Shown here: piece by piece, positions 1 to 64,000 of the stretch
Numbering within the stretch: position 1 is the first letter of the stretch
Layout: each line of letters opens with the position of its first letter
From: a phage
Reading direction: 5' to 3' (one strand)
DNA: 64,000 nucleotides
NCBI GenBank assembly: GCA_016658885.1
Contig: GCA_016658885.1_4807.1
The notes under the pieces: generated by a model
Database searches by the model: none
Told to the model about the DNA's origin: nothing
What the model saw: the letters and a program-made list of their open reading frames with translations, nothing else
Translations under genes and position numbers: made by a program

Positions 1-168
1 ATCTTCCTCTTCGAGTTCCGTAAATTCGCTAAAATCGATAGGACTATGAAGCTCTTCGATAGTTGCATCTACGTTAAAGAGATAAACGTTTTTAAGTTTT
101 TCGCCAAATACGTTAGAGTTTTCGGAAGTTTCGACGCGAGCGGAACGGATAGCGGCTAAAGTAATCAT
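1..168 (-). CDS. hypothetical protein, 5' part only (gene runs off left edge)
   Basis: Open frame to position 1 on minus strand; ATG at 166-168 preceded by AGGAGA SD (ctaggagaatattATG); not in supplied ORF track because truncated. Confidence 0.45.
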   Translation of the reverse strand, partial: MITLAAIRSARVETSENSNVFGEKLKNVYLFNVDATIEELHSPIDFSEFTELEEED

Positions 169-220
169 AATATTCTCCTAGTTAGTCGGGAGGGTAGCGA
201 CCTATTCGCTACCTCATCCC

Positions 221-265
221 CTCTCGATATAAAACATTATAGTCTTAGTGTACGAAGAAGTAAAG
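221..265. repeat. 45-bp imperfect direct repeat, copy 1 (CTCTCGATATAAA...GTGTACGAAGAAGTAAAG)
   Basis: Matches 621-663 over about 38 of 45 positions; lies just upstream of the start of minus-strand gene 276..635. Confidence 0.5.
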
Positions 266-275
266 CACTTTTTCG

Positions 276-635
276 TTATTCTGCGATAAAATATTTATAA
301 GCTTTATCGCCTTCTACGTCGATATACTCGACGATAATTAACGCTTCGCCGCGAGGCGTAACCGTCTCGATAAGGGTAACGGCTTCGTCGTCGGTCTTCG
401 CGAAGCGGATGGCGCTACATTCGGCGTACTTCATATCATCGAAGGAAAGGCCGATGAAGGCGACCGCGCGGACCTTAATGGCGCTAGATTCTAGTTCCGC
501 GTTAACGGCGGCGATAAGAGAGCGAACGGTTAAGCGGTCTTCGTCGTAAGTAAGGATGGAAGAGATTAAAGTAGTCATAATAAAGCTCCCGATGCTAGTA
601 GAAGAAAGGGCCATCGCCCGTCTCGATATAAACAA
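276..635 (-). CDS. hypothetical protein
   Basis: 119-aa ORF; SD GGGAG then TTTATTATG start context shared with neighbouring genes. Confidence 0.5.
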   Translation of the reverse strand: MFISRRAMALSSTSIGSFIMTTLISSILTYDEDRLTVRSLIAAVNAELESSAIKVRAVAFIGLSFDDMKYAECSAIRFAKTDDEAVTLIETVTPRGEALIIVEYIDVEGDKAYKYFIAE

Positions 636-663
636 GTATACGCGAGTGTACGAAGAAGTAAAG
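621..663. repeat. 45-bp imperfect direct repeat, copy 2
   Basis: Second copy of the element at 221-265; followed by inverted copy of GTAAAGCACTTT at about 702-714. Confidence 0.5.
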
Positions 664-706
664 AAAAAAGATAAAATAATTTATCGCATTTTTATCGAAA
701 AAGTGC

Positions 707-734
707 TTTACTTTTTTCTACACTATATTATAAT
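707..734 (+). promoter_or_regulatory. candidate sigma70-like promoter (TTTACT-N16-TATAAT) for rightward genes 803..1824
   Basis: -10 TATAAT at 729-734, -35-like TTTACT at 707-712, about 70 bp upstream of RBS and ATG at 803. Confidence 0.35.
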
Positions 735-802
735 GTACTCATATCGGGACGGGATGAGTTAACGAATAGGTCGTTAACGCCTCTCCCAACTAGGAGTTTA
801 TT

Positions 803-1117
803 ATGGCTATCGTTACCCGCTTTACCCTCGAAAACGCAACCGCCGAAGTCCAGGGCGTTACGCTTACTTACGGCGAAATTCTCGCGAAATTCTCCGGCGT
901 TCGCTTAGGCGAAGAAATTAACGACGCGACGGTAATCGAGCAACTCGCTGCTTCTCGCTTAGAGCGCGACGAAAACGGATTCTTCGAAGTCGATGCGGAA
1001 TTAAATTTATGCGGTAAAACGGCGTTTATTAACGAGTTCGAACTCGCCGTTTTAGTTAATTACGATAGCAAAGCTTACGCCTTCGCCCTCGAATTAATCG
1101 AAGACGACGAAGAGTAA
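803..1117 (+). CDS. hypothetical protein
   Basis: 104-aa ORF; SD TAGGAG and start context TAGGAGTTTATTATGG identical to that of gene 1198; strong GAA/NNC codon bias, TCGA-rich. Confidence 0.6.
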   Translation: MAIVTRFTLENATAEVQGVTLTYGEILAKFSGVRLGEEINDATVIEQLAASRLERDENGFFEVDAELNLCGKTAFINEFELAVLVNYDSKAYAFALELIEDDEE

Positions 1118-1197
1118 GAGAGGATTTTTAGAGCGTCGTGCGCGGCGCTTTAATAAAATTCTTTCGCGCCTAGCGCCCTAACAAATAGGAGTTTATT

Positions 1198-1824
1198 ATG
1201 GTTAGCTTAAATCGCTTTTCTACTAGCGGCGACGTTATCGCAACTAAGACCGCCGACCTCGTTGCATTCTATAATGCAAATTCCGGCTCAAAACCGATTA
1301 AGAAGTTTGCGGACCGCCGGACCGCCGAGACTCGCGTAATCGCGTTAATCGAGTCCTTAAACGCGCTCGATGCGCCGTCCAACGAATCGCCCATCCCCGA
1401 CGCTAAGCCGCGCGAGGAAGTGTCCAGCGATGTAAAAACGCATAAGGCGCGTGCGGTCGTTAAAAAGGCTGAGCCTACCCAGGAAGAACTCGACGCGATG
1501 ACCGACGAAGAATATGAAGCCTTCGTTAAGAGCGGTTTAAACGATAGTGCAAATTGCGTAGTGCAAAATGGAACTCCTTCCCATCGCCGTTCGAATAGCG
1601 AAGGTATTGCAAAAAGCTGGGATAATAAGGAAGTGGCGCAAAAGCGTCTCACCCGTAACGGCGTTATGGTCGAGGGTGTAGGCGAGTTCAAATCGGTCCG
1701 CGTAGCGTTCGGCGCGCTGGGATTACCGGATAGCAAGCACATTCGCTTCCGCATGAAGCTTAAGGAAGCTGGGCGCTTGAACTTCGAGTTCGGCAACAAG
1801 TCCTACACCTTCCAGATTATCTAA
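1198..1824 (+). CDS. hypothetical protein
   Basis: 208-aa ORF; identical RBS/start context to 803; contains two 11-mer motif copies near 1544-1569. Confidence 0.6.
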   Translation: MVSLNRFSTSGDVIATKTADLVAFYNANSGSKPIKKFADRRTAETRVIALIESLNALDAPSNESPIPDAKPREEVSSDVKTHKARAVVKKAEPTQEELDAMTDEEYEAFVKSGLNDSANCVVQNGTPSHRRSNSEGIAKSWDNKEVAQKRLTRNGVMVEGVGEFKSVRVAFGALGLPDSKHIRFRMKLKEAGRLNFEFGNKSYTFQII

Positions 1825-1831
1825 TCGAATG

Positions 1832-1853
1832 GCGGCCCTTCGGGGTCGCTTTT
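1832..1853 (+). terminator. candidate rho-independent terminator (GC stem with UUCG tetraloop, then TTTT)
   Basis: gcggccc-ttcg-gggtcgc hairpin followed by tttt immediately after stop of gene 1198..1824. Confidence 0.45.
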
Positions 1854-1874
1854 CATAGTGCAAATTGGTGGCTT

Positions 1875-2138
1875 ATGAATACTCTCATTCTCATCGCTAC
1901 GTTGTCCATCGGAAGTGGTCGCACCTTATCCCTTTATGATCATAGTGCAAATTGCGCTTACCCAACGCGCGTTGCGGCAATAGTTAATAGTGCAAATCGA
2001 ATGCTATTCGAGACTTGTTGGCGGGTCGATAACGAGAAAGGTCGGGTAGTCTTAGGTTATAGTGCAAATCTGCTGGTGGAGTCGTTCGATTGGACGGTTG
2101 AAGGTCGTAAATTGTTACGGAAAGTGACTAAAAGATGA
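1875..2138 (+). CDS. doubtful ORF (87 aa) spanning three 11-mer copies
   Basis: ORF with GGTGG SD, but its length coincides with 11-mer copies lying in frame (HSAN, NSAN, YSAN); may be non-coding. Confidence 0.2.
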   Translation: MNTLILIATLSIGSGRTLSLYDHSANCAYPTRVAAIVNSANRMLFETCWRVDNEKGRVVLGYSANLLVESFDWTVEGRKLLRKVTKR

Positions 2139-2252
2139 CTTATAATAATACACTTTCTAACGCGTTTATGGTTGTAACCTTCCCCATCGTATTACCGATG
2201 GCCCTAGAAGTGGAGAAAATGTGTTCTAGGGCCGTTTTATAGTGCAAATTGG

Positions 2253-2741
2253 CTAGTGGCGGGAGAATTGCTCACCTTCTTTGGCCGCCTCTCCAAAATC
2301 CTTGTAGAAATCGTCCATAGAACGGCCCATTTTACTATTGCCGTTTTCATCAATCATCGTGATGCCGTAGATGATATTCAGTTCACGAATAGCATTAAGC
2401 TTGGCTGATGCCGCGACTTCTGGATCACGCACAAGCTTGACCAAATTGTGAATTGCACCTTTTACGCTCCATAAATCCTTGAGTGGCATTTCTTCCATAC
2501 GCTTTTTGAAGCGCATTTTGTAGTACGGATTGCGTTGTGCGCAAAGGATTCGCTGGCCAGTGTAGTTATCCGTTGCAACTTCCATTCCAAATACTAGTGC
2601 AAAAGCTGCGCGCATGTCATGGCCCTGAATAACAAGGTCAATGAACTCATCGAATAAAGCCTGATTGTGCTCTGCAAATCGCGGGTCTTCAAAGTCTTCA
2701 GGCATCGCTACATAATCTTGACTCATAGTGCAAAATCCCAT
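2253..2741 (-). CDS. hypothetical protein
   Basis: 162-aa ORF (alternative start at 2726, MSQDYV); no clear SD; overlaps motif copies at its 5' end. Confidence 0.45.
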   Translation of the reverse strand: MGFCTMSQDYVAMPEDFEDPRFAEHNQALFDEFIDLVIQGHDMRAAFALVFGMEVATDNYTGQRILCAQRNPYYKMRFKKRMEEMPLKDLWSVKGAIHNLVKLVRDPEVAASAKLNAIRELNIIYGITMIDENGNSKMGRSMDDFYKDFGEAAKEGEQFSRH

Positions 2742-2949
2742 AGTGCAAATTAATAGTGTGAATTATACAATGGATGGACATTATATTCAAGTGCAGATTG
2801 ATGTTCATTATGGCTATAAACGTACACAAATCATAGTGCTGAATGGATAACGGACCGTGGTGCGTGGTGTACTGTTTGATACGAATAAAAGAAATCCATC
2901 CCTTTCGCCGCTTGCTATGCAAATCAAAGACTTAGCCGCTGCTGGCTGG

Positions 2950-3320
2950 TTGAAGCGTATCATGACGTATCATCCGTATTGCCGCAAGTCTTTGTTTTTA
3001 CTTATATATTACGGATGATACGTTAAATATATAAATTAACATAAGTATGAGGATGTAGAAAAAAATTAATTTAAATTAATTCAAAATGGAGTTAATTAAT
3101 TTTTCAAATTATATATATAACGATGCCCAGTTTTATCCGTATCATCCGTAAGATTAATGTACAAGCCAGGCGCGGCAAGGGCTGTACACTGATACGGATA
3201 AAAAACCATGACGTATCATGACGTAAGGGTGTACCAATTTGGAAAGGATGAATCCAGGAACGGCGCGGCCTGTAGCCATGATACGCTTAATTTTTAACCG
3301 TATTTTAAGCGTATCAAATG
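2950..3320. promoter_or_regulatory. iteron-like hub A: tandem/inverted 9-bp repeats (ACGTATCAT / ATCCGTATC family) flanking an about 100-bp core of over 90 percent AT
   Basis: cgtatcatgacgtatcatccgta (2955-2978), tacggatgatacg (3010-3022), AT core 3025-3125 with AAATTAATTTAAA palindromes, atccgtatcatccgta (3133-3150), catgacgtatcatgacgta (3209-3227). Confidence 0.55.
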
Positions 3321-3557
3321 TGTTCAAACACCACGTTTCACGACACTAAAATTTCAATCCATAGATATAATCTAACAAACATCACGGACCAATAGACACG
3401 ACCTATGAAATATATTTCTAAATATTTCCGCACAATCAATAAATAAAACACAACCTCATAATCATTCCATCGCAAAACACGACCCAAACAACAAAAGGCC
3501 GCATAAAGCGACCAATTGCACACATTCCATTCTTCAAAACACACAAATCAATGTTCT

Positions 3558-4091
3558 TTATCCGCTGACCTTCCAGTCACCATTCCTTTTATCACGCTTC
3601 TTTAACTCCGTTTTAATGACATTATTATCCACAATAACTCCTAAACGGCGCAATTCACACATGACCTTGTGGCGATATTGTCGAAGCTTTTTGACGTCCA
3701 TTGTGCTCCTTGAATAAGATAATACCATAAAAATAATATCATCATTCATCTTGTAGCGCATACAAGTTTTATAATGCCTTTTGAAAATAGCATTAACGGC
3801 ATCTGTTTTCAGCAATTCATCCATTAATTCTTGATTCCCTTCACAGACGTTAATGACCCATTCATCCCTTGATTTTGCCGCTTTCAATCCCCTTAGAGTT
3901 AATAACTCATATAATGCCTTTCTGCACTTAGAGCAATCACCAATTGTCAAACTTGATTCCATTTCTTGAGCATCGGTCAACTCTGTATTGCCTTTGCTGA
4001 ATTTACCGCACAAGCTGATTTGCTCGCCGTCGTCAAAGTAGTGGGCAAGTTTTGAGTATCGCGGCTTGCCCCATCCTGCAACGTTACCCAT
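3558..4091 (-). CDS. hypothetical protein (Cys-rich)
   Basis: ATG at 4089-4091 with AAGGAGG SD; ATGA overlap with upstream gene; ORF track start at 4094 is GTG. Confidence 0.55.
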   Translation of the reverse strand: MGNVAGWGKPRYSKLAHYFDDGEQISLCGKFSKGNTELTDAQEMESSLTIGDCSKCRKALYELLTLRGLKAAKSRDEWVINVCEGNQELMDELLKTDAVNAIFKRHYKTCMRYKMNDDIIFMVLSYSRSTMDVKKLRQYRHKVMCELRRLGVIVDNNVIKTELKKRDKRNGDWKVSG

Positions 4092-4516
4092 CACCCCTCC
4101 TTAACGACCCGATAAGCAACAATCTTTGCACCAGTCGGGCTTGTGACTTTATCCCATGTCAAACTATCCGAAGGAACGGCCTCTTTTGATTTATAACCGT
4201 TGAGTAATTCAAACTCAACCATCTTCCCAGGCACCGGATTCTCTCCACCACGCCACACGGTCCACGCTTCATCCTGCTTTTCGCAAGCATCAACATCCAC
4301 GCCTATAGTGGAAACGACGTCATGTAACTGCTTAACGAGCGCCGACGCATCACGGACCTGTGAGCGTAATGCAACCAACTCGCGTTGCGCTTCGCTATAT
4401 TTCTCTTCCAGCGCGGCGTAGTCCTCATATTCAACGTAGCCGCCTTCATTATCCTTTACAACTTCGCAAGTGCAAGCGTGCTGCGTGCAATAATCAACAT
4501 CGTAACGTTGTATCAT
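4091..4516 (-). CDS. hypothetical protein with C-terminal NPVPGK...AYRVV domain shared with 5665..6171
   Basis: 141-aa ORF, GGAGA SD; C-terminal about 55 aa align with C-terminus of 5665..6171. Confidence 0.55.
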   Translation of the reverse strand: MIQRYDVDYCTQHACTCEVVKDNEGGYVEYEDYAALEEKYSEAQRELVALRSQVRDASALVKQLHDVVSTIGVDVDACEKQDEAWTVWRGGENPVPGKMVEFELLNGYKSKEAVPSDSLTWDKVTSPTGAKIVAYRVVKEG

Positions 4517-5007
4517 TCTAACTTCTCCAAAATTTCAATGGCAATCTGCGTTTGCTTCTCAAGCGCGAGACGCAACATGTCAATTTGCAAGTCACGATGG
4601 GCCAGTTCAGCGGCGATGTCTGACTTGCTGTAAAGTCCTTCATGAGTCATGGCATAGATGTGGCGCGTATAATAGCCGCCCTCGTCGAGTTGCTCGATGT
4701 CACGTTGCCCGACTGCATATTGGTTATCGGTCGATGGCGCTTGGTCCTGAATTTTGATTGCTGCCACTTCCTTTAATGAATCGCGTGATGCGGGTCTGTT
4801 CTTTTCAAGCATCTTCACTTGGTCGATGCGCTCGCACCAAACTGAACCACAGGCTTCATACAACCACTGGCCGCGCCGCTCTTCCCATACAGGTTTTCCC
4901 TCATACAACCAAATGCTGCCATTGGAATCGCGCGCAACGAATCGCGCACGAGCGTCTATTTCGTATTCTTTACCTTCAAAATTGATGCGCTGCGTTTTGT
5001 TAGTCAT
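4513..5007 (-). CDS. hypothetical protein
   Basis: 164-aa ORF, overlapping stop/start with neighbours. Confidence 0.5.
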   Translation of the reverse strand: MTNKTQRINFEGKEYEIDARARFVARDSNGSIWLYEGKPVWEERRGQWLYEACGSVWCERIDQVKMLEKNRPASRDSLKEVAAIKIQDQAPSTDNQYAVGQRDIEQLDEGGYYTRHIYAMTHEGLYSKSDIAAELAHRDLQIDMLRLALEKQTQIAIEILEKLE

Positions 5008-5327
5008 TCAAATTTCTCCGTTTCTTTAATACACTGTAATACTTCTTCGATGCCAACTTCAACTTGCACATCGCTTTGACGCATCTCATCAATGAAATCA
5101 TCTTCACAACGTATCGGGTTATGCATCGTTAATATTTCAAACACCTCAACGTGACTGACCAGCGGCAAAAGGTGCTTCCTTACTAATTTGATTAAAACGT
5201 CGTGCGAGTCCTTGTCTTTTATTTCTGATTCAATATTATTTTCTTCACAGAAAAGTGACACTGTGTCACCATCCATGAATCCGAACTTAGATGCAAGCGA
5301 TTGCGCGTGCAAGTGAAGAGTTTTCAT
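5004..5327 (-). CDS. hypothetical protein
   Basis: 107-aa ORF, overlapping stop/start with neighbours. Confidence 0.5.
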   Translation of the reverse strand: MKTLHLHAQSLASKFGFMDGDTVSLFCEENNIESEIKDKDSHDVLIKLVRKHLLPLVSHVEVFEILTMHNPIRCEDDFIDEMRQSDVQVEVGIEEVLQCIKETEKFE

Positions 5328-5665
5328 TTAACCTTCTCCAATTGGAATCTTGTTTCTGGAAAGCCTGCGACAAACATATCACGGCCCTCGACATCACGCT
5401 TCACGAACCAACGCATTCCGCTGACTACCGTGAAGACAATTTGCCTTCCGTCAATAATAAGTCCTTTTGCCTCATAAAGCAAATAGGTCTGACCGACCTT
5501 GAAGCTTGACAGTTCTTTGCTTGCGCTGGTGCACTTGAGCCGCCACTGGGTGAGATTGGATTCGCTCGCCTCGATGTCAACAATCTTACCGCGCAGCGGC
5601 GATGTGCGCTGAAGCTCTTTCATTTGCTCGTCGAACGTTAGCTCACGGCCTTCTTGCTCTTCCAT
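5324..5665 (-). CDS. hypothetical protein
   Basis: 113-aa ORF, overlapping stop/start with neighbours. Confidence 0.5.
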   Translation of the reverse strand: MEEQEGRELTFDEQMKELQRTSPLRGKIVDIEASESNLTQWRLKCTSASKELSSFKVGQTYLLYEAKGLIIDGRQIVFTVVSGMRWFVKRDVEGRDMFVAGFPETRFQLEKVK

Positions 5666-6171
5666 TATTCCTCCACGACGCGATAAGCGATGATGTCGTC
5701 CCCAAAAGGTCTACCAACAATCTCCCATGTCATACTATCCGAAAGTGCAGGCTTTCTTGATTCATAACCGTCTCGAAGCTTATACATAACCTTCTTGCCT
5801 GGTACTGGATTCGAGTCGCTGCCGTCCCATTCAATCCAACCGTCAACCGTCTTCTTCTCCTTCAAGTGCTCATGCTTCTCACCGATGTGGGCGACAGGTT
5901 GACGGCTTCCGTAATAGAATGCCAGGGCGACATCATAGCTTGGGTGAGTATTCGAAAGACAGATGTCATCACACCAAAGCTCCATGGTGCGCGACTTAAG
6001 GGTCATGATATTGATATACCACTCGATGGTGTAGTGGTCGTTAAGGTTGCCGACGATATAGAAGTTGCGACAAAACACCTTATCGCTATCTGACTTCTCG
6101 CGGCGATAGCTTTTGATTGCGCCAGCCTTTACAGCCATTTCCAGTACTGCTTCGAGTTGTTCTATTTTCAT
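5665..6171 (-). CDS. hypothetical protein with C-terminal NPVPGK...AYRVV domain (paralogous domain to 4091..4516)
   Basis: 168-aa ORF; C-terminal segment WIEWDGSDSNPVPGKKVMYKLRDGYESRKPALSDSMTWEIVGRPFGDDIIAYRVVEE matches 4091..4516. Confidence 0.55.
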   Translation of the reverse strand: MKIEQLEAVLEMAVKAGAIKSYRREKSDSDKVFCRNFYIVGNLNDHYTIEWYINIMTLKSRTMELWCDDICLSNTHPSYDVALAFYYGSRQPVAHIGEKHEHLKEKKTVDGWIEWDGSDSNPVPGKKVMYKLRDGYESRKPALSDSMTWEIVGRPFGDDIIAYRVVEE

Positions 6172-6404
6172 TTCTTTGCTCCGAGTTCAATTTGATAGCC
6201 GATTGACAATTCATTTTCGCCGATGGTGAATGCATCGACTGGCTGCGACATCACCGCTTTTAAATAGACCTTCTTGCGTCGCTTCGCCTTGTACAAGCAA
6301 CGGTCGCCGCTGCGGTTGTAAATATTAAGCCAGGTGCGCTTACTAATCTTATACGGCACATGCGGCTTGATGAATAATAAACGGGCCTTAAGATTTGATG
6401 TCAT
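6168..6404 (-). CDS. hypothetical protein (basic)
   Basis: 78-aa ORF with GGAGGT SD. Confidence 0.45.
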   Translation of the reverse strand: MTSNLKARLLFIKPHVPYKISKRTWLNIYNRSGDRCLYKAKRRKKVYLKAVMSQPVDAFTIGENELSIGYQIELGAKK

Positions 6405-6681
6405 AATATTTACCTCCAGCCATATTCTCTTTAATTTCTTTTAATGCCGCGCGACCTGCTTTTGTCATCACCACGGATGAATAGCGCGTCGGGTCTTTCT
6501 CCCCTGGCACCGCCCAATCAACAAGGCCCAACCGGAATAAGACAGGGATTGACGGCGCATTGATGTCGTGGAACAGTGATGGCCGCTTTTCATAAGCCTT
6601 CTTGCGGTCGCCGCGCAGCATGTATGGCGTTCCATCTTCCATTCGGTACAATGTTTGAATTTGCGCTAGGCTTAGTCTCAT
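6388..6681 (-). CDS. hypothetical protein
   Basis: ATG at 6679-6681 with GGAGA SD; track start at 6696 is TTG. Confidence 0.5.
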   Translation of the reverse strand: MRLSLAQIQTLYRMEDGTPYMLRGDRKKAYEKRPSLFHDINAPSIPVLFRLGLVDWAVPGEKDPTRYSSVVMTKAGRAALKEIKENMAGGKYYDIKS

Positions 6682-6863
6682 TGTTGTCTTCTCCAAACTG
6701 CGTGTAATGTTTTCTGGTCGAACTTGGACAGCGTTTCACGCTCCGATGCTTTCAGGAAGCGTGTGCCAAAGAACAACATTCCTTGCGGCGTTTTAACGAG
6801 CGACACGCCTTTGTTACGGTAAAAGCTTACCAAGGCTGATGCGTTGTGGACTTCGGTACTCAT
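6678..6863 (-). CDS. hypothetical protein
   Basis: 61-aa ORF, ATGA overlaps at both ends. Confidence 0.4.
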   Translation of the reverse strand: MSTEVHNASALVSFYRNKGVSLVKTPQGMLFFGTRFLKASERETLSKFDQKTLHAVWRRQQ

Positions 6864-7165
6864 AACTTCCCTCCAAATGTTGCAACACGGATGCCGCGAC
6901 GCTCGAACGTTAACATCGGGTTAAGGCCGTCAGCGCAAGTGATAAACAAATCATCAACGATAAGCTCATATCCGCCAACGTAAAGGATGAACGGGTCATC
7001 GCTATTCTTTAAAAGCATGATGGCTGCAATTCCATTTTTGTTATTGTTAAATCCGTGCACCGTCACTTCACCGACGTTCCTTTCTGTGAACGTTTTAATG
7101 GCACCACAGTTCACGGCTTCTTGCAAAGCGTTCAAAACCTTTTTCTTCATCGCTTCGGTACTCAT
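6860..7165 (-). CDS. hypothetical protein
   Basis: ATG at 7163-7165 with AAGGAGA SD. Confidence 0.5.
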   Translation of the reverse strand: MSTEAMKKKVLNALQEAVNCGAIKTFTERNVGEVTVHGFNNNKNGIAAIMLLKNSDDPFILYVGGYELIVDDLFITCADGLNPMLTFERRGIRVATFGGKL

Positions 7166-7167
7166 AA

Positions 7168-7464
7168 TCAAATCTCCTTAAAAACAAATCCGCTGATAAT
7201 AGATTGATAGTGTGTCACGCCGCGTATTTCTACGACCTTGCAACGATGCGCCTGGCCCTTGTATTCTATCCACCATACTTCCATATCAGGAAGGTTGTTT
7301 GGTTGCGTAATCCATCCGTGAAACAATTCGTATGTCTCACCGACCTTAAACGGCTTGAGCACGCCGTAAGAATCATTTCTCAATACGCAGACGACATCTT
7401 GGCTGTCTTTGTATACAGCATCATGAAACAGCCCGCTTCTGCCAAACCTTTCGTCGTAACTCAT
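7168..7464 (-). CDS. hypothetical protein
   Basis: ATG at 7462-7464 (MSYDERF) with AAAGGAGAA SD; in-frame upstream extension to 7524 starts inside the repeated promoter module. Confidence 0.5.
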   Translation of the reverse strand: MSYDERFGRSGLFHDAVYKDSQDVVCVLRNDSYGVLKPFKVGETYELFHGWITQPNNLPDMEVWWIEYKGQAHRCKVVEIRGVTHYQSIISGFVFKEI

Positions 7465-7492
7465 AATCAATTCTCCTTTGCTTGATGAACTA

Positions 7493-7540
7493 AGTATAAT
7501 ACAGGCAAATAAAAAGGCAAGCATTTAGCTCACCTTTTTG
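7493..7540 (-). promoter_or_regulatory. repeated promoter module copy 1 (TTGCCT-N16-TATACT with conserved upstream CAAAAAGGTGAGCTAAATGC)
   Basis: About 60 bp near-identical to 8996-9047; sigma70-like hexamers on minus strand upstream of gene 7168..7464. Confidence 0.45.
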
Positions 7541-7542
7541 AA

Positions 7543-7788
7543 TTAAATATTCTTCGCCTCTTCGTGGAGGCCGACCGACCTTAGTTTACGCCGCAAGTAA
7601 GCTTTCTTCTCGCTTTCCCGTCCGGCTGGAGTAACGCGCCAGCGTAATGTGTTCTCCAGATTCTTGCGTCGGTTGTGCTCGTCGAGTAGCTCTACCAGTG
7701 CCTTTGCATCGTCGAGTGTTAACACCACGGGCCGCGACCCATTAACGGCTTGTCGAAGCTTCCGCGCGGCAACGGCCAGCTTAGTCAT
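7543..7788 (-). CDS. hypothetical protein (basic, possible DNA-binding)
   Basis: ATG at 7786-7788 with AAGGG SD; track start at 7803 is GTG. Confidence 0.45.
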   Translation of the reverse strand: MTKLAVAARKLRQAVNGSRPVVLTLDDAKALVELLDEHNRRKNLENTLRWRVTPAGRESEKKAYLRRKLRSVGLHEEAKNI

Positions 7789-7799
7789 CGGACCCTTGT

Positions 7800-8183
7800 T
7801 CACGGCAACTCCTTATTCATCGGCGTTATGGACAGCACCTTCACTTCAGTGATGTCACGGTTGTATTCGCGCTTGATTTGTAGAATCTGGGATTGGATGC
7901 GCGCGATAAAGTGCCACGTGATGCCTTCCTTAACGTTAATCCAATCCGCAAGTTGAATTGAGTCGATTTCACTTCTCAATGTCATCGGTCTGTAAGCAGC
8001 ACTTGGTGCACCATAAGCAGGCTGTGTATCGTAAGCTGAATACTTGAATGACACCAAGAACATTCTTTCTTCAAGCTGACTCTCGCTATTAGGATTCTTA
8101 TCACAATTAGCCATATGCTGCACGAACTCTTCATGCGGAAGATGCATCACATCGTGGCAATACGGACAACGTTTCATTCTCAT
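7800..8183 (-). CDS. hypothetical protein with N-terminal Cys/His cluster (CPYCH...H...C)
   Basis: 127-aa ORF; MKRCPYCHDVMHLPHEEFVQHMANC suggests zinc-binding. Confidence 0.45.
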   Translation of the reverse strand: MRMKRCPYCHDVMHLPHEEFVQHMANCDKNPNSESQLEERMFLVSFKYSAYDTQPAYGAPSAAYRPMTLRSEIDSIQLADWINVKEGITWHFIARIQSQILQIKREYNRDITEVKVLSITPMNKELP

Positions 8184-8398
8184 TTTGCATACTCCATAGC
8201 ATATTGCTGCAGCTTAAATGCAGCCTTTTGTAATTGTTTACGACGCTCATTCAATTCTTTCCATTCTTCTTCAGGGCAATTTAGAGAGTAGGCCTTGTTT
8301 GCAATCTTGATTAGTGATAAATGCGTTTGTTGAAAGCGCGACACCATGCGCAGCTCGTTACGCTTGTTGAATGACAACTTACCCAGCGCGGCATTCAT
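8180..8398 (-). CDS. hypothetical protein
   Basis: ATG at 8396-8398 with GAGGTG SD; track start at 8416 is GTG. Confidence 0.45.
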   Translation of the reverse strand: MNAALGKLSFNKRNELRMVSRFQQTHLSLIKIANKAYSLNCPEEEWKELNERRKQLQKAAFKLQQYAMEYAK

Positions 8399-8712
8399 AA
8401 TTGCACCTCGACACACGATTCACTAGCCTCGAAGCTCCAGCCTTCCAGACCGACTTCGCCGCTGCAGCGCACCTTTGCGCAACCAGTCATCAGCCATTGG
8501 TGATACTTTTCGAAGTATGTCGGCTTTTCTGAGTAACAATGGACAAGGCCATCATTGTCAATGGCAACGTAACGCGTCCAAGGTGCAACGGGTACAACTA
8601 CGTCGGGGTGCGCCTCTGGCCAAGGCTTGATGTGTACAGCTGTGTTTAATTCTACGTTTAACACGCTTCCTAACCGCTCGTCTTGTTCCTGGTCGATGCC
8701 TAAGTAAATCAT
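8395..8712 (-). CDS. hypothetical protein
   Basis: ATG at 8710-8712 with AAGGAG SD; ATGA overlap. Confidence 0.45.
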   Translation of the reverse strand: MIYLGIDQEQDERLGSVLNVELNTAVHIKPWPEAHPDVVVPVAPWTRYVAIDNDGLVHCYSEKPTYFEKYHQWLMTGCAKVRCSGEVGLEGWSFEASESCVEVQL

Positions 8713-8714
8713 AA

Positions 8715-8963
8715 TCACAACTCCTTGAAAATAGCCAATGCGCCTGAATCTGGCTGGCAGTGACGCTTCAAAATGTAGAAAAGACCGCTTGGAGCTTTCC
8801 AAACGTCATAAGTGACGTGGTTCTTACTTCCTTTTGATCCAAATTCAATCCAAAAAGTATCTTTGTATGGATAATCAGATTGACAGATGACATATTTACT
8901 TCCTTCTACAGCCTCATTCAATCCTGCACTGATCAAGCACTCTGCATTTACATAATGTTCCAT
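8715..8963 (-). CDS. hypothetical protein
   Basis: ATG at 8961-8963 (MEHYVNAEC) with GTGAGG SD and TTATTATGG context; downstream of repeated promoter module copy 2. Confidence 0.45.
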   Translation of the reverse strand: MEHYVNAECLISAGLNEAVEGSKYVICQSDYPYKDTFWIEFGSKGSKNHVTYDVWKAPSGLFYILKRHCQPDSGALAIFKEL

Positions 8964-8995
8964 AATAACCTCACTTGTTCGCCTTGATGAAAAGA

Positions 8996-9047
8996 GTATA
9001 AGTATTGATAAAAGAAAAGGCAAGCATTTAGCTCACCTTTTTGATAT
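8996..9047 (-). promoter_or_regulatory. repeated promoter module copy 2 (TTGCCT-N17-TATACT)
   Basis: Near-identical to 7493-7540; here followed by an 18-codon mini-ORF (MLAFSF...) then gene 8715..8963. Confidence 0.45.
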
Positions 9048-9380
9048 TCATTTTACATAGTGGAGTAGGTCAATCTCTATCTCGTGCCTTGTCCTTGTTA
9101 TCTTTGTATCACCCGTCCGGTGAGAGAATTGATAGAAGAAAGAGTCTTTGTGAGCACCTCGTTCAAACATCACACTGGCAATTCTGCAACCGCATATTGC
9201 ATCAAGCTTCGCTCCGTTAGACAAAAGGTTGAATGTCAATACAGTGTTATCCATCTTTGCGTTTTGCTTGATGCACTTCTTTAAGAAGTAATAAGAATCA
9301 GCAAAGGCATTGGCCTTCTTCCATACTTCTTTTATCAATCCACGCTCATGCGCGGCGAGTATCTGATCACGGGTCACCAC
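9048..9380 (-). CDS. hypothetical protein
   Basis: 110-aa ORF, GTG start with AGAGGTG SD. Confidence 0.45.
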   Translation of the reverse strand: MVTRDQILAAHERGLIKEVWKKANAFADSYYFLKKCIKQNAKMDNTVLTFNLLSNGAKLDAICGCRIASVMFERGAHKDSFFYQFSHRTGDTKITRTRHEIEIDLLHYVK

Positions 9381-9613
9381 TGCACCTCTGTTATTCCGGT
9401 TATACGAACGATTACGGTGTCATCCAAATTGAACTGCTGCCGCGCGACGCGCTTGATGTCGTCCTTAAGGTCCGCAATCAACTCCCTTGTTAACACTGTA
9501 CGCTCTGAAACGTCATATTGAACGTCAAAGGTATACTCGCCATAAAATACCGCGCCATTGGGAAGTTGTACGACATAGAATGCCATGTACATCGCATTGA
9601 TATAATCTTCCAT
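9374..9613 (-). CDS. hypothetical protein
   Basis: ATG at 9611-9613 with GGAGA SD; overlaps stop of upstream gene. Confidence 0.45.
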   Translation of the reverse strand: MEDYINAMYMAFYVVQLPNGAVFYGEYTFDVQYDVSERTVLTRELIADLKDDIKRVARQQFNLDDTVIVRITGITEVQW

Positions 9614-9891
9614 CACACATTCTCCGACTCTTGGTGATATTTCACAAGCCATTTTTGATATCGAAATAAGCAATCGCAAGCCTTTTTATTGCTTTTAAAT
9701 CTTTCTAAGAAAAGAGTGTCAACTCCCATTATTAATGCATCGTCAAAGCTCGAACGACCTACCAGCCACAAGCTATAAGTCTGAATGTCCAAACCGTAAT
9801 TTCTATCAACATTCAAACGTACTTTTAACGGCCTTTCACCTTGCTCTTTTTCAAATTTCGCCAATCTTTCGTTGAAGGTATCTTTATTCAT
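9613..9891 (-). CDS. hypothetical protein
   Basis: 92-aa ORF, GGAGA SD. Confidence 0.5.
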   Translation of the reverse strand: MNKDTFNERLAKFEKEQGERPLKVRLNVDRNYGLDIQTYSLWLVGRSSFDDALIMGVDTLFLERFKSNKKACDCLFRYQKWLVKYHQESENV

Positions 9892-10239
9892 TTACACATT
9901 CTCCACGGGTCGACGAATGAGTTTGCGTAATCCTTCGGGCCAGACCTTCTTAATGACGGCCTTTGCTGGGCTGGATGAAAGCTTCTTCAGCTTCAATAGG
10001 ACACATCCTTCATCATCGTTCGGTTGCACCTGGATAACGACTCGCGCTTGTCGGTCGATGACCATGACATCCCCAACGCGAATGTCTTTCACCAACACGC
10101 CCATCTCCTTCGTGCCGGATACGCCAATCACGTGGTCGCAGCGGACTCGCGGCGGTAGCAATGTTCCGCCTTCAGCCATCTCACGCACACGCTTCTTGAT
10201 CTCTGCGCCATACAGCGTTTCATCTTTAACATGAGCCAT
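9892..10239 (-). CDS. hypothetical protein
   Basis: ATG at 10237-10239 (MAHVKDE) with AGAGG SD. Confidence 0.5.
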   Translation of the reverse strand: MAHVKDETLYGAEIKKRVREMAEGGTLLPPRVRCDHVIGVSGTKEMGVLVKDIRVGDVMVIDRQARVVIQVQPNDDEGCVLLKLKKLSSSPAKAVIKKVWPEGLRKLIRRPVENV

Positions 10240-10241
10240 GG

Positions 10242-10397
10242 TCAACCTCTGATTTGTGACACAAAACGTTTATAATGTTCTTTGGCTAAGACGCGTGCAC
10301 GCTCTTTTGTATGGCCGCTGGCTTCAAGTACGCGGCGAAGCTGCTTGATTGCGTCTGCTTTACTGATCTTGTTATCTTTGAACTGAAATTTATTCAT
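10242..10397 (-). CDS. small hypothetical protein (51 aa), not in ORF track
   Basis: Open frame MNKFQFKDNK...SQIRG; ATGA overlap with upstream gene 10394..10615; weak SD. Confidence 0.3.
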   Translation of the reverse strand: MNKFQFKDNKISKADAIKQLRRVLEASGHTKERARVLAKEHYKRFVSQIRG

Positions 10398-10615
10398 GCT
10401 TCGCAAGCTGCCTTAATTTGACGTGGAGTAACGATGACCACTTCACCAACCAGTGACTTGTCATCTTCTTTTACCGTATCGATTCGAACGCGATAGTGAT
10501 TGCGACCACGCGAATCAGTAAGGTATTGATCCAGCTCAAGGATGGTGCCTGCGCGCATATTCTGTCCTGACATCCAACGGATGCGGTCCCCAGCCTTAAG
10601 AGTTTTCTTTCTCAT
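10394..10615 (-). CDS. hypothetical protein
   Basis: ATG at 10613-10615 (MRKKTLKAG); longer track ORF would overlap neighbour by about 160 nt. Confidence 0.4.
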   Translation of the reverse strand: MRKKTLKAGDRIRWMSGQNMRAGTILELDQYLTDSRGRNHYRVRIDTVKEDDKSLVGEVVIVTPRQIKAACEA

Positions 10616-10622
10616 CTTCAAC

Positions 10623-10901
10623 TCACTTATAGTATTTAAACATTGCCGCGCAAAAGTCTTGCATGGCATTCTTAATCTGCTTCTTGAACAACGGGTCATG
10701 CATCGTTTCAATATTCGTCTTAATCCGAACGTGACCGATAACATCAAACGCAGTCGCTGGCATCGGCTCATAGATTTCATGATCGTTCAAGATTATATCT
10801 AGCTTTGACTCAGAAATCACGGGATAATTCTTGCCAGCAGTAAATTGGTCATCAATAGATGATGTGCACTTGACAAAGAATACTTTGTATGTAGTAATCA
10901 T
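10623..10901 (-). CDS. hypothetical protein
   Basis: 92-aa ORF with AAGGA SD. Confidence 0.5.
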   Translation of the reverse strand: MITTYKVFFVKCTSSIDDQFTAGKNYPVISESKLDIILNDHEIYEPMPATAFDVIGHVRIKTNIETMHDPLFKKQIKNAMQDFCAAMFKYYK

Positions 10902-11107
10902 AGAGAATCCTTCGGGCCGCAGTAGCGCCCGTCCAGGTAGCGGTCATATTGGATTAAAGCAAATGTTTTTAGCGAAAGGTTACGGCGCTTAAACAGATGA
11001 CCAGTTGCTGGATTCTGCTCGTGCGCCGTTGGATAAAGGCGTGACAGGTAGTGGATGAGGACTTGTAAAGCCCTACGTTGATTTGTTATTCTCCCCTGTG
11101 TATTCAT
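10898..11107 (-). CDS. hypothetical protein
   Basis: 69-aa ORF; overlaps 11073..11297 by 35 nt; weak SD. Confidence 0.35.
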   Translation of the reverse strand: MNTQGRITNQRRALQVLIHYLSRLYPTAHEQNPATGHLFKRRNLSLKTFALIQYDRYLDGRYCGPKDSL

Positions 11108-11297
11108 GGCTGAATCTACCCTCTGTCAATATCCGGTCATGGATGACTATACCAGTGCAGCGCAAGCGGTTGGCATTGCTTCGCGCCTTTGCTGCTTGAT
11201 GAGGATTGAACAAGCCAAACAAACTAGCCTTAAAAGCAAACTGGTAATATTTGATTAAGGTACTAAGTGCTAACTCAATCCTGTCTAAATTAATCAT
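11073..11297 (-). CDS. hypothetical protein
   Basis: 74-aa ORF with strong GAGGTGA SD. Confidence 0.45.
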   Translation of the reverse strand: MINLDRIELALSTLIKYYQFAFKASLFGLFNPHQAAKARSNANRLRCTGIVIHDRILTEGRFSHEYTGENNKST

Positions 11298-11336
11298 AAT
11301 ATCACCTCGTCAGAAAAGCAAATATTTTGATGATAA

Positions 11337-11984
11337 TTATCCTGTGGCCTGCATATTGCGTACATACTTCTGCTCTAATGAATAGATGAAGTCGGCGACC
11401 GTAAATCCCTTTGTGTGCCATTCATACATGGTGAAGCCTGTATTCAGGAAATAGCCGCGCACCTTGTCCATCGCTTCAGCTTCCTCCATGGAAGCCATCA
11501 GCGCGGCGACGTTGTCATAAGAAGGCACAAATCCCTTCTTGCGTAGCGCATTGCGCAAATCTTTAGTTCTGAATCCAATCTTGCAAGGGTCATCGCGCCC
11601 AGTGGATGATGCAACCTTCGGTAGCGCAAGGAACTCTTTAAGGAACATCGCAATGTTCAAGTCGCCTGCGTCATCAAGCTTCTGGATTCGGTTGCGACCG
11701 CGCCCCTTGAATTCACTTGCACGAGGGTGAGCGCCAAAACAGTGCGCCCCTTCCAGTTTAGGGTCGATGATCATTACATCTTTACCAATGCGCAGCTCTA
11801 CGTAGTAAAGATAAGACTCATCGACAAGCTTTGTGCGCTTGCAAGTGATTGAGTCCTTATCATAACCAAAGCCGCGCAACACGGTTGAAATCATCCGGTT
11901 CATTTCTTCGCCGTGAACATCACTTTCTTTGTTCAGTTCACCAAGATGTTGAAAGAATTTAGCGATGTTGATTGCTTTATTCAT
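11337..11984 (-). CDS. hypothetical protein
   Basis: 215-aa ORF; ATGA overlap with helicase gene stop. Confidence 0.55.
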   Translation of the reverse strand: MNKAINIAKFFQHLGELNKESDVHGEEMNRMISTVLRGFGYDKDSITCKRTKLVDESYLYYVELRIGKDVMIIDPKLEGAHCFGAHPRASEFKGRGRNRIQKLDDAGDLNIAMFLKEFLALPKVASSTGRDDPCKIGFRTKDLRNALRKKGFVPSYDNVAALMASMEEAEAMDKVRGYFLNTGFTMYEWHTKGFTVADFIYSLEQKYVRNMQATG

Positions 11985-13654
11985 CAGAATTCATCCTTAT
12001 CTCTTCCCAAAGAACGTTTACGCTCAATAACCTTCTTCAAGAATTCAATATCTTCAGGGTCAGACTCATCGCGGATAAGATACGCTAAGATGGTCATCAA
12101 GTCAGAAATGTATTCCCCTGCTTCATTCTTAATCAGCGGCGTAAAGTAACCGCGCTGGTTGCGATAGGTCGCAGGCTCAAAGCCAAGCTTTGACATGTGC
12201 GGCGCAAGGGTACGAGAGAAAGGCGACTTGCCGCACTTCGCTCTGAATCCCATAGCGATAGCACCACTGGTGATGTGCCAGCGTCCACTGTGATGTCGGT
12301 CATAAGGCGCGGTGATGACGACTTCAACAAGGTCGTTGTCAACCATCTCATCACGGATAACGCCGCGTGCACGTTCCATTTCGTTCTTGCTGAACTCAGT
12401 AAGCATGCGAGATGTTTCACCAACAAAAGCGTTATAGCCTGCTTCGCCGTGCTTCTCCATCCACGCAGCGCACTCAGCCATAAGCTGCCAAACATCTTCT
12501 TTCAAAGTGGAAAGGTCAGCTTGGAAGTCTTTAGACCAGTTCGGTTGCCCGTCCTTGTCAGCAAGTTGGCCAACAAAGATAGGGTAAACACGACGGTTGC
12601 CCGTATCGTCACGCTGCATGCCTGCGTATTCGTTGCCGTCCATGATCGCAATCCACTGGCGTGGTTTAACCTGCGTGTCTTCAAATTTGAAGTCCAGGTC
12701 ATCTTCCGTCTTAGTCAGGAATGCTTTCATGTTTTCGATGTCGGCCTTTTTAAAGCCTGTCATCTCGCCAACGTTCGCGATAATTGAGCGACCCGTAATA
12801 GCTCGCAAGAACGGGTTGAAGTTTTGCGCGGCCAAGTTCAACGGAATCGGTGTTGCGTGGCGGTCATTCATAATAGCTTCGCAAAGCAGCTTACTAAAAT
12901 AACTCTTCCCTGCGTTCTGGCCGCCGATTAGCGCAATGGAGATTGGCGCTTGACAGCCAGGGTTGGTCAGGCGGTTATAGAGCGATAGCCAAAAATACAC
13001 ACCGATTTGTCGGTTTAACTCTGTATCGAACGGTCGGAATAGCTCGATAAGGTATTTCTCAATGCGCGCAGCACCGTCCCATTCAGGCAGCTTCTTGTAG
13101 AAGAAGTCCATCAGGTCGTCGCGCTGATAACGCATGGCCCATTCCTTATAGGATTGAGCGACCTGCCGTGAGTTTGGGTTGGACAGGCCTGCTGCGTCGA
13201 CAGCGGCAACTATCTCTGTGACTTCCAACGTCCGGTCGGTGAATGTTTCGCCGCGATGGTCGACTAAGCGCCCACGAAAAGTATCTTTGTGAGGGAATGG
13301 AACAACGCCGCTTCCCTTATCAAACAACGCGTCGAAAACCGCATAACGGTTCATGTCACTCGTACGGTCCGCCTGAAGAACAAAATCATCTTTCGTCGGT
13401 TTATAATGAGGGAACTTGATTACCTGAAGTGAGGCGAGCAAACGTGCTCTTTCAACCAAGTCTTCTTCACCGTAGCATTCCATGCGCTCTGAATCTTTTT
13501 CAACGGCTTTATGTTGAAGGCTGATTTTAGCTCTGGTGCCTTGCTGCTCTGCTGCCTGCATTTCTTCCGAAACGCCTGCATCTTGAATTTCGTCAAAGAT
13601 TGCACCAAATTCATCACCTGTATCCTCTGGAAGATTGTCATTATTAATTGACAT
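11984..13654 (-). CDS. P-loop NTPase, putative primase-associated DNA helicase (VirE/D5-like)
   Basis: 556-aa ORF, AGGAGG SD; Walker A IALIGGQNAGKSYF; adjacent to primase gene; family assignment from motif only. Confidence 0.5.
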   Translation of the reverse strand: MSINNDNLPEDTGDEFGAIFDEIQDAGVSEEMQAAEQQGTRAKISLQHKAVEKDSERMECYGEEDLVERARLLASLQVIKFPHYKPTKDDFVLQADRTSDMNRYAVFDALFDKGSGVVPFPHKDTFRGRLVDHRGETFTDRTLEVTEIVAAVDAAGLSNPNSRQVAQSYKEWAMRYQRDDLMDFFYKKLPEWDGAARIEKYLIELFRPFDTELNRQIGVYFWLSLYNRLTNPGCQAPISIALIGGQNAGKSYFSKLLCEAIMNDRHATPIPLNLAAQNFNPFLRAITGRSIIANVGEMTGFKKADIENMKAFLTKTEDDLDFKFEDTQVKPRQWIAIMDGNEYAGMQRDDTGNRRVYPIFVGQLADKDGQPNWSKDFQADLSTLKEDVWQLMAECAAWMEKHGEAGYNAFVGETSRMLTEFSKNEMERARGVIRDEMVDNDLVEVVITAPYDRHHSGRWHITSGAIAMGFRAKCGKSPFSRTLAPHMSKLGFEPATYRNQRGYFTPLIKNEAGEYISDLMTILAYLIRDESDPEDIEFLKKVIERKRSLGRDKDEF

Positions 13655-13790
13655 TTAATCCTCCTGATACGGCTTTGTTATATTGTTGCATGGATATATC
13701 CTTTCAGGGTGCGGTAAATAAACGCCAGAAATCTGGCGTTGTATATTAATATAGTAAAACTCAATTTAAAGCAATATAACTGGTGAACTA

Positions 13791-14081
13791 TCAGCAAGGA
13801 AATTGGTCAGCGTATGCCTTTCTCAATTTGTTTACTGATTGAACAGCATGAAGGTATTGGCAATCGGTGAAGATGCGGCGCAAATGATCCATAGAAGACA
13901 GGTCATCGTTAGTAACCACCAGAATCTCTTCCGAAGGACAGCCAGCTTCTTTGACAATCTCATTGAGATTTGCGCCACTAATTTCTTCAACACGTTTCAC
14001 CTCATCGATACCGTAAACATCAACGGCAACTTCGATGTCGTCATCGCTGATATTTTCACCATAAAGAATTACAATATTCAT
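13791..14081 (-). CDS. hypothetical protein (acidic)
   Basis: 96-aa ORF; ATG overlapping TGA of the small upstream ORF. Confidence 0.45.
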   Translation of the reverse strand: MNIVILYGENISDDDIEVAVDVYGIDEVKRVEEISGANLNEIVKEAGCPSEEILVVTNDDLSSMDHLRRIFTDCQYLHAVQSVNKLRKAYADQFPC

Positions 14082-14182
14082 TTACTCACCCCTGCCAAAT
14101 AATATGCCATATCCAATACATATAATAGACCCAGGATGATAACAAGGGAAATGATTAATGTGTATTTCTTTACGGCTTTCAT
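14078..14182 (-). CDS. small predicted membrane protein (34 aa), not in ORF track
   Basis: MKAVKKYTLIISLVIILGLLYVLDMAYYLAGVSK, one hydrophobic helix; ATGA overlap with downstream gene. Confidence 0.35.
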   Translation of the reverse strand: MKAVKKYTLIISLVIILGLLYVLDMAYYLAGVSK

Positions 14183-14200
14183 AAGTATCTATACCTAAAT

Positions 14201-14464
14201 TTACTGTTGAGGATCACCAATGGAGTCTGTCGCATCCCATTCAACGCGTGCTTTGCGTTCTGCTGGTGGGCAACCTTCGCCAGCGTAAAGCTCCACAACA
14301 CCTTCATGAGAGCAGCACCGGCACTCTACAAGGTCGCCATCTTCCCAGGCACCTTCCTCCGCGTTGCGATGCTGCCGCACCTTGATCACATCGCTCGCAC
14401 AGTTAGGACAAGTCGAGAGATTGCTGGTAACGTTCCAAATGAACTCGTTACGGAAGGCGCCCAT
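14201..14464 (-). CDS. hypothetical Cys-rich protein (possible zinc ribbon)
   Basis: ATG at 14462-14464 with AGAGGTG SD; CPNC...CRCCSHEG...C cluster. Confidence 0.45.
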   Translation of the reverse strand: MGAFRNEFIWNVTSNLSTCPNCASDVIKVRQHRNAEEGAWEDGDLVECRCCSHEGVVELYAGEGCPPAERKARVEWDATDSIGDPQQ

Positions 14465-14465
14465 G

Positions 14466-14756
14466 CTACACCTCTTGATCTCTTTGCTGCTGAATCGCGG
14501 CTGAAGCTTCGTCAAAATTGACTGGCTCAACGGTGAACGTTGCACTGACCGTAAGATTTTTAATAGTCAGCAGCGTGTTGAATCGCTCGGCCTGAAGATT
14601 CATAGCCACGTGCGTGGATACGTTAAGGATTGCACCAACAACTTCCTCAACTGCGTAACCTGCAAACAAGGGAAGAATCTGGTTGACAAGCTTAAGCTCG
14701 TTTTCAACGCGAAGATTTTGCGCTTCTTCAACAGTCATCATTTTTGGTTCGTTCAT
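14466..14756 (-). CDS. hypothetical protein
   Basis: 96-aa ORF. Confidence 0.45.
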   Translation of the reverse strand: MNEPKMMTVEEAQNLRVENELKLVNQILPLFAGYAVEEVVGAILNVSTHVAMNLQAERFNTLLTIKNLTVSATFTVEPVNFDEASAAIQQQRDQEV

Positions 14757-14963
14757 CTTTATTCCTTAACAAATTCAGAGTAGTATTGGGCCGCAGCCGC
14801 TTGATGGTGAGCCATGACGCCTTGAAGGGTCGGAAGCTCTACTGGTTTAGGTTCTAAAAACTTTAACAGACCTTCAACCTCGATGTTCAATTCTTCGCTT
14901 TGCATAAATCACCTCTGCTTCAGTTCATAAAATGATTATAGTTGCTATAAAAATAAAAGCAAA

Positions 14964-16046
14964 CTATTTTATGCCACCTGCACGACGATTTATCATGTCA
15001 AGTTGATTCTCAATATAAGGCATTACGATTGCTTCAACAAAAGCGGTCCAACCTTTCTTGCCTTCCCCTTTCCGGTGACAGTCGTGGGCGCAACCGAACA
15101 CAAACTCATGTTCTGCACCAGGAATAGGGCCGCGAAAGTAAGCGCCATACGGGTCGCCGTTGGTGTGCTCTTCACCCCAAGGACATATTATGCGACACTT
15201 GCCTGACATGTTCTCGATGACGTCGCCATCAGACCCTTCACCCATCTTGTTGCGCGCAAGAATTTGCTGGGCTATTTTATACCAAACAGCATCATACTTG
15301 TATTCATCGACGTCAATTTGAATCTCACGCTTTTGCGGCATTACAACGTGAAAGCCAAATGCCTGGCAGATGTCTTCGATGGTGTAGCGCAAGGAGTAGT
15401 CTGCATGGACAAGTCGGCAGCGGAACGGGTCGCCGTTCTCATCGACATATTTATAGGGGCCGTCGTGAGTCACACGCTTATTGTTGATGCATCCAGGAAC
15501 ACGGCCCACGCGCGTTACGTCTTTAATCGTGTTGTCGCCGCCCTTCTTGAGTACCATGTTAACGAAAGACCCAAGGAACGCTTTGAACTGAATAAGATGG
15601 TCAATCGGTTCTTTAAAGAAGTACCAAAGCTGGTGGTTGTTCGGTGAAGTCTCGACGATGACAGTCGGCTTCAGTCGCTCAAAAAAGAATTCCAAATCTA
15701 AATCGCCTTTGGACCCTTTACCGTGACCGATGTCGTCGACCATCATCGCCATGCCGTGACCAAAGGCCGACTCTGTACGCCAGTATCGCATCTCACCCGT
15801 CTTTGGGTTGGGAGACTTACGCATTGAACTGATGCAAGCATAGCCGTTTTGGTGCTGCATGAGCGGCTTGCCCAACTTCCAAGGCTTAGGCCAGAAGCTG
15901 CTGTTAATCTTCTTGCCGCGCTCGTCAGTCTGCACCGTTGCTTCAGGAGCAAACACCGTCATGACGCGCTCATCTTCTGGGATGCCTCTCTGGAGTTCTG
16001 TTAAAAACTCTTCAATTATTTTTGCTTCTTCTCTTAAACTAGCCAT
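14964..16046 (-). CDS. putative DNA primase (archaeo-eukaryotic primase / PrimPol-like) with C-terminal Cys/His cluster
   Basis: 360 aa, AGGAAA SD; acidic MMVDDIG and SPNNHQLWY segments resemble AEP motifs I and II; CPWGEEH...FGCAHDCH zinc-site-like; first gene of leftward early operon. Confidence 0.45.
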   Translation of the reverse strand: MASLREEAKIIEEFLTELQRGIPEDERVMTVFAPEATVQTDERGKKINSSFWPKPWKLGKPLMQHQNGYACISSMRKSPNPKTGEMRYWRTESAFGHGMAMMVDDIGHGKGSKGDLDLEFFFERLKPTVIVETSPNNHQLWYFFKEPIDHLIQFKAFLGSFVNMVLKKGGDNTIKDVTRVGRVPGCINNKRVTHDGPYKYVDENGDPFRCRLVHADYSLRYTIEDICQAFGFHVVMPQKREIQIDVDEYKYDAVWYKIAQQILARNKMGEGSDGDVIENMSGKCRIICPWGEEHTNGDPYGAYFRGPIPGAEHEFVFGCAHDCHRKGEGKKGWTAFVEAIVMPYIENQLDMINRRAGGIK

Positions 16047-16206
16047 CTTTCTTTCCTTTGGTGATCAATACCTGCAGTATAATATTGAGTGATACAAAGT
16101 CAACAATATTTACCATTTAGTTCACAATTTCGATTTACTTTGCTTTATACTATATCTGCAATTATACTATCAGAAAATATTTCCGCACTAACAAAGGTCG
16201 CCTGAA
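16047..16206. promoter_or_regulatory. AT-rich divergent promoter region between leftward early operon and rightward replication operon
   Basis: Strand switch; several TATAAT/TATACT-like hexamers (ctgcagTATAATatt, ctttATACTat). Confidence 0.4.
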
Positions 16207-16533
16207 ATGAACGAAAAAGAGACGAAGCAACGCGAACGTGCAACGCACGTCGGAATCGTTGAGTCCTTCCTTAATACAAGATTGAATTCAAGCCTAACAA
16301 TCATGCGATTCCTGGGTCAACCAGACAGAATCAAATTTATTTTTGCCGCAAATCCGGTATCACTGTACATCCCTGTTGAATCCATGGCGTACTTAGTGCG
16401 CGACGAGAAAGGATGGAAGATACCAAACACAACTGTTTTCTTCAGCCATGTTGATGGTGAGATGTTTGAACGAAAAGAAGATTGCCATTTTATTCCAGTA
16501 TATCTGGACCTTGAAAGCGTAGTGGAGTTATAA
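16207..16533 (+). CDS. hypothetical protein
   Basis: 108-aa ORF ending where helicase gene starts. Confidence 0.45.
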   Translation: MNEKETKQRERATHVGIVESFLNTRLNSSLTIMRFLGQPDRIKFIFAANPVSLYIPVESMAYLVRDEKGWKIPNTTVFFSHVDGEMFERKEDCHFIPVYLDLESVVEL

Positions 16534-17717
16534 TGAACATTACAGAATTTAATGATGAGCCAGTGATTCAGTTTAACGCGCAACAAATCGACGCCATCGA
16601 GAAAGCCGTTGCATGGTACAAGCGATTGCAGGACGGTAAAACGACGAAGCGCGTGTTTTTCATCGCTGGCTATGCAGGAACAGGTAAAACCTCTATTGCG
16701 CGTGAGATTGTGCGCCGTTGTGTCGGTGAGTACGGTGCCATTTATATTGCGCCGACCGGAAAGGCAGCCAGCCGATTGAAGCAGAAAGGGTGCCGTGGCG
16801 CTAAGACCCTTCACCAGTTCATCTATAACGTGCGCGGCGTTAACGATGACAATGAACCAATATTCGCAAGAAAGTCAACTCTTGATGAAAGGCCGCATCT
16901 TGTCGTCCTTGATGAAGCTTCAATGGTCGGTGAGTGGGACACAGAACGCCTTCTTGATCACCGCATCCCTGTTCTGGCATTAGGCGACATTGGACAAGTC
17001 CCTCCGGTAAAAGCCGCAGCCTACTTTACTGAAGATGCCGTCGACGTACTGTTGACCGAAATCATGCGGCAGGGGAAAGAGTCCAACATAATCCGCGCTT
17101 CCTTCTTCGTGCGACAGGGCAACCGACTTCCTCCGCGTGAATACGATGACGTGAAGGTGTTGGCTGAATCGCCGCGCGTTACCGCTCTGAAGAAATTTAT
17201 GGGCGAAGATGATCAAATTATTTGCTCTTATAATAGCACCAAAGATAAATGGAATTCATTATTGCGGCAAGTGAGCGGACGTATAACGCCAATGCCAGGA
17301 ATCGGCGAGAAAGTTATTTGCACATTCAACCAACACGGGCCAGGATTCTGTAATGGCGAGCAAGGGATTGTTATTAGCTATGAGCCAGTGCCGGACTTTG
17401 AAAGGGATGAAGATGAGTCCAATGAAATAATGTATGTCAATTTGCGCTCGCTTACCGATGGCAAAGATATAAAGGTGAAGATAAATCCTCTTTCCTTTTC
17501 TACTGATCAGGAAGTGCGCAAAGAGGCCCAACGCTCTGTTGGCGGCATGGACTATGGCTATGTCATAACGGTGCACAAATCGCAAGGCAGCGAGTGGGAC
17601 AATGTGTGCGTGCTGGAAGAAATCTTGCGCGGCGTTCCGTATGCCAAGATGATGTACACCGCTATTACCCGCGCTAAGAAGAATCTGACCGTGTACCGTG
17701 ATTTGAAAGCGCGTTAA
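16533..17717 (+). CDS. Dda/RecD-like superfamily 1 DNA helicase
   Basis: 394 aa; Walker A GYAGTGKTS, second motif APTGKAA, C-terminal TVHKSQGSEWD (UvrD_C_2-like). Confidence 0.7.
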   Translation: MNITEFNDEPVIQFNAQQIDAIEKAVAWYKRLQDGKTTKRVFFIAGYAGTGKTSIAREIVRRCVGEYGAIYIAPTGKAASRLKQKGCRGAKTLHQFIYNVRGVNDDNEPIFARKSTLDERPHLVVLDEASMVGEWDTERLLDHRIPVLALGDIGQVPPVKAAAYFTEDAVDVLLTEIMRQGKESNIIRASFFVRQGNRLPPREYDDVKVLAESPRVTALKKFMGEDDQIICSYNSTKDKWNSLLRQVSGRITPMPGIGEKVICTFNQHGPGFCNGEQGIVISYEPVPDFERDEDESNEIMYVNLRSLTDGKDIKVKINPLSFSTDQEVRKEAQRSVGGMDYGYVITVHKSQGSEWDNVCVLEEILRGVPYAKMMYTAITRAKKNLTVYRDLKAR

Positions 17718-17772
17718 TGTTGACGTAAATTTACGAAAAATAAAACTGAAAATCAGTTTAATTAAAGTGGCA

Positions 17773-17807
17773 TCGCCGCCAGAGTTTTTAGTTGCTACTG
17801 GCGGCGA
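17773..17807 (+). other. GC-rich hairpin (10-bp stem, 15-nt loop) between helicase gene and the Lys/Ala/Glu-rich gene
   Basis: tcgccgccag...ctggcggcga; no downstream T-run. Confidence 0.4.
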
Positions 17808-17876
17808 CTGAAGGCATAATTAAGTTATCCCAAACGGGGAATATAAAATAAACTAATTTATTTAAGGACTGTGAAC

Positions 17877-18716
17877 ATGGCCGAAGCAATCAAAGTATTA
17901 TCTAAAGAAGAAAAACAAGCAGCTGCAGCAGAACGTCGTCGCGTGGCTGAAGAAAAACGTCTGGCTAAAAAGAAAGAAGCCGAAGAAAAACGCCAGAAGC
18001 GTGAGCAGGAAAAACAAGCCAAGCGTGAAGAAGCTGCGCTGAAACGCAAGCAGGCTGCTGATGAGAAGGCTCAGAAGCGTGCTGAAGAAGCAGCTAAGAA
18101 AGCTAAAGAGCGTGCAGAAAAGGCTGCTGCTAAGAAAGCAGAGCGTGAAGCTGCTAAAGCAGCGAAAGAAATCGAAAAGGCAAAGGCTAAAGAAGAAGCC
18201 AAGCGCCTGAAAGCTGAACAAGCTGCTGCTAAGAAAGCAGAGCGTGATCAAGCACGTGCTGCAGCGAAGGCCGAAAAAGAGAAGGCCAAAGAAGAAGCTA
18301 AAGCGAAACGCAAGGCAGAGCGTGAAGCTGCTAAGATTGCGGCTAAAGAAGCTGCAGAACAGCAGAAAGAACAGCGTAAGAAAGAAGCTGAAGAACGTCG
18401 CAAAGCCATCGCAGAACGTAAGGCTGCTAAAAAGGCAAACGGTCAGCGTCGTGCAAAAGCAACCCACTTCATCTACACTGGCAATGGCCTGAGCCAGCCG
18501 CAAGAGCATTCCACCCGTGGACGCGTTCTGGCTGCGATCAAAGAAGGCGAAGTTGGCGTGGCGCAGTCTATCGATGAGCTGGGCGAAAAAGTTAAAGATC
18601 AACTGTTTGGCGCTTCCGTTCGCTCCTACCTGAGCAAGCTGGAAGAGATGGGCCACATCGAGTTTGTCGATGTTGAATCCAACGAAGATGCCGAAGACAG
18701 TGATCAAGCGGAATAA
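17877..18716 (+). CDS. Lys/Ala/Glu/Arg-rich low-complexity protein (predicted long single alpha-helix) with C-terminal globular domain
   Basis: About 190 residues composed almost only of K, A, E, R, Q; ATG at 17877 with AAGGA SD; codon choice (GCT/GCA, CGT, GAA, AAA) typical of highly expressed enterobacterial genes; own terminator. Confidence 0.6.
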   Translation: MAEAIKVLSKEEKQAAAAERRRVAEEKRLAKKKEAEEKRQKREQEKQAKREEAALKRKQAADEKAQKRAEEAAKKAKERAEKAAAKKAEREAAKAAKEIEKAKAKEEAKRLKAEQAAAKKAERDQARAAAKAEKEKAKEEAKAKRKAEREAAKIAAKEAAEQQKEQRKKEAEERRKAIAERKAAKKANGQRRAKATHFIYTGNGLSQPQEHSTRGRVLAAIKEGEVGVAQSIDELGEKVKDQLFGASVRSYLSKLEEMGHIEFVDVESNEDAEDSDQAE

Positions 18717-18743
18717 CCTTAGGACGGTTATACAGCGGTAATT

Positions 18744-18770
18744 GACCCACACTTGTTGTGGGTCTTTTTT
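18744..18770 (+). terminator. rho-independent terminator
   Basis: gacccaca-cttgt-tgtgggtc followed by tttttt. Confidence 0.7.
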
Positions 18771-18848
18771 CATCTGTACTAAATAAAATGACTTGTTGCT
18801 GTAAAATAATTTAGCTATTATACTTCTCATATCACCCACAAAGGACAA

Positions 18849-19844
18849 ATGAACATGAAACAACCTGTAATGATTATCGGCGGCGGATTGGCAGGACTTA
18901 TCACAGCGTGTCACTTCCCGAACTCTATTGTGTACGAAGCAGGGGAGCGAGCGCAACAGCACAAGGCGCTGCTACGCTTTCGCGGCGAAGAAGTAAGCCG
19001 TATTACCGGAATCCCTTTTAAGGCCGTGACAGTTGACAAGGCTGTGTATTTTCGCGGCAACTACTACCACGACCATTGCCCAATCAACCTTGCCAATATG
19101 TATTCCATGAAGGTCACCAATCAATTTGGCAGCCGTTCAATCATGAAGCTTAAGACTGCAACGCGTTATATTGCGCCTGACGACTTTTATGATCAGCTTG
19201 TCGACAAACTGGGTGACCGCATATTCTTTAATACTCCGGTCGATACTCTTTGCGGCTATAGCGAGACGCCAATCATCAACACGTCGCCGCTGCCAGTCAT
19301 GATGAAGCTGGCTGGTATTGATCAGAATCTTGACTTTTCATTCGATAAAGCAAACATTCGCGTTTACCGCTTTAAGATTAAACGTAAGTGTGAACTTTAT
19401 CAAACCATTTACTTTCCTGACTACTCCGTCAGAACTTACCGCGCTTCAATCACTGGCGACACATTGATCATTGAAACAATTCCTTTGGTTAGCGTAAGTG
19501 AAGCCGCAGTTGAAGCCGCTGGCGGCATTACTCGTTACCGTGACATTAAGTTGCGTGCAGAAGTTGACGAAGTGTTGACGGCCTTTGGTCTATCATGGAG
19601 TGACATCGCTCTCGAAGAAGTTGAGAAGGTCGACCAGAAGTATGGCAAGATTGTCGACATTCCGAAAGACTTGCGACACGCTCTACTCCTACAACTTACC
19701 ATGGATTTGAACGTGTTTAGTGTCGGTCGCTTTGCTACCTGGCGAAACATTTTGCTTGATGACGTTGCTCATGACCTTGTTGAAGTTGAAAAACTCATCA
19801 AAGCAAATAACTATCAAAAATTTGCTTATATTGCTAATAAATAA
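18849..19844 (+). CDS. putative FAD/NAD(P)-binding oxidoreductase
   Basis: 331 aa; N-terminal Rossmann dinucleotide motif VMIIGGGLAGL; start may be second ATG at 18855. Confidence 0.45.
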   Translation: MNMKQPVMIIGGGLAGLITACHFPNSIVYEAGERAQQHKALLRFRGEEVSRITGIPFKAVTVDKAVYFRGNYYHDHCPINLANMYSMKVTNQFGSRSIMKLKTATRYIAPDDFYDQLVDKLGDRIFFNTPVDTLCGYSETPIINTSPLPVMMKLAGIDQNLDFSFDKANIRVYRFKIKRKCELYQTIYFPDYSVRTYRASITGDTLIIETIPLVSVSEAAVEAAGGITRYRDIKLRAEVDEVLTAFGLSWSDIALEEVEKVDQKYGKIVDIPKDLRHALLLQLTMDLNVFSVGRFATWRNILLDDVAHDLVEVEKLIKANNYQKFAYIANK

Positions 19845-19889
19845 TTTGCTTTCTGCTTCAATGGGCGTATACTTTAATCATTGAAGCAG
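19845..19889 (+). promoter_or_regulatory. candidate promoter (TTTGCT-N16-TATACT) embedded in an 11-bp-arm palindrome
   Basis: ctgcttcaatg (19853-19863) / cattgaagcag (19879-19889) flank the -10 hexamer; upstream of gene 19911. Confidence 0.4.
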
Positions 19890-19910
19890 AACTCATAAGA
19901 GGAAACGAAA

Positions 19911-20357
19911 ATGAAACGCATCACTGGAATCGCTCTTGCCGCAACTGCTATTCTCGGCACCATGTATATGGAAGCGACTGAAGCCGCTGTCCGTACTTCC
20001 GATTCAATCGCCGTGTATGATTGCGAAGCGATGGACGGTAAAACCGCAGCAACCACTGGCGCAACTATCACGGCTTACATCGGCGTGAACGAGCAAGAAG
20101 GTCTGAATATTCAGATTCAAGGATTCACAGGGAAAGGTGCCAACCGTACTCCGTGGATGCAGCGTTTCACTTTCGTTCAGCCTCGTTCAACTGGCGGCTT
20201 TATCAACTTGATTGGTGAAAACCGTTCTGGTGCAGAAATCTTTACATCAATGAGTTCTAATAATGAACCAAAGAAAAGTTTTCAGTTGCTTTATAACGCA
20301 CAATTCGTTTATCATTGCACCTTCTCTGGTGATCAGCAACTAGTGAATTACCGTTAA
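19911..20357 (+). CDS. predicted secreted protein
   Basis: 148 aa; AAGAGGAAA SD; N-terminal signal-peptide-like MKRITGIALAATAILGTMYMEA. Confidence 0.5.
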   Translation: MKRITGIALAATAILGTMYMEATEAAVRTSDSIAVYDCEAMDGKTAATTGATITAYIGVNEQEGLNIQIQGFTGKGANRTPWMQRFTFVQPRSTGGFINLIGENRSGAEIFTSMSSNNEPKKSFQLLYNAQFVYHCTFSGDQQLVNYR

Positions 20358-20370
20358 TAGGATAATTAAA

Positions 20371-21174
20371 ATGAAAGTTGAATTAATTCGATACACCCAA
20401 GATGCACTTGACCTTTTGCTGGAAACAAAGAACACGCGCATGACTGGTAAGCCCGTCTCTGAGATGACAGAATCAGAGAAGCAAGAGCACTGGCGCTATA
20501 TGCTTGACACCATCAAGTCACCTTTTGACTTTGTGGACTATATCTTTGATATCACTGATGTATCAAAGAACATGACCCATCAGATGGTACGCACACGCAC
20601 AGGCGCATATCAAGAACGCACCAGCCGCGCGCAGGAGTCATCTGCTTTTGATGCGATTCGTCCGAAAGCGTTTGAGTATGACGACCCTGACAGGGTTATC
20701 GGCGAGCGAATCGACGAGCAGCGTTTGAAGTTGGCTAACACATGGGACGACGCCATGGCGACCATTGACGCCCTATACCAAGAACTTCGCGCGGCTGGCG
20801 CAGAGATTCAAGATGCACGTGCCGTTTTGCCTTCTAATATGCAAACTCATATCATGGCAAAGTTCAACTTGCGCACGCTGCAACAGATGGCGTCAAACCG
20901 CTTGTGCACGCGCACACAAGGCGAGTATCAAGAAGTATTTCGCGCAATGGTTGCGGAAGTCCTCAAGGTGCACCCGTGGGCTAATCCTTTACTACAGCCG
21001 CAATGCATCGGTATGGGTAAATGCGCGTTTCCTCGTCACGGCAAAGCCCATTGCCCTTGGTATCGTGATTGGATGGATACTACGGCACAGCAAGAAGAGT
21101 TGCGCATCCAGTTTTGGAATGCGATGCCAATCACCAACAATCCAGTTGCTAAAGATGGAGTATCAAAAGGATGA
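20371..21174 (+). CDS. ThyX-family (flavin-dependent thymidylate synthase-like) protein with variant motif
   Basis: 267 aa; C-terminal DARAVLPSN...NLRTL...NRLCTRTQGEYQEVF resembles ThyX; expected RHR(x7)S signature reads RTRTGAYQERTS. Confidence 0.5.
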   Translation: MKVELIRYTQDALDLLLETKNTRMTGKPVSEMTESEKQEHWRYMLDTIKSPFDFVDYIFDITDVSKNMTHQMVRTRTGAYQERTSRAQESSAFDAIRPKAFEYDDPDRVIGERIDEQRLKLANTWDDAMATIDALYQELRAAGAEIQDARAVLPSNMQTHIMAKFNLRTLQQMASNRLCTRTQGEYQEVFRAMVAEVLKVHPWANPLLQPQCIGMGKCAFPRHGKAHCPWYRDWMDTTAQQEELRIQFWNAMPITNNPVAKDGVSKG

Positions 21175-22043
21175 GCATTAAAAACAGCGAAATCTTAAAC
21201 GTATTCGACCTTGACGGAACGCTGTTTGATGATCGTTGGCGCTTAGACCGCATTAAGGTGGCAGGTCCGTTGTCAGACTATGATGATTATCACAGCGGTA
21301 TTGGTTATGATCAGTTCTATCCTCACATTGCATCAGCAGTAGAGTCGGCATCTCTTCGCGGTGAGGCGGTTGAATATTGGACTGCAAGGCCAGAAAAATA
21401 CAGACAAGTGACTTTTGAACGTCTGGACAATGTTTTTCCTTTTGATGAATTTACAATCAAGATGAGAGACTATGGCGACAAACGTACATCAACTATTATG
21501 AAATCTGCATGGCTATCGCACGCTTTGCGGCACGGCGATTATCGAATCATCAATGTATTCGACGACCGACAAGACGTACTCGCGCGGATGCAAGATGAAG
21601 CATTGTATTATAATTCCGTTGCTCAAAATAAAATCGCTTTTACATTTAATCTTTGCAAGGCAGGTGAAGTGGTGCAACAATTAGCAATTGATCCAAGCGC
21701 AACAGGGCAAGAAGAGACTAAGGCTGTGGAAGTTGAACAATCTCCGGCAACTGCCGCCGATATTCTTGATGCAATGGCAGCAACCTTCCGTGAGCGCAAC
21801 GCTGTCTATGGCGATAACGCTGTGATGGTAGGTCAGGTTATGCAAGTGCTTTTCCCTAATGGCGTGACGTTGAAAACGCCGGAAGACTACCACATGTGGC
21901 ATCTGTTCGAGCTTAAGATTGTCAAGCTTACACGCTTCGCAATCAGCGGCCTGAAGCACGAAGACTCTATACACGATGATGGTGTTTACAGCGCCATGTG
22001 TGAACGTCTTGTTAACACCCATAATATTAATTTCAATAAATAG
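21171..22043 (+). CDS. HAD-superfamily phosphatase-like N-domain fused to unknown C-terminal domain
   Basis: 290 aa; motif I VFDLDGTLFDD, later FDDRQD; ATGA overlap with upstream gene. Confidence 0.45.
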   Translation: MSIKNSEILNVFDLDGTLFDDRWRLDRIKVAGPLSDYDDYHSGIGYDQFYPHIASAVESASLRGEAVEYWTARPEKYRQVTFERLDNVFPFDEFTIKMRDYGDKRTSTIMKSAWLSHALRHGDYRIINVFDDRQDVLARMQDEALYYNSVAQNKIAFTFNLCKAGEVVQQLAIDPSATGQEETKAVEVEQSPATAADILDAMAATFRERNAVYGDNAVMVGQVMQVLFPNGVTLKTPEDYHMWHLFELKIVKLTRFAISGLKHEDSIHDDGVYSAMCERLVNTHNINFNK

Positions 22044-22087
22044 TTTACTTGTGCGTTTCGATGAGTTATATTTATCTCATCGAAACG
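22044..22087 (+). promoter_or_regulatory. candidate promoter (TTTACT-N17-TATATT) embedded in a perfect 12-bp-arm palindrome
   Basis: cgtttcgatgag (22054-22065) / ctcatcgaaacg (22076-22087); related element at 29343-29385. Confidence 0.45.
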
Positions 22088-22108
22088 AAGTCCAAAAAGG
22101 ATAAATAA

Positions 22109-22792
22109 ATGAAAAAAGTAATTGTTGTAACTGGCTGCAATTCCGGTCTTGGTAAATCCATTTTTGACACCCTTGGCGCTTACGGTCATGAAGTTGTCGG
22201 TATTGATTTGGAGAACGGCTATGACATCCGTAACGCGAAACAGATGAAAGAGCTTCTCTCTCAATACGACGTAGAAGGCTTGATCAACTGCGCTGGCGTC
22301 AACTCCAACAACTGGTTCGAAGATGTTAACTACGAAGAGTTCAATCGCGTTATGCACACCAACGCCTTCTCTTTCGTCAACACGACTCAGGCCGCGCTGA
22401 AAAGTCTTATTGACAACAAAGGTTTTGTGATCAACATCGTTTCCAACGCTGCGCATATTCCTATGACGTCCAGCTTGTGTTATAATGCTTCCAAGGCTGC
22501 TGCGCTCATGATTAGCAAGCAGATGGCTCACGAGCTTACGCCTAAATACGGGATCACGGTATTCTCTATTAGTCCTAACAAGCTACGTGGTACTGGCATG
22601 TCCAAACAGATTGAAGATGCTGTTTGCGCGACTCGCGGCTGGACTCCTGAATACGCTGCTGAATACCAGAAAAAGGCACTGATGAATGGATTGGAGACTG
22701 AGCCGCAAGTAATTGCTGACTTCATTCGCCATATCTTAATTACGGGCGCATGGCGCTTTATGTCTGGTACTGATATTCCATTCGGTAAATAA
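22109..22792 (+). CDS. short-chain dehydrogenase/reductase (SDR) family oxidoreductase
   Basis: 227 aa; TGCNSGLG (TGxxxGxG) and YNASK (YxxxK) motifs. Confidence 0.65.
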   Translation: MKKVIVVTGCNSGLGKSIFDTLGAYGHEVVGIDLENGYDIRNAKQMKELLSQYDVEGLINCAGVNSNNWFEDVNYEEFNRVMHTNAFSFVNTTQAALKSLIDNKGFVINIVSNAAHIPMTSSLCYNASKAAALMISKQMAHELTPKYGITVFSISPNKLRGTGMSKQIEDAVCATRGWTPEYAAEYQKKALMNGLETEPQVIADFIRHILITGAWRFMSGTDIPFGK

Positions 22793-22888
22793 ATCACGAA
22801 AATTTGAGGTTGTCACACCCGCTCCTGAAAAGAAACAGGACGAAGACGACACAGTAATTAATCAATAATATTTAATTAAGGAAACAAA

Positions 22889-23440
22889 ATGCCACATTTT
22901 AAAATTGAACAAATCGCCCTGTCAATTCCAGGTGCTCAGCGCGCACAGAATTTCCTGGCTAAAATCGGCCTGACAGAATGGTTCCATGATCACGTTGTTG
23001 CTACTGGTCGCGTATTTGAAGCTGATGTCTTTAAGGGTCAGCGCGGCGATTGCACCAACGAAGCTGACTTGCGCTTCAACTATCAGGCTGGCAACGGCAC
23101 CGATGGCGGCGCTGGTAAGCCTCTTGAGCTTGAAATTCTTGACTATACAAAAGGTTGCAACTGGATTCACGAAAACATCGAATACATCGATGCGCACGAC
23201 AATCAGGTTAGCCATCTTGGTATGCACGTGACTGCCGCTGAACTTGCTGAATGGCGCAAGTTCTTTAAAGAAGAAGGCATTCAGGTTGCGCAGGAAGTTG
23301 TGACCGACTCTCACACCAACCCAAACATTGCTGGTCAGCGTCGTTACAACTATGTAATCTTTGATACTCGTGAAATCATCGGTGTCGACCTTAAATTCAT
23401 CGTACGGTTGAATCAAGACGGTACTCCGTACACTGTATAA
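22889..23440 (+). CDS. hypothetical protein, possible VOC (glyoxalase-like) fold
   Basis: 183 aa; two-half pattern (KIEQIALSIPG..., HLGMHVTAAE..., YVIFDTREIIGVDLKFI) loosely resembling VOC modules. Confidence 0.3.
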   Translation: MPHFKIEQIALSIPGAQRAQNFLAKIGLTEWFHDHVVATGRVFEADVFKGQRGDCTNEADLRFNYQAGNGTDGGAGKPLELEILDYTKGCNWIHENIEYIDAHDNQVSHLGMHVTAAELAEWRKFFKEEGIQVAQEVVTDSHTNPNIAGQRRYNYVIFDTREIIGVDLKFIVRLNQDGTPYTV

Positions 23441-23456
23441 CGAATCGTGAATCTGT

Positions 23457-23481
23457 GGCCGTCCTAATGGGCGGCCTTTTT
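23457..23481 (+). terminator. rho-independent terminator
   Basis: ggccgtcc-taat-gggcggcc followed by ttttt, just before RBS of exonuclease gene. Confidence 0.55.
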
Positions 23482-23494
23482 GTAGGAGGCCAAT

Positions 23495-24037
23495 GTGTTA
23501 TTTCTCCCTTATGACTTCGAAACAACCGGATTAACCGTGCACCCGAAAGCGCCGCTTGGGATGCAGCCGCGCCCTATTGAATTTGCAGGTCTGTTGACAG
23601 ACGGCAAAGAGATTCTTGAAACTTTTGAGTTCATAATTAATCCTGAAATTGTGATTGAAGAAATCATCACAAAGATTACCGGATTAACAAATGAAGACCT
23701 TGAGTGCAATCCACCATTCATCAATTTCGTTCCGCAGCTAAAAGAAATATTCAAGAAGACGGATGCAACTATCGCGCACAACCATGCATTTGATAAAAAC
23801 ATTCTTGATTATGCACTACAGCGCGAAGGACTTACACTTGATGATGTTAATTTCCCAGAAATAAACATCTGTACAGTTGAGCAAACCTTGCCTATTTTTG
23901 GTCGAAGAGTTAAGCTTCAAGAGCTGTATGAATTATATTTCGGAAAATATGAACAGAAGCACCGTGCATTAGACGACGTAATATTACTGCACAAAGTCTG
24001 CCAACAAATTGGCGTATATGACATCTGGAGTAAATAA
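23495..24037 (+). CDS. DnaQ-like (DEDDh) 3'-5' exonuclease, likely proofreading subunit
   Basis: 180 aa, GTG start after TAGGAGG SD; Exo I DFETTGL, Exo II HNHAFD, Exo III HRALDD. Confidence 0.7.
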   Translation: MLFLPYDFETTGLTVHPKAPLGMQPRPIEFAGLLTDGKEILETFEFIINPEIVIEEIITKITGLTNEDLECNPPFINFVPQLKEIFKKTDATIAHNHAFDKNILDYALQREGLTLDDVNFPEINICTVEQTLPIFGRRVKLQELYELYFGKYEQKHRALDDVILLHKVCQQIGVYDIWSK

Positions 24038-24498
24038 TGCTTGACATAGACTATTTGCACGAGCATTTCGATTATTTTGATGGCCAGCTTATAGTCAAAA
24101 AGAAGCCCTATAAATATAGAACTCAGGTTGGTGAACCAATAGGCTATCTTCATGGAGATAGATTGAGATGTAATCTTCACGGAAGGAAATGGTTTGTTCA
24201 CCAGTTGATATTCTTCTATCATCATGGCTATTTGCCAGCTTATGGAATCGACCATTGGGATAGGAATCCACTAAATAACAGAATCGAAAACTTAAGACCT
24301 TGTGACGCATCATCAAATGCTCAGAATATCGAAAGGTCTGATGAAGTAGGAATAATCTTGACAATCAGCGGCACTTGGGAAGCGTCCATATCAATTAAAG
24401 GCAAAAAGAAGTACCTTGGAACTTTCAAGGAAAAGCACGAAGCCATTGAAGCGAGAATACGTGCAGAAAAAGACCACTACACCCACTACTGGAGGTAA
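24037..24498 (+). mobile_element. free-standing HNH endonuclease with AP2-like DNA-binding domain (homing endonuclease type)
   Basis: 153 aa; HHGYLPAYGIDHWDRNPLNNRIENLRPCDASSNAQN; inserted between exonuclease and polymerase genes. Confidence 0.65.
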
Positions 24499-24499
24499 C

Positions 24500-27400
24500 A
24501 TGTCATTTCCACAACTAAGAGTTAGAAGCGGATATTCATTTAAAGAAGTTTACGGAAGGATGCCTGAAATTTGCTCGCGTCTAATTCAACTTAATTGTCA
24601 CGCGGCAGCGATAGTTGATAACAATACTTGGTGTCACGTTCGCTGGGAAAAGGAATGCCAGAAAAATGATATTAAGCCTATGTTTGGAATGGAGATTCCA
24701 ATCATCGACCCTGATGCGGACCCGAAAAAGGGATTCAAACCGAAGGCTTGGATATTGGCCCTTGACCTGAAATCCTTTTACAATGCGACCACGCTTGCAA
24801 CACAGCGCGGCGGATTGACCCGTGCAGAGTTCGGGGCGCTCGATGGCGTCGTTAAATTCTGTGGCGGGGCCGTGGAGTTGCTGCGGCCAGAGGACTACGA
24901 TTATATAGACGTCAACCCATCATCGTTCCTTTTGGCCAAGCGCCAGGTATTGGCTCACCGCAGCAACGGAAGGCCGCTGGTTTTAACCGGATACAATCAC
25001 ATGCCTTCACCTGAGCACGTTGACTTTGCTTATGCGTGGGAAGTTCGCGACACGGTTAAGCCGCACTGCATCGTTGACGCGGAAGACTTGCGCAAACAGC
25101 TTAAAGGAATCTTAACCGAAGATGAGTTGAATCAAGCAACTGCCAATGCGGTTGACATTGCAAATGGAATCGTTGGGCTTGACCTGAAGCTGCGCAAGGC
25201 GCCGATTATCCACCTTGCTGGTGACATGGTAAAACTTGCTCGTGAGGGTATGGAGTACCGCCTTAAGGCAGGTCACATCAAAGAATGGACTCAGGAATAT
25301 GAGGACCGATTCAACGAAGAGATTCATCAGATTCAGCTAAAAGATTTCGACTCATACTTTCTTGTTGTAGCGGACCTTGTACGATTTGCAAAAACAAAAA
25401 TGCTCGTCGGACCTGCTCGCGGCTCATCGGCTGGTTCACTGGTTTGTTATTGCCTCGGCATCACGGAAGTTGACCCAATCCCGTATAAGCTGCTATTTGC
25501 CCGATTCATCGACGTAAGCCGCGCCGACCTCCCTGATATTGATATTGACTTTGAGGACACCAAACGCTATATGGTGTTTGATTACCTTAAAGAAAAATAC
25601 GGCGAAATGAACGTTGCAAAGCTTGGCAACATCAACACGCTTAAGGCCAACTCAGTAATGGCTCAGGTTGGTAAGAAGTTCAACATTGGATATCACGAAA
25701 CGGCCAACATTAAAAACGCATTGCTTGAATACTCATCTGGTGACGCCCGTTATGGTCACGGTCTGGAGGATACCTTTGCAACAACGACCACGGGCCAAGA
25801 GTTTGTGGCTAAATATCCCGATGCCGCGCGTTGCATGGGTGACCTTGAGATTCACCCGTCCCACACAGGTGTTCACGCAGCGGGAATTATTGTGTGTAAT
25901 GACCCAATCTCTGATTACTGTACGGTAACAGCGGAAGGGATTGCACAAATTGATAAGCCTGACAGCGAATACCTTAACCTTTTGAAGCTTGATGCGCTGG
26001 GCCTTCGTACCCTCGGCATCATTTCTGATACTGGCGTGATAGATGCTGAAACGCTGTACGGCATAAAGCTTGATGATCAAAGCGTCCTTGACATCCTTAA
26101 CGAAAACAAGATGTCAGGCATCTTCCAGTTTGAAGGCGATGCTGTACGCTCAGTGACCAACTTTGTGCACGTTGATAACTTTAACAAAATCGATAACCTG
26201 ACAGCACTTGGTCGACCTGGCCCGTTGTCATCCGGTATGGCCCAGAAATACATTGAACGCGCGGCAGGGCGTGCGCCGATTGAATACGACGTGCCGCAGC
26301 TTGAGCCGTACTTAAAAGAGACTTACGGCGTGTTTCTTTACCAAGAGCAAATCATGGCCGTGGTTAAAGAGATTGGTTCATTCGACTGGGCGAAAACATC
26401 CGCTGTACGCAAAGCGATGTCAGGCCGTAAGGGTGAAGAATACTTTAACAAGCTTGGCGAGGACTTTGTTGCAGGCGCAATCAATAACGGCGTACCGGAA
26501 GCGGACGCAAGAAAACTTTGGCAAGCGATGGCAACGTTCGGGTCATGGGGCTTTAACAAGTCACACTCCGTGTCATACGCGGTCGTGACCTACTGGACCT
26601 TGTGGCTTAAGCGACACTACCCGTTGGAATTTGCCGCAGCCTGCTTACGCGCTGCTAAGGACGAAGACCAGACGATTGCGATACTACGTGAACTTGCGAA
26701 GGAAGGCGTGGATTATGTGCCAATCGACCCTGATCACTCTTCAATGAACTGGACCATCGCGAACGGAAAGCTAATCGGCGGCATCATGAACGCGAAAGGA
26801 TACGGAATGGTGAAGGCAATGAAGTATATCGAAGCGCGTGAAGCCGGAACCTTAACGCAAAAGCAAAAGGACGCATTGGCCAATGCTGAAGTCAAATACG
26901 GCGACCTTACAGAGATGCACACAAAGTTCGGCTGGGCGTATAATGACCCGTATCTGATTGGCGTGACTTCCGGCGCTTCAATACGCCAGATGAAGGAAGT
27001 CGGTGATGACGAGCGTGCAATAGTAATCGGCAAGTTGACAAAGAAAGTGCTTGCAGACGAGAACGAAGCGACACGCATCCGTAAACGACTTGAGCGCGGC
27101 ATCTATACAAAGCACGGCAAGCTTAAAAAAGGTCTTCAAGCTGATGGCCGCTACGCCGAGTTTGACCAGTACGGGAACAAGCTTGAGACTCAGTTCATCG
27201 ACCTTATGTGCAAAGACGACTCGACAGACTCGCCAATGCGCTTCAGGATTCGTCCAGAAAAGTTCCAGAAGTACGGGAAATACATTGCTGAAAACGTCGG
27301 TAACGGCGCATTCTTCCTGATGAAAGGTCGTAAGCTTGAAGGCATTGACATGTTCATCGTCGACGTTATCAAACAGGTGTATCCAGATGGCAACAAATAA
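24500..27400 (+). CDS. DNA polymerase III alpha-like (DnaE family) replicative polymerase
   Basis: 966 aa from ATG at 24500 (GGAGG SD); PHP-like N-terminus; ARGSSAGSLVCYCLGITEVDPIPYKLLFARFID matches conserved DnaE segment. Confidence 0.7.
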   Translation: MSFPQLRVRSGYSFKEVYGRMPEICSRLIQLNCHAAAIVDNNTWCHVRWEKECQKNDIKPMFGMEIPIIDPDADPKKGFKPKAWILALDLKSFYNATTLATQRGGLTRAEFGALDGVVKFCGGAVELLRPEDYDYIDVNPSSFLLAKRQVLAHRSNGRPLVLTGYNHMPSPEHVDFAYAWEVRDTVKPHCIVDAEDLRKQLKGILTEDELNQATANAVDIANGIVGLDLKLRKAPIIHLAGDMVKLAREGMEYRLKAGHIKEWTQEYEDRFNEEIHQIQLKDFDSYFLVVADLVRFAKTKMLVGPARGSSAGSLVCYCLGITEVDPIPYKLLFARFIDVSRADLPDIDIDFEDTKRYMVFDYLKEKYGEMNVAKLGNINTLKANSVMAQVGKKFNIGYHETANIKNALLEYSSGDARYGHGLEDTFATTTTGQEFVAKYPDAARCMGDLEIHPSHTGVHAAGIIVCNDPISDYCTVTAEGIAQIDKPDSEYLNLLKLDALGLRTLGIISDTGVIDAETLYGIKLDDQSVLDILNENKMSGIFQFEGDAVRSVTNFVHVDNFNKIDNLTALGRPGPLSSGMAQKYIERAAGRAPIEYDVPQLEPYLKETYGVFLYQEQIMAVVKEIGSFDWAKTSAVRKAMSGRKGEEYFNKLGEDFVAGAINNGVPEADARKLWQAMATFGSWGFNKSHSVSYAVVTYWTLWLKRHYPLEFAAACLRAAKDEDQTIAILRELAKEGVDYVPIDPDHSSMNWTIANGKLIGGIMNAKGYGMVKAMKYIEAREAGTLTQKQKDALANAEVKYGDLTEMHTKFGWAYNDPYLIGVTSGASIRQMKEVGDDERAIVIGKLTKKVLADENEATRIRKRLERGIYTKHGKLKKGLQADGRYAEFDQYGNKLETQFIDLMCKDDSTDSPMRFRIRPEKFQKYGKYIAENVGNGAFFLMKGRKLEGIDMFIVDVIKQVYPDGNK

Positions 27401-27809
27401 CCGTGAGCAGAAATACATATTCGTGCCTTTGAAGAAGCATTCAGAATCGGTATTGAAGCTTCAACGAATCGAGTCGATGACTGGTGATGGCGTGCCGGAC
27501 GTAATCGGCACCAACCGGAAAGGGCGCGGCTTTTGGCTTGAAATGAAGTTCTTTGAATCGTGGCCTGCAAGGGCCACCACTGCACCTTTCAGAAATGCAT
27601 TTGAGAAAGGCCAATGTAGCTTCCTTTCGTCTTGGAATGATTGGCGATACCCATCATTCGTTTTACTCAAAGTTGATGCTGAGAAGATGTTTTATTTAGT
27701 CCACCCTTCTATTGAATTAAAGCGTTATAATACTGCAGACGTTCAACGTGAGATAATCGTGAAGGGAACTATTCATCACATCATCAAGTATTTAGAGGAA
27801 TTGTCATGA
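27387..27809 (+). CDS. VRR-NUC-like PD-(D/E)xK nuclease
   Basis: 140 aa; GDGVPDVIG...GFWLEMKF; start overlaps polymerase 3' end. Confidence 0.5.
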   Translation: MATNNREQKYIFVPLKKHSESVLKLQRIESMTGDGVPDVIGTNRKGRGFWLEMKFFESWPARATTAPFRNAFEKGQCSFLSSWNDWRYPSFVLLKVDAEKMFYLVHPSIELKRYNTADVQREIIVKGTIHHIIKYLEELS

Positions 27810-29329
27810 AAACACAAGGAATGCGCCACCAATTATTGGCGCTTGATAAAGCAGGCCGCAGAAAATACTTTGCTTATTTTATGGAACAGGGTCTTGGCAA
27901 AACATGGACCGCTTTGGCAGAGTTTGAAAAGCATTTTACCGCTGGCGCATTTGATGCCATGGTTGTCATCGCTCCTAACGGTGTCCACTCGAACTGGATT
28001 CGTCGTGAAGCACCAGAACACCTTTCCATTAAATGGATTGGTCACTACTGGCGCGGCAATGACAAGATGAAGACTAAAAAGGGTAAAGCGCTTTGGGAGA
28101 AGATGTTTGCTGATCACTATCCTGAAGGTGAAGTGCCTGCGCGCATTTTCTCATTTAACATTGATACGGTGAATACGCCAGTCGGTTATCAACACATTGA
28201 GTCTGTCTTGAAGAAGTACCGCTGTTTGATGATCATTGACGAATCGACGCGTATCAAAAATAACACAGCCAAACGCTCCATAAAGGTTGTAGAATTGGGA
28301 CGGCTGGCAAAGGCCCGTCGAATCCTTTCTGGCACTCCGCTGCCGCGCTCGCCTGCTGATATTTACATGCAGTATCATTTCCTTGAAGCTGGCTTGCTCG
28401 GCACCAAATCATTCCGTGCATTCAACTCTGAATTTACAGTGCTTCTTGAAGCGCACGACCCAGAGATGCAGGCCATTCTCAAGAAAATTGGCGGCAATGG
28501 TCATGGTATTCCGCAAGTGCCGCGCAAGGACCAGTTTGGCCGACCGATGTACAAAAACCTTGACAAACTTATCCGGTTGATGGAACCGCACTATTTCCGC
28601 GCCACAAAAGCGGAATACTTGCCGGACCTTCCAGAGAAGGTGTACAAGTTTATCGACTTCGAGTTGTCGCCTAAGCAGCGCGATGTCTACGATGAACTCA
28701 AGAATGAGTACAACTATCTTATGGAGTACAAAGGCGAAGAAGAAAACGTTAAGTTTGAGATGATCGCATCTCGCACTAAGATGAAGCAGGTGACATCAGG
28801 CTTTGTTAAGGTGTATGATGAGATGGTCTACATGGAAGACAACCCACGATTCACGGCCTTTAAGGACTATGTGGAAGGGGTGCTGGAAGACGACCCAGAG
28901 CGCAAATTCATTGTTTGGGCCATCTTTAAGGAAGAGATGAACCAGATTAAGGACTGGCTTGAGTCTGAAGGCGTGGTCACTGGTGTATACAACGGTGAAA
29001 CATCAAAAGAGCAGCGCGAGTTCTTGATTGATGACTTCCAAAAGAACACAGTTGAGAACGGTGGAACGCAAGTCTTAGTTTGTCACGCTGCAGCGGCAGG
29101 CATCGGAATCACGCTTACCGCCGCCGACTTGGCAATCTATTATTCTTGCAACTATGACAACGAGTTGCGCAAGCAATCCGAAGACCGAAATCACCGCATC
29201 GGCACCAAATCAAGCGTGTTGTATGTTGATTTTATTGGTGTTGATACCATCGACGAAGAAATTCAGCGTTCACTAAGTATGAAGTCTATGCTTGCTGATC
29301 ACATCCTCGATGGCAAAAAGATGAATTAA
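27806..29329 (+). CDS. SNF2-family (superfamily 2) helicase
   Basis: 507 aa; GLGKT, DESTRIKN, C-terminal QSEDRNHRIG. Confidence 0.65.
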   Translation: MKTQGMRHQLLALDKAGRRKYFAYFMEQGLGKTWTALAEFEKHFTAGAFDAMVVIAPNGVHSNWIRREAPEHLSIKWIGHYWRGNDKMKTKKGKALWEKMFADHYPEGEVPARIFSFNIDTVNTPVGYQHIESVLKKYRCLMIIDESTRIKNNTAKRSIKVVELGRLAKARRILSGTPLPRSPADIYMQYHFLEAGLLGTKSFRAFNSEFTVLLEAHDPEMQAILKKIGGNGHGIPQVPRKDQFGRPMYKNLDKLIRLMEPHYFRATKAEYLPDLPEKVYKFIDFELSPKQRDVYDELKNEYNYLMEYKGEEENVKFEMIASRTKMKQVTSGFVKVYDEMVYMEDNPRFTAFKDYVEGVLEDDPERKFIVWAIFKEEMNQIKDWLESEGVVTGVYNGETSKEQREFLIDDFQKNTVENGGTQVLVCHAAAAGIGITLTAADLAIYYSCNYDNELRKQSEDRNHRIGTKSSVLYVDFIGVDTIDEEIQRSLSMKSMLADHILDGKKMN

Positions 29330-29342
29330 TATCAAAAATAAT

Positions 29343-29385
29343 TTGACTTGTCACGGAAGATGAGTCATAATTACTTCATCGAAAC
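29343..29385 (+). promoter_or_regulatory. candidate promoter (TTGACT-N17-CATAAT) with conserved downstream TCATCGAAACGAA box
   Basis: Shares TTGACTTGT...gatgagt...tcatcgaaacgaa with the 22044 element. Confidence 0.4.
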
Positions 29386-29403
29386 GAAATAGAGTAATAC
29401 AAA

Positions 29404-29667
29404 ATGGTACGCATCCTTGAACGTTACAAAAATGAAGCTACTGGCGCAATCGCGTTCAAACGTCTTTTGGTCAAAGAAATTGACGGTCTGTTCCGCGTTG
29501 TAAAAGAGTTTGATTATGGCAACGTTGCTGGGGTGAATACCGTCATTATGCCTGGCATCAAGGCATATAAAACCTTAAAAGGCGCTGAGAAGGCTTTGGC
29601 GGCTTGGAAACCTGAACGTTATCAAATGACCCGTGTTGAAGGTCTAATGCAAGAAGGTAAAATATGA
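29404..29667 (+). CDS. hypothetical protein
   Basis: 87-aa ORF. Confidence 0.45.
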   Translation: MVRILERYKNEATGAIAFKRLLVKEIDGLFRVVKEFDYGNVAGVNTVIMPGIKAYKTLKGAEKALAAWKPERYQMTRVEGLMQEGKI

Positions 29668-30221
29668 GTAATATTAATTGGGAAGATGATTTGCCGCAGG
29701 TCGCTCCTGAGAGCATTCAAGAGCGCCTTGCGCGCTTAGTGTCTGAACTGGCAGAACGCCAAGAAGCTTTGACAAAGCTTGAAGATGAAGCTGATGTGCA
29801 AAAGCAGCGCATCAGTGAAATCAAAACTGTTCTGCTTCCTGGCGTTATGGATGAGCTTGGCGTGTCTGAAATCAAGCTTGAGGACAAGACCAACATCAAA
29901 GTCGAGTCAAAAGTTAATGCTTCAATTAAGAAAGAAAATGAATTGAAGGTATTCGATTGGCTTGTCAACAACGGTTACGGCGGCTTGATCAAGTCCAGCG
30001 TCACAGCTGAGTTTGGTCGCGAAGAAATCGAGCAAGCGCAAGAGATTGTTGCCGCGCTGCGTGAAGACGGTGTTGAAGCCACGTTGAAACAAGGCGTTCA
30101 TTCTGCTACACTGAAGTCATTTGTAAAAGAACAGCTGGAAGCGGGTAATCCAGTTAGTGAATATATTAGCGTTTTTGAGTATAAAGAAGCTAAAATAACC
30201 TTGCCTAAAAGCAAAAAGTAA
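29664..30221 (+). CDS. hypothetical protein with N-terminal coiled coil
   Basis: 185 aa; ATGA overlap with upstream gene. Confidence 0.45.
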   Translation: MSNINWEDDLPQVAPESIQERLARLVSELAERQEALTKLEDEADVQKQRISEIKTVLLPGVMDELGVSEIKLEDKTNIKVESKVNASIKKENELKVFDWLVNNGYGGLIKSSVTAEFGREEIEQAQEIVAALREDGVEATLKQGVHSATLKSFVKEQLEAGNPVSEYISVFEYKEAKITLPKSKK

Positions 30222-30280
30222 TTTAACCTTTATCTTGAAATCAGGTTGCCACGAAACTTGATACTATAGGAAAACATCAA

Positions 30281-31141
30281 ATGTCTAAGAAAGAAACTAC
30301 CGAAGTTGCAGTGAAAAACACCCAGATGTCCGCTATGGCTGATTTTGTCGATATGACCGATTTTGGCGCTGGTTTTGAAGGTGCCGATGCCGACGCTTAT
30401 GCCATTCCTTTTATCGTCGTACTGCAAAAGATGTCTCCGATGGTCGACGAAGATGATCCAAAACACGTGCCTGGCGCAAAAGCTGGTATGTTGTACAACA
30501 CCGTTACTGGTGAATTGTATGACGGCAAGAAAGGTGTGCAGATCATCCCTTGCGCATTCAAACGCACCTTCATTCTTTGGGGCGGTCGCGAGTCCGACGA
30601 TAAAGGCTTTAAAGGTGAATTCACCAAAGAGCACGTTGATGCAGAAGTCGCGGCAGGCCGCGCTGTTGAGATCAACGGTAAGGTATTCGTGCCGGACGAA
30701 AACGGCAAGGTGCACGAGAAGAAATCTCCTTACTACGCAGATACACGTAACCACTTCGTGATTCTGTTGAACGAAGAAACTGGTGAATTTGGTAGTGCAA
30801 TGCTGTCTCTGACTTCTTCCATGATCAAGCCGTCTCGCATGCTGATGACCGCTCTGCAGCAGAAGAAAGTTCAGACTCCGCAGGGTCTGAAAACTCCGCC
30901 GACCTTTATGAACATCGTTCGCATGGGTACTGCGTCTCAGTCCAAAGACGGCAACACCTGGTCCGTCCTGAAGTTTGAGCTGGAAGGTCTGGTGCAGGAC
31001 AAAGGTCTGTATGAAGTCGCCAAGGCATTCCACAACGACGTAGTTGGCGGTAACGTTAACATTGACCGCAGCAAGCAGGAAGAAGCAAGCGGTGCCGCTG
31101 GTCCTGTCAATGAAACTCCGACCGACGCAGAAGAGTTTTAA
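30281..31141 (+). CDS. hypothetical protein (possibly DNA-binding/recombination-associated by context only)
   Basis: 286 aa; no motif recognised. Confidence 0.45.
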   Translation: MSKKETTEVAVKNTQMSAMADFVDMTDFGAGFEGADADAYAIPFIVVLQKMSPMVDEDDPKHVPGAKAGMLYNTVTGELYDGKKGVQIIPCAFKRTFILWGGRESDDKGFKGEFTKEHVDAEVAAGRAVEINGKVFVPDENGKVHEKKSPYYADTRNHFVILLNEETGEFGSAMLSLTSSMIKPSRMLMTALQQKKVQTPQGLKTPPTFMNIVRMGTASQSKDGNTWSVLKFELEGLVQDKGLYEVAKAFHNDVVGGNVNIDRSKQEEASGAAGPVNETPTDAEEF

Positions 31142-31158
31142 TCGACAATCAAATCAAC

Positions 31159-31188
31159 AAGGCTGCCGTTTGGCGGCCTTTTATTTAT
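31159..31188 (+). terminator. rho-independent terminator
   Basis: aaggctgcc-gttt-ggcggcctt then ttatttat after gene 30281..31141. Confidence 0.5.
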
Positions 31189-31198
31189 CTGGTGCATC

Positions 31199-31714
31199 AT
31201 GATAGAAAGAATTGTACCGCTACTGAAGATTCTGGCCCTTGTTGGCGCGTTCGCCGCTGGATCATACGTTGAAGACCTTCAGCAAACCAACGCATCACTG
31301 GTCAAGGATAATCAATATCTGACAACGCTTAATGAGCGTAAGGACAAGATAAATGCACTCGAAGAGCAAATTGCATCTTTACAGGTTGAATCGGCATCGG
31401 CATATGAGAAGGGTCGCCAGGAAGCGCAACTGGTTGCTGATGACACTATTGCTCGTTACAAGTCTGGGAATATCAAGCTGCGCGAGCAACTCAGCTGCTC
31501 CCGTGAATTACTCAGGAGTATGCCCGACTCTGCGACCACTGGACGCCTCTCTATCCCAGAAGGAAACTGTGGACTATCAGAAGAGGATGTCAGATTTCTT
31601 GTTCAGTTCGCCGCAGAAACAAATCGATTAAAAGAGAAAGTTAATAGCTTGATTGATACTTATAATCAGGCTAAAATAAAAATCGATCAATTCAATGCAT
31701 CAAAGGAAAAATAA
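31199..31714 (+). CDS. putative i-spanin (Rz-like)
   Basis: 171 aa; N-terminal signal-anchor LLKILALVGAFAAG, coiled-coil body, C-terminal Cys residues; contains embedded lipoprotein ORF in +1 frame. Confidence 0.5.
   Translation: MIERIVPLLKILALVGAFAAGSYVEDLQQTNASLVKDNQYLTTLNERKDKINALEEQIASLQVESASAYEKGRQEAQLVADDTIARYKSGNIKLREQLSCSRELLRSMPDSATTGRLSIPEGNCGLSEEDVRFLVQFAAETNRLKEKVNSLIDTYNQAKIKIDQFNASKEK
31404..31631 (+). CDS. putative o-spanin (Rz1-like lipoprotein) embedded in +1 frame of the i-spanin gene
   Basis: 75 aa; MRRVARKRNWLLMTLLLVTSLGISSC with lipobox-like ISSC, short Pro-containing mature part; start could be 31440. Confidence 0.45.
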   Translation: MRRVARKRNWLLMTLLLVTSLGISSCASNSAAPVNYSGVCPTLRPLDASLSQKETVDYQKRMSDFLFSSPQKQID

Positions 31715-32338
31715 ATGAACCAGATTTATGCAAACATTCGCCAGTGGGCTTCTGACCGTAACATCATCCAAGGTTGCGACCTTAAGGACCAATACCCGAA
31801 GCTTATCAGCGAGTTTGGGGAGTTAACCGATCACGTTGATCAACTCCATGACCTTGTGTTCTTCGACCCTGAAATTGGATATACAGAGCAGGCCATCTGT
31901 GACTTGCAAGCTGCAATCAAGGACGACATTGGCGATTGTCTTGTTGTGTTGACCATCCTGGCGGCGCAAAACGGTACTGAAATCGAAAACATTAATGGCG
32001 GCGGTTGTGCTGATAAAGGCGCTCACCCTCATTCATTCATCCTTCGCCTGGCAAAGACTCTCGGACGGCTTGGTGATGCTATTGCTAAGAATCAGACCAT
32101 GGATATTGACGTCACCATCATGGCCGCAGTCGATTACCTTTCCGGCGTAGCTCATGATTATGGCCTTCGCTTATCCGACTGTGCGCAAGCGGCCTACGAA
32201 GACATCAAGGACCGCAAAGGTGTCATGTACAACGGAACGTTCATCAAATCTACTGATCCAGCTTATGAGCACTCCTGCAAAATGGTAAAGAAGCTGGAAC
32301 TTGAAGACCGTGTGATCAGAGAAGTTACAGGACAATAA
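31715..32338 (+). CDS. putative MazG-like nucleoside triphosphate pyrophosphohydrolase
   Basis: 207 aa; EFGELTDHV and DDIGDCLVVLTILA resemble MazG EExxE/D motifs; tentative. Confidence 0.4.
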   Translation: MNQIYANIRQWASDRNIIQGCDLKDQYPKLISEFGELTDHVDQLHDLVFFDPEIGYTEQAICDLQAAIKDDIGDCLVVLTILAAQNGTEIENINGGGCADKGAHPHSFILRLAKTLGRLGDAIAKNQTMDIDVTIMAAVDYLSGVAHDYGLRLSDCAQAAYEDIKDRKGVMYNGTFIKSTDPAYEHSCKMVKKLELEDRVIREVTGQ

Positions 32339-32340
32339 TT

Positions 32341-33303
32341 ATGACAGCATTAAAACCAATGAAGGGTTGCCAACGTAAGCAGATTATCGAGCGCGGCGAG
32401 GACGTGCCGCTGCCTTGCGGACTGTCATTCAAGGTTGATGGCATACGTGCAATGGCGTATGACAACTTGCCAATGGGCACTTCCGGCATGCCGTTGCGCA
32501 ACGTTCAAATCAAAAAAGAGTTCCTCTTTTTGGGTGAACTAATTCACGGACTTGATGGAGAGCTAATCGACGGCAATCCAAATGATAAGAACGTCATGCA
32601 ACAGGCCTATACTGCATGCATGAATACTGATGCAATCACTAACTTTACATGGTGGGTGTTTGATGACTTCAGCGACCCTGATTTGCCTTTTGAAAAGCGT
32701 TATGCAAACTATCGCGCTAGAGTTGCTGAAGTCAATCAGCACCTCATCAACCATGGTCGACGCCCATTCCTTCGCGCTCTCGAATATCGAAACATCGAAA
32801 ATATGGAACAGTACGCGGCGATGCAAATCGAAGCAGACCAACTTGGCTATGAAGGCTTGTATGGCAAGTCTTGGACGGGCAAATACAAGCATGGCCGCGC
32901 GACGCCAAAGTCACGTGATGTGTGGAAGGACAAGCCGTGGACCGATGAAGAAGGACTGATCATAGACTTCGTTGAGATGATGGAGAACAACAACGAAGCA
33001 TTCATTGATGAGTTGGGTCGCACTAAGCGTTCGAAAGAGGCTGAAGGCTTAGTTGCAAAAGGATACCTTGGATCATTTGTGGTTGTCAATCCAAAATATG
33101 TTGATGAGAAAGGTGAAATGATTCCTTTCCGCGTCTCCGCTGGTTCAATGCCTATGGCAGAGAGAAAAATGCTTTGGGAGAATCGCGAGAATTATCGCAA
33201 CAAGTATCTGACATATAAATTCTTCAACTTTGGCATCGTTGACGTGCCGCGCTCTGCCTTGTATAAATGCTTCCGTGATATTACCGATATGGAGTATTTT
33301 TAA
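32341..33303 (+). CDS. ATP-dependent DNA ligase
   Basis: 320 aa; adenylation motif I SFKVDGIR (KxDG), downstream FTWWVFDDF and EGLYGKS segments. Confidence 0.6.
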   Translation: MTALKPMKGCQRKQIIERGEDVPLPCGLSFKVDGIRAMAYDNLPMGTSGMPLRNVQIKKEFLFLGELIHGLDGELIDGNPNDKNVMQQAYTACMNTDAITNFTWWVFDDFSDPDLPFEKRYANYRARVAEVNQHLINHGRRPFLRALEYRNIENMEQYAAMQIEADQLGYEGLYGKSWTGKYKHGRATPKSRDVWKDKPWTDEEGLIIDFVEMMENNNEAFIDELGRTKRSKEAEGLVAKGYLGSFVVVNPKYVDEKGEMIPFRVSAGSMPMAERKMLWENRENYRNKYLTYKFFNFGIVDVPRSALYKCFRDITDMEYF

Positions 33304-33479
33304 CACACTGGATAAATAATTGGTGCGTATAATCTATCGCGCCGTTTTCTAGAATTTAATATACAGTGTATACATAAAGCCGGAAATTTCCGGCTTTTCT
33401 TTTATTTACCTTTCGCCTTATTTACTTTCAAAACCTTCGGCCTATACTATTAATATTCGTAATCAAAAGGTGAATTATA

Positions 33480-34022
33480 ATGAAATCGAAAACTTTAAAG
33501 ATTGTTTTGATCACCATCATGGCTATGCTGACAGTCTTGTTCTTCACCAAAAGTGCAGCGGCTGAAAGTATGTTTACGCCGCCAAATAGTAATGCCAAAG
33601 TGTTAACGAGATATTTTAACAACGGCCAATCGTTCGAATTTTGCTGGAATAAATATGATGTGATAAAGGAAAGGTTTGACAAGGAAAAGATGTGTGTAAT
33701 GAATGATCGCGGTCGCCAAGTCGTGTCGTTTGTGTTCGGAATGTCAATGGTAAAAGTTGATGCCCCTGAAATCGTTGTCAGGTATAATACATTGGACAGC
33801 GGCCTTGTCGACAAGACATACCCTGTTGCAGTAGACAGCAGGACAGGCGGCGCACTAATACTCACTCCAGAAGATAAATCAGATGTCGTTAACATGCTCA
33901 TCAACAGCAAAGACGTAATCGTGTTTTATCACATTGAAGGCGTATCAGACTACCAAATGGCCTACTATCCACTGCCCTTGAGAGATGCTTCAGGTAATGT
34001 TAAGACACAGGAAGTGCGTTGA
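33480..34022 (+). CDS. predicted secreted/periplasmic protein
   Basis: 180 aa; AAAAGGTGA SD; signal-peptide-like MKSKTLKIVLITIMAMLTVLFFTKSAAA. Confidence 0.5.
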   Translation: MKSKTLKIVLITIMAMLTVLFFTKSAAAESMFTPPNSNAKVLTRYFNNGQSFEFCWNKYDVIKERFDKEKMCVMNDRGRQVVSFVFGMSMVKVDAPEIVVRYNTLDSGLVDKTYPVAVDSRTGGALILTPEDKSDVVNMLINSKDVIVFYHIEGVSDYQMAYYPLPLRDASGNVKTQEVR

Positions 34023-34036
34023 CATGGGTGGTAGTT

Positions 34037-34249
34037 ATGCAGAAAGATTTGGAAGAAAACAAAAGGCTGAAAAAGGCTTTGACGTCTCAAATCTTATCCC
34101 TGTTAGTAAAGCTTATTGGGGAGTCAATTAGCAACAAGGTGGCACGGGCCGCGATTGTGGGTGCAATTGGTATGGCGGGGTATTATTTCGACTTACCAGA
34201 CATTGATACAAGTTCCGCTCCGCCCGTCCAAGTTGAAGCCGTAAAATAA
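34037..34249 (+). CDS. small membrane protein (holin candidate by position)
   Basis: 70 aa from ATG at 34037 (GGTGG SD); hydrophobic helix VARAAIVGAIGMAGYYF; convergent with endolysin gene. Confidence 0.35.
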   Translation: MQKDLEENKRLKKALTSQILSLLVKLIGESISNKVARAAIVGAIGMAGYYFDLPDIDTSSAPPVQVEAVK

Positions 34250-34251
34250 AC

Positions 34252-34275
34252 AAAGGCCCATATGGGCCTTTTTCT
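34252..34275. terminator. bidirectional rho-independent terminator between convergent operons
   Basis: ggccc-atat-gggcc flanked by A-run upstream and T-run downstream. Confidence 0.6.
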
Positions 34276-34919
34276 TACATAACTGCTAGTGCATCTTTGT
34301 AACGCTTTCTTCGCAACTCACCGTGGTTTGCTGCGTTCGGCGCGGCCCCGTTAATGCGCTTAACGGTTGAATCAAAATTTCCTGCATCCGCAAGAGGAAT
34401 ACAGCCGCTATTCTTAAAGAACCATGCCGCGCTGTCAGCAATGTATTTTGGTTCAGTCAGAATATCAGGATTGTTCAATGCATCATAACCTGATTGACGC
34501 GTATATTCCGCATAGTTCGCCTTACCAGTCAGCTGAATGGCACCACGGCCACGGTACTTCCAACCGTCGCCAGATGCTACTGAACCGTTGCCCATGCGGT
34601 TTGCATATGTATTATTGGCGATTTCCACAGGTTTACGGGCAATCGACAGTGCCAATGAGTTCGGGGCACTTCCAGAGCGACCGTTGACGCTGTAACGACT
34701 AGGCCATGTATTGGCAAGACCTTGAGCGGAATAATTCAGATTTTCCACAAAGGTCTTCAGACTGCCTGTTTCCACTCCTACGTTTGCAAGCAGCGCCGCG
34801 ACGGCATTCTTGCTTTTGATTCCGTAGTGCTCACAAGCCTTCTTGAAGGGGTCGACCCATTTTTCAGCAACATCCATGCTGCATCCGGTCCCTTTAGATA
34901 TTACGTTTGCATTAATCAT
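34275..34919 (-). CDS. endolysin, glycoside hydrolase family 19 (chitinase-like)
   Basis: 214 aa; WKYRGRGAIQLTGKANY matches the GH19 catalytic region; last gene of late operon. Confidence 0.65.
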   Translation of the reverse strand: MINANVISKGTGCSMDVAEKWVDPFKKACEHYGIKSKNAVAALLANVGVETGSLKTFVENLNYSAQGLANTWPSRYSVNGRSGSAPNSLALSIARKPVEIANNTYANRMGNGSVASGDGWKYRGRGAIQLTGKANYAEYTRQSGYDALNNPDILTEPKYIADSAAWFFKNSGCIPLADAGNFDSTVKRINGAAPNAANHGELRRKRYKDALAVM

Positions 34920-34927
34920 AAATCACC

Positions 34928-36711
34928 TTATGCGCTTCTGTACCAGCCGTTCAAGACGACATATCGCGGCAGAGTTGAAACAGCCGTCGGCACGGACTGT
35001 CCTGCATCGCCAGTGTTACCGACCACATCGTGAGTGTGAGCGGGAAGTGTATAGCTGTGGCTGTGATTGCCGGAAAATTGAATATTCAAGCCATGGGTGT
35101 GTGAACCAGAAGATTGAATATTGTGGACATGGTTGCCGTTAGTTGAAGTGTTGAATTTGTAGTTATCATAATCCGTCTTTCTGCTTCCAATGTTGTTGTT
35201 TGTTCCATCATAAACTCCGTATCGAGCTTGGTCGGCAAACGCCTCGCCCCATCCGCTGTCGTGATGGTGGTTACCAGCTGCATCCATACCGTGAGAGTGA
35301 GCACCGTTTTGGCTTGTATCACCTATGTGGTTATGGTTGCCTGCGTCTCCAGTGGTATTTGACCATGGACCACTTTGTCGCGTGGTAATGTTCACGCTGT
35401 GATTGTGGAGTGGAAGCATTGCAGCGGTAAGGGTAACAGAGTCTGCACCGCCAGTATCAAGACCGTTTCGCGCCGTGCCAGACGTGCGAATCACCATGTT
35501 ATCAGGCAACCTTGTCCATACCTGACCGTAAGCGCCCAGTTTAGTATTTGGGTTAGTCCCGTTGGTAAGGAATCGAGTCTCACCAACTTCGAATACGTCG
35601 CCCATGGTAATCAACTTCGCGGCAAGCGCGTCAAGTTGCCTTTTGGTAACAAACTGCTGCGGCTCCGTAGCATCAACGCCGATTTGCGCCGCGCCGAATG
35701 CCTGAAGAAGACGCCAAACAGTGCCGTCATAGATGATGGTGAATGGCAACAGGCCTACGATAGCGCCAGCTGGCAACTCGCCGCCGTCGAATCCAAGGAC
35801 GGCAACTTTGTTTACACCAATGGTCACGGTGACAGGTCCGGTAGTCGTTACATCATTGACGATTGTCAGGCGACTACCTGCTGACGGAGGCCATGAATAA
35901 CCTGCTGGGACGGTAAGGATTATGTCTTGCGCTCCTTTGCCTGATGCAAGATTCGGCGTTCCAATTTGCACGTCTTGAACAGTGGCATTTTGAATCCAAG
36001 CACTCCAAGCACCAGAAGTATAAGAGCGAGTAAACAAATAGCCATTCATTGATGTATATTGCTGCAAGGCAAAGGTCTGCGCATCGACCTGCCAAGCGCA
36101 GACCTGCAGCCGACCTGCAACCTTCGTTGCGCCAACCGCATTCGGGATGTTAGAGCACAGAGCGGCGACGGAATCGGATTGAATCACGATAGTTGTGGAA
36201 GTCGTGATATTATCGAAGTCCACAAAGCTTGAAATCAATCCGCGAACGAAGTACGGGTTTTGCGCATCGCCGCCAGCAGGCATCGGAATGTATTTTCGCG
36301 CTTCGCTGGGCAGTGTTAATTCCTGCCAAGATTCCGTTTCTCCGTTGGCTGGGACGGCGCTGGTGTTGCCGTCAACCACGCTCTGGAAAATGCGCCACTC
36401 AGGCGCTGAAGGAGTTCCAGAGTTGCTTACTACGATGGCGTTTTTTGGGTATCCATCCGGCTTCAAGTCAGACGAGAAATACTGTTGAGCGCCGTGGTCC
36501 TGGATGAACATCAGGTTGTCGGTGATCAGATTCAACAACCAGTTCATCGACTCACGTTCAACCGCTTTCGCGGCGACGTTTCCAGCTTCCAGAGCAAGTG
36601 CATAGTCAGGGGTGTAGCCGCGCTGGAAGTTCACATAACCGCTTGGGCTTGCATCCGGCACCACGGATACATCACCGCTTTGCGCGAAAGGTCTGTTAAT
36701 AAGTGTTGGCA
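34928..36711 (-). CDS. tail fibre protein with C-terminal His-rich HxH repeat domain
   Basis: 594 aa from ATG at 36709-36711 (GAGGAA SD); C-terminus has repeated HNH/HSH/HTH/HHH triplets. Confidence 0.6.
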
Positions 36712-36722
36712 TTGCCGTTCCT

Positions 36723-39461
36723 CTACACGATGTATTTAATTTTTGATAAAAGGGTCGACGCCCAATCACCAGTTAAGTCAGTTATGTTCATGCTTGAAAC
36801 ATAACCGCCAGCAGCACTTCTTGGAAAGTTTACTGTTGCTACAACGTCACCATTCGAAGCAATCAATTGAACTCCAGTGGCAAGTGATCCTGGGTTTTTG
36901 ATGTATATAGAAGTTGCAGTTTTCTTTGCAAAGTCTTCGCTTGTTGAAATCGCAAGCGCATTCATCGTATCTCCAGACACAAGCATCAAGCTTAAAATAT
37001 CAAGTTCAAGAGTCGTGCCAACTTCGGTCGGCAAGTCTTTTCCTGATATCAATCCGATGCTGATGCCGCCTGTTGATCCATCCCAGTTAGCTCCTGCCAC
37101 AATCTCAGCGGCAAGGTCAATCTCAATGCGCTGTAAATCACCAACACCGATGTTATAGAATTTAGGGATATAGCCGCCCATTCCATCCGGTACAGTTACA
37201 AAAAGCTTCTGCCCGTTAACCGTGTTGTTTTTGACTATCGCAATGAATGATAAAGGACCAGTAAGCGTTCCAGTATATTTTGTTGCGAGAACGGCGCGTG
37301 CATAACCGGACGTTGGCACAGTCCCTATTGTAGCGGAAAGCTTGAATGATGGGAACTGGTTGGGCGCTCCGCTTATTGGCGTTGCCGTCACTGTGTTTGC
37401 ACCATCCTTGACGATGTTACCAAATGAAGTTCCATCATTCGGCTGAGTATAGCGCCAATAGTTTGTGATGGCTGCACGCGGAATTTCACGACCAAAGTCA
37501 TCGCGAGAAGCTTTTGAGATTGAATAGTCGTTGACAAGAGCGCCATCTACGACTTGGTTCACACCTTTCAAAGATTCAAGCTGGCGTATGACGCCGTTGA
37601 AGTTGTTAAGCGGCCATTCGTTAATGCCGCCAACTCTGATGACGCCATCAGTGTTAATCCACGCAACGCCTTCCGTTTCAAATCCTACTCGCGTGTCCGT
37701 TATGTCGCTGACAGTCAAATCAATATCAGATAAGTCTGCGACTTCTTGGTAAAGCTGCCAACGTATTCCGGCATTTGCTGGCAAGAATCCTTCATTCCTG
37801 TCGCCAACTAGCGTCTTAAAGTTGTCTGACAGGTTGTTGGCGAAATAAGGTCCGATGACGTATTCCATGTAATAGTCGGCGGTCGGCGGCGGCGGTACTC
37901 CATCCAGCCTGCTAACGTTCCATGAGCGTCTGATTCCATCAGTCTCTGCAATCAATGTGGCGTTCCCTGGGTACGGGTAGCCGCCGATTGAGCCAGAGTA
38001 TGCAAGTGATGAGCCAGGTTGCATGAATGACTCTCCAACCACGCCGTTTCTTGTCGTCAGCGGCCCGTTCGCACAGGAGATGTTATTGAGCGTTCCCGCC
38101 GTTACAGACAGGATTGCTGTTCCGTCAGAAGGAGGGTTTTGCGTTCCATAAAAATAAGGCTCAGGCCCATTAGGGTTTTGAACAGGGTCGCAGACGCAAA
38201 TCGAGTATCCAAATAAAAGAGCATCAGACCCTTCAGGCAATTCACGAGTTTGAGTTGATCCAGCGGCAGTGGCCTTCAACTCTATTGAAAAGCTGGTACT
38301 TACTCCAGAAGCAGCGGTTGCCGTCTGCTCTACAATCCAGATTCGATACCAATCGCCGCCGATTGCTTTTATGCCACCACGGCTTGATTCCCTTCTTACT
38401 CCATCAAATTTTCCTGTAATGAAGTAGCTCAAAGACGGGTCCAAGTTGAACTGTCCAGTGACGGGATCAAACAGCTTTCCATTACTCGATGCATCACTAT
38501 TCTCTGTAACAGAAACAGAAGCGACGTTTTCAGAAAGCACCTTTATGTAGAAGCTATAGCAAACGTTGACGCCAGCCTGCGAAGGAAGCGAAATTGATTT
38601 GGCACTTGGATTATTGGCCAAAGAATACACAGGCTCACCGCTTGAAGCCGTCTTGACTACCCTTACTGCGTTCGCAAAATTCTCTATGGCCTCGCCTGGG
38701 TAATCACCACACAACTGTCCATAGTAATCAGGACCACCATACTGTCTAGTGTCGCCGCCGACAAGGCCTGTGCCGGAACCATTCCCCCATGAGTACCAAT
38801 CTGGGTGCGCCATACGTGACACGGTGCCTGACACTCCGCTGATGGTAAGTCCTGCGTTGTTGCCATGGCTTAAAAGTATCTGCTTATAATCGTGCTGAAT
38901 CTCAGTTGACCCTTGCCAGTCGTACAGAAGGAATGAGCCATTGGTTGATTCAGACGAAGACACCGCGCCTTGAGTATTGTCGGTCACATATGCGTAGCGT
39001 GATGAAGAATAATCCCAAGCCTCTCCACGGTTGAAAATCCACTTAAGCATGCGGTTGATGCTTTCGATGCGGCCATCACTTGTAAGCGTCAGATAACGAA
39101 GCTTAAGAAGTATGCGCGCTTCTTCGATATTCTTTACAACCTTCCCGCCAGCACCAAAGAAGTTGCCGCCGATGTTGTCAGCACCTTCAAAGTTGTCGCG
39201 CGTCGGTCCGAACGCCCAGTTGTGCTCATAATTGCTTAAGTCCACAAAGTCTCTTGGTATGCAAAGAATGTCGCACCAAATATAAATGCCCATTGCATCA
39301 CAAGTGTCAATGTTGAAAATGTTGTTGTACCAGTCAGTCCAAAACTGATCTTGGTATCTTTCATACCAGTCACTTTTCTTTTGCACCAAAGACGTGATGT
39401 TTGGCGCATTGTTCTGCATCCACTTAAGGTTTTGCAACAGGTTTGTGTCAAACTTTTGCAT
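36723..39461 (-). CDS. large baseplate-attached tail fibre / baseplate wedge protein
   Basis: 912 aa, GAGGAA SD; Gly/Ser/Thr-rich fibre-like body; position between baseplate J-like and distal fibre genes. Confidence 0.45.
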   Translation of the reverse strand: MQKFDTNLLQNLKWMQNNAPNITSLVQKKSDWYERYQDQFWTDWYNNIFNIDTCDAMGIYIWCDILCIPRDFVDLSNYEHNWAFGPTRDNFEGADNIGGNFFGAGGKVVKNIEEARILLKLRYLTLTSDGRIESINRMLKWIFNRGEAWDYSSSRYAYVTDNTQGAVSSSESTNGSFLLYDWQGSTEIQHDYKQILLSHGNNAGLTISGVSGTVSRMAHPDWYSWGNGSGTGLVGGDTRQYGGPDYYGQLCGDYPGEAIENFANAVRVVKTASSGEPVYSLANNPSAKSISLPSQAGVNVCYSFYIKVLSENVASVSVTENSDASSNGKLFDPVTGQFNLDPSLSYFITGKFDGVRRESSRGGIKAIGGDWYRIWIVEQTATAASGVSTSFSIELKATAAGSTQTRELPEGSDALLFGYSICVCDPVQNPNGPEPYFYGTQNPPSDGTAILSVTAGTLNNISCANGPLTTRNGVVGESFMQPGSSLAYSGSIGGYPYPGNATLIAETDGIRRSWNVSRLDGVPPPPTADYYMEYVIGPYFANNLSDNFKTLVGDRNEGFLPANAGIRWQLYQEVADLSDIDLTVSDITDTRVGFETEGVAWINTDGVIRVGGINEWPLNNFNGVIRQLESLKGVNQVVDGALVNDYSISKASRDDFGREIPRAAITNYWRYTQPNDGTSFGNIVKDGANTVTATPISGAPNQFPSFKLSATIGTVPTSGYARAVLATKYTGTLTGPLSFIAIVKNNTVNGQKLFVTVPDGMGGYIPKFYNIGVGDLQRIEIDLAAEIVAGANWDGSTGGISIGLISGKDLPTEVGTTLELDILSLMLVSGDTMNALAISTSEDFAKKTATSIYIKNPGSLATGVQLIASNGDVVATVNFPRSAAGGYVSSMNITDLTGDWASTLLSKIKYIV

Positions 39462-39467
39462 AGTTCC

Positions 39468-40739
39468 TCACACAAATTTAACGTTGATGAAGCCGCGCAT
39501 AGTATTAGCCTTATCCCAAGGATTGGCAATCCACTCGCTGCCGTAATCGGATGGATAATTTGGCGCTGCCTGTCCGCTTTTTACTGCTGCAATTTTGCAA
39601 TCTTTAATATACAAGCCTGGATACTCGCAAGACACTGCTGAAGCAATTTCAAAAGAAGATTGAGATTGACCTACTGTATATCCTTGCTCACCGTTAAAAT
39701 TTCCATTACCGTAATTCAACACAGCGGCAATAATAGATTCGGCATCGGCGGTTGCGGTGCCTCTTACAACAGTAATGTCGACATACAAGTCATATATGAC
39801 AGCAGTGTTGAACTTTACGAAATAAGACAGTTGCGATTCTTCGTCGACAACTTCTATTCCATCAGGCGAGTTGACTGGATCACCCTGGTTGGTGGCACCA
39901 AAGTCCCACGGCTGGCCACCCATCTTTGCCTTGAAAATAGTCTCAGCAAAAACTTGCTTATCGAACGTTCCGCTTGCGCACACCCAGACACCGTTAGGCG
40001 TTGAAAAGGTGATGCCGCGCACCGTTCCAGGCAATCCAGTGTCATTCTCCACGACCATCACCGATTCCACGCCGTCGACCGACATGGCGCGAGCGCGAAT
40101 AGCACCAAGCGATGCAACGCCCTGCTGGTAAAGGCGCTTAACGCGAGCGGCCTTTAACGCTCCGTCGCCCATGTATTGCGTACCTGGTACGGTCGTCGTT
40201 GCTGATGTTGAATACGTTCTTGACCATCCGATGACGTCATATCCTTGCACCACGGTGAACTCTTCATCAGGTGCAACAGTAAATGAGCCATACTCTTTTG
40301 ATGCAAGAGTCATGTTGCTTGTCTTGCCAGTCGAAGTGATTTGAACGTCTTCAAGAACATACCAGTATGTACCGTTTGAATCCGTTAGCAAACTTCCAGC
40401 AGGAATTTCCAACAGCGGCGTTCCTTCTGCGGTAATTCCTTTCAACATCGTGCTGATGTTTTTCGTTCGCTCAATACCAAGCAACGCCGCGATGGCATCA
40501 AGGTATACGCCATATGAATAATTAGGGTTGATGAGACTTCCCAGCTCGGCGTTGTTCTTCATGACTGAAGTTCTTGCCAAAGTCTCTGTCGCGATTAGGG
40601 TGCCTTGCGGTGTCGAGGCATCAACGTCAAGCCCGACCCCTAATGACTCAATCCATTCACTTTGAACATCAGCCAGCAAATCGGCTGTGTCGATGGTTAT
40701 TACACCAGTGCTTACTATGTAAGAATATTGTGCACTCAT
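39468..40739 (-). CDS. baseplate J-like protein
   Basis: 423 aa; size, composition and position after spike gene; family assignment by resemblance only. Confidence 0.45.
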   Translation of the reverse strand: MSAQYSYIVSTGVITIDTADLLADVQSEWIESLGVGLDVDASTPQGTLIATETLARTSVMKNNAELGSLINPNYSYGVYLDAIAALLGIERTKNISTMLKGITAEGTPLLEIPAGSLLTDSNGTYWYVLEDVQITSTGKTSNMTLASKEYGSFTVAPDEEFTVVQGYDVIGWSRTYSTSATTTVPGTQYMGDGALKAARVKRLYQQGVASLGAIRARAMSVDGVESVMVVENDTGLPGTVRGITFSTPNGVWVCASGTFDKQVFAETIFKAKMGGQPWDFGATNQGDPVNSPDGIEVVDEESQLSYFVKFNTAVIYDLYVDITVVRGTATADAESIIAAVLNYGNGNFNGEQGYTVGQSQSSFEIASAVSCEYPGLYIKDCKIAAVKSGQAAPNYPSDYGSEWIANPWDKANTMRGFINVKFV

Positions 40740-41464
40740 TCTATCATATCCCCAGTTCTGTTTCCAGGTCCGTTACCTATGTGACCGTGAGTGGATACAT
40801 TTGTGCCGCCGATTGTTGTGCCAGTCGGAAGCGTTGCCGTCGTTCCTTCTTTCCCTTCTATACCACCATTGAATGTCGCCTTTCCATTCACTATCAATTG
40901 TTGTTCGATAGTGGTAATTGGTGTTTTTACGTTTACCCCAGCTGATGCGGTTATGTTTATCGAGTCATCACTTAATGCGATTCGGACAGCGCCGCTGAGT
41001 GACTGGATTACCATTGAGTCTGCATCTTCTCCGCTTATAGTGTATTTTCGGAATACATCCGGTATGAACAGTCCATCAGCGAAAGTTTTCACGCGGCCAT
41101 TGGTAGGCGCGGTCGGCTTCAATTCTTCAAGGAATGTCGACAACTCGCGGTCGCCAGCGAATATCCAGCCCAAATCACCTTCTTTCAAAGGGAAGTTGAT
41201 TACGAAGCCGCCGCCGCCGATTGCCAATACAGGAATTGACACCAATGGTTGACGCTCCACTGGTTTATCATCAAGACTTACGAAATGAATAACAGGCTTT
41301 ATGACTGCTAAATTCTGTTTGCGGTCATAAGATATTACTTGTGCAGGAATCATGCCGTCAGTGGTATACTTTCCACGGTCCAGCATTCCCTGCAGCGCGG
41401 CAAACATACTTGATTTGTCAGTTTGGTTGGGGCTTGTAAGTTGGGTTAACTTTTCTGCCATCAT
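40736..41464 (-). CDS. baseplate spike/hub protein (gpV-like)
   Basis: About 243 aa from ATG at 41464 (AAGGAG SD); Gly-rich C-terminus THGHIGNGPGN. Confidence 0.4.
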   Translation of the reverse strand: MMAEKLTQLTSPNQTDKSSMFAALQGMLDRGKYTTDGMIPAQVISYDRKQNLAVIKPVIHFVSLDDKPVERQPLVSIPVLAIGGGGFVINFPLKEGDLGWIFAGDRELSTFLEELKPTAPTNGRVKTFADGLFIPDVFRKYTISGEDADSMVIQSLSGAVRIALSDDSINITASAGVNVKTPITTIEQQLIVNGKATFNGGIEGKEGTTATLPTGTTIGGTNVSTHGHIGNGPGNRTGDMIE

Positions 41465-41521
41465 AGACTCCTTATATCTGATCAACAAATTATAATCTAT
41501 AAGGAGTCTATAAGCAATATT

Positions 41522-42043
41522 TTAGCGATTTGACTTTGATTCTTTAATGGCAGCTTCGTTTGAGTAGGCTTCATTAAGTGATTTTGCTATTAGTCCATCA
41601 AACATAGCGAATGCATCACGCAATGAATAATATTCTTCCAACTCCTTTAAAGAGGCAAGGCCGTTATTTATTAGACTTGCAACCATTGGCTCAAGATAAT
41701 TAGGCTCTACTGTCGGTGCATCCGCCAAGAATCTATTTGGAATCTTGGTGCCTTTCCAATCGCTAAGGAATCCAAAGTTGTGCTTTTTAACGGCTTCCAT
41801 TAATACTTTCAACACAAGATTAGGCGGCAAGTGATTAGGTATGCTTTTCACTTCCTCACTAATTACTTTTTCAGAATTAAGCCTTACTTTGGACCCGTCA
41901 TATTTGATGACATAACATTCACTCAATAATTCAAGTGGAGTTAATATGCTTATGTCGTCCACCATTTCGAATGCATCTATTGCGCTGAATTGATGAATTT
42001 CATAAGTAACGCCAAACAAGTCAATTACTTTATTCTTTCTCAT
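41522..42043 (-). CDS. hypothetical baseplate-region protein
   Basis: 173-aa ORF. Confidence 0.45.
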   Translation of the reverse strand: MRKNKVIDLFGVTYEIHQFSAIDAFEMVDDISILTPLELLSECYVIKYDGSKVRLNSEKVISEEVKSIPNHLPPNLVLKVLMEAVKKHNFGFLSDWKGTKIPNRFLADAPTVEPNYLEPMVASLINNGLASLKELEEYYSLRDAFAMFDGLIAKSLNEAYSNEAAIKESKSNR

Positions 42044-42045
42044 AT

Positions 42046-42918
42046 TTATGCCGATGGTGCAACGCCGCCCGTCACCGTAAATATATCATCACGACTTGCT
42101 AAATCATATTCAAGTTGCATGATGACAAATGTGGTGTCGTTCAAGCTTGGGTTTAAGACTGATTTGAATTTAACACCTTGTGCAAGCTTCAAATCTGCGT
42201 TATACATACAAGTGAAGTCTGCACCCCACTCGTTCCACATCGGTATTCCGACAAATTCCTCAATGACCGTAATCTGGTCTGGATTTAGAATTTTGTCTTT
42301 ATCCTTGACAATTAACGTATCGTCATCAATGTATGCCGCGATGGAGTTGCGTTGATAGTTCTGGATCTCAAGCAGCAGCGCAGCAGCAACATATGTCGTT
42401 CTTCCTGGATTCACAAGTCGCTGATTGTTAATCGACGTATCACAAATAACAGTATCGATGTCCATTTGTTTTGCAGACCATTCCACAAACTCTTTGAAAG
42501 TCGGGTTGGATGGCGCAGCTTGAGTGATGAACTTAGTTCTGTTTATTTGGTTGGTGTAGCAAGTGATTCTGATGACAATATTCGGCGGCGGCGCTGTTAT
42601 CTCAACTGTCGTCACCTGTCCCTTGTATACCAAGTTGCTGCTGATGACATTCCCTTCTCTGTATCCAGCTTCAATAGTCACGTTGACGTAGTTCGCCGCC
42701 AGCTGGCCTTGATCACGCAGACGTTTGTTGAATGCCGTGAAGTTGGAAAGCAGGTACTCTCTCAAGTACCCTGTTAATCCTGCGACTTCAATCGTGGCCT
42801 TATTCTGAACGGAAAGTGCTGCCTTTTTGATTCGGCATCTAAGCATCAATCCTTCGTCAAGCACTTGGCTTGTGCCATCCGGCATGGATAAGGTGACTTT
42901 AAGGATTCTCTTTTTCAA
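42046..42918 (-). CDS. putative baseplate hub / late-control-D-like protein
   Basis: 290 aa, TTG start with GTGGTGA SD; position directly after tape measure. Confidence 0.35.
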   Translation of the reverse strand: MKKRILKVTLSMPDGTSQVLDEGLMLRCRIKKAALSVQNKATIEVAGLTGYLREYLLSNFTAFNKRLRDQGQLAANYVNVTIEAGYREGNVISSNLVYKGQVTTVEITAPPPNIVIRITCYTNQINRTKFITQAAPSNPTFKEFVEWSAKQMDIDTVICDTSINNQRLVNPGRTTYVAAALLLEIQNYQRNSIAAYIDDDTLIVKDKDKILNPDQITVIEEFVGIPMWNEWGADFTCMYNADLKLAQGVKFKSVLNPSLNDTTFVIMQLEYDLASRDDIFTVTGGVAPSA

Positions 42919-42922
42919 ATGA

Positions 42923-45103
42923 TCACCACTTCAAAGGTGTAGCAGTAAGGTTGTTTATGTCGTTGATATCATCTTGTTCAAGCACGCGCTTAGTCTCAAT
43001 AGCCGTGCTTCGTGGGTCTTGAGCGCCGTTGACGTTGATGACAACGTTTTTCTGACCCATAGTAATATCACGCCCACCAGGTCGACTATTCGCGGAGAGG
43101 TCGCCGCCGTATTTCTGGAACGCCTCAAGCTGGAATGCGGCAAGACGAGCATTCTTCATCGCTTCGGCCTGAATGTTCGGCCTTACACCTGGAGTTGAAG
43201 CCAGCTGCATATTTTTAATATAATCCCTTTGCGTTCCAAGCTTAAGGTAAGTTTGAGCAAAGTCAATATCACCTTTGTTGACTTGTCCCTGCATCAACTG
43301 CTCAACTGGTACGTTCAGGTATCCTGCAATGGCTTCTTGCAACTGCCTGTATTGCACCGTTTGGCGCGATTGACCTTGTACTGGTGCATAACGGCCCTTT
43401 GGTGCTTCCGCTCCGCTACCGCTAAGTACTGGAGTAACTGGTGCACCTTGCGGCGCTGCCGTGGCATACTCACCATTGGATTGTCGGTCGAGAGCGGCCA
43501 TGACCTTTCCAGGATAAGCGCGTGTATTCTTGCCCCAGCCGCTGCGGTCGTAGCCACCGTGATACATCGTCAGCGCAAGATTCCAATCGCCGTTGGCAGC
43601 GTTTAAATACTCTTTCAACAGTTGAGCGCCGCCCATAATGTTTTGTCTAGGGTCGTTGCCGTCTGTGATACCAAGACCCTTGAAGTTGGAAGGCATGATT
43701 TGCATCAGTCCGGTCGCACCTGCTCCGCTTACGGCATTGGGGTTGAATCCAGATTCGACTTCTGTTACGGCCTTCATCATCGCAACAGGGATTCCATAAC
43801 GCTTGGATGCTTCCTCATAGATTGAGTCGTAAGCGGTCGGATTGCCTGATCCCAAGTTGTTGCCTACGGTCGCGCCAGTACTTAGTGCTGGTGTTCCAGG
43901 CATGGCAGATTGACCTGCGCTTCGTCCTATTTCACCAGCCCATGCAGCCCATGCTTGTCGCTCATCAATGACGCCAGCAAATGTTGAAACGGCGCTTGAA
44001 AACAGGTTTATATCGCGAGTGAAAAGTGCTTGCGCAGAACGTTGTTCAGCTGCGTTTTGCTCCTGGTTCCTCTGGCGTTTCACATCGCCTTCGGCCATCT
44101 GCGTGATCCATCTATCAACGGCACGCTCGTGACGCTCGTTAACAGCTGCCTGTTTATCAAACGGGTGTTTCAAGTCAGCAATGAAATTGTCGACAAATTC
44201 GCTCCATCCGTCAGACATTCTTTGGAACATCATCTGGAATCCTTCGACTGTATCGGCGGTTTTGCTGACAAGCGTCGAGAATGCAGGCATAACGTTTTCA
44301 CCGATGACCAATTCAATACGTCGCCAATCTTCTTGAATTTGCCCCATACTATTTCGTATAGTCTCAAGAGCAGCTTGTTGACGCTGCAGCTTTGCCGTTT
44401 CCTCATCGCTTATGCGTGTGCTTTCTTTCACAGACTGGTTGCGCTCGCGAAGGGCGCGGACTTCATCGGCGGTAAAACCTGCCAGAGCACCAATGGCACG
44501 AGCTGTTTGCTCATTAACACTTCTCAGCTTTGTTCCAATTTCATCAAGCAGCTGATTCGTGTCTTTGATGCCGCCGTTACTGTTGAAAGGACTTGTCCCC
44601 ATCTTGTTCAACAACAAGTTGTCCTTGTTCATCACATCGGGGTTGGTGTATGCATTGAATGCCAGATTAGAAGCTTTGCTGATTAAGTCTCGCGACCCCT
44701 GTGCGCCAAGGATGCCACCTGAACTTTCATTCAACTGTCGTTGTAGTTGTTCGACACCCATTGGAGAGAGTCCGGCTTCAAAACCAAGCTTTCTTTGCGC
44801 TTCGTATTCTTTTCGAACATCAACGATGGATTTGACGACGACTGCCAATCCTGCGACAACAGGGACGAGCGCGGCAAAACGATATGTCAGCCGCGCAAGT
44901 ATTCCGTCAATTGACCCTAGCTCACCAGTAAGCGGCTTTAGCTCGCCAAAAACATCTTTGAATGCTCCAGAGAAATCTTTGCCAGCGGATGTTGCCTTTT
45001 TGTTTGTCTGATCAACCTTATCTTGCAATTGCTCAAGACGATTGATGGACTCTTTCAAGTCCACCGTATATTGAAGCACAAATTTTTCTAATGAGTCAGA
45101 CAC
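42923..45103 (-). CDS. tail tape measure protein with lytic transglycosylase (SLT) domain
   Basis: 726 aa, GTG start with AAGGGG SD; coiled-coil N-region, hydrophobic segment, SLT signature EVESGFNPNAVSGAGATGLMQIMPS. Confidence 0.65.
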   Translation of the reverse strand: MSDSLEKFVLQYTVDLKESINRLEQLQDKVDQTNKKATSAGKDFSGAFKDVFGELKPLTGELGSIDGILARLTYRFAALVPVVAGLAVVVKSIVDVRKEYEAQRKLGFEAGLSPMGVEQLQRQLNESSGGILGAQGSRDLISKASNLAFNAYTNPDVMNKDNLLLNKMGTSPFNSNGGIKDTNQLLDEIGTKLRSVNEQTARAIGALAGFTADEVRALRERNQSVKESTRISDEETAKLQRQQAALETIRNSMGQIQEDWRRIELVIGENVMPAFSTLVSKTADTVEGFQMMFQRMSDGWSEFVDNFIADLKHPFDKQAAVNERHERAVDRWITQMAEGDVKRQRNQEQNAAEQRSAQALFTRDINLFSSAVSTFAGVIDERQAWAAWAGEIGRSAGQSAMPGTPALSTGATVGNNLGSGNPTAYDSIYEEASKRYGIPVAMMKAVTEVESGFNPNAVSGAGATGLMQIMPSNFKGLGITDGNDPRQNIMGGAQLLKEYLNAANGDWNLALTMYHGGYDRSGWGKNTRAYPGKVMAALDRQSNGEYATAAPQGAPVTPVLSGSGAEAPKGRYAPVQGQSRQTVQYRQLQEAIAGYLNVPVEQLMQGQVNKGDIDFAQTYLKLGTQRDYIKNMQLASTPGVRPNIQAEAMKNARLAAFQLEAFQKYGGDLSANSRPGGRDITMGQKNVVINVNGAQDPRSTAIETKRVLEQDDINDINNLTATPLKW

Positions 45104-45106
45104 AGT

Positions 45107-45523
45107 TTACCCCTTGTTTGGAGTCTCGCCGCTGAGGAATGGCGCGATTAATCGCATCGATTCGCCGATGAATGCTGCAGCCATTTCGCCGCCAGCTTGT
45201 TCCCAGTAGCCTTCACGCTCGGCGTGAGTATCTGGGTTTATACCGTTCTCCATGAGGACTGCTTCGAAGACTTCTTTAAGGTTTTCCCAGTCACCAAGAT
45301 GGTTGTCAATTAGTGCACCAGTACTTAATGGGATTTCTTGGCCCACATCAAGCTCGACTTTTGCGAAGCTCAACACTTCCATCGTATACTCTGAACGAAA
45401 AGCAGGGTCTTTCGACATTGCAAATTCGACAAAGCGACGCTGAATATTCCAGCCTTCCATCGCAGTCATTTTGCTGATTTTAATTTCTACTGTACGACCA
45501 GTTTGTTTGTTGGTGATCTTCAT
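45107..45523 (-). CDS. putative tail assembly chaperone
   Basis: 138 aa; immediately upstream of tape measure gene. Confidence 0.35.
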   Translation of the reverse strand: MKITNKQTGRTVEIKISKMTAMEGWNIQRRFVEFAMSKDPAFRSEYTMEVLSFAKVELDVGQEIPLSTGALIDNHLGDWENLKEVFEAVLMENGINPDTHAEREGYWEQAGGEMAAAFIGESMRLIAPFLSGETPNKG

Positions 45524-45524
45524 T

Positions 45525-46085
45525 TTATATTCCTACTGTTGATTTTATTTTATTATATAACGAACTCACAGTTGTAGTCAAACTGACTGGTTCTTTAATA
45601 GCAACACCATTTGATGATTCGTCTGCAGATTGTTTAGGGTCGAAGCTTCCTTGAATGCTAAATGACGTTTGCTCGAAGGTTATTACTATTGAAACTCCAT
45701 TCAAGTTTTCTTCTGACTGGGTTATTTCAACGTCGGACATCGACATTTTACTGGCAATGATGCTTCGTGAAGTTATTGAAAATGTGACTTCGTCATCATC
45801 AAATGAATTTATGATATTTTCAATTGTAGACTGGTCATTGCAAATTACGTTTAACGCCATATGGGCTGGCATTACAACCTTTGCCGCCTGTAGATTGCTT
45901 ACTGAGGATGTGCTTGATACTTCCACCACCTGCATTGCCGTTCCAGCAAGTGGAAATTGAGTGGTTTCTGCTGGTGATGTTATTTCTGCAGATACTGGAG
46001 AAAGCTTTGTCCATACAGGAATCCCTGTTGACTCATTCGTTATGGTCAAAGATTGACCAGAGAGCAGAATCGAAACAAAGTCCAT
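45525..46085 (-). CDS. hypothetical tail protein
   Basis: 186-aa ORF. Confidence 0.4.
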   Translation of the reverse strand: MDFVSILLSGQSLTITNESTGIPVWTKLSPVSAEITSPAETTQFPLAGTAMQVVEVSSTSSVSNLQAAKVVMPAHMALNVICNDQSTIENIINSFDDDEVTFSITSRSIIASKMSMSDVEITQSEENLNGVSIVITFEQTSFSIQGSFDPKQSADESSNGVAIKEPVSLTTTVSSLYNKIKSTVGI

Positions 46086-46618
46086 CAGAACATCCCCTTG
46101 ATGCCATTCATCACCTTTGTTGCAACGCCAGTGACGCTGGCAGTGGTTTCTTTTATATAAGCTATGCCGCGCTCGATGACAGTTGAGTCGGCTGCTTGCG
46201 CTGTTTGAATAGACACATCCTGCTGTGTTAATATTTCGTGGAATACCAGTTGTATGGGTTGTGAAGTTATATTGTCAGCATCTTGGCTGAAATTGTTATT
46301 TTGCAGCACCATACGTTCAAATATTAGCCCACGAGAATTTATTGTGTATATCGTGGACCTGTTTTGCAACATCTTTGCGATTGCGTCGGACGCGCTTTTT
46401 GTCTGTGCTATTACAGTCACAGTCAATATTCTAGGCATTTTGACTCTGCCATCGACGATATAGCTTCCGTCTTCCCTTTGGTTTTTGAATATCTTTGCTT
46501 GGAGTCTTATTTTAACGTTAACAATCGCCCAACCAAGCGTTGACACTTCCCCAAGGTTGAAGCTTCTTATTGTGAAGCTTCTGTTGGAAAGACTATATGA
46601 CAATAAATCGATAGCCAT
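46085..46618 (-). CDS. hypothetical tail protein
   Basis: 177-aa ORF. Confidence 0.4.
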   Translation of the reverse strand: MAIDLLSYSLSNRSFTIRSFNLGEVSTLGWAIVNVKIRLQAKIFKNQREDGSYIVDGRVKMPRILTVTVIAQTKSASDAIAKMLQNRSTIYTINSRGLIFERMVLQNNNFSQDADNITSQPIQLVFHEILTQQDVSIQTAQAADSTVIERGIAYIKETTASVTGVATKVMNGIKGMF

Positions 46619-47115
46619 TAAATTGACCCCAATATGCTCTGCACCACGCCTTTTGCAATTTGCGATGTGCTCTGTGCGCCGCCGTAGCTGGCAAACACGA
46701 ATGTGTATCTGTTTGTCTTACGACGACCGGACTGCTCAATGGAGTCGCCAAGCGGACCGCTGATGATGGTCCCGTTCGAAAACGCCACTCTGCCGCCATC
46801 AGGATATGTAATAAGCATTGATGTGACATCCTGGATAGGAAGCCACTTGAATCCGCCTTTACGAGCGGAAAGCAAAAGCTTTAGGTTTATGTCGTCTTCA
46901 GTGTTTGGGATCACTGCAATGGATACGCGAACGACGGCGGCCTTGTCATAAATACAAATGCCGCCGTCATAAGTAAGTTGATAGCCTACTGATTCAACTT
47001 CCTCAATAATTAGCGAATCCTGGTCATCAGACAAAGAACTGATATTCAGCCCAACAGGGAAAGATTGGAGAGCGACAATTCTAATGCTTGTGCCAAATCC
47101 ACTAATATTGACCAT
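46618..47115 (-). CDS. tail tube-like protein, paralog B
   Basis: 165 aa; N-terminus MVNISGFGTSIRIVA nearly identical to MINVSGFGASIRLVA of 48066..48533. Confidence 0.45.
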   Translation of the reverse strand: MVNISGFGTSIRIVALQSFPVGLNISSLSDDQDSLIIEEVESVGYQLTYDGGICIYDKAAVVRVSIAVIPNTEDDINLKLLLSARKGGFKWLPIQDVTSMLITYPDGGRVAFSNGTIISGPLGDSIEQSGRRKTNRYTFVFASYGGAQSTSQIAKGVVQSILGSI

Positions 47116-47117
47116 GT

Positions 47118-47384
47118 TTACTCCGCAGATGCAGATTTAACTGCCGCAAGAATTTCATCCTTATAAGAAAGACCTTTGATGTCAATCTCATGTTCCTTTG
47201 CATAAGCCTTCAATTCAGAGACGCTCATTGAATCAAAATCAACTTTCGACTCTACTGGCTTCTCTTCTACCTGTTCTTTCTTTTCCGCAACAGGCTTTGA
47301 AGTCTTGTTAAATAATTCCGATGCGTCTTCAAATTTTTCGCCAAATTTCATGACGCCATTAGCAAAATGAATTACTTGTGCCAT
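47118..47384 (-). CDS. hypothetical protein with C-terminal SAP/Rho_N-like helix motif
   Basis: 88 aa; SELKAYAKEHEIDIKGLSYKDEILAAVK. Confidence 0.4.
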   Translation of the reverse strand: MAQVIHFANGVMKFGEKFEDASELFNKTSKPVAEKKEQVEEKPVESKVDFDSMSVSELKAYAKEHEIDIKGLSYKDEILAAVKSASAE

Positions 47385-47740
47385 TATTGATTACTCACCT
47401 TTATACGTTCGCCATAAATAGTCACCACTTCAGCGGTAAATCCAAGAATACCGTTTTGGATGGTGACAGTCAATGAGTCGATTCCGGCAACGTCTGCTTT
47501 CTTCAGAATAGCATCTGCAATCGACTTTCTCGCACCGTCTTCATCAACGGGCGATTTGAAAACAGTGCCTAAATAATCGACTCCGTTTTCAACATCGTAC
47601 AAGTCTTCACCAAGTCGCATTTGATGCGCCGCCTTGATAACTTGTACCATGGCCTTTTCTCCTGACAGAATATTCAAATTTCTTCCATCAGGCAGAAACA
47701 GGTCATTGTTATCATTAACTTCAATCGTTAGAGTTGTCAA
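47384..47740 (-). CDS. hypothetical structural protein
   Basis: 118-aa ORF; apparent TTG start with GGAG SD. Confidence 0.35.
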   Translation of the reverse strand: MTTLTIEVNDNNDLFLPDGRNLNILSGEKAMVQVIKAAHQMRLGEDLYDVENGVDYLGTVFKSPVDEDGARKSIADAILKKADVAGIDSLTVTIQNGILGFTAEVVTIYGERIKVSNQ

Positions 47741-48066
47741 ATTGCAAACTCCGCTTCAGCAGTTTTCTGGAATTCAGCCAACTCAGATTCTGACATGTAA
47801 TATAAATTACAGCCGCCAGAGTTAAAATGCTCATAATCGGGTACGCTGTCAAAAATAAAGTTGCCGTACCCAATCATGAGATATTTATAAGGCACCATTG
47901 GTATACCACCAAAACAACGTACCCCCTGAATCAACAATTCGCCATTGCGGTAAACATCTGCGCACATGTGCTCAATTGCGGCGAATATGTGCAGCTGCCA
48001 ATAAGCACCGTCAACGTTAAAGCTGATATTCTGGTTAGGTACGCTGTCAAGTGGTATTTGATACAT
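47737..48066 (-). CDS. hypothetical structural protein
   Basis: 109-aa ORF. Confidence 0.4.
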   Translation of the reverse strand: MYQIPLDSVPNQNISFNVDGAYWQLHIFAAIEHMCADVYRNGELLIQGVRCFGGIPMVPYKYLMIGYGNFIFDSVPDYEHFNSGGCNLYYMSESELAEFQKTAEAEFAI

Positions 48067-48533
48067 TATAAAATCTCTTGGTTGCTCACGCCAGTTTTGA
48101 CTACGTTCTCAAACTTAAAGCGATATTGACGTGTTTTTACACGACCCTGAGACTGGATGCCAGGAATCACTGAACCAGTCGTCAAAGTTCCCTTGTTCAG
48201 TGTGATGACCATGCCAGAAGGGTAGGTCAGAATAAGGGTGATCACGTCTTTCGCAGAGTTCTTGCGCTTGCCTACACGGTTAGCCGCTGCCAGAACATCT
48301 AAGTTTACATCGCTTTCAGAAGTAGGGATGATGTTGACGCCTACTTCAAGAGGGTTGGCACGGTTCCAGACTACCAAGTCACCGTTCAATCCCATTGCCG
48401 CTTCAGAGATTTGAAGATCAGGCGCGTCAATCGGATCAGCATCATCTGCGAAATCAGAAAGAGTTACACCATTTGGAAAAGTGTTTGATGCCACTAAACG
48501 AATCGAAGCGCCAAAACCGGAAACGTTAATCAT
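48066..48533 (-). CDS. tail tube-like protein, paralog A
   Basis: 155 aa; directly downstream of sheath-like gene; paralogous to 46618..47115. Confidence 0.45.
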   Translation of the reverse strand: MINVSGFGASIRLVASNTFPNGVTLSDFADDADPIDAPDLQISEAAMGLNGDLVVWNRANPLEVGVNIIPTSESDVNLDVLAAANRVGKRKNSAKDVITLILTYPSGMVITLNKGTLTTGSVIPGIQSQGRVKTRQYRFKFENVVKTGVSNQEIL

Positions 48534-48580
48534 TACAGATTCCTCTCAGAGAGATGGCCGCCAGTTACGGCGGCAATTAT

Positions 48581-50119
48581 TTAGATAAGGACGTCACGAC
48601 CTTCAACGCGACGCACAGCATCATCTTTAGAGTAGATTAGCGTGTATGTTGCATAGTATTCGGTGCGCCCATCGGAAGTGGTTTCAGTATCAAAATCTAC
48701 AGTCAGCCAGTAACCGATAGTTTCAACCTGCCGCCAAGCAGTGTTGTCACCGGAAGTTTGCGTGATGTATTGTTTCTGAATCTCAGTCAGCGCCTTGCCA
48801 ACAGAGATGGTGCCGTTAACCTTCGCATTGTCAACAGCAACTTGAATCATGGCTTGTACAGTAGCTTTACCTTCTTCGTTTGCAGGCACGCGACCAAGAT
48901 TCAAGAACATGCTGAACAGCTGAGAAGTGATAGCAGATTTAAGCCACATCTCGTTGGCATAAGTATTCATGTCAACTGCTGCGGTAGACCCGCCCATCAG
49001 AACGCCACGCTGGAAGAATGCGAGCGTTTGACCAGCTTGCTGAGTAGCGCCGATATAGTTTGCACGGTTTTGATCAGCAGTATCTGCGCGTGAATCAGTC
49101 GATACAGTCACATTTCGCGTTTCAAACTGATAATACATGTAGTTTTGAGTTGCGTTTACAGTATTATAGTTTGTCGCCGCGAGAATTTCAGCAGGTGCCT
49201 GGTCGATGTAATCATTCGCGAGGTTGGTTGCACGGATCATCATGCCAACGCCTGAGTAACCTTTCAGCGCGGTATAGTATGAGCCGATGTTGGCGAATGC
49301 AGTCGAGAACAGATACATGTACATATTGTTCTGCGAGTGAGTCCAAGCTGCAACAGCTGTGATTTCTTCCAGCGTTCGGTCTGCTCCAGCGAAAAGGAAT
49401 GAGCCAAAGTTGTTGGAAATCTCTACAGATGCCGCGATGGCTTCTACCGGACTTGCTACACCCTGACCAGCGACCGTAACGGTGCCAGTAGTCGTCCAAC
49501 CAAGCGCCTGAGATGGGTCTGTCGGTTGACCTGTTACGTTAATCGAAAGGTTTCCAGCACCAGCGGTGGACGGTGCGGCTTCTAAAGTGAACTGCTGGGT
49601 GTTGGCGTTCCAATACACTTCTGCATCAGCAAGTGCAGGCACAGACGTGCCACCTTCTGCTGCAAACTTGGTATTAATTGCCGTTTCCAAAAGTTCCGCT
49701 ACGTTGGCAAGGCTTGTTGCCGCTGAAAGGTTGATGGCGTCAGTCAGGTAGTCTGTGCCGTCATAAGTGATGCTTAGGATAGCGCCAGTGAATGCCTGAA
49801 AAGTAGCAAGCGTTTTAGGCTCAGTATCGCCGATAACCATTGCAGGAATCGCCGTGGATACAACGCGAGAAAAGCTGATTGAATCAGGCGAGTTGATTTG
49901 CTTGCTGATGAATCCAAAATACAGTGCTGCGCGCTTGTATTCTTCGGAAGAAAAACCGAAATATGATCCAACGGCATCAGCAGTTGAAAATTCTGCTACA
50001 ATGCCTGGCGGCAGAACTGTATTGGAAGTCATGATGCGAAGCGACAGTTTGCGAACTGCAACAGCCGCGCCTGCTCCGACCCCTGATACAATTTTAATAT
50101 AACGAGATTGACTGATCAC
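48581..50119 (-). CDS. putative tail sheath protein
   Basis: 512 aa, GTG start with AAGAGGA SD; size and position before tube-like gene. Confidence 0.4.
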   Translation of the reverse strand: MISQSRYIKIVSGVGAGAAVAVRKLSLRIMTSNTVLPPGIVAEFSTADAVGSYFGFSSEEYKRAALYFGFISKQINSPDSISFSRVVSTAIPAMVIGDTEPKTLATFQAFTGAILSITYDGTDYLTDAINLSAATSLANVAELLETAINTKFAAEGGTSVPALADAEVYWNANTQQFTLEAAPSTAGAGNLSINVTGQPTDPSQALGWTTTGTVTVAGQGVASPVEAIAASVEISNNFGSFLFAGADRTLEEITAVAAWTHSQNNMYMYLFSTAFANIGSYYTALKGYSGVGMMIRATNLANDYIDQAPAEILAATNYNTVNATQNYMYYQFETRNVTVSTDSRADTADQNRANYIGATQQAGQTLAFFQRGVLMGGSTAAVDMNTYANEMWLKSAITSQLFSMFLNLGRVPANEEGKATVQAMIQVAVDNAKVNGTISVGKALTEIQKQYITQTSGDNTAWRQVETIGYWLTVDFDTETTSDGRTEYYATYTLIYSKDDAVRRVEGRDVLI

Positions 50120-50131
50120 GTCGGTGTCCTC

Positions 50132-50617
50132 TTATTTAATGACTTGGCTGCTGACAGATTGCCACATAAGGCTGGTGTGAATCAAAGGCTTGTCGAATCC
50201 CTTCACACGTACAGTATATCTGGCGTTTGGCTGCCACGGTCCGTTTTTAATTGATTCGACAATCTTTGCTTCCATCGCAAGCCCAATTTGACCCAATGCC
50301 TGTCTAGCGTCTATTTTACCGGAAAAAATTTTTTTAGCAATTTTATTCTCTATTTCACTGCGCTCACTAACGAATAATTCATAGGCGTATCTCATGAATG
50401 GTCTGGGTGGCACTTCTACCCTGACTGGTCCTTGTCCAAAGTTCAAAACGGCTATGTGACCAAATTCATTAAGCCGCGCAACTTCTGACACCAGAATACC
50501 TTCTCCACCAGTTTCTGAAGGGTATCTGGTAGAGTCAAACCATCCTGCCTCAACAGTAAGACCCTTCATTGATTGAAGCGCCTTTATCTGTTTTTCTATC
50601 ATTTTTGATTTTGTCAT
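50132..50617 (-). CDS. hypothetical head-tail joining/completion protein
   Basis: About 161 aa from ATG at 50617. Confidence 0.35.
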   Translation of the reverse strand: MTKSKMIEKQIKALQSMKGLTVEAGWFDSTRYPSETGGEGILVSEVARLNEFGHIAVLNFGQGPVRVEVPPRPFMRYAYELFVSERSEIENKIAKKIFSGKIDARQALGQIGLAMEAKIVESIKNGPWQPNARYTVRVKGFDKPLIHTSLMWQSVSSQVIK

Positions 50618-50618
50618 A

Positions 50619-51194
50619 TCACACCGGAATATCGCCCAAATCGTTATTAACAGCTCTTGCAACAGCAGGCGTGTCAATTGAAATTGCGTTTCTGTGAAGG
50701 ATTACCAAATCAAAAGAAGGGAATGATTCAAACTGCGACATGTCGTCATAGAACTTTTCATTGTTGTTCATGTCGACTCTATATACTGAAGCCTGATGCT
50801 TTTTAAACCAATCCCTTAAATTAGCCTTGTGGGTTATGAATCTTGCCAAATAAGTCAAAACGTCATTAGCCGTAGGCTTTTCTGGATTGCCAGGGACTTC
50901 TGGGAATAAGCCACTAATTTGAAAACGTGTTGCGTATATCTGATCTTCAATATCTTTAAATTTGCCATTAACGAATTGAGATTCATCATTGACAAATTCA
51001 TTCTTTCTCATCGACCAACCGAATGGAACTGAGAATAAAAGGTTAAACCAAATTTGGTCACCAGTCGGAATACCCTGTTGAGTCGGTTGATACTTTTTCT
51101 GGACCGGAACAGCAGAAAGGTCTGCACGACTATACGCCGCCAGACCTTCTTCAATTCGCGTTGCCAGCATGTCAATCAGGTCGACATCTGTCAT
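50619..51194 (-). CDS. hypothetical structural protein
   Basis: About 191 aa from ATG at 51194. Confidence 0.4.
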   Translation of the reverse strand: MTDVDLIDMLATRIEEGLAAYSRADLSAVPVQKKYQPTQQGIPTGDQIWFNLLFSVPFGWSMRKNEFVNDESQFVNGKFKDIEDQIYATRFQISGLFPEVPGNPEKPTANDVLTYLARFITHKANLRDWFKKHQASVYRVDMNNNEKFYDDMSQFESFPSFDLVILHRNAISIDTPAVARAVNNDLGDIPV

Positions 51195-51201
51195 ATACAC
51201 C

Positions 51202-51588
51202 TCAAGTAGACACTGGAAAGCTTTGTTTTATTTCCACGGCAAGGCAAGTCGTCCAACCATCTTGTTCAAACCATGTCGTTTCATCTTCCATTTTATACGT
51301 TTTCCCACCAAACACAAAATAGTCGCCGGAAGCGTCGCGGTCAAGGTCAACGATGTCTTTGTCCACCCAGATTTTGACATAGTTCTTTTGAAGCTCTAAT
51401 CCAAGCTCGACGTATTGGTTTCGAAGTACAGCCTGCACCGAAGCAAGTAGAGTGATTGGTTTTTCATAAGTGGTAACATAGTTGCGCATCTTATCAAGGG
51501 CGCGCCCCTTGTACATGTAATATTGAATCGGTTGGCGACCGATGACCTTTGTCGCAACTCGATATAAGTTTACGCCAGGAATCCTCAC
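51202..51588 (-). CDS. hypothetical structural protein
   Basis: 128 aa, GTG start with GGTGGGG SD. Confidence 0.4.
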   Translation of the reverse strand: MRIPGVNLYRVATKVIGRQPIQYYMYKGRALDKMRNYVTTYEKPITLLASVQAVLRNQYVELGLELQKNYVKIWVDKDIVDLDRDASGDYFVFGGKTYKMEDETTWFEQDGWTTCLAVEIKQSFPVST

Positions 51589-52040
51589 CAGAATACCCCA
51601 CCAATTTTACGAAATCCTTCGCGCTCTGGAAGACCGCCAAACGACAAGCCGCCGACAGCCAGTGCTTGCAGAAGCGCCCAAAGCGCCATGCCATAAGGAG
51701 TGCTTGAAAGCCAGTATTCCCAGCCATCACTCGCAGGCGGCGCGACTTTATTCACTGTGATGTCACCAATTGTTGCGCCAGTCACGAAGCCGCCTTGTTC
51801 AACTCCGTCACCAGAAGACACGGACACCTGTTGGTCTGTGGCTATGCATAAAAGATGAGCCGTCATATATTCCAATGCCAGCTCCAATTTACTGCCATTT
51901 AAAACACGACAAGGACTGTCTTGTGATTCAATAAATTCACATGCCATGTCATAGAATACTTGAAGCGTTGTGTCAGGGAATTTTACCTGATCAGCAAACT
52001 GTGGAAATTTTATTCTGAACTTTTCGTAATCTAATGACAT
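51585..52040 (-). CDS. putative head-tail connector/adaptor protein
   Basis: About 151 aa from ATG at 52040 (AGGTGA SD); C-terminal GWEYWLSSTPYG-type motif. Confidence 0.35.
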   Translation of the reverse strand: MSLDYEKFRIKFPQFADQVKFPDTTLQVFYDMACEFIESQDSPCRVLNGSKLELALEYMTAHLLCIATDQQVSVSSGDGVEQGGFVTGATIGDITVNKVAPPASDGWEYWLSSTPYGMALWALLQALAVGGLSFGGLPEREGFRKIGGVFW

Positions 52041-52054
52041 GGCATTCACCTTAT

Positions 52055-52519
52055 TTAAACGCGGAACAAATCATCTTCTTGTTCGCCGCTCAATTTAACC
52101 TTGATGCGCTTGTCAGCCGTCTCACGCGTCATAGGTGCGAACGGGTCATCTGACATGCCGCGCACTTCTTTAGCGACAGCTTTATGATTGCCAACGATGT
52201 CGTGGTTAACCACTTTAACCAGACCTTTTTCAAGGTGCTGCTTGAATACGTGATGATCTTTTAAATGTTCAAAATCAGCATCGCTTACAACGGTGACGAT
52301 TCCTTCAGGAGTCCACAAAGGTGCACCATCAGCGCCTTTTGCCATTTCACCAAAGCCGGAAGTTGCCGAAGTAAGACCAGCACCGCCCTTGATCAGAATC
52401 TGTTTGCGAATATTTGGAAGAGCGCCTGAACCAGCTTTTGCATTCGGGTTTTCTTTCACTTCCGTATAGAAAGTGTAGTTGACTGACATAGACATAGTTG
52501 AAACGATGTATTTTGGCAT
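52055..52519 (-). CDS. hypothetical structural protein
   Basis: 154-aa ORF downstream of major capsid gene. Confidence 0.4.
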   Translation of the reverse strand: MPKYIVSTMSMSVNYTFYTEVKENPNAKAGSGALPNIRKQILIKGGAGLTSATSGFGEMAKGADGAPLWTPEGIVTVVSDADFEHLKDHHVFKQHLEKGLVKVVNHDIVGNHKAVAKEVRGMSDDPFAPMTRETADKRIKVKLSGEQEDDLFRV

Positions 52520-52581
52520 TTTGTAGTCCTATTTATATAAGCCTCAGATAAGCCCCTACAGCCCTTGAGGTCTATTGATAT

Positions 52582-52607
52582 GGGGCGAAGCCTTTCGACC
52601 ACGCCCC
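52582..52607 (-). other. GC stem-loop immediately downstream of major capsid gene
   Basis: ggggcg-(14 nt)-cgcccc; no clean T-run on the transcribed strand. Confidence 0.35.
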
Positions 52608-52634
52608 ATGTGTTTTACTGTGTAATCACAGCAA

Positions 52635-53774
52635 TTAAATACCAGTCATACGGACGACTGCGAACGGACGCTTGAGCAGAACGCCTGCTGTTGCGTTTGC
52701 GTAGTCTTCAACGTAGCTCTTAGCACGCTTTTCAACGCCCAGAGTCATGAACTTGGTTTGAACCAGCTGACTGAATACGGAACCATCATCGCTTGAACCA
52801 TCGATTGAGGAATCGATGTGATCAGCGTACAGGTATGCCACGTTCAAGAAAGTCGGGTCGCTGCCAAGTGCGCCGTTGAGTTCCGGTGCAGACTTGATCT
52901 TCATCTTCGGATAAGTCTGGGTGATCCAGTCACGTACAGAAATACCGAAGTCAGTGGTGTTTGACAGCCAATCGATAGAGTTGGTCGGCAGCGCCAGAGT
53001 CATGTCAACCTTCTCTGGATCAATCTGGTCCTGAGAGTTCACACGAATTTGACGAACCATCAAACGGATGTCTGCAGTCACCTGTTGGAAGGTCGCAGTA
53101 GCCCAGCCGGAAGTGGTGTTGGAAGTCATCGCCGCTGGCAGGTTTGGATCATTCAGGAAGCCGAACGTGCGGTTGTTCCCGTTGTACCAACCATAGAAGC
53201 CGATTGCGTTACGCATGATTTCCAGAGATACAGCAGCCTGCTGGCGCTTGGTTTCTGCGGAGTTCAGACGCATCGCAGACGCGCGGCCTTCTTCCAGCAT
53301 ACCAACTGCCATACCCATTTCGCCACGAACGATAGAGCGACGTTCAAAGTTTACGTTCCAGCTTGCAAGAGGAATAGCGGTGAAATCACCATATTCAACT
53401 GCGGTGCCAGCTGGTTCAACGATGCCCTGAACGATTTCTGCATCTTCCCACTGGCCAACGGTATCAATACCAACCAGCTCGTCGATTTTACGAGCGGCGG
53501 TCATGATTTTGACGAAGCCAGGCAACCACTGCTGCAGGAACTGCAACGGGGTCGGGATTGACGGAGTGGTCTGCGGCGCAGTAAACGCGGCATCACCTAC
53601 GCGGAAAGCGCCTGCACGGTTTAAGTGCTCAATCTGATCACGCACAATCGCGGAATCAAACACAATACCGATACGAGCAAGCTGGGAAACAGCCGCGTCG
53701 GTTACGGATTGCATATCAAAAGGACGCACCTTGCTCGCTGGGAGGCGAGAGTGTGTTTGGCTAATGCGAGTCAT
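52635..53774 (-). CDS. putative major capsid protein
   Basis: 379 aa, AGGTGA SD; position after scaffold gene and small structural gene; family assignment by size and position. Confidence 0.5.
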
Positions 53775-53788
53775 TATTCACCTGCCTA

Positions 53789-54406
53789 TTAACGAGTCAA
53801 TTGTGCAATGGTATAAGTGGAAGACTGGACGCTTGGGCCGGAAAGGGCAATAGCAGTCGGGTCAATCACGATACCGCCTGGAATGGCAACCATGCCAGCT
53901 GGCAGTGAGCCAGTATAGGCGATAATTGCACCAATAGGCAAGTTGTTCGGGTTGTCCGTGCTGGAGATGCCTTTAGGTACATAAGCGAGCAAATCGCCGT
54001 AGTTCAACGTCTGCGGGCTGGTGCTTGGGTTGAATACTTCAACTACGAGGCCCGTGCACATATCGTAGAACTCGCCTTCGCTATATTGAGGCAGGACCAT
54101 GCTGGCACCCAAAGGACCAGTAGAGTTGCCATACAGCGCGTAACGCTTGCTATTGCCGAGGATGCCGTAGTAGTTGGTGCCGCCAAGCTCAACTTCAAAG
54201 TCCTGCGCGCCCAAAGTTTTGGTTTGACCAGTACCCATTAAGGATACGTCAGCCTTAAAACCGAACACACGGCTGATGGCGTTTACGTTTGCGCCTTCGT
54301 TGGCGTTGGCAATTCGGCCTGGCTTCCCACGCTGTGGGCCGTCGCGAACGATGTCGCCAGGAAAGCCAGTTGTATATTGACGGCCTACACTAGTTTGGAA
54401 AGTCAT
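53789..54406 (-). CDS. putative capsid-associated structural protein
   Basis: About 205 aa from ATG at 54406 (AAAGGGGA SD); Gly/Thr/Ser-rich. Confidence 0.4.
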   Translation of the reverse strand: MTFQTSVGRQYTTGFPGDIVRDGPQRGKPGRIANANEGANVNAISRVFGFKADVSLMGTGQTKTLGAQDFEVELGGTNYYGILGNSKRYALYGNSTGPLGASMVLPQYSEGEFYDMCTGLVVEVFNPSTSPQTLNYGDLLAYVPKGISSTDNPNNLPIGAIIAYTGSLPAGMVAIPGGIVIDPTAIALSGPSVQSSTYTIAQLTR

Positions 54407-54408
54407 GT

Positions 54409-55821
54409 TTATTCCCCTTTCAACCAAGCTTCAAATGCTTCGTCAGTTGCTGCAGAATCCGCAGCGGCCTTTTGTTTTGCGACTACACGCTGTTTTTGAC
54501 CGTGTTCAACGCCGCGTAGATAATTATCCACCACGTCAAACTCAGCACCATCAACGCACTTCAAGCCTAACTTTTTAGCGCCATATTTCGCTACGGACTT
54601 GGAGTCCATAGTTGCATGATCAAAGGCACCAACAACTTTAGACAGGCGCTGGTAGAGGCTATTCTTACGAGCAGAATCAGCGTAGAAAGCAGCAACTGCT
54701 GAATCAGATGCCATTGAGTGTTCCCCTTTTGCTGGACCTGGCGACGCTTTCGCCGCTTTTGTCGGTTTGTCATCTTTTTCGACCGAAGCCCCCTTTACGT
54801 TGCTGTTTTGCAGGCCGCTAACCACATCTTCAGCTTTGTCGCAAGGTGATACATCTTCAGCCTTGACTTCAACTTCTTCGTCTTTGACTTCGGCTTCAAC
54901 TTCTTCTTCATCACCTACCGCGCCACCTTTCAGTTTTGCAATAAGTGCTTCGATTTGGCTGATCAGTTGCGGAAGCTCGCCGCCAGCGTGAGATTCAGTT
55001 TCAACTTCAAACTTCTCTTCACCTTCTGGAGTCTCTTCAGCTTCTGCTTTGACTTCTGGATCAACCATCACTTCTTCACGTTCTTCGGTTGAATCCTTCT
55101 CTTCTGCTTTCACTTCAACTTCGTCCTGATGAGCAGCTTCGGTGCTCTCTTCATTCAGAAATTGTTCGAGCGCAGGGATCAGTGATTTCAGCTGTTCAAC
55201 AGCATTATCACGCGCTTTACCTTTTAACGGTTTTGGCATGTCTAAATCCTCGTTGGATGGTGTTACAGTCGTCAAACAAAGATGGTCAAAGCAACGACCA
55301 TCCAGCACCCGTGCACCTGGTACTCGACCAACGTCCACGAGAGCAATGTGGTTGCCGCGAAGAGTTGTTTGTACCACTTCATACGGCTGCCCGTCAAACT
55401 CTCCAGACTGTATGATGAATTCACAGTCATAGCCCAAAGACAAGTCAACCTTTCCAGAATCGATGGCCTTCTTCAGACGACGGCTAAAAACTTTAAGGTC
55501 GCCGCGCATCCATGGCTTGTCATAATAAACATTGCCAGTTAGAACGCCATCAACGCCATACTCTTCGGGTGCTGTGTTATCCTCATCACCTTCGAATCCA
55601 GAAAGCATTTCGTGATTGTCGATGAAAGGGATATTTTTGAATGAATCTATCGCTTCGGGGTCTTTCACCGCTGACTCTGGGCGATAAACTTTTACGATGC
55701 GATTCGGATCACCATCAAGTCCAACCTGACCTGCAGAATAATCAAAAATGCCAAATGACGAAATGGGACAACCCACAATCGTCAAGAATCCATTTTTGTC
55801 AATTTCGCGTGCCGTTTGCAT
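54409..55821 (-). CDS. putative scaffolding protein (possible prohead protease-scaffold fusion)
   Basis: About 470 aa; globular N-domain then highly acidic Glu/Lys-rich coiled-coil C-region; first gene of late capsid operon. Confidence 0.45.
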   Translation of the reverse strand: MQTAREIDKNGFLTIVGCPISSFGIFDYSAGQVGLDGDPNRIVKVYRPESAVKDPEAIDSFKNIPFIDNHEMLSGFEGDEDNTAPEEYGVDGVLTGNVYYDKPWMRGDLKVFSRRLKKAIDSGKVDLSLGYDCEFIIQSGEFDGQPYEVVQTTLRGNHIALVDVGRVPGARVLDGRCFDHLCLTTVTPSNEDLDMPKPLKGKARDNAVEQLKSLIPALEQFLNEESTEAAHQDEVEVKAEEKDSTEEREEVMVDPEVKAEAEETPEGEEKFEVETESHAGGELPQLISQIEALIAKLKGGAVGDEEEVEAEVKDEEVEVKAEDVSPCDKAEDVVSGLQNSNVKGASVEKDDKPTKAAKASPGPAKGEHSMASDSAVAAFYADSARKNSLYQRLSKVVGAFDHATMDSKSVAKYGAKKLGLKCVDGAEFDVVDNYLRGVEHGQKQRVVAKQKAAADSAATDEAFEAWLKGE

Positions 55822-55929
55822 TCGCATCCACCCTCAAATAAGTATTGTGTATTATATCTAATGAAAAAAACTTAGGCAAACAATAATTATGGTTTGAATA
55901 TGTATAACAACCGATATAGCCGCGCCTTA

Positions 55930-56215
55930 ATTAGTGTGATACGGATGATACGGATAAAATGAGGCGTATTTTTATCCGTATCGGTGTATAAGCCGCGCTA
56001 TCACTGGTGTGCTACGGATGATACGGATGATACGGATACTTTTCATATATAAGAGTTTATAAAAAAAATAAAATTAAATTAGATATATAATTTTAAATTA
56101 ATTTATTTGAATTCCTATAAAGTATCGCGGCAACGCGTATCATCCGTATCATCCGTAAGATTCTTTTGAAAACAACTACTTACTTGATACGGATGATACG
56201 TCATTATACGCGTGA
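55930..56215. promoter_or_regulatory. iteron-like hub B: tandem/inverted 9-bp ACGGATGAT repeats flanking an about 85-bp AT-rich core
   Basis: gatacggatgatacggat (55937-55954), tacggatgatacggatgatacggatac (56013-56040), AT core 56041-56125, cgtatcatccgtatcatccgta (56136-56157), gatacggatgatacg (56187-56201). Confidence 0.55.
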
Positions 56216-56244
56216 AATCCTGCGGCAATCCATTGCCAGGCGAT

Positions 56245-56382
56245 TCAGTGAATATTAAATAGCACTCCTGCAACTAAAACGCCAATCAGCATTGAGTCAT
56301 AAACAGCCCATTTCCAAGAAAGCAAAGAGTTGCAATTAATATTTCGCACTTTAACATAACGTGACTGAATAATCTTTTGCAT
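56245..56382 (-). CDS. small predicted membrane protein (about 45 aa), not in ORF track
   Basis: AAAGAGGAAG SD then ATG at 56380-56382; C-terminal hydrophobic MLIGVLVAGVLF. Confidence 0.35.
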   Translation of the reverse strand: MQKIIQSRYVKVRNINCNSLLSWKWAVYDSMLIGVLVAGVLFNIH

Positions 56383-56454
56383 AACTTCCTCTTTAGTTCA
56401 TATCAAATTAATAATTGCACAGTTTAAATTGCGCTTATTTACAACTATCTTAAT

Positions 56455-57306
56455 TCAGATAATTGGTATTTTCCTGCACTTGCAGTGTATTGCCCATCCA
56501 GGAGGACCGATGTCACCCTTTTTGAACTTCAATTCGCCGCCAACTTCCCATAGGCGCTTGTCATCAAGTTTGAATCTCATTCCGTCGACGTGTTCATGAG
56601 AGATTCGCGGCTCCTTTCCTGCTCCTGAGTGCGCCCACTCAAATTCTTCGACTCCATTCTGGCGCATCCTTTCATCGCTTAGAACGCAATACAATTTGCT
56701 TGTCTGGTCTTTAGCGATTAAGTCGACTCTCTTTGCAGAGAAGTGCTTTACGTTTCGCAACGCCGCCTGAATGCCTGACGTGCCTTGCTGGGCTGGGTCA
56801 GGCGAAGTCAGCGAAAGCATGACTGCTTCGTACACTCTGTTGTGAATATCCTCGCCGACCTTAGTAACTAGAGTCGTGTTAAACGTCTCGCTTGTTCTAA
56901 GAGTGTTCTCAACGAATTTGTTATATGTGGCCTTTGGCGCTTCTATGCCTGCGGACTTAAGGCTTGCGAATGTAGCAGAAGTGGCACCCTTTTCGACCGA
57001 TTTGATAAAATCAGCGGCAATCTTCGACCCAACACGTGCAAATGCCTTTGCCCATTTCAGTTGCAGCCGTTTCATAAGGGTCTGGAATGTCGAATCAGCA
57101 GAGTCTTGCGCAAAGAACTTCTGCACCTGCTTCTTTTCAAGCCACTCTGAAATTCCTGCCTGATAGTCATCAATCATCGCATAGCAAAGACCTTTCATCT
57201 CACGACGGTAGGCCATCGCAATAGCGTTTGATGGGATTATCGGACTGCCGCGCCCGATTCTATCGGGTGAGCGGCGTTCACGTTTTTTCGAAGCTTTAAA
57301 AGCCAT
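56455..57306 (-). CDS. putative head morphogenesis protein (minor capsid, Mu F / SPP1 gp7-like)
   Basis: About 283 aa from ATG at 57306; directly downstream of portal. Confidence 0.4.
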   Translation of the reverse strand: MAFKASKKRERRSPDRIGRGSPIIPSNAIAMAYRREMKGLCYAMIDDYQAGISEWLEKKQVQKFFAQDSADSTFQTLMKRLQLKWAKAFARVGSKIAADFIKSVEKGATSATFASLKSAGIEAPKATYNKFVENTLRTSETFNTTLVTKVGEDIHNRVYEAVMLSLTSPDPAQQGTSGIQAALRNVKHFSAKRVDLIAKDQTSKLYCVLSDERMRQNGVEEFEWAHSGAGKEPRISHEHVDGMRFKLDDKRLWEVGGELKFKKGDIGPPGWAIHCKCRKIPII

Positions 57307-57307
57307 A

Positions 57308-59683
57308 TCAACCTTGCTTCGGTGAATTAGTAGGATTATTGAGCGCTCCGTATGCTTGAGAGCAATCACCCTTCAACCACTCCTTGAATGAGTCTACATC
57401 TAATTCGTGGATTGAATCGAATCCATTCCAACCGTTACCAAATGACGCCTGATAAGCTTCTTTAGCTTCTTCTGCTGAATCGAATCCAAGCATGCATTTG
57501 TGTTCATCAAATTCGCCAGAATAATTATCATTTTGGTTAACGATGAATACTTTAGGCGACTTCATATTTGGTCCAACAAAGCAGTCGACTTCATCACCAT
57601 CAGCACCCTTGGTGCCTTTGATGAATCCGTAGTGGTGCGCCATTTTGACTGCCCATTCACCATCAAGACTGTTACCCCTGCGAATGCTGTTGCGAGGATT
57701 CTCGATGCCAAGAATCATCCCGTGCAACTTCATCTTAGGCAGCGACGCTGCATCCATCTTCCCTACGTTGTGTCGCAAGTTGACGACATTTCCTTTTACG
57801 CTTGGAATCGTGGACGGTTGCACCGACCTTGCATCTTTTTGAGGGTCAAAATCCACATCCTGACCTTCTTTAAGGTAATAGTCAGCAATACCCTCCAGAC
57901 CTTCTTTCAGTTGCGTTAGGACATCAACGTGATGGCTTGATTCGTCATCGGTATCATCCATGTTAATCTCAACTGGTGCCCTGTCAGGGTTTTCTGCCAA
58001 CTCACCACGCGCGGCACCTTCCGGCATTATACCAGTCTCGCTATAGAACTGGCCGCTCATCTTGACAACATCAGCCTTGGCCTGTTCAATATCGGCCTTA
58101 CCTTGCAGAACTTCACCAGCAGACTTGCCAAGCAATGCCATATTCTCTGGAGACATCCCTGGGGTTTCTTCTGCTGCTTCTTCCGGCAAACGGTTGTAGC
58201 CGCTGTTTTTGTCGTCCTTGATGCGGTCGCGCTCTTCATCAGGGGAGATTACGCCAGCATCGATGAGAGTCTTACCAGTATTCGCTCGTTTGTCGTTAAT
58301 CTCTGCAAGCTGAGTAGCAGTAAGTGAACCAACTGGCTCCCATGCCACTTTAACGTCGACTTCCACGCCTTCAGATTTCAAAAGGATTTTATAGTGACGG
58401 TCCAGAATCTTCGTCAAATCGTGCTGCTGACAAGTTTCCAATTCTTCGTGATAGCTGACCATCTCGAACTCACCAGTGGCGTTAAAGCCTTTAGGTGACG
58501 TCCCTAACAGTTTTGTCGACGGCACTTTTGCGATTGCGGCCACCAGCTGGTACTGGTTCATGATGATGCTGTCGAAGTCTGACAAGTTGATGTCGAACTG
58601 GTCCATTTCTTCTTTCTGACCAAGCACTTTGACTGCATAGTTGTCGCGGTACTTGATCCACATCATCAGACGTTCTGCAAAAGACCGCTCATTGGCAATA
58701 GCCTTGTCAACGTCGGTCCGCAGCGTCGTTGTACGCTTGGACATCGCCAGCAATGGCGCTTCGTTAGCGGTACGTTCAGCGGCATAGATGCGTTCATAAA
58801 TCTGCTGAGTCAGAGGAATGCCGCCGTAAATATAAGTCGGCTTGAGAATATCAGCTGGCTCATCGTTGCGCAAGATTATGAGGTGGCTGCGATGATAACG
58901 TTGTCCGCTGATTACCCAATATTCTGGGTCATAGAAGTGCTGTGATGCAGGGTCTGCTGTGTTTTCAGACGTCAGAAACGGCATCATCCAATAAGGGTCA
59001 ACCTGAATGATTCCCTTATAAGACCCCTTTGTCACACCATCAATGTTAAAAGGCTTGCTGTAATATTCTGGGTCATCGCTACGCACATCAAATATGATGA
59101 CGCGGATACCAAAAATATTTTTGAATCGTTCGGCTTCAACTAAGTGCTCTTTGATATTAAATTCTTTATCAATTTGCTTTAGGCGTTCGCTTGCCTGTAC
59201 TGACAATTCTGACTCAGAACTGGATTTAACTTCCCAACCTTTACGGACCGCATCGCGGCCTACCATGGAACACGCCTTGTTCACCAGCCAATGCTGTGCG
59301 ATGATGGCACAAGCTTGATAGCCGATGAATGACTGTGACAAATACCAGTTTTGAAGTTGAATAGGTACTGTGTATGGGTTGACTTGCCCTTCTGAACTGA
59401 TGTTCTTTAAGGCATTATCCATAACCTTTTTGGATACTGTTGCGGAATCGACTGAACGACCTTTTATGATTGCAACACCATCGCCATTAATATCAGGCTC
59501 ATATAAAGGGAAGTCATCAACCGTTTTAAAGGTCGGTCGATTGCTTTCAGTCTTTTCCCAGCGTTGACCGCTGCCGCGCCTTGCAAGGCGTTCAAACGGT
59601 GCCAATGGGTCGCCTGGCGGCATCTCCGCTGGTTCGGCTTCTGGTTGCGTCTTCTCCCAGAGTTTTATGCCAAGAATTTTCAT
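57308..59683 (-). CDS. portal protein with C-terminal extension carrying an inorganic-pyrophosphatase-like signature
   Basis: 791 aa from ATG at 59681-59683 (AGGTGG SD); between terminase and morphogenesis genes; C-terminus HHYGFIKGTKGADGDEVDCFV matches PPase D-[SGDN]-D-[PE]-[LIVMF]-D-[LIVMGAC]. Confidence 0.55.
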   Translation of the reverse strand: MKILGIKLWEKTQPEAEPAEMPPGDPLAPFERLARRGSGQRWEKTESNRPTFKTVDDFPLYEPDINGDGVAIIKGRSVDSATVSKKVMDNALKNISSEGQVNPYTVPIQLQNWYLSQSFIGYQACAIIAQHWLVNKACSMVGRDAVRKGWEVKSSSESELSVQASERLKQIDKEFNIKEHLVEAERFKNIFGIRVIIFDVRSDDPEYYSKPFNIDGVTKGSYKGIIQVDPYWMMPFLTSENTADPASQHFYDPEYWVISGQRYHRSHLIILRNDEPADILKPTYIYGGIPLTQQIYERIYAAERTANEAPLLAMSKRTTTLRTDVDKAIANERSFAERLMMWIKYRDNYAVKVLGQKEEMDQFDINLSDFDSIIMNQYQLVAAIAKVPSTKLLGTSPKGFNATGEFEMVSYHEELETCQQHDLTKILDRHYKILLKSEGVEVDVKVAWEPVGSLTATQLAEINDKRANTGKTLIDAGVISPDEERDRIKDDKNSGYNRLPEEAAEETPGMSPENMALLGKSAGEVLQGKADIEQAKADVVKMSGQFYSETGIMPEGAARGELAENPDRAPVEINMDDTDDESSHHVDVLTQLKEGLEGIADYYLKEGQDVDFDPQKDARSVQPSTIPSVKGNVVNLRHNVGKMDAASLPKMKLHGMILGIENPRNSIRRGNSLDGEWAVKMAHHYGFIKGTKGADGDEVDCFVGPNMKSPKVFIVNQNDNYSGEFDEHKCMLGFDSAEEAKEAYQASFGNGWNGFDSIHELDVDSFKEWLKGDCSQAYGALNNPTNSPKQG

Positions 59684-59845
59684 TGTTAACGCCACCTGAC
59701 AGTGAAAGGGAATCAATCTATATTATAAATATTCATGTGTTTGTAAGCAAATGATATGTATGGTGATCATAAATAGTTCATAAAATATTTTGCTTTTGTA
59801 TCATTTTGAGTTATATTTTAGTTAACCAAACGAAAGGAGATTGAA

Positions 59846-60262
59846 ATGAGCACAACAATTGTATTTGTCGTCTTGCACAACGGCGAAGTCGTTAACGTAT
59901 GCGAATATGAAGAACTGGCAAAGGCCACTGCTGCGCGATATGAAGGTGCTACTATTGACCCGTGGATTTTAGATGCGCGCAACGTCTTGCAGGCGACTTT
60001 GGATGAGTGGCTATTGGGTCGCAAGGTCTATCCAGTAGACGACATCGACTCCATTCAAGGTGAAACAGTATACTTTGAAGATGAATGCGTTCGCGGCATC
60101 GGCAAATTTATGGGATTGTGCCCATCTTCATCCAAAAATAAATTTTATCGTATTCAAGTTGAAGAAAACGATATGTTTGACAAGGTCACGCGCTCGATTG
60201 TTCCTGGCGGCGGCACTCCAATCTTTATGGCAGAATCAGACATCAAGGGGATTATCAAATGA
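59846..60262 (+). CDS. hypothetical protein (opposite-strand gene inside packaging module)
   Basis: 138 aa; strong AAAGGAGA SD; preceded by AT-rich promoter-like region 59720-59840. Confidence 0.55.
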   Translation: MSTTIVFVVLHNGEVVNVCEYEELAKATAARYEGATIDPWILDARNVLQATLDEWLLGRKVYPVDDIDSIQGETVYFEDECVRGIGKFMGLCPSSSKNKFYRIQVEENDMFDKVTRSIVPGGGTPIFMAESDIKGIIK

Positions 60263-60498
60263 GAACTTTAACCGAACTCGATGTTTTGAAAGATGTTGCA
60301 GCCGCGCTGGGCGTTGAAGTCTCCGAAAAGTCGACACTAGGTGCGTTGCGTCGCGATTTACTCGAAGCCGTCGACCGCAACGATTTTGACCGTAAGTGTA
60401 TGCAAAAGAAGATTCGGCAGGCAGTAAGAGCGGGTAAGCGATTCCGTGCCAGGTCATTTGCTGCAAGAAAACTAGACCTTCAGCACGGAATGCTTTAA
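60259..60498 (+). CDS. hypothetical basic protein
   Basis: 79 aa; ATGA overlap with upstream gene; convergent with terminase 3' end. Confidence 0.45.
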   Translation: MRTLTELDVLKDVAAALGVEVSEKSTLGALRRDLLEAVDRNDFDRKCMQKKIRQAVRAGKRFRARSFAARKLDLQHGML

Positions 60499-60501
60499 TT
60501 G

Positions 60502-61929
60502 TTAAAGGTTAGAGAAGAAGCCGGATGCTGCAACAATTGGTTTCATCAACGCCATGATTGCTGCGTCCGCTTTGTTAGGCGATTTTACTCCACGCTTTGC
60601 CATATCCTTTTTGGATTCAACTTTGAACTTACCAAGCACAGACGTGTCTTTGCGCGGCGCTGACATCTCAAAAAGAAATGTCTCAATTTCTTCCGCAGAC
60701 CAAGCAGGAATCCCAAGTTCTGGAATGCCGTCTGTGTCGATGGAAATCAGCTCATCAGTCGGGTATACGGCCTGCCCTGTTGCATACTCATATGTCTTCC
60801 TGAATCGTTCGGCAATCTCAGTCCATTTTTGCGCTTTTATGTTTGCGAAATGGTCTTTATTGAGTATTTCAACGTGTGGTAACTCAAGGAAGACGTCATC
60901 AGGATCATCAACAGCACCTTGCGCGTTGAACGCATTAAATTCGATTCTTGGGAATGTTGGATTTTCATGGATTGCATACTCATTAAGCTCATCAAATTTT
61001 GAACCAGCAAATGCACCAACACCGATGGCGTCATAGGTAATTGATGCGCCGAATGTTAATGCATCTTTCCAAACTCCGCTTGCGGACTTAAGCAATTCAT
61101 CTTCCAGACCTTCCCATGTCTTGATGCCGCGCAATACGTTGCCCGTGACAAATGCTGTGGCGTTTAAGTCGTCGCCGTCGTCTGCCACGTCAAAGCCTAT
61201 ACGGTTAGACCCTGACAAACTCCATCCCAGCGTAGGGTGTTTGTGGAGGTTAAGCGCGGCCTTGACGAATGCACGGTTGATTACCGACTTGTCGCCGCCT
61301 GTCTTCGGTACTCCGCCATAAACGTGTTCTGCCTTTTTCGGGTCGCGCTCATACATGCCAGCGATAACGTCCAGCATTGTTTGCGACAAGAATGGATTGT
61401 CCTGCCAGTTAATCTTCTTAACGATGGCATTTTTAGGCGGTCGCATAACAAAGTTCTGGTAGACGAAATCAGCCTCTTCATCAGGGTTAAATATGATCCA
61501 TATTTCTGACCCTTCCTTACGAATTGTCGGCTCAATAATGTCCCACTGCTCTTCAGTCAGCGCGTGCGCTTCTTCAAGCCAAAGAACGTCAACACCTTCT
61601 GTTGATTTGATTTCGTCAACGTTGCGTGCGATACCGTAAAATAAGAATTCAGATTTTGTTCTTTTATGTTCAATAGAGTTCTTTAATAAATTGAACTCAT
61701 CTTTAAAATCAGAAATCTCTATTTTGTCTTTTAATAGCGTATATACTGATTCAGAAATCTTGTTCTGGAATTGTCGAACGCAAAGGAATTTTAATTTGAA
61801 GTTTGCCGCCAAATAAATAGCAAAACCAGCGGCATCGTGCGATTTGGAAGATGCACGACCGCCGTATATGACTTTGTATCGCGCTTTCGTCTTCCAGACT
61901 TCTCTTAAAGCAGGATTCAACTGGTACAT
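60502..61929 (-). CDS. terL: terminase large subunit (PBSX/Terminase_3-like)
   Basis: 475 aa; N-terminal ATPase motif YKVIYGGRASSKSHD; nuclease-domain-sized C-terminus. Confidence 0.7.
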   Translation of the reverse strand: MYQLNPALREVWKTKARYKVIYGGRASSKSHDAAGFAIYLAANFKLKFLCVRQFQNKISESVYTLLKDKIEISDFKDEFNLLKNSIEHKRTKSEFLFYGIARNVDEIKSTEGVDVLWLEEAHALTEEQWDIIEPTIRKEGSEIWIIFNPDEEADFVYQNFVMRPPKNAIVKKINWQDNPFLSQTMLDVIAGMYERDPKKAEHVYGGVPKTGGDKSVINRAFVKAALNLHKHPTLGWSLSGSNRIGFDVADDGDDLNATAFVTGNVLRGIKTWEGLEDELLKSASGVWKDALTFGASITYDAIGVGAFAGSKFDELNEYAIHENPTFPRIEFNAFNAQGAVDDPDDVFLELPHVEILNKDHFANIKAQKWTEIAERFRKTYEYATGQAVYPTDELISIDTDGIPELGIPAWSAEEIETFLFEMSAPRKDTSVLGKFKVESKKDMAKRGVKSPNKADAAIMALMKPIVAASGFFSNL

Positions 61930-62037
61930 GACTTTCCAATTATGTGTTAATATTTATTCATATTATAGTTTGCTTGAGACAGCTATATCAAGTAAAATTG
62001 TGATTCCAGCTTAGTAGTGGATAAAGGGTGATCTTTT

Positions 62038-62066
62038 TGGCCAGATTATTTCTGGCCATTTTTTAT
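62038..62066 (+). other. perfect 8-bp-arm hairpin followed by T-run in the divergent region between terminase operon and rightward small genes
   Basis: tggccaga-ttatt-tctggcca then tttttt, 12 bp before SD of gene 62079. Confidence 0.4.
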
Positions 62067-62078
62067 CAGGAGTAAACC

Positions 62079-62309
62079 ATGGCCCTAGTCAACATTCAAC
62101 TCACTCCCTCTTATACTTCCGTTCTTTCTGTTGTCGAAAACGTATCAGGCGCACTTATTCAAGTTCGCGGCGGTGCCGCTGAGATTTGTTTTGAGGAAAA
62201 GGCTGATGATAAGCTTATCGGCATTGCTGTTAACGGCACAGTCGAAATCCCGCCAGGCGTTGAAATTTTCGCAAAGGGAAGTGGCACATTAATCGTGTCT
62301 TCCCACTGA
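62079..62309 (+). CDS. hypothetical protein
   Basis: 76 aa; CAGGAG SD. Confidence 0.5.
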   Translation: MALVNIQLTPSYTSVLSVVENVSGALIQVRGGAAEICFEEKADDKLIGIAVNGTVEIPPGVEIFAKGSGTLIVSSH

Positions 62310-62397
62310 TGCGATGCCATGGACGGCATAATTCACAAAAAGTTTGCCTTTCTGAAATTCTGCATTATAATCATATTAACTCAAAACCGGAGGTAAT

Positions 62398-62613
62398 ATG
62401 AAACTCATCGACCGCGCCATCAAAGCCATTGATAATCACTCCACAGCGATTGCTTTCGTAATGGGATTTTGTTTCACTGCTGCGTTTGGCGACGTTCACA
62501 CATTCAAGTCTGTCATCTTGTGTTGGTCTATCTGGTCCCTCATTTCTCTGGTTTTGATTCTTCCGATGACTTGGCTTGTCCTTACTTGTCTGGAATCTCA
62601 AGGTGAAGACTGA
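62398..62613 (+). CDS. small predicted membrane protein
   Basis: 71 aa; GGAGG SD; two hydrophobic segments. Confidence 0.5.
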   Translation: MKLIDRAIKAIDNHSTAIAFVMGFCFTAAFGDVHTFKSVILCWSIWSLISLVLILPMTWLVLTCLESQGED

Positions 62614-62834
62614 TGAGACTATCAATCAAAGAGCGGCCAAAACGGCCCAAAAGGAGTGAGCCAAAGGCCAAATACACATGCGTTGGCGGACCGTTCGACG
62701 GTCAAGTGATGTGGCTTTCAAAATCTAATCCATCGACGGTTGAGTTCAGCCTTCGTGGAATGCGCGGCAGATACCTGCTAAATAGAGAAACAAGTGGCAG
62801 CACATTTGTGGAGTGGAAAGAAAATGGCAAATGA
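62613..62834 (+). CDS. hypothetical basic protein
   Basis: 73 aa; ATGA overlap. Confidence 0.45.
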   Translation: MRLSIKERPKRPKRSEPKAKYTCVGGPFDGQVMWLSKSNPSTVEFSLRGMRGRYLLNRETSGSTFVEWKENGK

Positions 62835-63057
62835 ATTAACCTTAACGGTGCCAAAAGAAGTGCTAGACAAGGCATATGCAGATTCTGTAAAAGAATTAGC
62901 CGGAGTGCTTGGAATTGAAAATGAATTCAACGTTCAGCTTCAATTCCTAAAAGATACTCTTCAAATCAAAGAGAATAGAGAGGCTGGCGGCGGTGCGCCT
63001 TTAGCTTTGGCAATAATCTATGCGGGATTAATTTTGAAGTCTGGAGATGAACTGTGA
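62824..63057 (+). CDS. hypothetical protein
   Basis: About 77 aa from ATG at 62824 (MANELTLTV). Confidence 0.4.
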   Translation: MANELTLTVPKEVLDKAYADSVKELAGVLGIENEFNVQLQFLKDTLQIKENREAGGGAPLALAIIYAGLILKSGDEL

Positions 63058-63253
63058 ATCGTTGGTGCAGTTGGAAGCTGAAACGACTCGCCTGGGCCAA
63101 TGCCGCCAATTCTGCTGGTGTCATCACCGCTGGCATTGGGTCGGTATGGGATGGCGAAGGCCGTTGGGACTCGCTGTGTGGCACGCGCCTATTCTTTCGC
63201 GTAAAATAATTATCACCCTTCCCGAAATGGGAAGGGAATTTAAAGAGGTTATC

Positions 63254-63595
63254 ATGAACAACACTTTATCACAACTGTTAATCTGGACTATCGCCGCTAT
63301 CATCGGCACCGTTATTATGATGTCGAGCGCAAAGGCTGAAACGGATATTTGCGGCAGACTTATTTCTGAGAATGGCGAGATTTATTATGGCAACTCAAAA
63401 GGTGATTACATATCACCTGAAGTTTGCGCTCAGAAGAAAGCAGAAATGCAAAAGCAGTATCACGAAGATCAATCCATATCTCAAGCCGCGCTGATTGAAT
63501 TAAGTATATCAGCCATCATCTTTTTAATCGTTTTTATGCTCATTATTAAACCAAATAATGGCAGCCATCGTCATATTCCTCTCAAAAGAAATTAA
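63254..63595 (+). CDS. predicted secreted/membrane protein
   Basis: 113 aa; AAAGAGG SD; N-terminal signal-like LLIWTIAAIIGTVIMMSSAKA and C-terminal hydrophobic segment. Confidence 0.5.
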   Translation: MNNTLSQLLIWTIAAIIGTVIMMSSAKAETDICGRLISENGEIYYGNSKGDYISPEVCAQKKAEMQKQYHEDQSISQAALIELSISAIIFLIVFMLIIKPNNGSHRHIPLKRN

Positions 63596-63633
63596 GGTTA
63601 TAATACGGTTGTCGACAAAACGAGGACCGTAAA

Positions 63634-64000
63634 ATGCCAAGGCTAATATTCAAAAACAACTTTGAGGTCGCGCTCGCTCGGCCAACGACGACTTCAGACA
63701 CCACAATCACAATTCGCTCAGGGTCGGGCTTTCCGACTTTGGGCGCAAACGAGCGTGTAGTGGCGACAATCGTCGACGCTGCAACAGGCCTCCAATTCGA
63801 AATCGTCACAGTAACAGCCGTGGTTGGAAACGTTCTGACCGTGCAGCGTGCACAGGAAGGGACTGCAGCACGCGCATGGGCGGCTGGAGACATGCTTTCC
63901 ATTAGAACTACTGCAGCATCCTTGACCAATACTGTGCGAAATTTTGGAGAGATTCCTTCAGGTATCAACCTTGATGCCTTGACTGGTTCATGGTTTGGTC
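63634..64000 (+). CDS. tail fibre/tailspike-like protein, N-terminal part (gene runs off right edge)
   Basis: GAGGA SD; N-terminus ...FEIVTVTAVVGNVLTVQRAQEGTAARAWAAGDM resembles the conserved anchor domain at the N-termini of many phage tail fibres and tailspikes. Confidence 0.45.
   Translation, partial: MPRLIFKNNFEVALARPTTTSDTTITIRSGSGFPTLGANERVVATIVDAATGLQFEIVTVTAVVGNVLTVQRAQEGTAARAWAAGDMLSIRTTAASLTNTVRNFGEIPSGINLDALTGSWFG

Follow-up and report, generated by a model that had tools for sequence, protein, structure and literature searches.

Candidate promoters overlapping inverted repeats in short gaps between tandem genes of a Wifcevirus phage

In the stretch of phage DNA analysed here (the window, 64,000 nucleotides), two candidate sigma-70-like promoters, sites 1 and 2, overlap long inverted repeats. 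The overlap of promoter and inverted repeat is genuine, though rather ordinary and of a kind already described. On balance, we read these sites and further instances in the window as compact promoter and stem-loop cassettes between tandem genes, in which the hairpin would be a structural element. The palindromes are more likely to be RNA hairpins than repressor sites. The first-pass annotation had raised both possibilities, and RNA hairpins controlling read-through are the better supported of the two, given the conserved pairing, the location in tandem gaps and the match to the promoter-early stem-loops (PeSLs) of other phages. The analysis shows the elements themselves, their excess over chance, their conservation, the replacement of arm sequences with pairing kept, and a register that varies; promoter activity, start sites, RNA hairpin formation and the effect of the hairpin on read-through are what we infer.

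The source is a Wifcevirus-type E. coli phage, a virulent myovirus of the genus Wifcevirus; the window matched 29 records of Wifcevirus-type E. coli/Shigella phages at about 93-96% identity. These phages are under-studied, are of interest for therapy and have been reported to replicate unusually fast (PMC11990801). No transcript mapping for Wifcevirus was found in the literature, which offered only the in-silico promoter prediction of the vB_Eco4M-7 paper; predicted start sites and transcription-unit boundaries would be usable for annotating these phages. For arm conservation, Wifcevirus genomes were fetched and aligned, 12-15 per site. The wider comparison comprised the Serratia phages MTx and Hera, the Pantoea phage PA1 and uncultured relatives, with relatives' loci labelled L006-L009, L026 and L027, and the orthology of the compared positions was checked through the flanking proteins.

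Site 1 follows a polynucleotide kinase/phosphatase gene (Table 1). Its hexamers are 17 nt apart, as read directly, and its perfect 12-bp arms enclose a 10-nt loop made up entirely of A+T (10/10). Counting the standard 7 nt from the -10, transcription is predicted to start at the A at 22079. The TTTACT-N17-TATATT pair and the 12-bp arms were described correctly in the first-pass annotation, except that the -35 lies just 5' of the palindrome and only the -10 is inside. Site 2, with a predicted start at the A at 19880, follows a UDP-galactopyranose-mutase-like gene. Here the promoter pair in a palindrome was confirmed, with arms of 13 bp instead of the 11 bp given before; the earlier 16-nt spacer holds only when the -35 is taken as TTGCTT, since TTTGCT gives 17 nt. 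Site 3 had been counted as a third promoter in a perfect palindrome, which is true of sites 1 and 2 only. Around its -10 there is one short repeat, GATGAG (29359-29364) / TTCATC (29375-29380), of 6 bp with one G.T; this pair is kept in Pantoea phage PA1. An alternative RNA hairpin of site 3, TGACTTGTC/GATGAGTCA, includes two G.U pairs.

Table 1. Candidate promoter elements, palindrome arms and hairpins in the window
Feature	Sequence	Position	Strand	Remark
Site 1, -35-like hexamer	TTTACT	22044-22049	+	begins one base past upstream stop TAG 22041-22043
Site 1, 5' arm	CGTTTCGATGAG	22054-22065	+	within promoter spacer, about -25 to -14
Site 1, -10-like hexamer	TATATT	22067-22072	+	inside hairpin loop
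Site 1, 3' arm	CTCATCGAAACG	22076-22087	+	covers about -3 to +9
Site 2, -35-like hexamer	TTTGCT	19845-19850	+	immediately past stop codon 19842-19844
Site 2, 5' arm	TTCTGCTTCAATG	19851-19863	+	13 bp
Site 2, -10-like hexamer	TATACT	19868-19873	+	inside 15-nt loop
Site 2, 3' arm	CATTGAAGCAGAA	19879-19891	+	13 bp
Site 3	TTGACT-N17-CATAAT	29343-29388	+	-35 29343-29348; -10 29366-29371
Baseplate gene block, promoter and palindrome (41517 site)	TTGCTT-N17-TATAAT	41463-41517	-	-35 41517-41512; -10 41494-41489
41517 site, arms	ATAGACTCCTTATA / TATAAGGAGTCTAT	41511-41498 / 41476-41463	-	perfect 14 bp; 21-nt loop with the -10
Promoter and stem after Dda-like helicase gene (17773 site)	TTGCTA; CATAAT	17773-17820	+	-35 17792-17797; -10 17815-17820
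17773 site, arms	TCGCCGCCAG / CTGGCGGCGA	17773-17782 / 17798-17807	+	10 bp; loop encloses -35
Hairpin, then U-tract	TTGCCT	7511-7539	-	two G.U pairs; 3' arm is -35 (7520-7515) of next promoter
Second copy of hairpin and U-tract	TTGCCT	9015-9041	-	overlaps -35 (9023-9018)

Sites 1 and 3 are paralogues: their ungapped identity of 35/48 is the best non-self match in the window. The boxes reported earlier as common to both, ACTTGT and the exact TCATCGAAACGAA, are indeed present at each, and TCATCGAAACGAA occurs in the window only at these two sites (29376-29388 at site 3). We rejected GAAACGAA as a general motif, as it is confined to the three sites and explained by 5'-UTR orthology plus paralogy. 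Four distant relatives (L006-L009) lack homologues of the genes that follow sites 2 and 3.

Together, the window holds about five cassettes in 64 kb. The gaps that hold them measure 65, 66, 74 and about 60 nt, with flanking genes on the same strand. The window contains six perfect inverted repeats whose arms reach 11 bp or more around a loop of 3-25 nt, against 0.27 +/- 0.77 expected from 30 dinucleotide shuffles. RNA folding z-scores were -5.8 for site 1, -4.3 for site 2, -3.0 for site 3 and -5.6 for the 41517 site. When 23 intergenic promoter-like sites were folded, z fell below -3.3 only at 17792, 19845, 22044 and 41517; all four promoters lie between tandem genes, and no site classed as between divergent genes had such a value. 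This distribution favours the RNA hairpin, because the strongly structured promoters occur only where transcripts from upstream pass them. A scan of positions 17000-42500 against Rfam (E up to 1) matched no family.

In the proposed mechanism, the host sigma-70 RNA polymerase would initiate at an A about 7 nt past the -10, within or just before the 3' arm, so that the promoter's own transcripts would lack the 5' arm and hence the hairpin. Read-through transcripts from upstream would carry both arms, and the hairpin that these could form is stable (-19 to -27 kcal/mol). It may delimit the upstream transcription unit on its 3' side, whether through attenuation or pausing, through 3'-end protection or through RNA processing at this point, which would leave the downstream gene to be expressed mainly from its own promoter. 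At the 41517 site, the hairpin would in addition hide the ribosome-binding site of the downstream gene in read-through RNA. Promoter and hairpin would overlap because the gap is too short for placing them side by side; with lack of room as the cause, the enclosure of the -10 is probably incidental and not a recognition geometry. Elsewhere in the phage there are separate pairs, the terminator first and then the promoter.

The RNA hairpin is also favoured by the presence, in the same genome, of two canonical terminators, each a hairpin plus U-tract with a 3' arm that doubles as the -35 of the following promoter (7511-7539 and 9015-9041). By this sharing, the 7511-7539 hairpin belongs to the promoter-coupled terminator type, and the G.U pairs of both hairpins work in sense RNA only. 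After the flagged hairpins, direct reading found no U-tract on either strand. The palindromes were therefore ruled out as intrinsic terminators in either orientation, and with their long loops (10-21 nt) the three long ones are poor intrinsic terminators by the usual rules.

A hairpin in polycistronic RNA might instead control ribosome access to the downstream gene and not transcript 3' ends; translation would then require either coupling to the upstream gene or RNA made from the promoter itself. At the 41517 site, the 3' arm (41476-41463) includes the ribosome-binding site AAGGAG (41473-41468) and reaches into the ATG start codon. Moreover, the 5' arm begins 6-10 nt past the upstream stop in the three long palindromes, which means that a terminating ribosome would start opening the stem. 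We nevertheless consider such translational gating unlikely, because the ribosome-binding sites of sites 1 and 2 lie 5-8 nt downstream of the stem and are not sequestered, and the palindrome before the L026 baseplate gene has no ribosome-binding site inside.

In the aligned, independent Wifcevirus genomes (12-15 per site) the arms are nearly invariant: across the three long perfect palindromes, variable positions numbered 1/78 in the arms and 4/46 in the loops. With a single arm substitution in these palindromes, the power to detect compensatory change within the genus was too low. Of the changes in the 17773 stem, two from C to T leave pairing intact in sense RNA only, and one from G to A breaks it.

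Beyond the genus, a promoter with a stem-loop was found at the same intergenic positions in MTx, Hera, PA1 and the uncultured relatives, with unrelated arm sequences. Distant relatives retain the promoter hexamers at the orthologous positions although the sequence around them has diverged, and the stem differs among lineages in its position relative to the -35 and -10. After the UDP-galactopyranose-mutase-like gene, the window has 13-bp arms around the -10, MTx has ATGGCGCT-atta-AGCGCCAT in the spacer, L008 has GTGTACGTTTG/CAAACGTACAC around the -10, and PA1 has an inner spacer hairpin plus an outer TTAGTTGA/TCAACTAA. The position after the helicase gene is occupied by CGGGTTAC-ggCATAATtgct-GTAACCCG in L009, TGCCGTAAGT-ttgc-ACTTACGGCA in L008, GACGGCAA/TTGCCGTC/GACGGCA in MTx and GATGAA..CATACT..TTCATC in PA1. 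Before the FabG-like gene, PA1 carries ACGCCGTA-gaaaa-TACGGCGT and MTx GGCCA-agga-TGGCC; after the Dda-like helicase gene, MTx has TTTGGGGAA/TTCCCCAAA as against TGGGAATTC/GAATTCCCA in L007; and the baseplate gene is preceded in L026/L027 by GACACC-ggcGATAATat-GGTGTC. Complementarity is kept across lineages and arm sequence is not, which favours an RNA hairpin. If this reading is true, stem sequence turns over fast while pairing is retained, and the composite promoter/stem-loop design reaches far past the phages of its first description and also organises gene expression in an unrelated group of myoviruses (Wifcevirus, Myosmarvirus, Kylevirus and uncultured relatives).

The same pattern bears on the idea that the palindromes have no function and are by-products of template-switch (quasi-palindrome) mutation, tolerated in spacer DNA that is free to vary. 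Recent templated copying would be expected to give perfect, lineage-specific arms. At site 1, the 3' arm is kept as 5'-UTR sequence in Serratia and Pantoea relatives, which makes it the ancestral half and the 5' arm the new, lineage-specific one. However, the relatives' loci contain an estimated 13 or so perfect repeats of 8 bp or longer per 20 kb, so chance alone would put one in about 4% of 70-nt gaps, and the recurrence of a stem-loop at the same promoters in at least five diverged lineages is far above this. Within the genus, too, the arms are less variable than the loops, and we regard absence of function as quite unlikely.

The other earlier suggestion was an operator: a dimeric phage or host repressor would bind the palindromes over the -10 and start and shut the promoters off at a set time of infection. 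The dyad centres of sites 1 and 2 do fall at about -9, a classic position for repression, over the core promoter as in operators that overlap the -10, such as LexA boxes or lambda-type operators. Sites 1 and 2 have TTCRATG / CATYGAA in common in their half-sites, with a centre-to-centre spacing of 21-22 bp, and one palindrome can serve as terminator stem and repressor site together, as with LexA at yobI/ruvA. The arms are otherwise unrelated between sites, however, and none is found in the 64 kb outside its own pair; the 41517 and 17773 palindromes have nothing in common with sites 1 and 2. Orthologous palindromes in other genera differ in sequence, length, loop size and register, so that an operator would need a separate protein for each site and lineage, and site 3 is conserved in Wifcevirus genomes although most of its dyad has been lost. 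Unlike LexA-box or lambda-type operators, the palindromes have no half-site common to the sites and none conserved in relatives, and their arm length and spacing vary. A Pfam search of 20 early or unknown proteins found no DNA-binding domain, only two irrelevant sub-threshold matches, with many small proteins still lacking an assignment; the examined parts of the annotation of the relatives Mansfield and Bas98 list no regulator. Unique, unrelated arms in differing positions argue against a shared dimeric repressor, and we judge an operator highly improbable. A reading of TTTGCTTT as a T4 MotA box was rejected, its distance to the -10 being 15 nt and not about 12.

The closest known kinds are PeSLs and promoter-coupled terminators. 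PeSLs were described in the T4-like phages RB49/phi1, T4/PST and KVP40/nt-1 (Arbiol et al. 2010, PMC2839356; Comeau et al. 2014, PMC4122927), where a cloned stem-loop cut read-through like a strong terminator (PMC2839356; PMC4122927). The fit of the arrangement to published PeSLs (PMC2839356) is a further point for the RNA hairpin. PeSLs and the window cassettes both have a sigma-70-like promoter, its hexamers 17 nt apart, in a short intergenic gap, an AT-rich stretch 5' of the -35 (here AATTTCAATAAATAG, ATTGCTAATAAATAA, ATATCAAAAATAAT and CGCTAAAATA) and, at the 3' end, a ribosome-binding site (here AAAGGA, AAGAGGA or AAGGAG) and start codon (here ATG). In both, the stem-loop lies between the -35 and -10 or over the -10, here with arms of 12, 13 and 14 bp and the -10 in the loop, and some copies are paralogous. 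PeSLs precede lineage-specific orphan genes, which the genes behind sites 2 and 3 may also be. The T4/PST -35 form, TTTACW...N17...TAYWAT, resembles site 1. The window phage, however, is not T4-like. PeSLs have a conserved motif of roughly 50-100 bp with a consensus stem per phage (e.g. Gn-loop-Cn) and are numerous and clustered in hyperplastic regions, whereas in the window only sites 1 and 3 resemble each other and the stems are each different, longer (12-14 bp) and AT-richer, with larger loops. PeSLs have been demonstrated to act as terminators and to recombine with one another.

Promoter-terminator coupling between tandem genes is reported to be widespread in bacteria (Fletcher et al. 2026, bioRxiv 10.64898/2026.08.19.745784). 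There the T-tract lies just 5' of the -10, and termination occurs within 35 bp, mostly about 10 bp, upstream of the start (bioRxiv 10.64898/2026.08.19.745784). As in the window, a stem-loop and the next promoter share DNA, which shortens the gap. By sequence, the 7511-7539 and 9015-9041 hairpins fit exactly, with the stem over the -35 and the T-tract in the spacer, and several of the relatives' spacer hairpins also stop right at the -10. The flagged stems differ in that they straddle the -10 and start site and not the -35, have no T-tract and end at about +9 to +20; any 3' end would lie downstream of the start site and not about 10 bp upstream. If the main reading is right, the cassettes would be ready cases for studying how a hairpin that lacks a U-tract and covers the -10 and start site affects read-through.

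Structure could also form in the DNA itself, as a hairpin or cruciform with an AT-rich centre in negatively supercoiled or transiently single-stranded phage DNA. The outcome would be either a supercoiling-dependent promoter or a role in replication or recombination, such as the cassette exchange proposed for PeSL mini-circles. All 39 core pairs of the three long palindromes are Watson-Crick over 12-14 bp with no G.U, the centres are AT-rich as at site 1, and the single-strand DNA hairpins are stable (-10.5 to -12.7 kcal/mol; DNA folding z -6.1 to -7.2). The paralogy of sites 1 and 3 and the lineage-specific orphan genes behind sites 2 and 3 also speak for this reading. Loops of 10-21 nt, however, make cruciform extrusion costly, by the established energetics of cruciforms. 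The register relative to the -35 and -10 varies between lineages, a poor fit to precise promoter geometry. G.U pairs, which do not exist in DNA, are present in the hairpins of the relatives and in those at 7520/9023, and in the 17773 stem most Wifcevirus genomes have T.G in place of the C-G of the window. No insertion or deletion breakpoints were seen at the cassettes among the aligned Wifcevirus genomes. We therefore hold a role of DNA structure to be distinctly unlikely. The specific form in which the palindrome acts in DNA, the spacer pairing with the start region on the same strand under negative supercoiling or -10 melting, is very unlikely. If such a switch were true, the topology or replicative state of the phage genome would govern host-type promoters. 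Nature would then have its own version of the engineered cruciform-regulated promoter, and sigma-70 an analogue of the hairpin promoters of N4.

In two known systems, a promoter depends for its function on a hairpin within one DNA strand. The promoters of the N4 virion RNA polymerase have stems of 5-7 bp, 3-nt loops and conserved sequence, and require the phage polymerase; in the single-strand promoter Frpo of the F plasmid, the -35 and -10 are rebuilt as a duplex within the stem. In the window, by contrast, the -35 is outside the stem and the -10 in a large loop, with ordinary sigma-70 hexamers at 17-nt spacing in duplex DNA, and an N4-type or single-strand promoter was rejected for its wrong anatomy.

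In the relatives' hairpins, G.U makes up about 10% of the pairs. Across 18 promoter hairpins from six lineages, the sense fold contained 26 G.U pairs and the antisense fold 21, with no asymmetry; as a discriminator between a sense-RNA and a DNA-level role, G.U asymmetry was dropped as uninformative. The all-Watson-Crick cores of the long palindromes are as compatible with a constraint on the DNA or with recent origin as with a role in RNA.

Direct reading of the sequence showed perfect palindromes around putative promoters at two of the three sites named in the first-pass annotation, and a scan for inverted repeats resulted in two more, one after a Dda-like helicase gene and one in the baseplate block (Table). 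The promoter elements and 12-bp arms previously described at site 1 were recovered unchanged. The embedded promoter of site 2 was also recovered; however, its arms and spacer, formerly given as 11 bp and N16, measure 13 bp and N17. Site 3 has the promoter and the boxes common to site 1, but its supposed perfect palindrome is reduced to a 6-bp repeat. At sites 1 and 2, the palindrome begins just past the -35: its 5' arm occupies the spacer, its loop encloses the -10, and its 3' arm spans the expected start site. Sites 3 and 1 have ACTTGT and an exact TCATCGAAACGAA in common and are identical at 35 of 48 positions, the best non-self match within the window. In the baseplate-block case, the ribosome-binding site AAGGAG falls within the 3' arm, which extends to the ATG.

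The 19000-23000 region and the larger 17500-42000 stretch are approximately 93-96% identical to 29 Escherichia/Shigella phage records, most of them from the genus Wifcevirus (FEC19, WFH, ECML-117, Mansfield, Bas98-101), virulent myoviruses of about 68 kb distantly related to Pseudomonas Pbunavirus (PMC11990801). Gene identities were transferred from annotated relatives. Sites 1-3 all belong to a plus-strand gene block concerned with replication and nucleotide metabolism. In tblastn, the genes immediately following sites 2 and 3 (19911-20357 and 29404-29667) gave no homologue in the four distant relatives searched, where other small genes occupy the matching positions; hence, these are variable gene slots.

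The feature is real and not due to chance. With arms of 11 bp or more and loops of 3-25 nt, six perfect repeats were counted in the window, against 0.27 expected, and the folding z-scores range from -3.0 to -5.8 as RNA and from about -6 to -7 as DNA. Among 23 folded intergenic promoter-like sites, only sites 1 and 2 and the two scan-derived cases had z < -3.3; all four have genes of the same orientation on both sides, and no site classed as between divergent genes reached this value. An Rfam scan of the region matched no family. A canonical hairpin that includes two G.U pairs and is followed by a U-tract precedes each of the minus-strand promoters at 7520 and 9023, and its 3' arm is the -35 TTGCCT; by its sequence, this 27-nt element, present in two copies, reads as a textbook promoter-coupled terminator. 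In other gaps, terminator and promoter are separate and stand in that order, and thus nearly every tandem-gene promoter of the phage is accompanied by a hairpin, of which the flagged sites show the most compact and perfect form.

Table. Promoter, hairpin and motif features in the window and at matching positions in relatives (predicted starts assume standard sigma-70 geometry)
Feature	Position	Strand	Promoter elements	Repeat or motif	Predicted start	Setting
Site 1	22044-22087	+	TTTACT 22044-22049, N17, TATATT 22067-22072	perfect 12-bp arms 22054-22065 / 22076-22087	22079	polynucleotide kinase/phosphatase gene / FabG-like reductase gene
Site 2	19845-19891	+	TTTGCT 19845-19850, N17, TATACT 19868-19873	perfect 13-bp arms 19851-19863 / 19879-19891	19880	UDP-galactopyranose-mutase-like gene / 148-aa orphan gene
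Site 3	29343-29388	+	TTGACT-N17-CATAAT	GATGAG/TTCATC around -10	29378	helicase gene / 87-aa orphan gene
Dda-like case	17773-17807	+	-35 TTGCTA in loop; -10 CATAAT downstream	10-bp arms 17773-17782 / 17798-17807		after Dda-like helicase gene
Baseplate-block case	41517-41463	-	TTGCTT 41517-41512, N17, TATAAT 41494-41489	perfect 14-bp arms 41511-41498 / 41476-41463	41482	baseplate block
27-nt element	7511-7539; 9015-9041	-	TTGCCT-N16/17-TATACT	AAAAAGGTGAGCTAAATGCTTGCCTTTT		early gene block
Separate terminators (examples)	18744-18764; 33376-33397					promoter follows
5'-UTR box	19902-19909; 22082-22089; 29381-29388			GAAACGAA		behind flagged promoters
-35 form	14962; 16139; 19845; 41517; 59750; 59789; 61970		TTTGCTT(T/A)			intergenic
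Promoter-like repeats	264; 662; 707	-; -; +		gtgcTTTACTtcttcgtacact..TATAAT..tatatcgagaNggg		
Face-to-face pair	61970-62000	+ / -	TTGCTT-N17-TAAAAT / TTGATA-N18-TATAAT			divergent-gene gap
9-bp motif clusters	2965-3203; 55938-56194	both		GATACGGAT		intergenic
MTx			TTGACG	TTGACG-[ATGGCGCT atta AGCGCCAT]AAT		after mutase-like gene
L008			TTGACG	then GTGTACGTTTG...GATAAT...CAAACGTACAC		after mutase-like gene
PA1			TTGACA-N17-GATAAT	inner spacer hairpin; outer pair TTAGTTGA/TCAACTAA		after mutase-like gene
L009				CGGGTTAC-ggCATAATtgct-GTAACCCG; -10 in loop, as in window sites		after helicase gene
L008				TGCCGTAAGT-ttgc-ACTTACGGCA, end at -10		after helicase gene
MTx group	L006 16793-16850; L007 16796-16850		TTGCCG-N17-CATAAT	three 8-mer copies, GACGGCAA/TTGCCGTC/GACGGCA		after helicase gene
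PA1				GATGAA..CATACT..TTCATC		after helicase gene
PA1				ACGCCGTA-gaaaa-TACGGCGT, then ATCTTTATCTCATC		before FabG-like gene
MTx				GGCCA-agga-TGGCC		before FabG-like gene
MTx				TTTGGGGAA/TTCCCCAAA		after Dda-like helicase gene
L007				TGGGAATTC/GAATTCCCA		after Dda-like helicase gene
L026, L027				GACACC-ggcGATAATat-GGTGTC		before baseplate gene

For the comparison across genera, the more informative one, we used IMG/VR loci (L numbers in the Table) and the GenBank records of Serratia phages MTx and Hera (Myosmarvirus) and Pantoea phage PA1 (Kylevirus), with the orthology of intergenic positions set by the flanking proteins. At the matching positions, the relatives harbor both a sigma-70-like promoter and an inverted repeat, with repeats that vary in register and loop size as well as in length and sequence. 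These loci contain an estimated 13 or so perfect repeats of 8 bp or longer per 20 kb, so the chance of one in a given 70-nt gap is about 4%. The 3' arm of site 1 is 5'-UTR sequence kept in MTx and PA1 (TATCTCATC, AACGAAG), which indicates that the spacer 5' arm is the lineage-specific half that made the pairing. The promoter reading is plausible and has phylogenetic support, and the conserved feature is a stem-loop anywhere in the very short gap shared with the promoter and 5' UTR. In the MTx group, the -35 lies in the middle 8-mer, which can base-pair with the copy on either side and so yields two alternative hairpins around the promoter, in the manner of an attenuator. GAAACGAA has only three copies in the 64 kb, all behind the flagged promoters, and CGAAACGAA(G) likewise lies behind promoters in PA1 (L033, after the Dda-like gene) and locus L009 (17792-17800); together they form a conserved 5'-UTR box, partly explained by orthology and paralogy.

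The palindromes had been read as operators for a dimeric repressor or as RNA hairpins. The operator reading is disfavoured, as a single dimeric repressor cannot account for arms that are unique in the genome and unrelated at orthologous sites; no DNA-binding domain was detected in 20 early or unknown proteins, and no regulator appeared in the portions of the curated relatives' annotation examined. The register varies, as the stem may occupy the spacer or enclose either the -10 or the -35, and this argues against any mechanism of fixed geometry relative to RNA polymerase. The RNA hairpin is favoured, as the stem-loop is kept across lineages, whereas arm sequence and register are not. The embedded promoters would start at an A seven bases past the -10, and their transcripts would lack the 5' arm, so that the hairpin could form only in read-through transcripts. 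Considering arm turnover, variable register, the conserved stem-loop and this restriction to read-through RNA, the best reading is that the hairpin would bound the upstream transcription unit and the promoter would re-start transcription for the next gene. The hairpin may act by attenuation, 3'-end protection or processing, among which the sequence does not discriminate; in read-through RNA, the baseplate-block hairpin would also mask the ribosome-binding site. The three long stems (sites 1 and 2 and the baseplate-block case) have no U-tract behind them, and their loops are large.

All 39 core pairs of these three palindromes are Watson-Crick. G.U, by contrast, makes up about a tenth of the pairs in the relatives' hairpins, and a count of G.U pairs on sense versus antisense strands showed no asymmetry (26 versus 21). 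Both results leave some probability to a DNA-level role, such as supercoil-driven extrusion, replication or recombination, a role whose likelihood is lowered by the long loops and variable register. Templated mutation, as a neutral origin, could account for the rise of perfect arms but not for their reappearance at the same positions in five or more lineages. Within Wifcevirus (12-15 aligned genomes per site), the intergenic cassettes are nearly invariant, and the long palindromes vary at 1 of 78 arm and 4 of 46 loop positions. In the stem at 17773, most genomes have a T where the window has a C opposite G, a G.U pair in sense RNA; one genome has a second C-to-T-type change, and one a disruptive G-to-A. 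This variation points weakly to constraint and does not separate the mechanisms.

Among known systems, the closest match is the promoter-early stem-loop (PeSL) found in T4-like phages. It combines a strong sigma-70-like early promoter with an AT-rich stretch upstream and is associated with orphan genes; when cloned, one such stem-loop lowered read-through like the rrnB T1 terminator (PMC2839356, PMC4122927). Unlike PeSLs, the window cassettes are few, no consensus unites their stems, paralogy is confined to sites 1 and 3, and any role of theirs in termination or recombination is putative. A 2026 preprint describes promoters and intrinsic terminators as widely coupled between tandem bacterial genes, where the stem covers the -35, the spacer holds a T-tract and transcripts terminate about 10 bp before the start (bioRxiv 10.64898/2026.08.19.745784). 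This arrangement is matched by the elements at 7520 and 9023 and by spacer hairpins of several relatives, but not by the flagged sites, which lack a T-tract and have a stem that spans the -10 and start site. The window cassettes are best filed with known promoter/stem-loop composite cassettes, not previously described in this phage group.

A -35 region of the form TTTGCTT(T/A) recurs at many intergenic promoters and is exactly TTTGCTTTA at 16139. It is reminiscent of the T4 MotA box, but lies 15 nt from the -10 rather than about 12, and may be a phage-specific -35 preference. The three near-identical strong promoter-like repeats at 264, 662 and 707, two of them divergent, are probably the early promoters near a genome end. 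At 61970-62000, two promoter-like sites overlap face to face in the same 30 bp. Ten exact copies of the 9-bp motif GATACGGAT are confined to two clusters adjoining the very AT-rich 56050-56115; arranged in tandem (GATACGGATGATACGGAT) and in both orientations, they form long inverted repeats and look like a replication-origin iteron array or a regulator-binding array.

Follow-up and report, generated by a model that had tools for sequence, protein, structure and literature searches.

Two paralogous iteron hubs in a Wifcevirus genome as candidate replication origins, one of them at the left boundary of the terminal repeat

The question raised by this locus is what function is served by a long, repeat-rich non-coding gap situated among the head genes of a virulent myovirus. 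The DNA analysed, referred to below as the window, is 64,000 nucleotides long and comes from a PB1-like myovirus of E. coli, a Wifcevirus; most GenBank records show the strand opposite to its plus strand, and its positions 55000-57500 are 94-99% identical to the corresponding DNA of ECML-117, WFH, Mansfield, and Bas99. The gap, called here hub B, occupies the whole 416 bp of non-coding sequence (55828-56244 according to the list of open reading frames) between a 45-aa ORF and the protease/scaffold gene, and the homologous gap carries no annotation in ECML-117, Mansfield, and Bas99. The genes on either side of hub B are all encoded by the minus strand: to the right the portal gene, one for Mu-F-like head morphogenesis, and the 45-aa ORF, and to the left those for the protease/scaffold, a virion protein, and the major capsid protein. 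Hub B is thus located upstream of the protease, scaffold, and capsid genes and downstream of the portal, MuF-like, and 45-aa genes, in agreement with the original prediction, which had put it at the start of the leftward late operon and had offered two functions for it, one of a pair of origins or a late-gene control site. The elements of the gap and the gene adjoining it are as follows:

54409-55827, minus strand: gene for the head maturation protease/scaffold, which opens the operon downstream of hub B (Pfam DUF2213, 5e-35; annotations)
55937-55955, plus strand: distal tandem iterons, 2.1 copies of TGATACGGA (9-bp unit, 100% match; TRF, repeat families)
55974-55982, minus strand: single inverted iteron ATCCGTATC (sequence, repeats), with a 13-nt hairpin arm pair formed with 55947-55959
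56013-56037, plus strand: core-proximal left iteron array, 2.8 tandem 9-mers, 100% match (TRF)
56038-56129, no strand: AT-rich core, candidate DNA-unwinding element (A+T content, stability scan)
56136-56157, minus strand: core-proximal right iteron array, 2.4 tandem 9-mers, 100% match (TRF), a perfect inverted copy of 56013-56034
56185-56211, plus strand: distal iteron block TGATACGGATGATACGTCATTATACGC, collinear with ATACGGATGATACGTCATGATACGC of hub A (sequence, hub-hub alignment)

The core-proximal left array had been described as three perfect tandem units, which is correct only in the 7-mer register TACGGAT; read as 9-mers by TRF, it consists of two perfect copies of ACGGATGAT followed by a truncated third (ACGGATAC). 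The further tandem and inverted copies expected on both sides of it are present, in the form of the two other TRF arrays and the inverted iteron. The perfect 22-nt inverted repeat formed by 56013-56034 and 56136-56157 flanks 101 nt, and its arms give a DNA hairpin with z = -7.6. The core, of ca. 90 bp, is 86-91% A+T (91% over 56040-56119). An Rfam scan of hub B returned only sub-threshold matches to generic hairpins, the best of them with 31.6 bits against a gathering threshold of 80. Hub B DNA has no match in E. coli genomes and plasmids, nor is there any sign in them of satellites that would borrow these iterons.

Hub B has a counterpart elsewhere in the genome. ACGGATGAT is found in nine exact copies in the window against 0.42 expected (at least nine were reached in none of 100 shuffles), and all of them fall in two clusters, six in hub B (within 55938-56211, at 55941, 56014, 56023, 56139, 56148, and 56189) and three, at 2969, 3011, and 3141, in the second hub:

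2956-3230 (ca. 2950-3320 as a cluster of 9-mers), no strand: hub A, paralogue of hub B; iterons at 2969, 3011, 3135-3149, and 3191, AT core at 3023-3130 (repeats, stability, hub-hub alignment)

Shorter registers of the 9-mer give the same two-cluster picture in the window, and no third hub was found either in the 64 kb or in the complete 68-kb genome of Bas99, which has the same two clusters only. The two hubs align over ca. 245 nt and are paralogous. Of all 100-bp segments of the window, their cores have the highest A+T content and the lowest stability, at -100.0 and -100.8 kcal/mol where the mean is -138 and the standard deviation 8.2 (ca. 4.6 standard deviations away), the core of hub B being the least stable and that of hub A the second. 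The relative orientation of the hubs is ambiguous in Wifcevirus, the hub being nearly palindromic (scores 87 vs. 69), and is direct in 14-1 and Spe5P4. That the hubs bracket the leftward early and late transcription units, as originally stated, is roughly true, but a rightward block of replication genes also lies between them.

Other genera of the group have retained a gap between portal block and protease gene; it is ca. 470 bp long in the Serratia phages of Myosmarvirus, 515-551 bp in the Pseudomonas phages of Pbunavirus, and 370 bp in the Xanthomonas phages of Carpasinavirus. In Myosmarvirus and Pbunavirus it has its own repeat (TTACTTTTCG in the Serratia phages, GGTAATTTGG in Pbunavirus), whose direct and inverted copies surround an AT-rich centre. 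Each of these repeats is found again at a single further site, the gap upstream of the homologue of TerS, the small terminase. This second hub is located at 59173-59472 in 14-1, and the segment 3373-3672 of Spe5P4 has 51 shared 8-mers vs. 22 in the next-best segment. The gap of XcP1 has short repeats and palindromes of its own, with no clear array of repeats around a core and no second hub sharing a motif with it. In a matrix of shared 9-mers made with loci from IMG/VR, comparing 800 nt upstream of the protease gene with 800 nt upstream of TerS in four lineages, the values were 14-76 within a lineage and 2-13, with one value of 22, between lineages. One of the four is an uncultured lineage from IMG/VR with TTGCGG-type repeats, in which a hub composed of repeats and an AT core is found at the same place. 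A scan of IMG/VR for the 15-mer gave the known Wifceviruses and chance hits only. These comparisons point to an old two-hub design, in which the repeat changes from lineage to lineage and the two hubs of a genome remain matched. In light of them, a hub B without function, duplicated from hub A and homogenised with it by gene conversion, is very improbable. The hubs are indeed paralogous over ca. 245 nt, and recombination between them could homogenise the repeats; against this, the genomes are ca. 93% coding, and yet a gap of 370-550 bp is found at the same place in Wifcevirus, Myosmarvirus, Pbunavirus, and Carpasinavirus, the uncultured lineage has its hub there as well, and hub B is 94-99.8% identical among 29 Wifcevirus records, its architecture persisting while the repeat sequence turns over.

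A repeat that is lineage-specific and yet matched in both hubs implies one reader encoded by the phage, and a single lineage-specific phage protein therefore probably reads both hubs; binding of both by one 9-mer-specific protein had been supposed from the start. A host protein is unlikely in this role since the phages of E. coli and Serratia use different repeats though their hosts are close relatives, whose DNA-binding factors are assumed to be similar in specificity. Sites for the host factors DnaA, IHF, and Fis were considered as an explanation of the repeats and rejected: TTATCCGTA matches the DnaA box (consensus TTATCCACA) at only 7 of 9 positions, with the CACA core lost, and the repeats of the E. 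coli and Serratia phages are unrelated. In the relatives, the genes of two candidate readers flank hub A, those of TerS and of a VapE-like helicase. In the window the helicase gene has a primase gene nearby:

11984-13654, minus strand: VapE-like SF3 helicase, a SaPI-Rep-like candidate initiator and iteron reader (Pfam PF05272, 3.7e-28; 7PDS; AF2; Foldseek)
14964-16046, minus strand: RepB-like primase, the probable partner of the helicase (Pfam PF16793, 4.5e-36)

The helicase matches the sequence of SaPI1 Rep (7PDS) with E = 3.9e-11. In its AF2 model (pLDDT 91.9) the C-terminal part forms a helix-helix-helix and beta wing, i.e., a winged helix (residues 436-504), and the top Foldseek matches of the model are six SaPI1 Rep chains, aligned over ca. 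480 columns, nearly the full length, with E of ca. 1e-17. Among 92 homologues the winged helix shows a mean of 23% identity to the window protein vs. 58% for the ATPase domain and is the most divergent folded domain of the helicase; such hypervariability fits a specificity domain, as the iterons differ by lineage. The modelled fold and these comparisons suggest the VapE-like helicase as the best candidate reader of the iterons, TerS being a weaker one. The latter is 41% identical to TerS of E217, for which no appreciable DNA binding was seen in vitro (PMC9611059), and its N-terminus is fairly conserved between lineages with differing repeats. The helicase gene is a close neighbour of hub A in several relatives; the hub A region of 14-1 and the non-coding gap at the hub A position in XcP1 both start at the helicase stop codon, and in MyoSmar and the metagenomic relative L105 one gene separates the two. 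In Wifcevirus ca. 8.7 kb of small genes are inserted between hub A and the helicase gene, and hub B lies ca. 42 kb from the latter. A graded change of the iteron is seen among metagenomic relatives, from ATCTTACGGATGATACGGAT in Wifcevirus through TGATACGT in L104 (14700-15090) to ATCTTGCGGATA in L105 (12700-13200), the last being a relative that uses another iteron, TATCCGCAAGA; the series could be used to map the specificity residues of the winged helix.

We prefer, with about even confidence, a model with two paralogous replication origins of the iteron type, hub B and its sister hub A, both read by the SaPI-Rep-like helicase. The helicase would recognise the 9-bp repeats through its C-terminal winged helix, assemble on the opposed repeat arrays flanking the ca. 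90-bp AT core, melt the core, and load itself there, and the RepB-like primase together with the phage polymerase would then begin synthesis; hub A, the sister site, would also carry the terminase cut for the left end of the terminal repeat. Two distant sites with the same initiator-binding repeats and AT-rich DNA are known from SPP1 (oriL and oriR, bound by G38P) and P4 (ori and crr, bound by the alpha protein), and one of the two sites lies in the late-gene region. The initiator families differ, however, G38P not being an SF3 helicase, and neither SPP1 nor P4 is known to have a link to a terminal-repeat boundary. The closest model is the SaPI/PICI origin, which comprises 6-12 short iterons directly downstream of rep, arranged around an AT-rich centre so that each side has two or more, in opposite directions; its initiator, a hexameric helicase of the VapE/D5 type, uses a C-terminal winged helix to read the iterons and both melts the origin and loads itself there (PMC9371898). 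Hub B has at least nine 9-mers in two sets around 56038-56129, with at least two per side in opposed directions, and an easily melted centre, and the phage encodes a cognate Rep helicase with a winged helix, as judged from homology and the predicted fold. Unlike in SaPIs, the iterons of the hubs are 9 bp long instead of 5-6 bp, there are two putative origins per genome, the setting is a 68-kb virulent myovirus and not a satellite, and one hub coincides with the genome end.

Several observations argue against such a role. Neither hub is located immediately downstream of the rep-like gene in the window, hub B being 42 kb and hub A 8.7 kb away from it; the repeats could belong to packaging, as hub A is next to TerS and has the genome end inside it; and XcP1 has the gap but no detectable pair of hubs with a shared motif. 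The published GC-skew minima of Pbunavirus lie in the block of replication genes and not at the hubs (PMC12390725), which also counts against it. GC skew was discarded as an origin marker in the window, where it follows the direction of transcription and marks no origin. In favour of origins are the confinement of the 9-mers to the hubs, with no copy elsewhere in the genome, and the lack of a transcription start in the hub B core of 14-1. Of the paired origins proposed originally, the origin-like anatomy and the encoded SaPI-Rep-like helicase with a winged helix have been found, while binding of the helicase to the 9-mers and the start of replication at the hubs are what we infer from them.

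The other function proposed, control of late genes through the 9-mers, is not supported; no other promoter and no set of co-regulated promoters carries them. Hub B is nevertheless accompanied by a predicted promoter:

55851-55879, minus strand: sigma70-like promoter TTGCCT-17-TATAAT, directed at the protease-capsid operon (10 of 12 matches in a consensus scan)

In the table of mapped transcription start sites of 14-1 the sole start in the homologous gap is the sigma70 start P014 at 13257, while in hub A of the same phage the sigma70 start P040 (59399) lies in the core and overlaps the repeats, and P041 is found beside the hub, just before TerS (bioRxiv 10.1101/2023.10.13.562163, Table S3). P014 is situated 65 nt before the protease gene, outside the repeats and AT core, and matches the promoter predicted at 55851-55879; none of the mapped starts falls in the homologous hub B core. 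The capsid operon thus starts at the edge of the hub gap and not in the repeats, so the expectation that late transcripts begin at the hub holds, in this related phage, for its edge but not for the repeats or the AT core. A role of hub B mainly in transcription control, in which a phage DNA-binding protein on the repeats would switch the sigma70 promoter of the protease-capsid operon over time, and likewise the TerS promoters at hub A, is in our opinion improbable. It is consistent with the location of both hubs 100-300 bp upstream of sigma70-like promoters of morphogenesis genes, with the 14-1 starts beside hub B and inside and beside hub A, and with the guess made in papers on PB1-like phages that intergenic AT-rich motifs are recognition sites of a phage sigma factor (PMC3008698). 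On the other hand, the repeats are missing from every other late promoter, at least nine sites around a 90-bp melt-prone core exceed the needs of a promoter operator, and the core of hub B in 14-1 contains no mapped start. The intergenic "AT-rich boxes and conserved motifs" reported for JG024 probably correspond to the hubs of Pbunavirus; the authors predicted a sigma70 promoter inside the hub B homologue and left the function open, suggesting a sigma-factor site (PMC3008698).

GC boxes of the form GCCGCGC(N)CTGG are found just outside the iteron arrays, at 55918-55935, 55991-56008, 3160-3180, and 3255-3275 of the window, and also beside the hubs of WFH, MyoSmar, and the uncultured lineage, despite their differing iterons. 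They may be a second, lineage-independent element of the hubs; GCCGCG itself is spread through coding DNA. A phage-specific promoter beside the iterons was considered, as the GCCGCGCC..CTGG boxes recur in several lineages and resemble the "CTGGG" promoter motif of 14-1, and found to be unsupported; none of the 11 mapped starts of 14-1 assigned to other motifs lies in a hub.

Hub A differs from hub B in containing a physical end of the genome and in adjoining a terminase gene:

3080-3095, minus strand: physical genome end, formed by the left boundary of the direct terminal repeat at 3088/3087, with the motif TTAACTCC/ATTTTGAA, the slash marking the boundary (record starts of WFH, Mansfield, and Ro157lw)
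2253-2741, minus strand: gene of the small terminase (TerS), which comes first inside the terminal repeat (E217 TerS structure 7UXE, E = 6e-34; Mansfield annotation)

WFC and WFH were assembled with a terminal repeat of ca. 3.7 kb (PMC6563267), and PhageTerm put the repeats of Mansfield and Ro157lw at 3,673 bp (PMC6753283) and 3,533 bp (PMC6454146), respectively. The three Wifcevirus records compared for the left boundary (WFH, Mansfield, and Ro157lw, the ends of the last two being from PhageTerm) begin at the identical base, ...AATTAACTCC/ATTTTGAATTAATTTAAATT..., which corresponds to 3088/3087 of the window, in the middle of the AT core of hub A. The opposite boundary of the repeat, ...GGGTCTTT/TGGTGCG..., is devoid of the 9-mers. 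The 16-nt cut motif is unique in the window, and no copy of it is present in hub B even when three mismatches are allowed; no genome end is placed at hub B by any record or paper examined. In L104, a relative with a helicase 75% identical, AAATTAACTCC/ATTTTGAA is kept although the repeats have changed. The PhageTerm boundary of the terminal repeat in MyoSmar (3559) also lies within the homologous hub adjoining TerS, and the record of MTx starts ca. 15 nt from it in the alignment. TerS is located 346 bp from the genome end, with hub A upstream of it; its homologues adjoin hub A in MyoSmar and 14-1, and it is the adjacent gene in all lineages examined.

These facts bring in packaging as an alternative, which we consider unlikely on balance. 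Hub A would be the real packaging and cut site, its repeats bound by TerS, and hub B either an uncut auxiliary or synapsis partner of it, as proposed for the pac-like pair in genes 16 and 19 of T4, or a TerS-dependent regulator of head genes. In P1 pac, SPP1 pacL and pacR, and lambda cosB, short protein-binding repeats typically flank a cleavage region near terS; the position of the genome end and the constant neighbourhood of TerS fit hub A to this pattern. Hub B, unlike these sites, has no cut motif, no reported ends inside it, and no terS around or next to it, and an extreme melting minimum is not a defining feature of pac or cos sites. The suggested formation of higher-order oligomers by E217 TerS (PMC9611059) agrees with a terminase site, but its failure to bind DNA appreciably in vitro and the conservation of the TerS N-terminus across lineages with different repeats do not, and the Pbunaviruses retain both hubs while one report finds neither defined ends nor a pac peak in them.

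The roles of origin, packaging site, control site, and duplicate are not mutually exclusive. T7 has secondary origins, phiOL and phiOR, beside its terminal repeat, which are implicated in concatemer processing. Hub A is similar to them in being an origin-like element that abuts the boundary of a terminal repeat and may help to duplicate it, but the T7 elements are promoters of the phage RNA polymerase and the T7 repeat is 160 bp long, in contrast to the iteron hubs and the ca. 3.7-kb repeat found here. It is conceivable, if rather doubtful, that an origin firing at hub A through the adjacent 3.7 kb makes a second, local copy of the terminal repeat in the concatemer, that the left end onto which terminase loads arises from the point of initiation in the AT core or from a coupled cut, and that hub B is an end-less origin for general replication. 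Such a scheme would explain why the end lies inside a melt-prone core, next to initiator-type repeats and terS. The mechanism by which long direct terminal repeats are made has been called unknown (PMC6454146); the scheme, if true, would be a concrete and testable answer to this old question, and the boundary inside hub A offers a direct experimental route to it.

Iteron origins and SF3 Rep initiators are known already; new is the conserved pair of hubs in a group of virulent myoviruses, with one copy at the boundary of a long terminal repeat. In an incomplete search of the literature no description was found of the pairing, the iteron architecture, the link to Rep, or the link to the terminal repeat. 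Phage therapy is a use, actual or considered, of Wifceviruses and of the related Pbunaviruses. If the hubs are origins, the paired lineage-specific iterons and the SaPI-Rep-like helicase would define origins for a whole phage group, link the replication modules of satellites (SaPI/PICI) to those of virulent myoviruses, and supply engineering parts, e.g., for origin-dependent plasmids and rebooting.

Some further features of the surroundings of both hubs were noted. The TerS gene has two sigma70-like promoters of its own at 2807-2762 and is separated from the large-terminase gene by ca. 58-60 kb on the genome map; being located inside the direct terminal repeat, it is present twice in each virion DNA. 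The flank of hub A outside the terminal repeat (3150-3560 of the window) is mosaic among Wifceviruses, with at least three unrelated versions, while the island TCTTACGGATGATACGGAT, the block around the cut, and everything inside the terminal repeat are conserved, which gives the hub, or the genome end, the look of a recombination boundary. Beside hub A, all four genera have a G-poor, C/A-rich tract of 150-300 nt (3330-3500 in the window, 59600-59890 in 14-1, 3700-3880 in MyoSmar, and 54950-55150 in XcP1, where it contains tandem repeats of CCCCAGAACAAC), and the strongest GC skew of the window (-0.23) is found in 3001-4000. Just inside the right boundary of the terminal repeat, in the WFH record (3550-3701), there are 3-4 units like GAATCATT(A/C)GCTTTC, unrelated to the 9-mers, which may be a signal for the second cut. 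Near hub B, a 921-bp gene (gp36 of ECML-117, Bas99_0006), annotated variously as head fibre, tail fibre, or hypothetical, is situated between the Mu-F-like gene and the 45-aa ORF in the relatives matching most of the query (29 of the 30 matching records); it is absent from the window phage, which has in its place 54 bp with a terminator-like hairpin (56401-56454).

Follow-up and report, generated by a model that had tools for sequence, protein, structure and literature searches.

The C-terminal tail of the portal protein encoded in the window (the whole 64,000-nucleotide stretch of phage DNA analysed) is a true InPase domain: it belongs to the phage-specific clade of that name (Pfam PF18823) and has the family I pyrophosphatase fold. 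Judged by its residues, it is not a classical inorganic pyrophosphatase. The reading that we favour, at about even confidence, is that InPase is a portal-fused and virion-packaged enzyme, likely a Mg2+-dependent P-O-P hydrolase, which would be pre-loaded for the next infection.

The portal-InPase fusion is real but already known from the Pfam family, a 2017 paper and UniProt. A preliminary description had called such a module unexpected in a portal, a view that does not survive because InPase and portal fusions were described computationally by Iyer, Burroughs, Anand, de Souza and Aravind (2017, J Bacteriol, PMC5512222), who include among the InPase proteins BcepF1.124, a portal fusion from Burkholderia virus BcepF1. 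UniProt uses the label "Inorganic pyrophosphatase domain-containing protein", and the GenBank labels are "minor head protein", "portal protein" or "hypothetical protein", with the enzyme domain unmentioned. Literature searches for "InPase" and "PF18823" turned up nothing beyond that computational paper of 2017 and a single unrelated mention. Thus, the sighting adds little as a discovery, domain and fusion having been catalogued before. Its interest lies elsewhere: this third of the portal was left unexplained by the E217 and Pa193 cryo-EM atlases, and Pbunavirus, to which most of the Pseudomonas phages that carry InPase are related, is among the genera most used in phage therapy.

The portal gene and its InPase domain

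The open reading frame spans 57308..59716 on the minus strand, with a TTG at 59716 as its listed 5' end. The portal start is the ATG at 59683 and not this TTG, because an AGGTGG Shine-Dalgarno sequence lies 8 nt upstream of the ATG and because a portal of 791 aa (2376 nt) is annotated in all eight Wifcevirus relatives retrieved. The protein matches PHROG 4660 over its full length (1264 bits) and also PHROG 146 "portal protein". Its core is 62% identical to the Pbunavirus portal P0182 (phage NP3), and the profile match together with orthology to a solved portal, PDB 9B41 gp19, which the tail matches as well, place it in the PF06381 family of the E217-Pa193 gp19 type. The gene occupies the expected place in a head module ordered TerL - two small ORFs - portal - Mu F - DUF2213 - cement - MCP, of which the following features are relevant here.

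60502..61929, minus strand: terminase large subunit, on the upstream side of the portal in this head module (PF04466, E=3e-37)
57308..59683, minus strand: portal protein coding sequence, 791 aa and stop, with the ATG at 59683 as the real start
58280..59320, minus strand: portal core, aa 122-468, Pfam Phage_portal_3 / DUF1073 (PF06381, E=4e-88)
56455..57306, minus strand: Mu F-like head morphogenesis gene (PF04233, PHROG 324), starting 2 nt past the portal stop codon
54409..55827, minus strand: DUF2213 / Pa193_gp24-type protein (PF09979, PHROG 3778)

The DUF2213 protein is named in conflicting ways, as a "head maturation protease" by PHROGs and as a putative scaffold in the Pa193 paper.

The tail scores 158.2 bits against PF18823 within the whole protein and 162.4 bits alone (E=1.4e-46), well above the curated gathering cut-off of 26.8 bits. 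A type I PPase-like beta-barrel is recovered for it, shortened in the stretch that leads from the first strand to the YG strand, with Foldseek TM-scores of just 0.42-0.48. A PPase-like module fused to the portal, as first described, is confirmed; the domain is real, and its Pfam extent, 57371-57739, is slightly larger than the one first assigned. NCBIfam and PADLOC searches of the tail gave no match. The features of the domain are as follows.

57371..57739, minus strand: InPase domain, aa 649-771, with a pyrophosphatase-like beta-barrel and then helices (PF18823)
57695..57706, minus strand: IENP, aa 660-663, with E661 present in 160 of 160 domains and aligned by hhalign with E. coli Ppa E20
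57584..57631, minus strand: YGFIKGTKGADGDEVD, aa 685-700, which holds the PROSITE-type signature (pattern scan, conservation, HMMER and hhalign)
57497..57511, minus strand: FDEHK, aa 725-729, with D726, E727 and K729 invariant, at the start of an AF2 beta-strand

The stretch HHYGFIKGTKGADGDEVDCFV (aa 683-703, window 57575-57637) contains the signature that had drawn attention to the tail. The PROSITE PS00387-type pattern D-[SGDN]-D-[PE]-[LIVMF]-D-[LIVMGAC] matches the portal once, at DGDEVDC (aa 695-701, 57581-57601), and this is the sole match in a six-frame translation of the whole 64-kb window. Chance expectation is 0.001 per protein of the portal's composition, and about 1e-7 for the extended element YG[FYW][ILVM]-x6-DxDxxD. 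The spacing YGFI-6-DGDEVD is the same as in E. coli Ppa (YGYI-6-DGDPVD). Both the signature and the YGFI element ahead of it hold up.

Residues Y685, D695, D697 and D700 align with E. coli Ppa Y55, D65, D67 and D70, and in 160 diverse InPase domains they are conserved in 160, 158, 152 (with E in 6 more) and 160 cases, respectively. All of the family-invariant residues are kept, namely N662 and a set (E661, R668, Y685, G686, D695, D697, D700, Q717, D726, E727, K729 and Y744) whose members each occur in at least 152 of the 160 domains. The full classical active-site set of E. coli (E20, K29, E31, R43, Y55, D65, D67, D70, D97, D102, K104, Y141, K142) is not retained. More specifically, E20, Y55, D65, D67 and D70 are kept, probably together with D102 and K104; K29 is replaced by R668 and E31 by G670, R43 has no counterpart, and the D97 position (aa 719) is semi-conserved, with D in 85 and N in 42 of the 160 domains. 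We take R668 (for K29), Y685 (for Y55) and K729 (for K104) to be the sites that hold the attacked phosphate in classical PPases, and G670 (for E31) and the absent R43 presumably represent changes in the leaving-group pocket. Because of these two changes, and because the PF00719 scores of 15.6 and 18.6 bits fall below the threshold of 23.5 with only 26 residues matched, InPase does not appear to be a classical PPase.

The second half of the domain is more difficult to compare. When the InPase profile is aligned by hhalign with E. coli Ppa or with an 85-sequence Ppa alignment, the first half is confident; the Ppa alignment consists of E. coli Ppa and 84 close homologs (82-99% identical) and thus brings little profile gain. 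FDEHK probably corresponds to E. coli D102-A-K104, with a register ambiguous by one residue, and a HMMER alignment with H. pylori PPase matches its DE to DE. An hhalign pairing of FDEHK with the Ppa helix EYDHIK was rejected as structurally implausible. No match to the Y141/K142 helix of E. coli Ppa was found in the tail alignments, and the mapping of D97, D102, K104, Y141 and K142 onto the tail should be regarded as unreliable. The likeness of AEEAKEAYQASF to the PPase C-terminal helix, also proposed in the preliminary description, finds little support: GFDSEEEAKKAYLANYE is paired with E. coli Ppa 155-171 by HMMER, at -2.3 bits, and likewise, with low confidence, by hhalign.

Among nine Wifcevirus genomes dN/dS is 0.016 in InPase as against 0.010 in the portal core, and the domain is under strong purifying selection. 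With this value and all family-invariant residues kept, the option of a degenerate module can be set aside.

Homologous portals do carry the extension. Among the 120 closest portal cores, in a survey whose portals are only 41-75% identical, 92 have InPase, about 15 have no extension and two have Acb1 (PF23474). The Acb1-bearing portals are 53-56% identical in the core, hold Acb1 in the same C-terminal slot and are fully syntenic in the head module. Further architectures are portal-InPase-ADP-ribosyltransferase (P0016) and portal-InPase-topoisomerase IB. The occurrence of Acb1, ADP-ribosyltransferase and topoisomerase in or after the same slot supports the idea of a portal C-terminus that carries pre-packaged enzymes. 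InPase is found in at least 471 phage records, 294 of them from Pseudomonas phages (mostly Pbunavirus relatives), and its occurrence in virion proteins extends from the PF06381 portal fusion to giant polyvalent proteins of 2,000-6,000 aa; elsewhere, InPase also occurs as a protein by itself, 130-240 aa long.

The linker and the presence of InPase in virions

The preliminary description had located the module at the DNA-translocation channel. This placement fails: the barrel helix points into the capsid, and InPase, tethered past its end by about 100 linker residues, is not at the channel itself. The segments concerned are the following.

58034..58150, minus strand: long helix, aa 512-550 (AF2 full-length model)
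57740..58033, minus strand: linker, aa 551-648, disordered at 551-579 and 616-634 around one helix (AF2 pLDDT <50 in both stretches)
57875..57943, minus strand: amphipathic helix within the linker, aa 581-603 (AF2 pLDDT 71-91)
57809..57829, minus strand: linker motif RSVQPST, aa 619-625, with the family pattern R-[ST]-[VT]-[KQ]-P-[SG]-[VT] in an alignment of 53 portals
57311..57370, minus strand: disordered C-terminal 20 residues (pLDDT <50)

By analogy, the helix at aa 512-550 would be the C-terminal barrel helix of E217/Pa193 gp19, projecting into the capsid. The linker has a dN/dS of 0.020 in the nine Wifcevirus genomes, a helix-compatible pattern at aa 581-603 is retained across portals that are 41-67% identical, and P623 of RSVQPST is nearly invariant in the 53 aligned portals. 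The motif is a candidate cleavage or docking site; as a common protease site it was sought, and not found, in the capsid protein, DUF2213, cement and Mu F proteins of the window. The C-terminal 20 residues show no amino-acid change (dN 0) and a low dS (0.09). Their codons reach as far as the next gene's ribosome-binding site and start.

Published LC-MS/MS data on virion preparations of the sister phages vB_Eco4M-7 and ECML-117 (PMC7048862 supplements) hold InPase peptides. Five of the seven theoretical tryptic InPase peptides were detected for vB_Eco4M-7 and four of the six queried for ECML-117, including the signature peptide GADGDEVDcFVGPNMK and, from the C-terminal 20 residues, the extreme C-terminal peptide GDCSQAYGALNNPTNSPK; linker peptides were detected as well. 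InPase is thus present in virion preparations of the sister phages, in a state, attached or cleaved, to which bottom-up MS is blind. The same samples contain helicase and other non-virion-type proteins, which makes their purity uncertain. N-terminal peptides of the portal (aa 12-32 and 45-53) and of the capsid protein were detected in Wifcevirus virions, and there is therefore no sign of an active maturation protease.

In the E217 and Pa193 cryo-EM structures the barrel is directed into the head, residues ~94-528 of 765 are modelled, and no density was obtained for the InPase region. Residues 529-765 are invisible in both phages, in E217 before as well as after ejection, and are thus flexible or detached. 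The word "pyrophosphatase" occurs in neither of the two cryo-EM papers, and the E217 paper makes no mention of a protease or of MS.

Possible functions of the packaged domain

In the favoured reading, each portal subunit would bear InPase at the end that lies inside the capsid, joined by the linker of about 100 residues, and up to 12 copies may travel inside each virion. From its residues, InPase most likely hydrolyses a phosphoanhydride (P-O-P) bond in a Mg2+-dependent manner, because the metal-binding and water-activating carboxylates E661, D695, D697, D700 and D726/E727 are kept. The leaving-group pocket appears to be lost or remodelled (G670, no R43), which leaves PPi or a bulkier pyrophosphate of nucleotide type as possible substrates. 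The portal C-terminus would act as a packaging handle which puts the enzyme inside the virion at time zero of the next infection, and Iyer et al. proposed the same packaged-enzyme reading for InPase (PMC5512222). Release from the tether would be needed before InPase reached the cytoplasm, because the linker spans an estimated ~300 Å at most against a tail of 1,300-1,500 Å in E217/Pa193, and portal-tethered InPase could not reach the host.

A more specific form of this reading is offered tentatively and falls short of likely: InPase may be freed at infection, possibly at the linker motif, and destroy a pyrophosphate-containing immune signal or nucleotide (e.g., ADPR-derived or a (p)pp-nucleotide) as a counter-defence. 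It would then match, from the same portal slot, the role of Acb1 against CBASS in sister phages. If InPase is a delivered anti-defence hydrolase, the portal C-terminus would be an exchangeable cargo slot (InPase, Acb1, ADP-ribosyltransferase, topoisomerase IB), and the counter-defence reading, if true, would add a new class of anti-defence enzyme in about 470 sequenced phages, therapeutic Pbunaviruses included. Wifcevirus phages (BASEL Bas98-101) grow on engineered E. coli K-12 and are genetically tractable.

Alternatively, InPase could be a true inorganic pyrophosphatase which clears PPi to pull transcription and DNA replication, a metabolic booster that is either delivered or active in unassembled portal subunits of the producing cell. 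The intact PPase signature and Asp triad agree with this role, Iyer et al. give it as an alternative (PMC5512222), and the very short infection cycle reported for Wifcevirus phages (3-5 min, PMC11990801) would fit a faster removal of PPi. However, the Pbunaviruses with the same domain are not notably fast, the host already has abundant Ppa, and 12 copies per virion are a tiny dose for a bulk metabolite. The departures from the classical enzyme (E31 to glycine, R43 without counterpart, sub-threshold PF00719) and a slot shared with Acb1 and ADP-ribosyltransferase, both conflict enzymes, also speak against PPi clearing, and we consider it unlikely.

A permanently tethered capsid part is likewise improbable. 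Here InPase would serve assembly or packaging, for example as a core in the manner of a scaffold, as a plug, as a spacer placed above the barrel, or by binding Mg2+ or the end of the DNA, with catalysis irrelevant or confined to the capsid. Such a role is compatible with the lack of any documented cleavage of the portal, with N-terminal, linker and C-terminal peptides all being in virions, with the invisibility of E217 residues 529-765 on both sides of ejection, and with a linker that is under purifying selection and has a conserved helix and motif. The existence of close portals without the extension (about 15) or with unrelated enzymes in its place suggests, however, that InPase is not needed for assembly. 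Moreover, the residues of catalytic type stay the same in thousands of homologs, which lie mostly outside portals, an acidic metal site binds DNA poorly, and an ADP-ribosyltransferase locked in the capsid behind InPase would make little sense.

It is very improbable that an internal start yields a separate small protein and that the InPase peptides derive from this nested product and not from the portal. The distribution of portal PSMs in vB_Eco4M-7 (427 of 559 in InPase and 39 in the core) and the stand-alone InPase proteins known elsewhere would fit a nested product, but PSM counts are non-quantitative, a compact portal ring digests poorly, and Met positions vary among other portals. The in-frame ATG, GTG and TTG codons between aa 540 and 660 were rejected as starts for a free InPase, all being without a usable Shine-Dalgarno at proper spacing. 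Finally, although seven-residue PROSITE-type patterns do yield false positives and PF00719 scores below threshold, the probability of a chance hit or of a decaying, functionless fusion relic is negligible given the pattern expectations (0.001, and 1e-7 when extended), the PF18823 match (E=1e-46), the PPase fold, the dN/dS of 0.016 and retention of the fusion in 92 of 120 portals.

Comparison with known systems

InPase resembles E. coli Ppa in its beta-barrel, in E20, Y55 and D65-x-D67-x-x-D70, and in a D/E...K element in the following strand. It differs in length (~123 versus 175 aa), in the invariant residues N662, W677 and Q717, and also H728 (147 of 160), which have no Ppa counterpart, and in being part of a 791-aa structural protein, whereas the classical PPase is a free hexamer.

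The closest known cases are the portals of PB1/BcepF1-like myoviruses. The BcepF1-type fusion has the same domain, the same invariants, the same order of portal core and then InPase, and head modules with terminase - portal - Mu F. Nothing essential separates the present case from the 2017 InPase fusions, of which it is the Wifcevirus (E. coli) representative. Gp19 of the Pbunaviruses Pa193 (PDB 9B41) and E217 is a direct ortholog of 765 as against 791 aa with shared head-module synteny; for the tail of Pa193 gp19 the alignment has E=6e-49, and identity in tblastn to Pbunavirus genomes is 58%. One difference concerns the N-terminus, as the first 93 portal residues of Pa193 were unseen by MS whereas N-terminal portal peptides are seen in Wifcevirus.

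Acb1 (PF23474, the anti-CBASS family) occupies the same portal slot as InPase and yet belongs to an unrelated Pfam family. As a 2H phosphodiesterase, Acb1 breaks down cyclic-nucleotide immune signals, with a fold and chemistry unlike those of InPase, and the Acb1 of T4 is a free protein with a tested function. The ADP-ribosyltransferase Alt of T4 and the toxins fused to Mu F/gp7 follow the same logic as that suggested for InPase, namely an enzyme loaded into the head for immediate action in the next host; Alt reaches the head through a capsid-targeting sequence, and the prohead protease sets it free.

The portal gene and its pyrophosphatase-like domain

The portal ORF listed on the minus strand (57308..59716) is real; it actually begins at the ATG at 59683, with AGGTGG 8 nt upstream, giving a product of 791 aa that matches the annotated length in 8 of 8 Wifcevirus relatives compared. 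The window comes from a Wifcevirus, a myovirus of E. coli; its portal gene shares 97.7% identity with that of phage Bas98 and 93-95% with 24 of 28 other matching records. The preliminary description had noted that the portal tail fits the family I pyrophosphatase pattern behind a YGFI element, and both observations are borne out. The heptapeptide DGDEVDC (aa 695-701, window 57581-57601), part of the peptide quoted there (HHYGFIKGTKGADGDEVDCFV, aa 683-703), is the only match to the PROSITE-type pattern in a six-frame translation of the whole window. The expectation is 0.001 per protein of such composition and ~1e-7 with YGFI at a fixed 6-residue spacing, which is the same in E. coli Ppa (YGYI-NHTLSL-DGDPVD, translated from MG1655).

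Pfam places Phage_portal_3 (PF06381) at aa 122-468 (E=4e-88) and InPase (PF18823, 'Inorganic Pyrophosphatase') at aa 649-771 (E=1.4e-46; 158 bits, cut-off 26.8). For PF00719, the classical pyrophosphatase family, the score is 15.6-18.6 bits where 23.5 is required, and the match covers only 26 residues around the signature. The top PDB match in a sequence search is the portal gp19 of Pseudomonas phage Pa193 (9B41, E=6e-49), the rest being weak; with a 13-sequence profile, family I pyrophosphatases make up 15 of 17 PDB matches. Because of the Pfam match and these profile matches, the predicted pyrophosphatase fold is a sound assignment, and the earlier interpretation of a pyrophosphatase-like module fused to the portal is supported. 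The window protein has every testable feature of PF18823, and departs from the classical family in two respects: it scores below the PF00719 threshold and does not have the complete set of active-site residues. A trimmed, divergent form of the fold, the domain would, judged from its sequence, work like a family I inorganic pyrophosphatase yet is not one.

Searched exhaustively with HMMER, 1.84 billion cluster representatives yielded 11,279 proteins at E<=0.001. Across 160 domain copies, drawn from the best 150 and 12 earlier matches, the (near-)invariant residues are E661, N662, R668, G670, G675, W677, Y685, G686, D695, D697 (152 D, 6 E), D700, G704, Q717, D726, E727, H728, K729, G733, A740 and Y744, all present in the window protein. 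Profile-profile alignment with E. coli Ppa (probability 88-91%, E about 1e-6) equates E661 with E20, R668 with K29, G670 with E31, Y685 with Y55, and D695, D697 and D700 with D65, D67 and D70, and offers no counterpart of R43. The second half of this alignment is unreliable, and Y141 and K142 cannot be mapped in it. In the HMMER alignment to H. pylori PPase, D726-E727 falls on the D-E of 'MDEK'; therefore D726/E727...K729 is likely the equivalent of D102...K104, with a register ambiguous by one residue. At position 719, that of D97, 85 of the 160 domains have D and 42 have N. We take the metal and nucleophile carboxylates and the holders of the attacked phosphate (K29, Y55, K104) to be retained, and the leaving-group pocket (R43, Y141, K142) to be lost or remodelled. 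Such a site would be in keeping with a hydrolase whose chemistry is unchanged and whose leaving group is different or broader.

Among nine Wifcevirus portal genes, aligned gap-free, dN/dS is 0.010 in the portal core, 0.020 in the linker and 0.016 in the InPase domain, where 70 nonsynonymous stand against 716 synonymous differences with all pairs summed. Only four positions of the domain vary, none of them conserved. The domain is thus not a decaying relic, and of the suggested 'degenerate or functional' module the degenerate half falls; a chance match is likewise excluded by the pattern expectations.

Synonymous divergence in the same genomes is uneven, the linker (0.55) and InPase domain (0.42; window 57311-58033 together) reaching about twice the value of the core (0.26; window 58100-59400), and the last 20 portal codons, which adjoin the Mu F start, are very low (0.09). 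Recombination is one possible cause, constraint from translational coupling another.

Position of the domain and its peptides in virion preparations

A full-length AF2 model of the portal, built from 53 homologs, divides the region beyond the core as follows.

Features of the C-terminal region of the portal protein (minus strand)
aa 512-550: long helix following the portal core
aa 551-579: disordered stretch
aa 581-603 (window 57875-57943): confident helix in the linker, pLDDT 71-91
aa 616-634: second disordered stretch
aa 619-625 (window 57809-57829): linker motif RSVQPST, family pattern R-[ST]-[VT]-[KQ]-P-[SG]-[VT]
InPase domain: pLDDT 85-97
Last ~10-20 residues: disordered

Cryo-EM of the orthologous E217 and Pa193 portals shows the C-terminal helical barrel pointing into the head, with models that end at residue 528 of 765; the authors saw no discernible density for residues 529-765, and neither paper mentions a pyrophosphatase. 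Because the barrel projects into the head and the models stop there, the InPase domain is tethered to the end of the channel that faces the capsid interior and lies outside it, rather than at the DNA-translocation channel itself as had been proposed, and is either flexible or detached. Motifs of the RSVQPST type are common to portals only 41-67% identical and were not found in the window's other head proteins. This motif and the helix at aa 581-603 are possible cleavage or docking elements for a cargo domain.

LC-MS/MS of phage preparations has been published for vB_Eco4M-7 and ECML-117 (PMC7048862), whose proteins are 98-99% identical to the window protein in the tail. The supplementary tables list LHGMILGIENPR, MPHHYGFIK, GADGDEVDcFVGPNMK (the signature itself), VFI[IV]NQNDNYSGEFDEHK, cMLGFDSAEEAK and the extreme C-terminal peptide GDcSQAYGALNNPTNSPK, together with several linker and N-terminal portal peptides (PMC7048862). 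Of the 7 tryptic peptides that the domain should in theory yield, 5 are seen when these are mapped onto the window protein. The domain holds 427 of the protein's 559 PSMs against 39 in the portal core, counts that are not quantitative. Because its peptides, including the C-terminal one, appear in these data, the domain is retained in virion preparations; bottom-up MS reads an attached and a cleaved domain alike, and the samples also held proteins unexpected in a virion. Since N-terminal peptides are seen for both the capsid protein (aa 4-10) and the portal, virion MS gives no sign of maturation cleavage of either.

Portal C-termini and the surrounding head module

As to whether homologous portals carry the extension, InPase is present in 92 of the 120 nearest by core sequence (core identity 50-75%). 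About 15 of the remaining 28 (492-576 aa) have no extension, two have DUF5661, and several have 150-270 extra residues of no known family. In two portals (P0258, at L010:2288-4309 and L011:762-2783, and P0273) the C-terminal place of InPase is taken by Acb1 (PF23474), an anti-CBASS domain, and the head module around the Acb1-bearing portal has the window's order: portal, Mu F, DUF2213, cement, capsid, adaptor. Two further homologs are portal-InPase-ADP-ribosyltransferase (P0016) and portal-InPase-topoisomerase IB (P0022) fusions. InPase domains mostly lie outside portals, in polyvalent proteins that exceed 2,000 aa in 54 of 162 examined. PHROGs families with the domain are annotated as DarB-like antirestriction, virion structural protein and others, and tblastn finds it in 471 sequenced-phage records (Pseudomonas 294, Vibrio 70, Escherichia 27).

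A homolog of 1116 aa (P0013) carries InPase twice in tandem and lacks a portal domain; the representative search puts one copy at 612-735, and Pfam, which reports two InPase stretches, puts the other at 773-907. The domain can thus be duplicated inside one polypeptide. Another portal with InPase (P0229) is named 'anti-CBASS protein Acb1 family protein' by NCBI, probably an annotation pitfall in which the Acb1 name spread onto the shared portal part.

Annotations of the DUF2213 gene (window 54409-55827) disagree: PHROGs and the vB_Eco4M-7 paper call its product a head or capsid maturation protease, and in newer Pfam the family is called Pa193_gp24, for a putative scaffold protein retained in the virion. 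In virion MS this product is abundant and the capsid protein N-terminus unprocessed. Just upstream, ~560 nt (window 55842-56400) contain no ORF >52 aa on either strand and are 99% identical among Wifcevirus genomes, and could be a conserved regulatory region or RNA. WFH, vB_Eco4M-7 and Bas98 have, directly after Mu F, a 921-nt gene annotated 'head fiber protein' or 'tail fiber protein' (compare locus L012:939-1859), its product abundant in virion MS. It is absent from the window, where a ~60 nt AT-rich spacer lies between Mu F and a 45-aa ORF (56383-56454), and the WFH protein has no tblastn match anywhere in the 64 kb.

A predicted packaged hydrolase and its known relatives

On the best-supported reading, the portal C-terminus serves as a packaging handle for a predicted phosphoanhydride hydrolase; it would load up to 12 copies per head, on hand at the very start of the next infection. 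The data above show the domain's identity, fold, conservation, selection and virion association; its catalysis, substrate, release and transfer are inferred. Release is its weak link: the estimated tether reach is ~300 Å (~77 disordered residues plus the 23-residue helix) and the E217/Pa193 tail measures 1,300-1,500 Å, therefore delivery would need cleavage. That the cargo is a delivered counter-defence hydrolase, sharing the portal slot of Acb1, is a tentative proposal and rather unlikely, though of high interest if true. The plain PPi-clearing enzyme put forward as an alternative by Iyer et al. (PMC5512222) would suit the very fast Wifcevirus cycle as reported, but the altered pocket and the very small dose per virion count against it. 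A permanently tethered internal capsid component is compatible with the MS and cryo-EM data but is disfavoured, because sister portals lack the extension or carry unrelated enzymes instead. A free InPase protein nested within the portal gene finds no usable ribosome-binding site there.

Wifcevirus isolation on E. coli K-12 was possible only once all known antiviral defences had been removed (BASEL, PMC11990801), and the same paper refers to a reported infection cycle of 3-5 min; both statements matter for tests of a counter-defence or PPi-clearing role.

The portal-InPase finding is correct and already known, because the clade, the portal fusion and the database annotations predate it. Pfam and UniProt both annotate the domain, and so does at least one GenBank entry, that of Luteibacter phage Pluto ('inorganic pyrophosphatase'); the literature searched yielded no study that examines an InPase domain by experiment. 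The clade was defined by Iyer, Burroughs, Anand, de Souza and Aravind in 2017 as one without the beta-hairpin of the classical enzymes, chiefly in phage polyvalent proteins that are likely packaged, with either PPi clearance or a nucleotide-like substrate made upon infection as its proposed role (PMC5512222). A pyrophosphatase module is therefore not 'unexpected in a portal', since the same work named such a fusion, BcepF1.124, and reported that 2H phosphoesterase domains, too, occur in fusions with Mu F and portal domains (PMC5512222).
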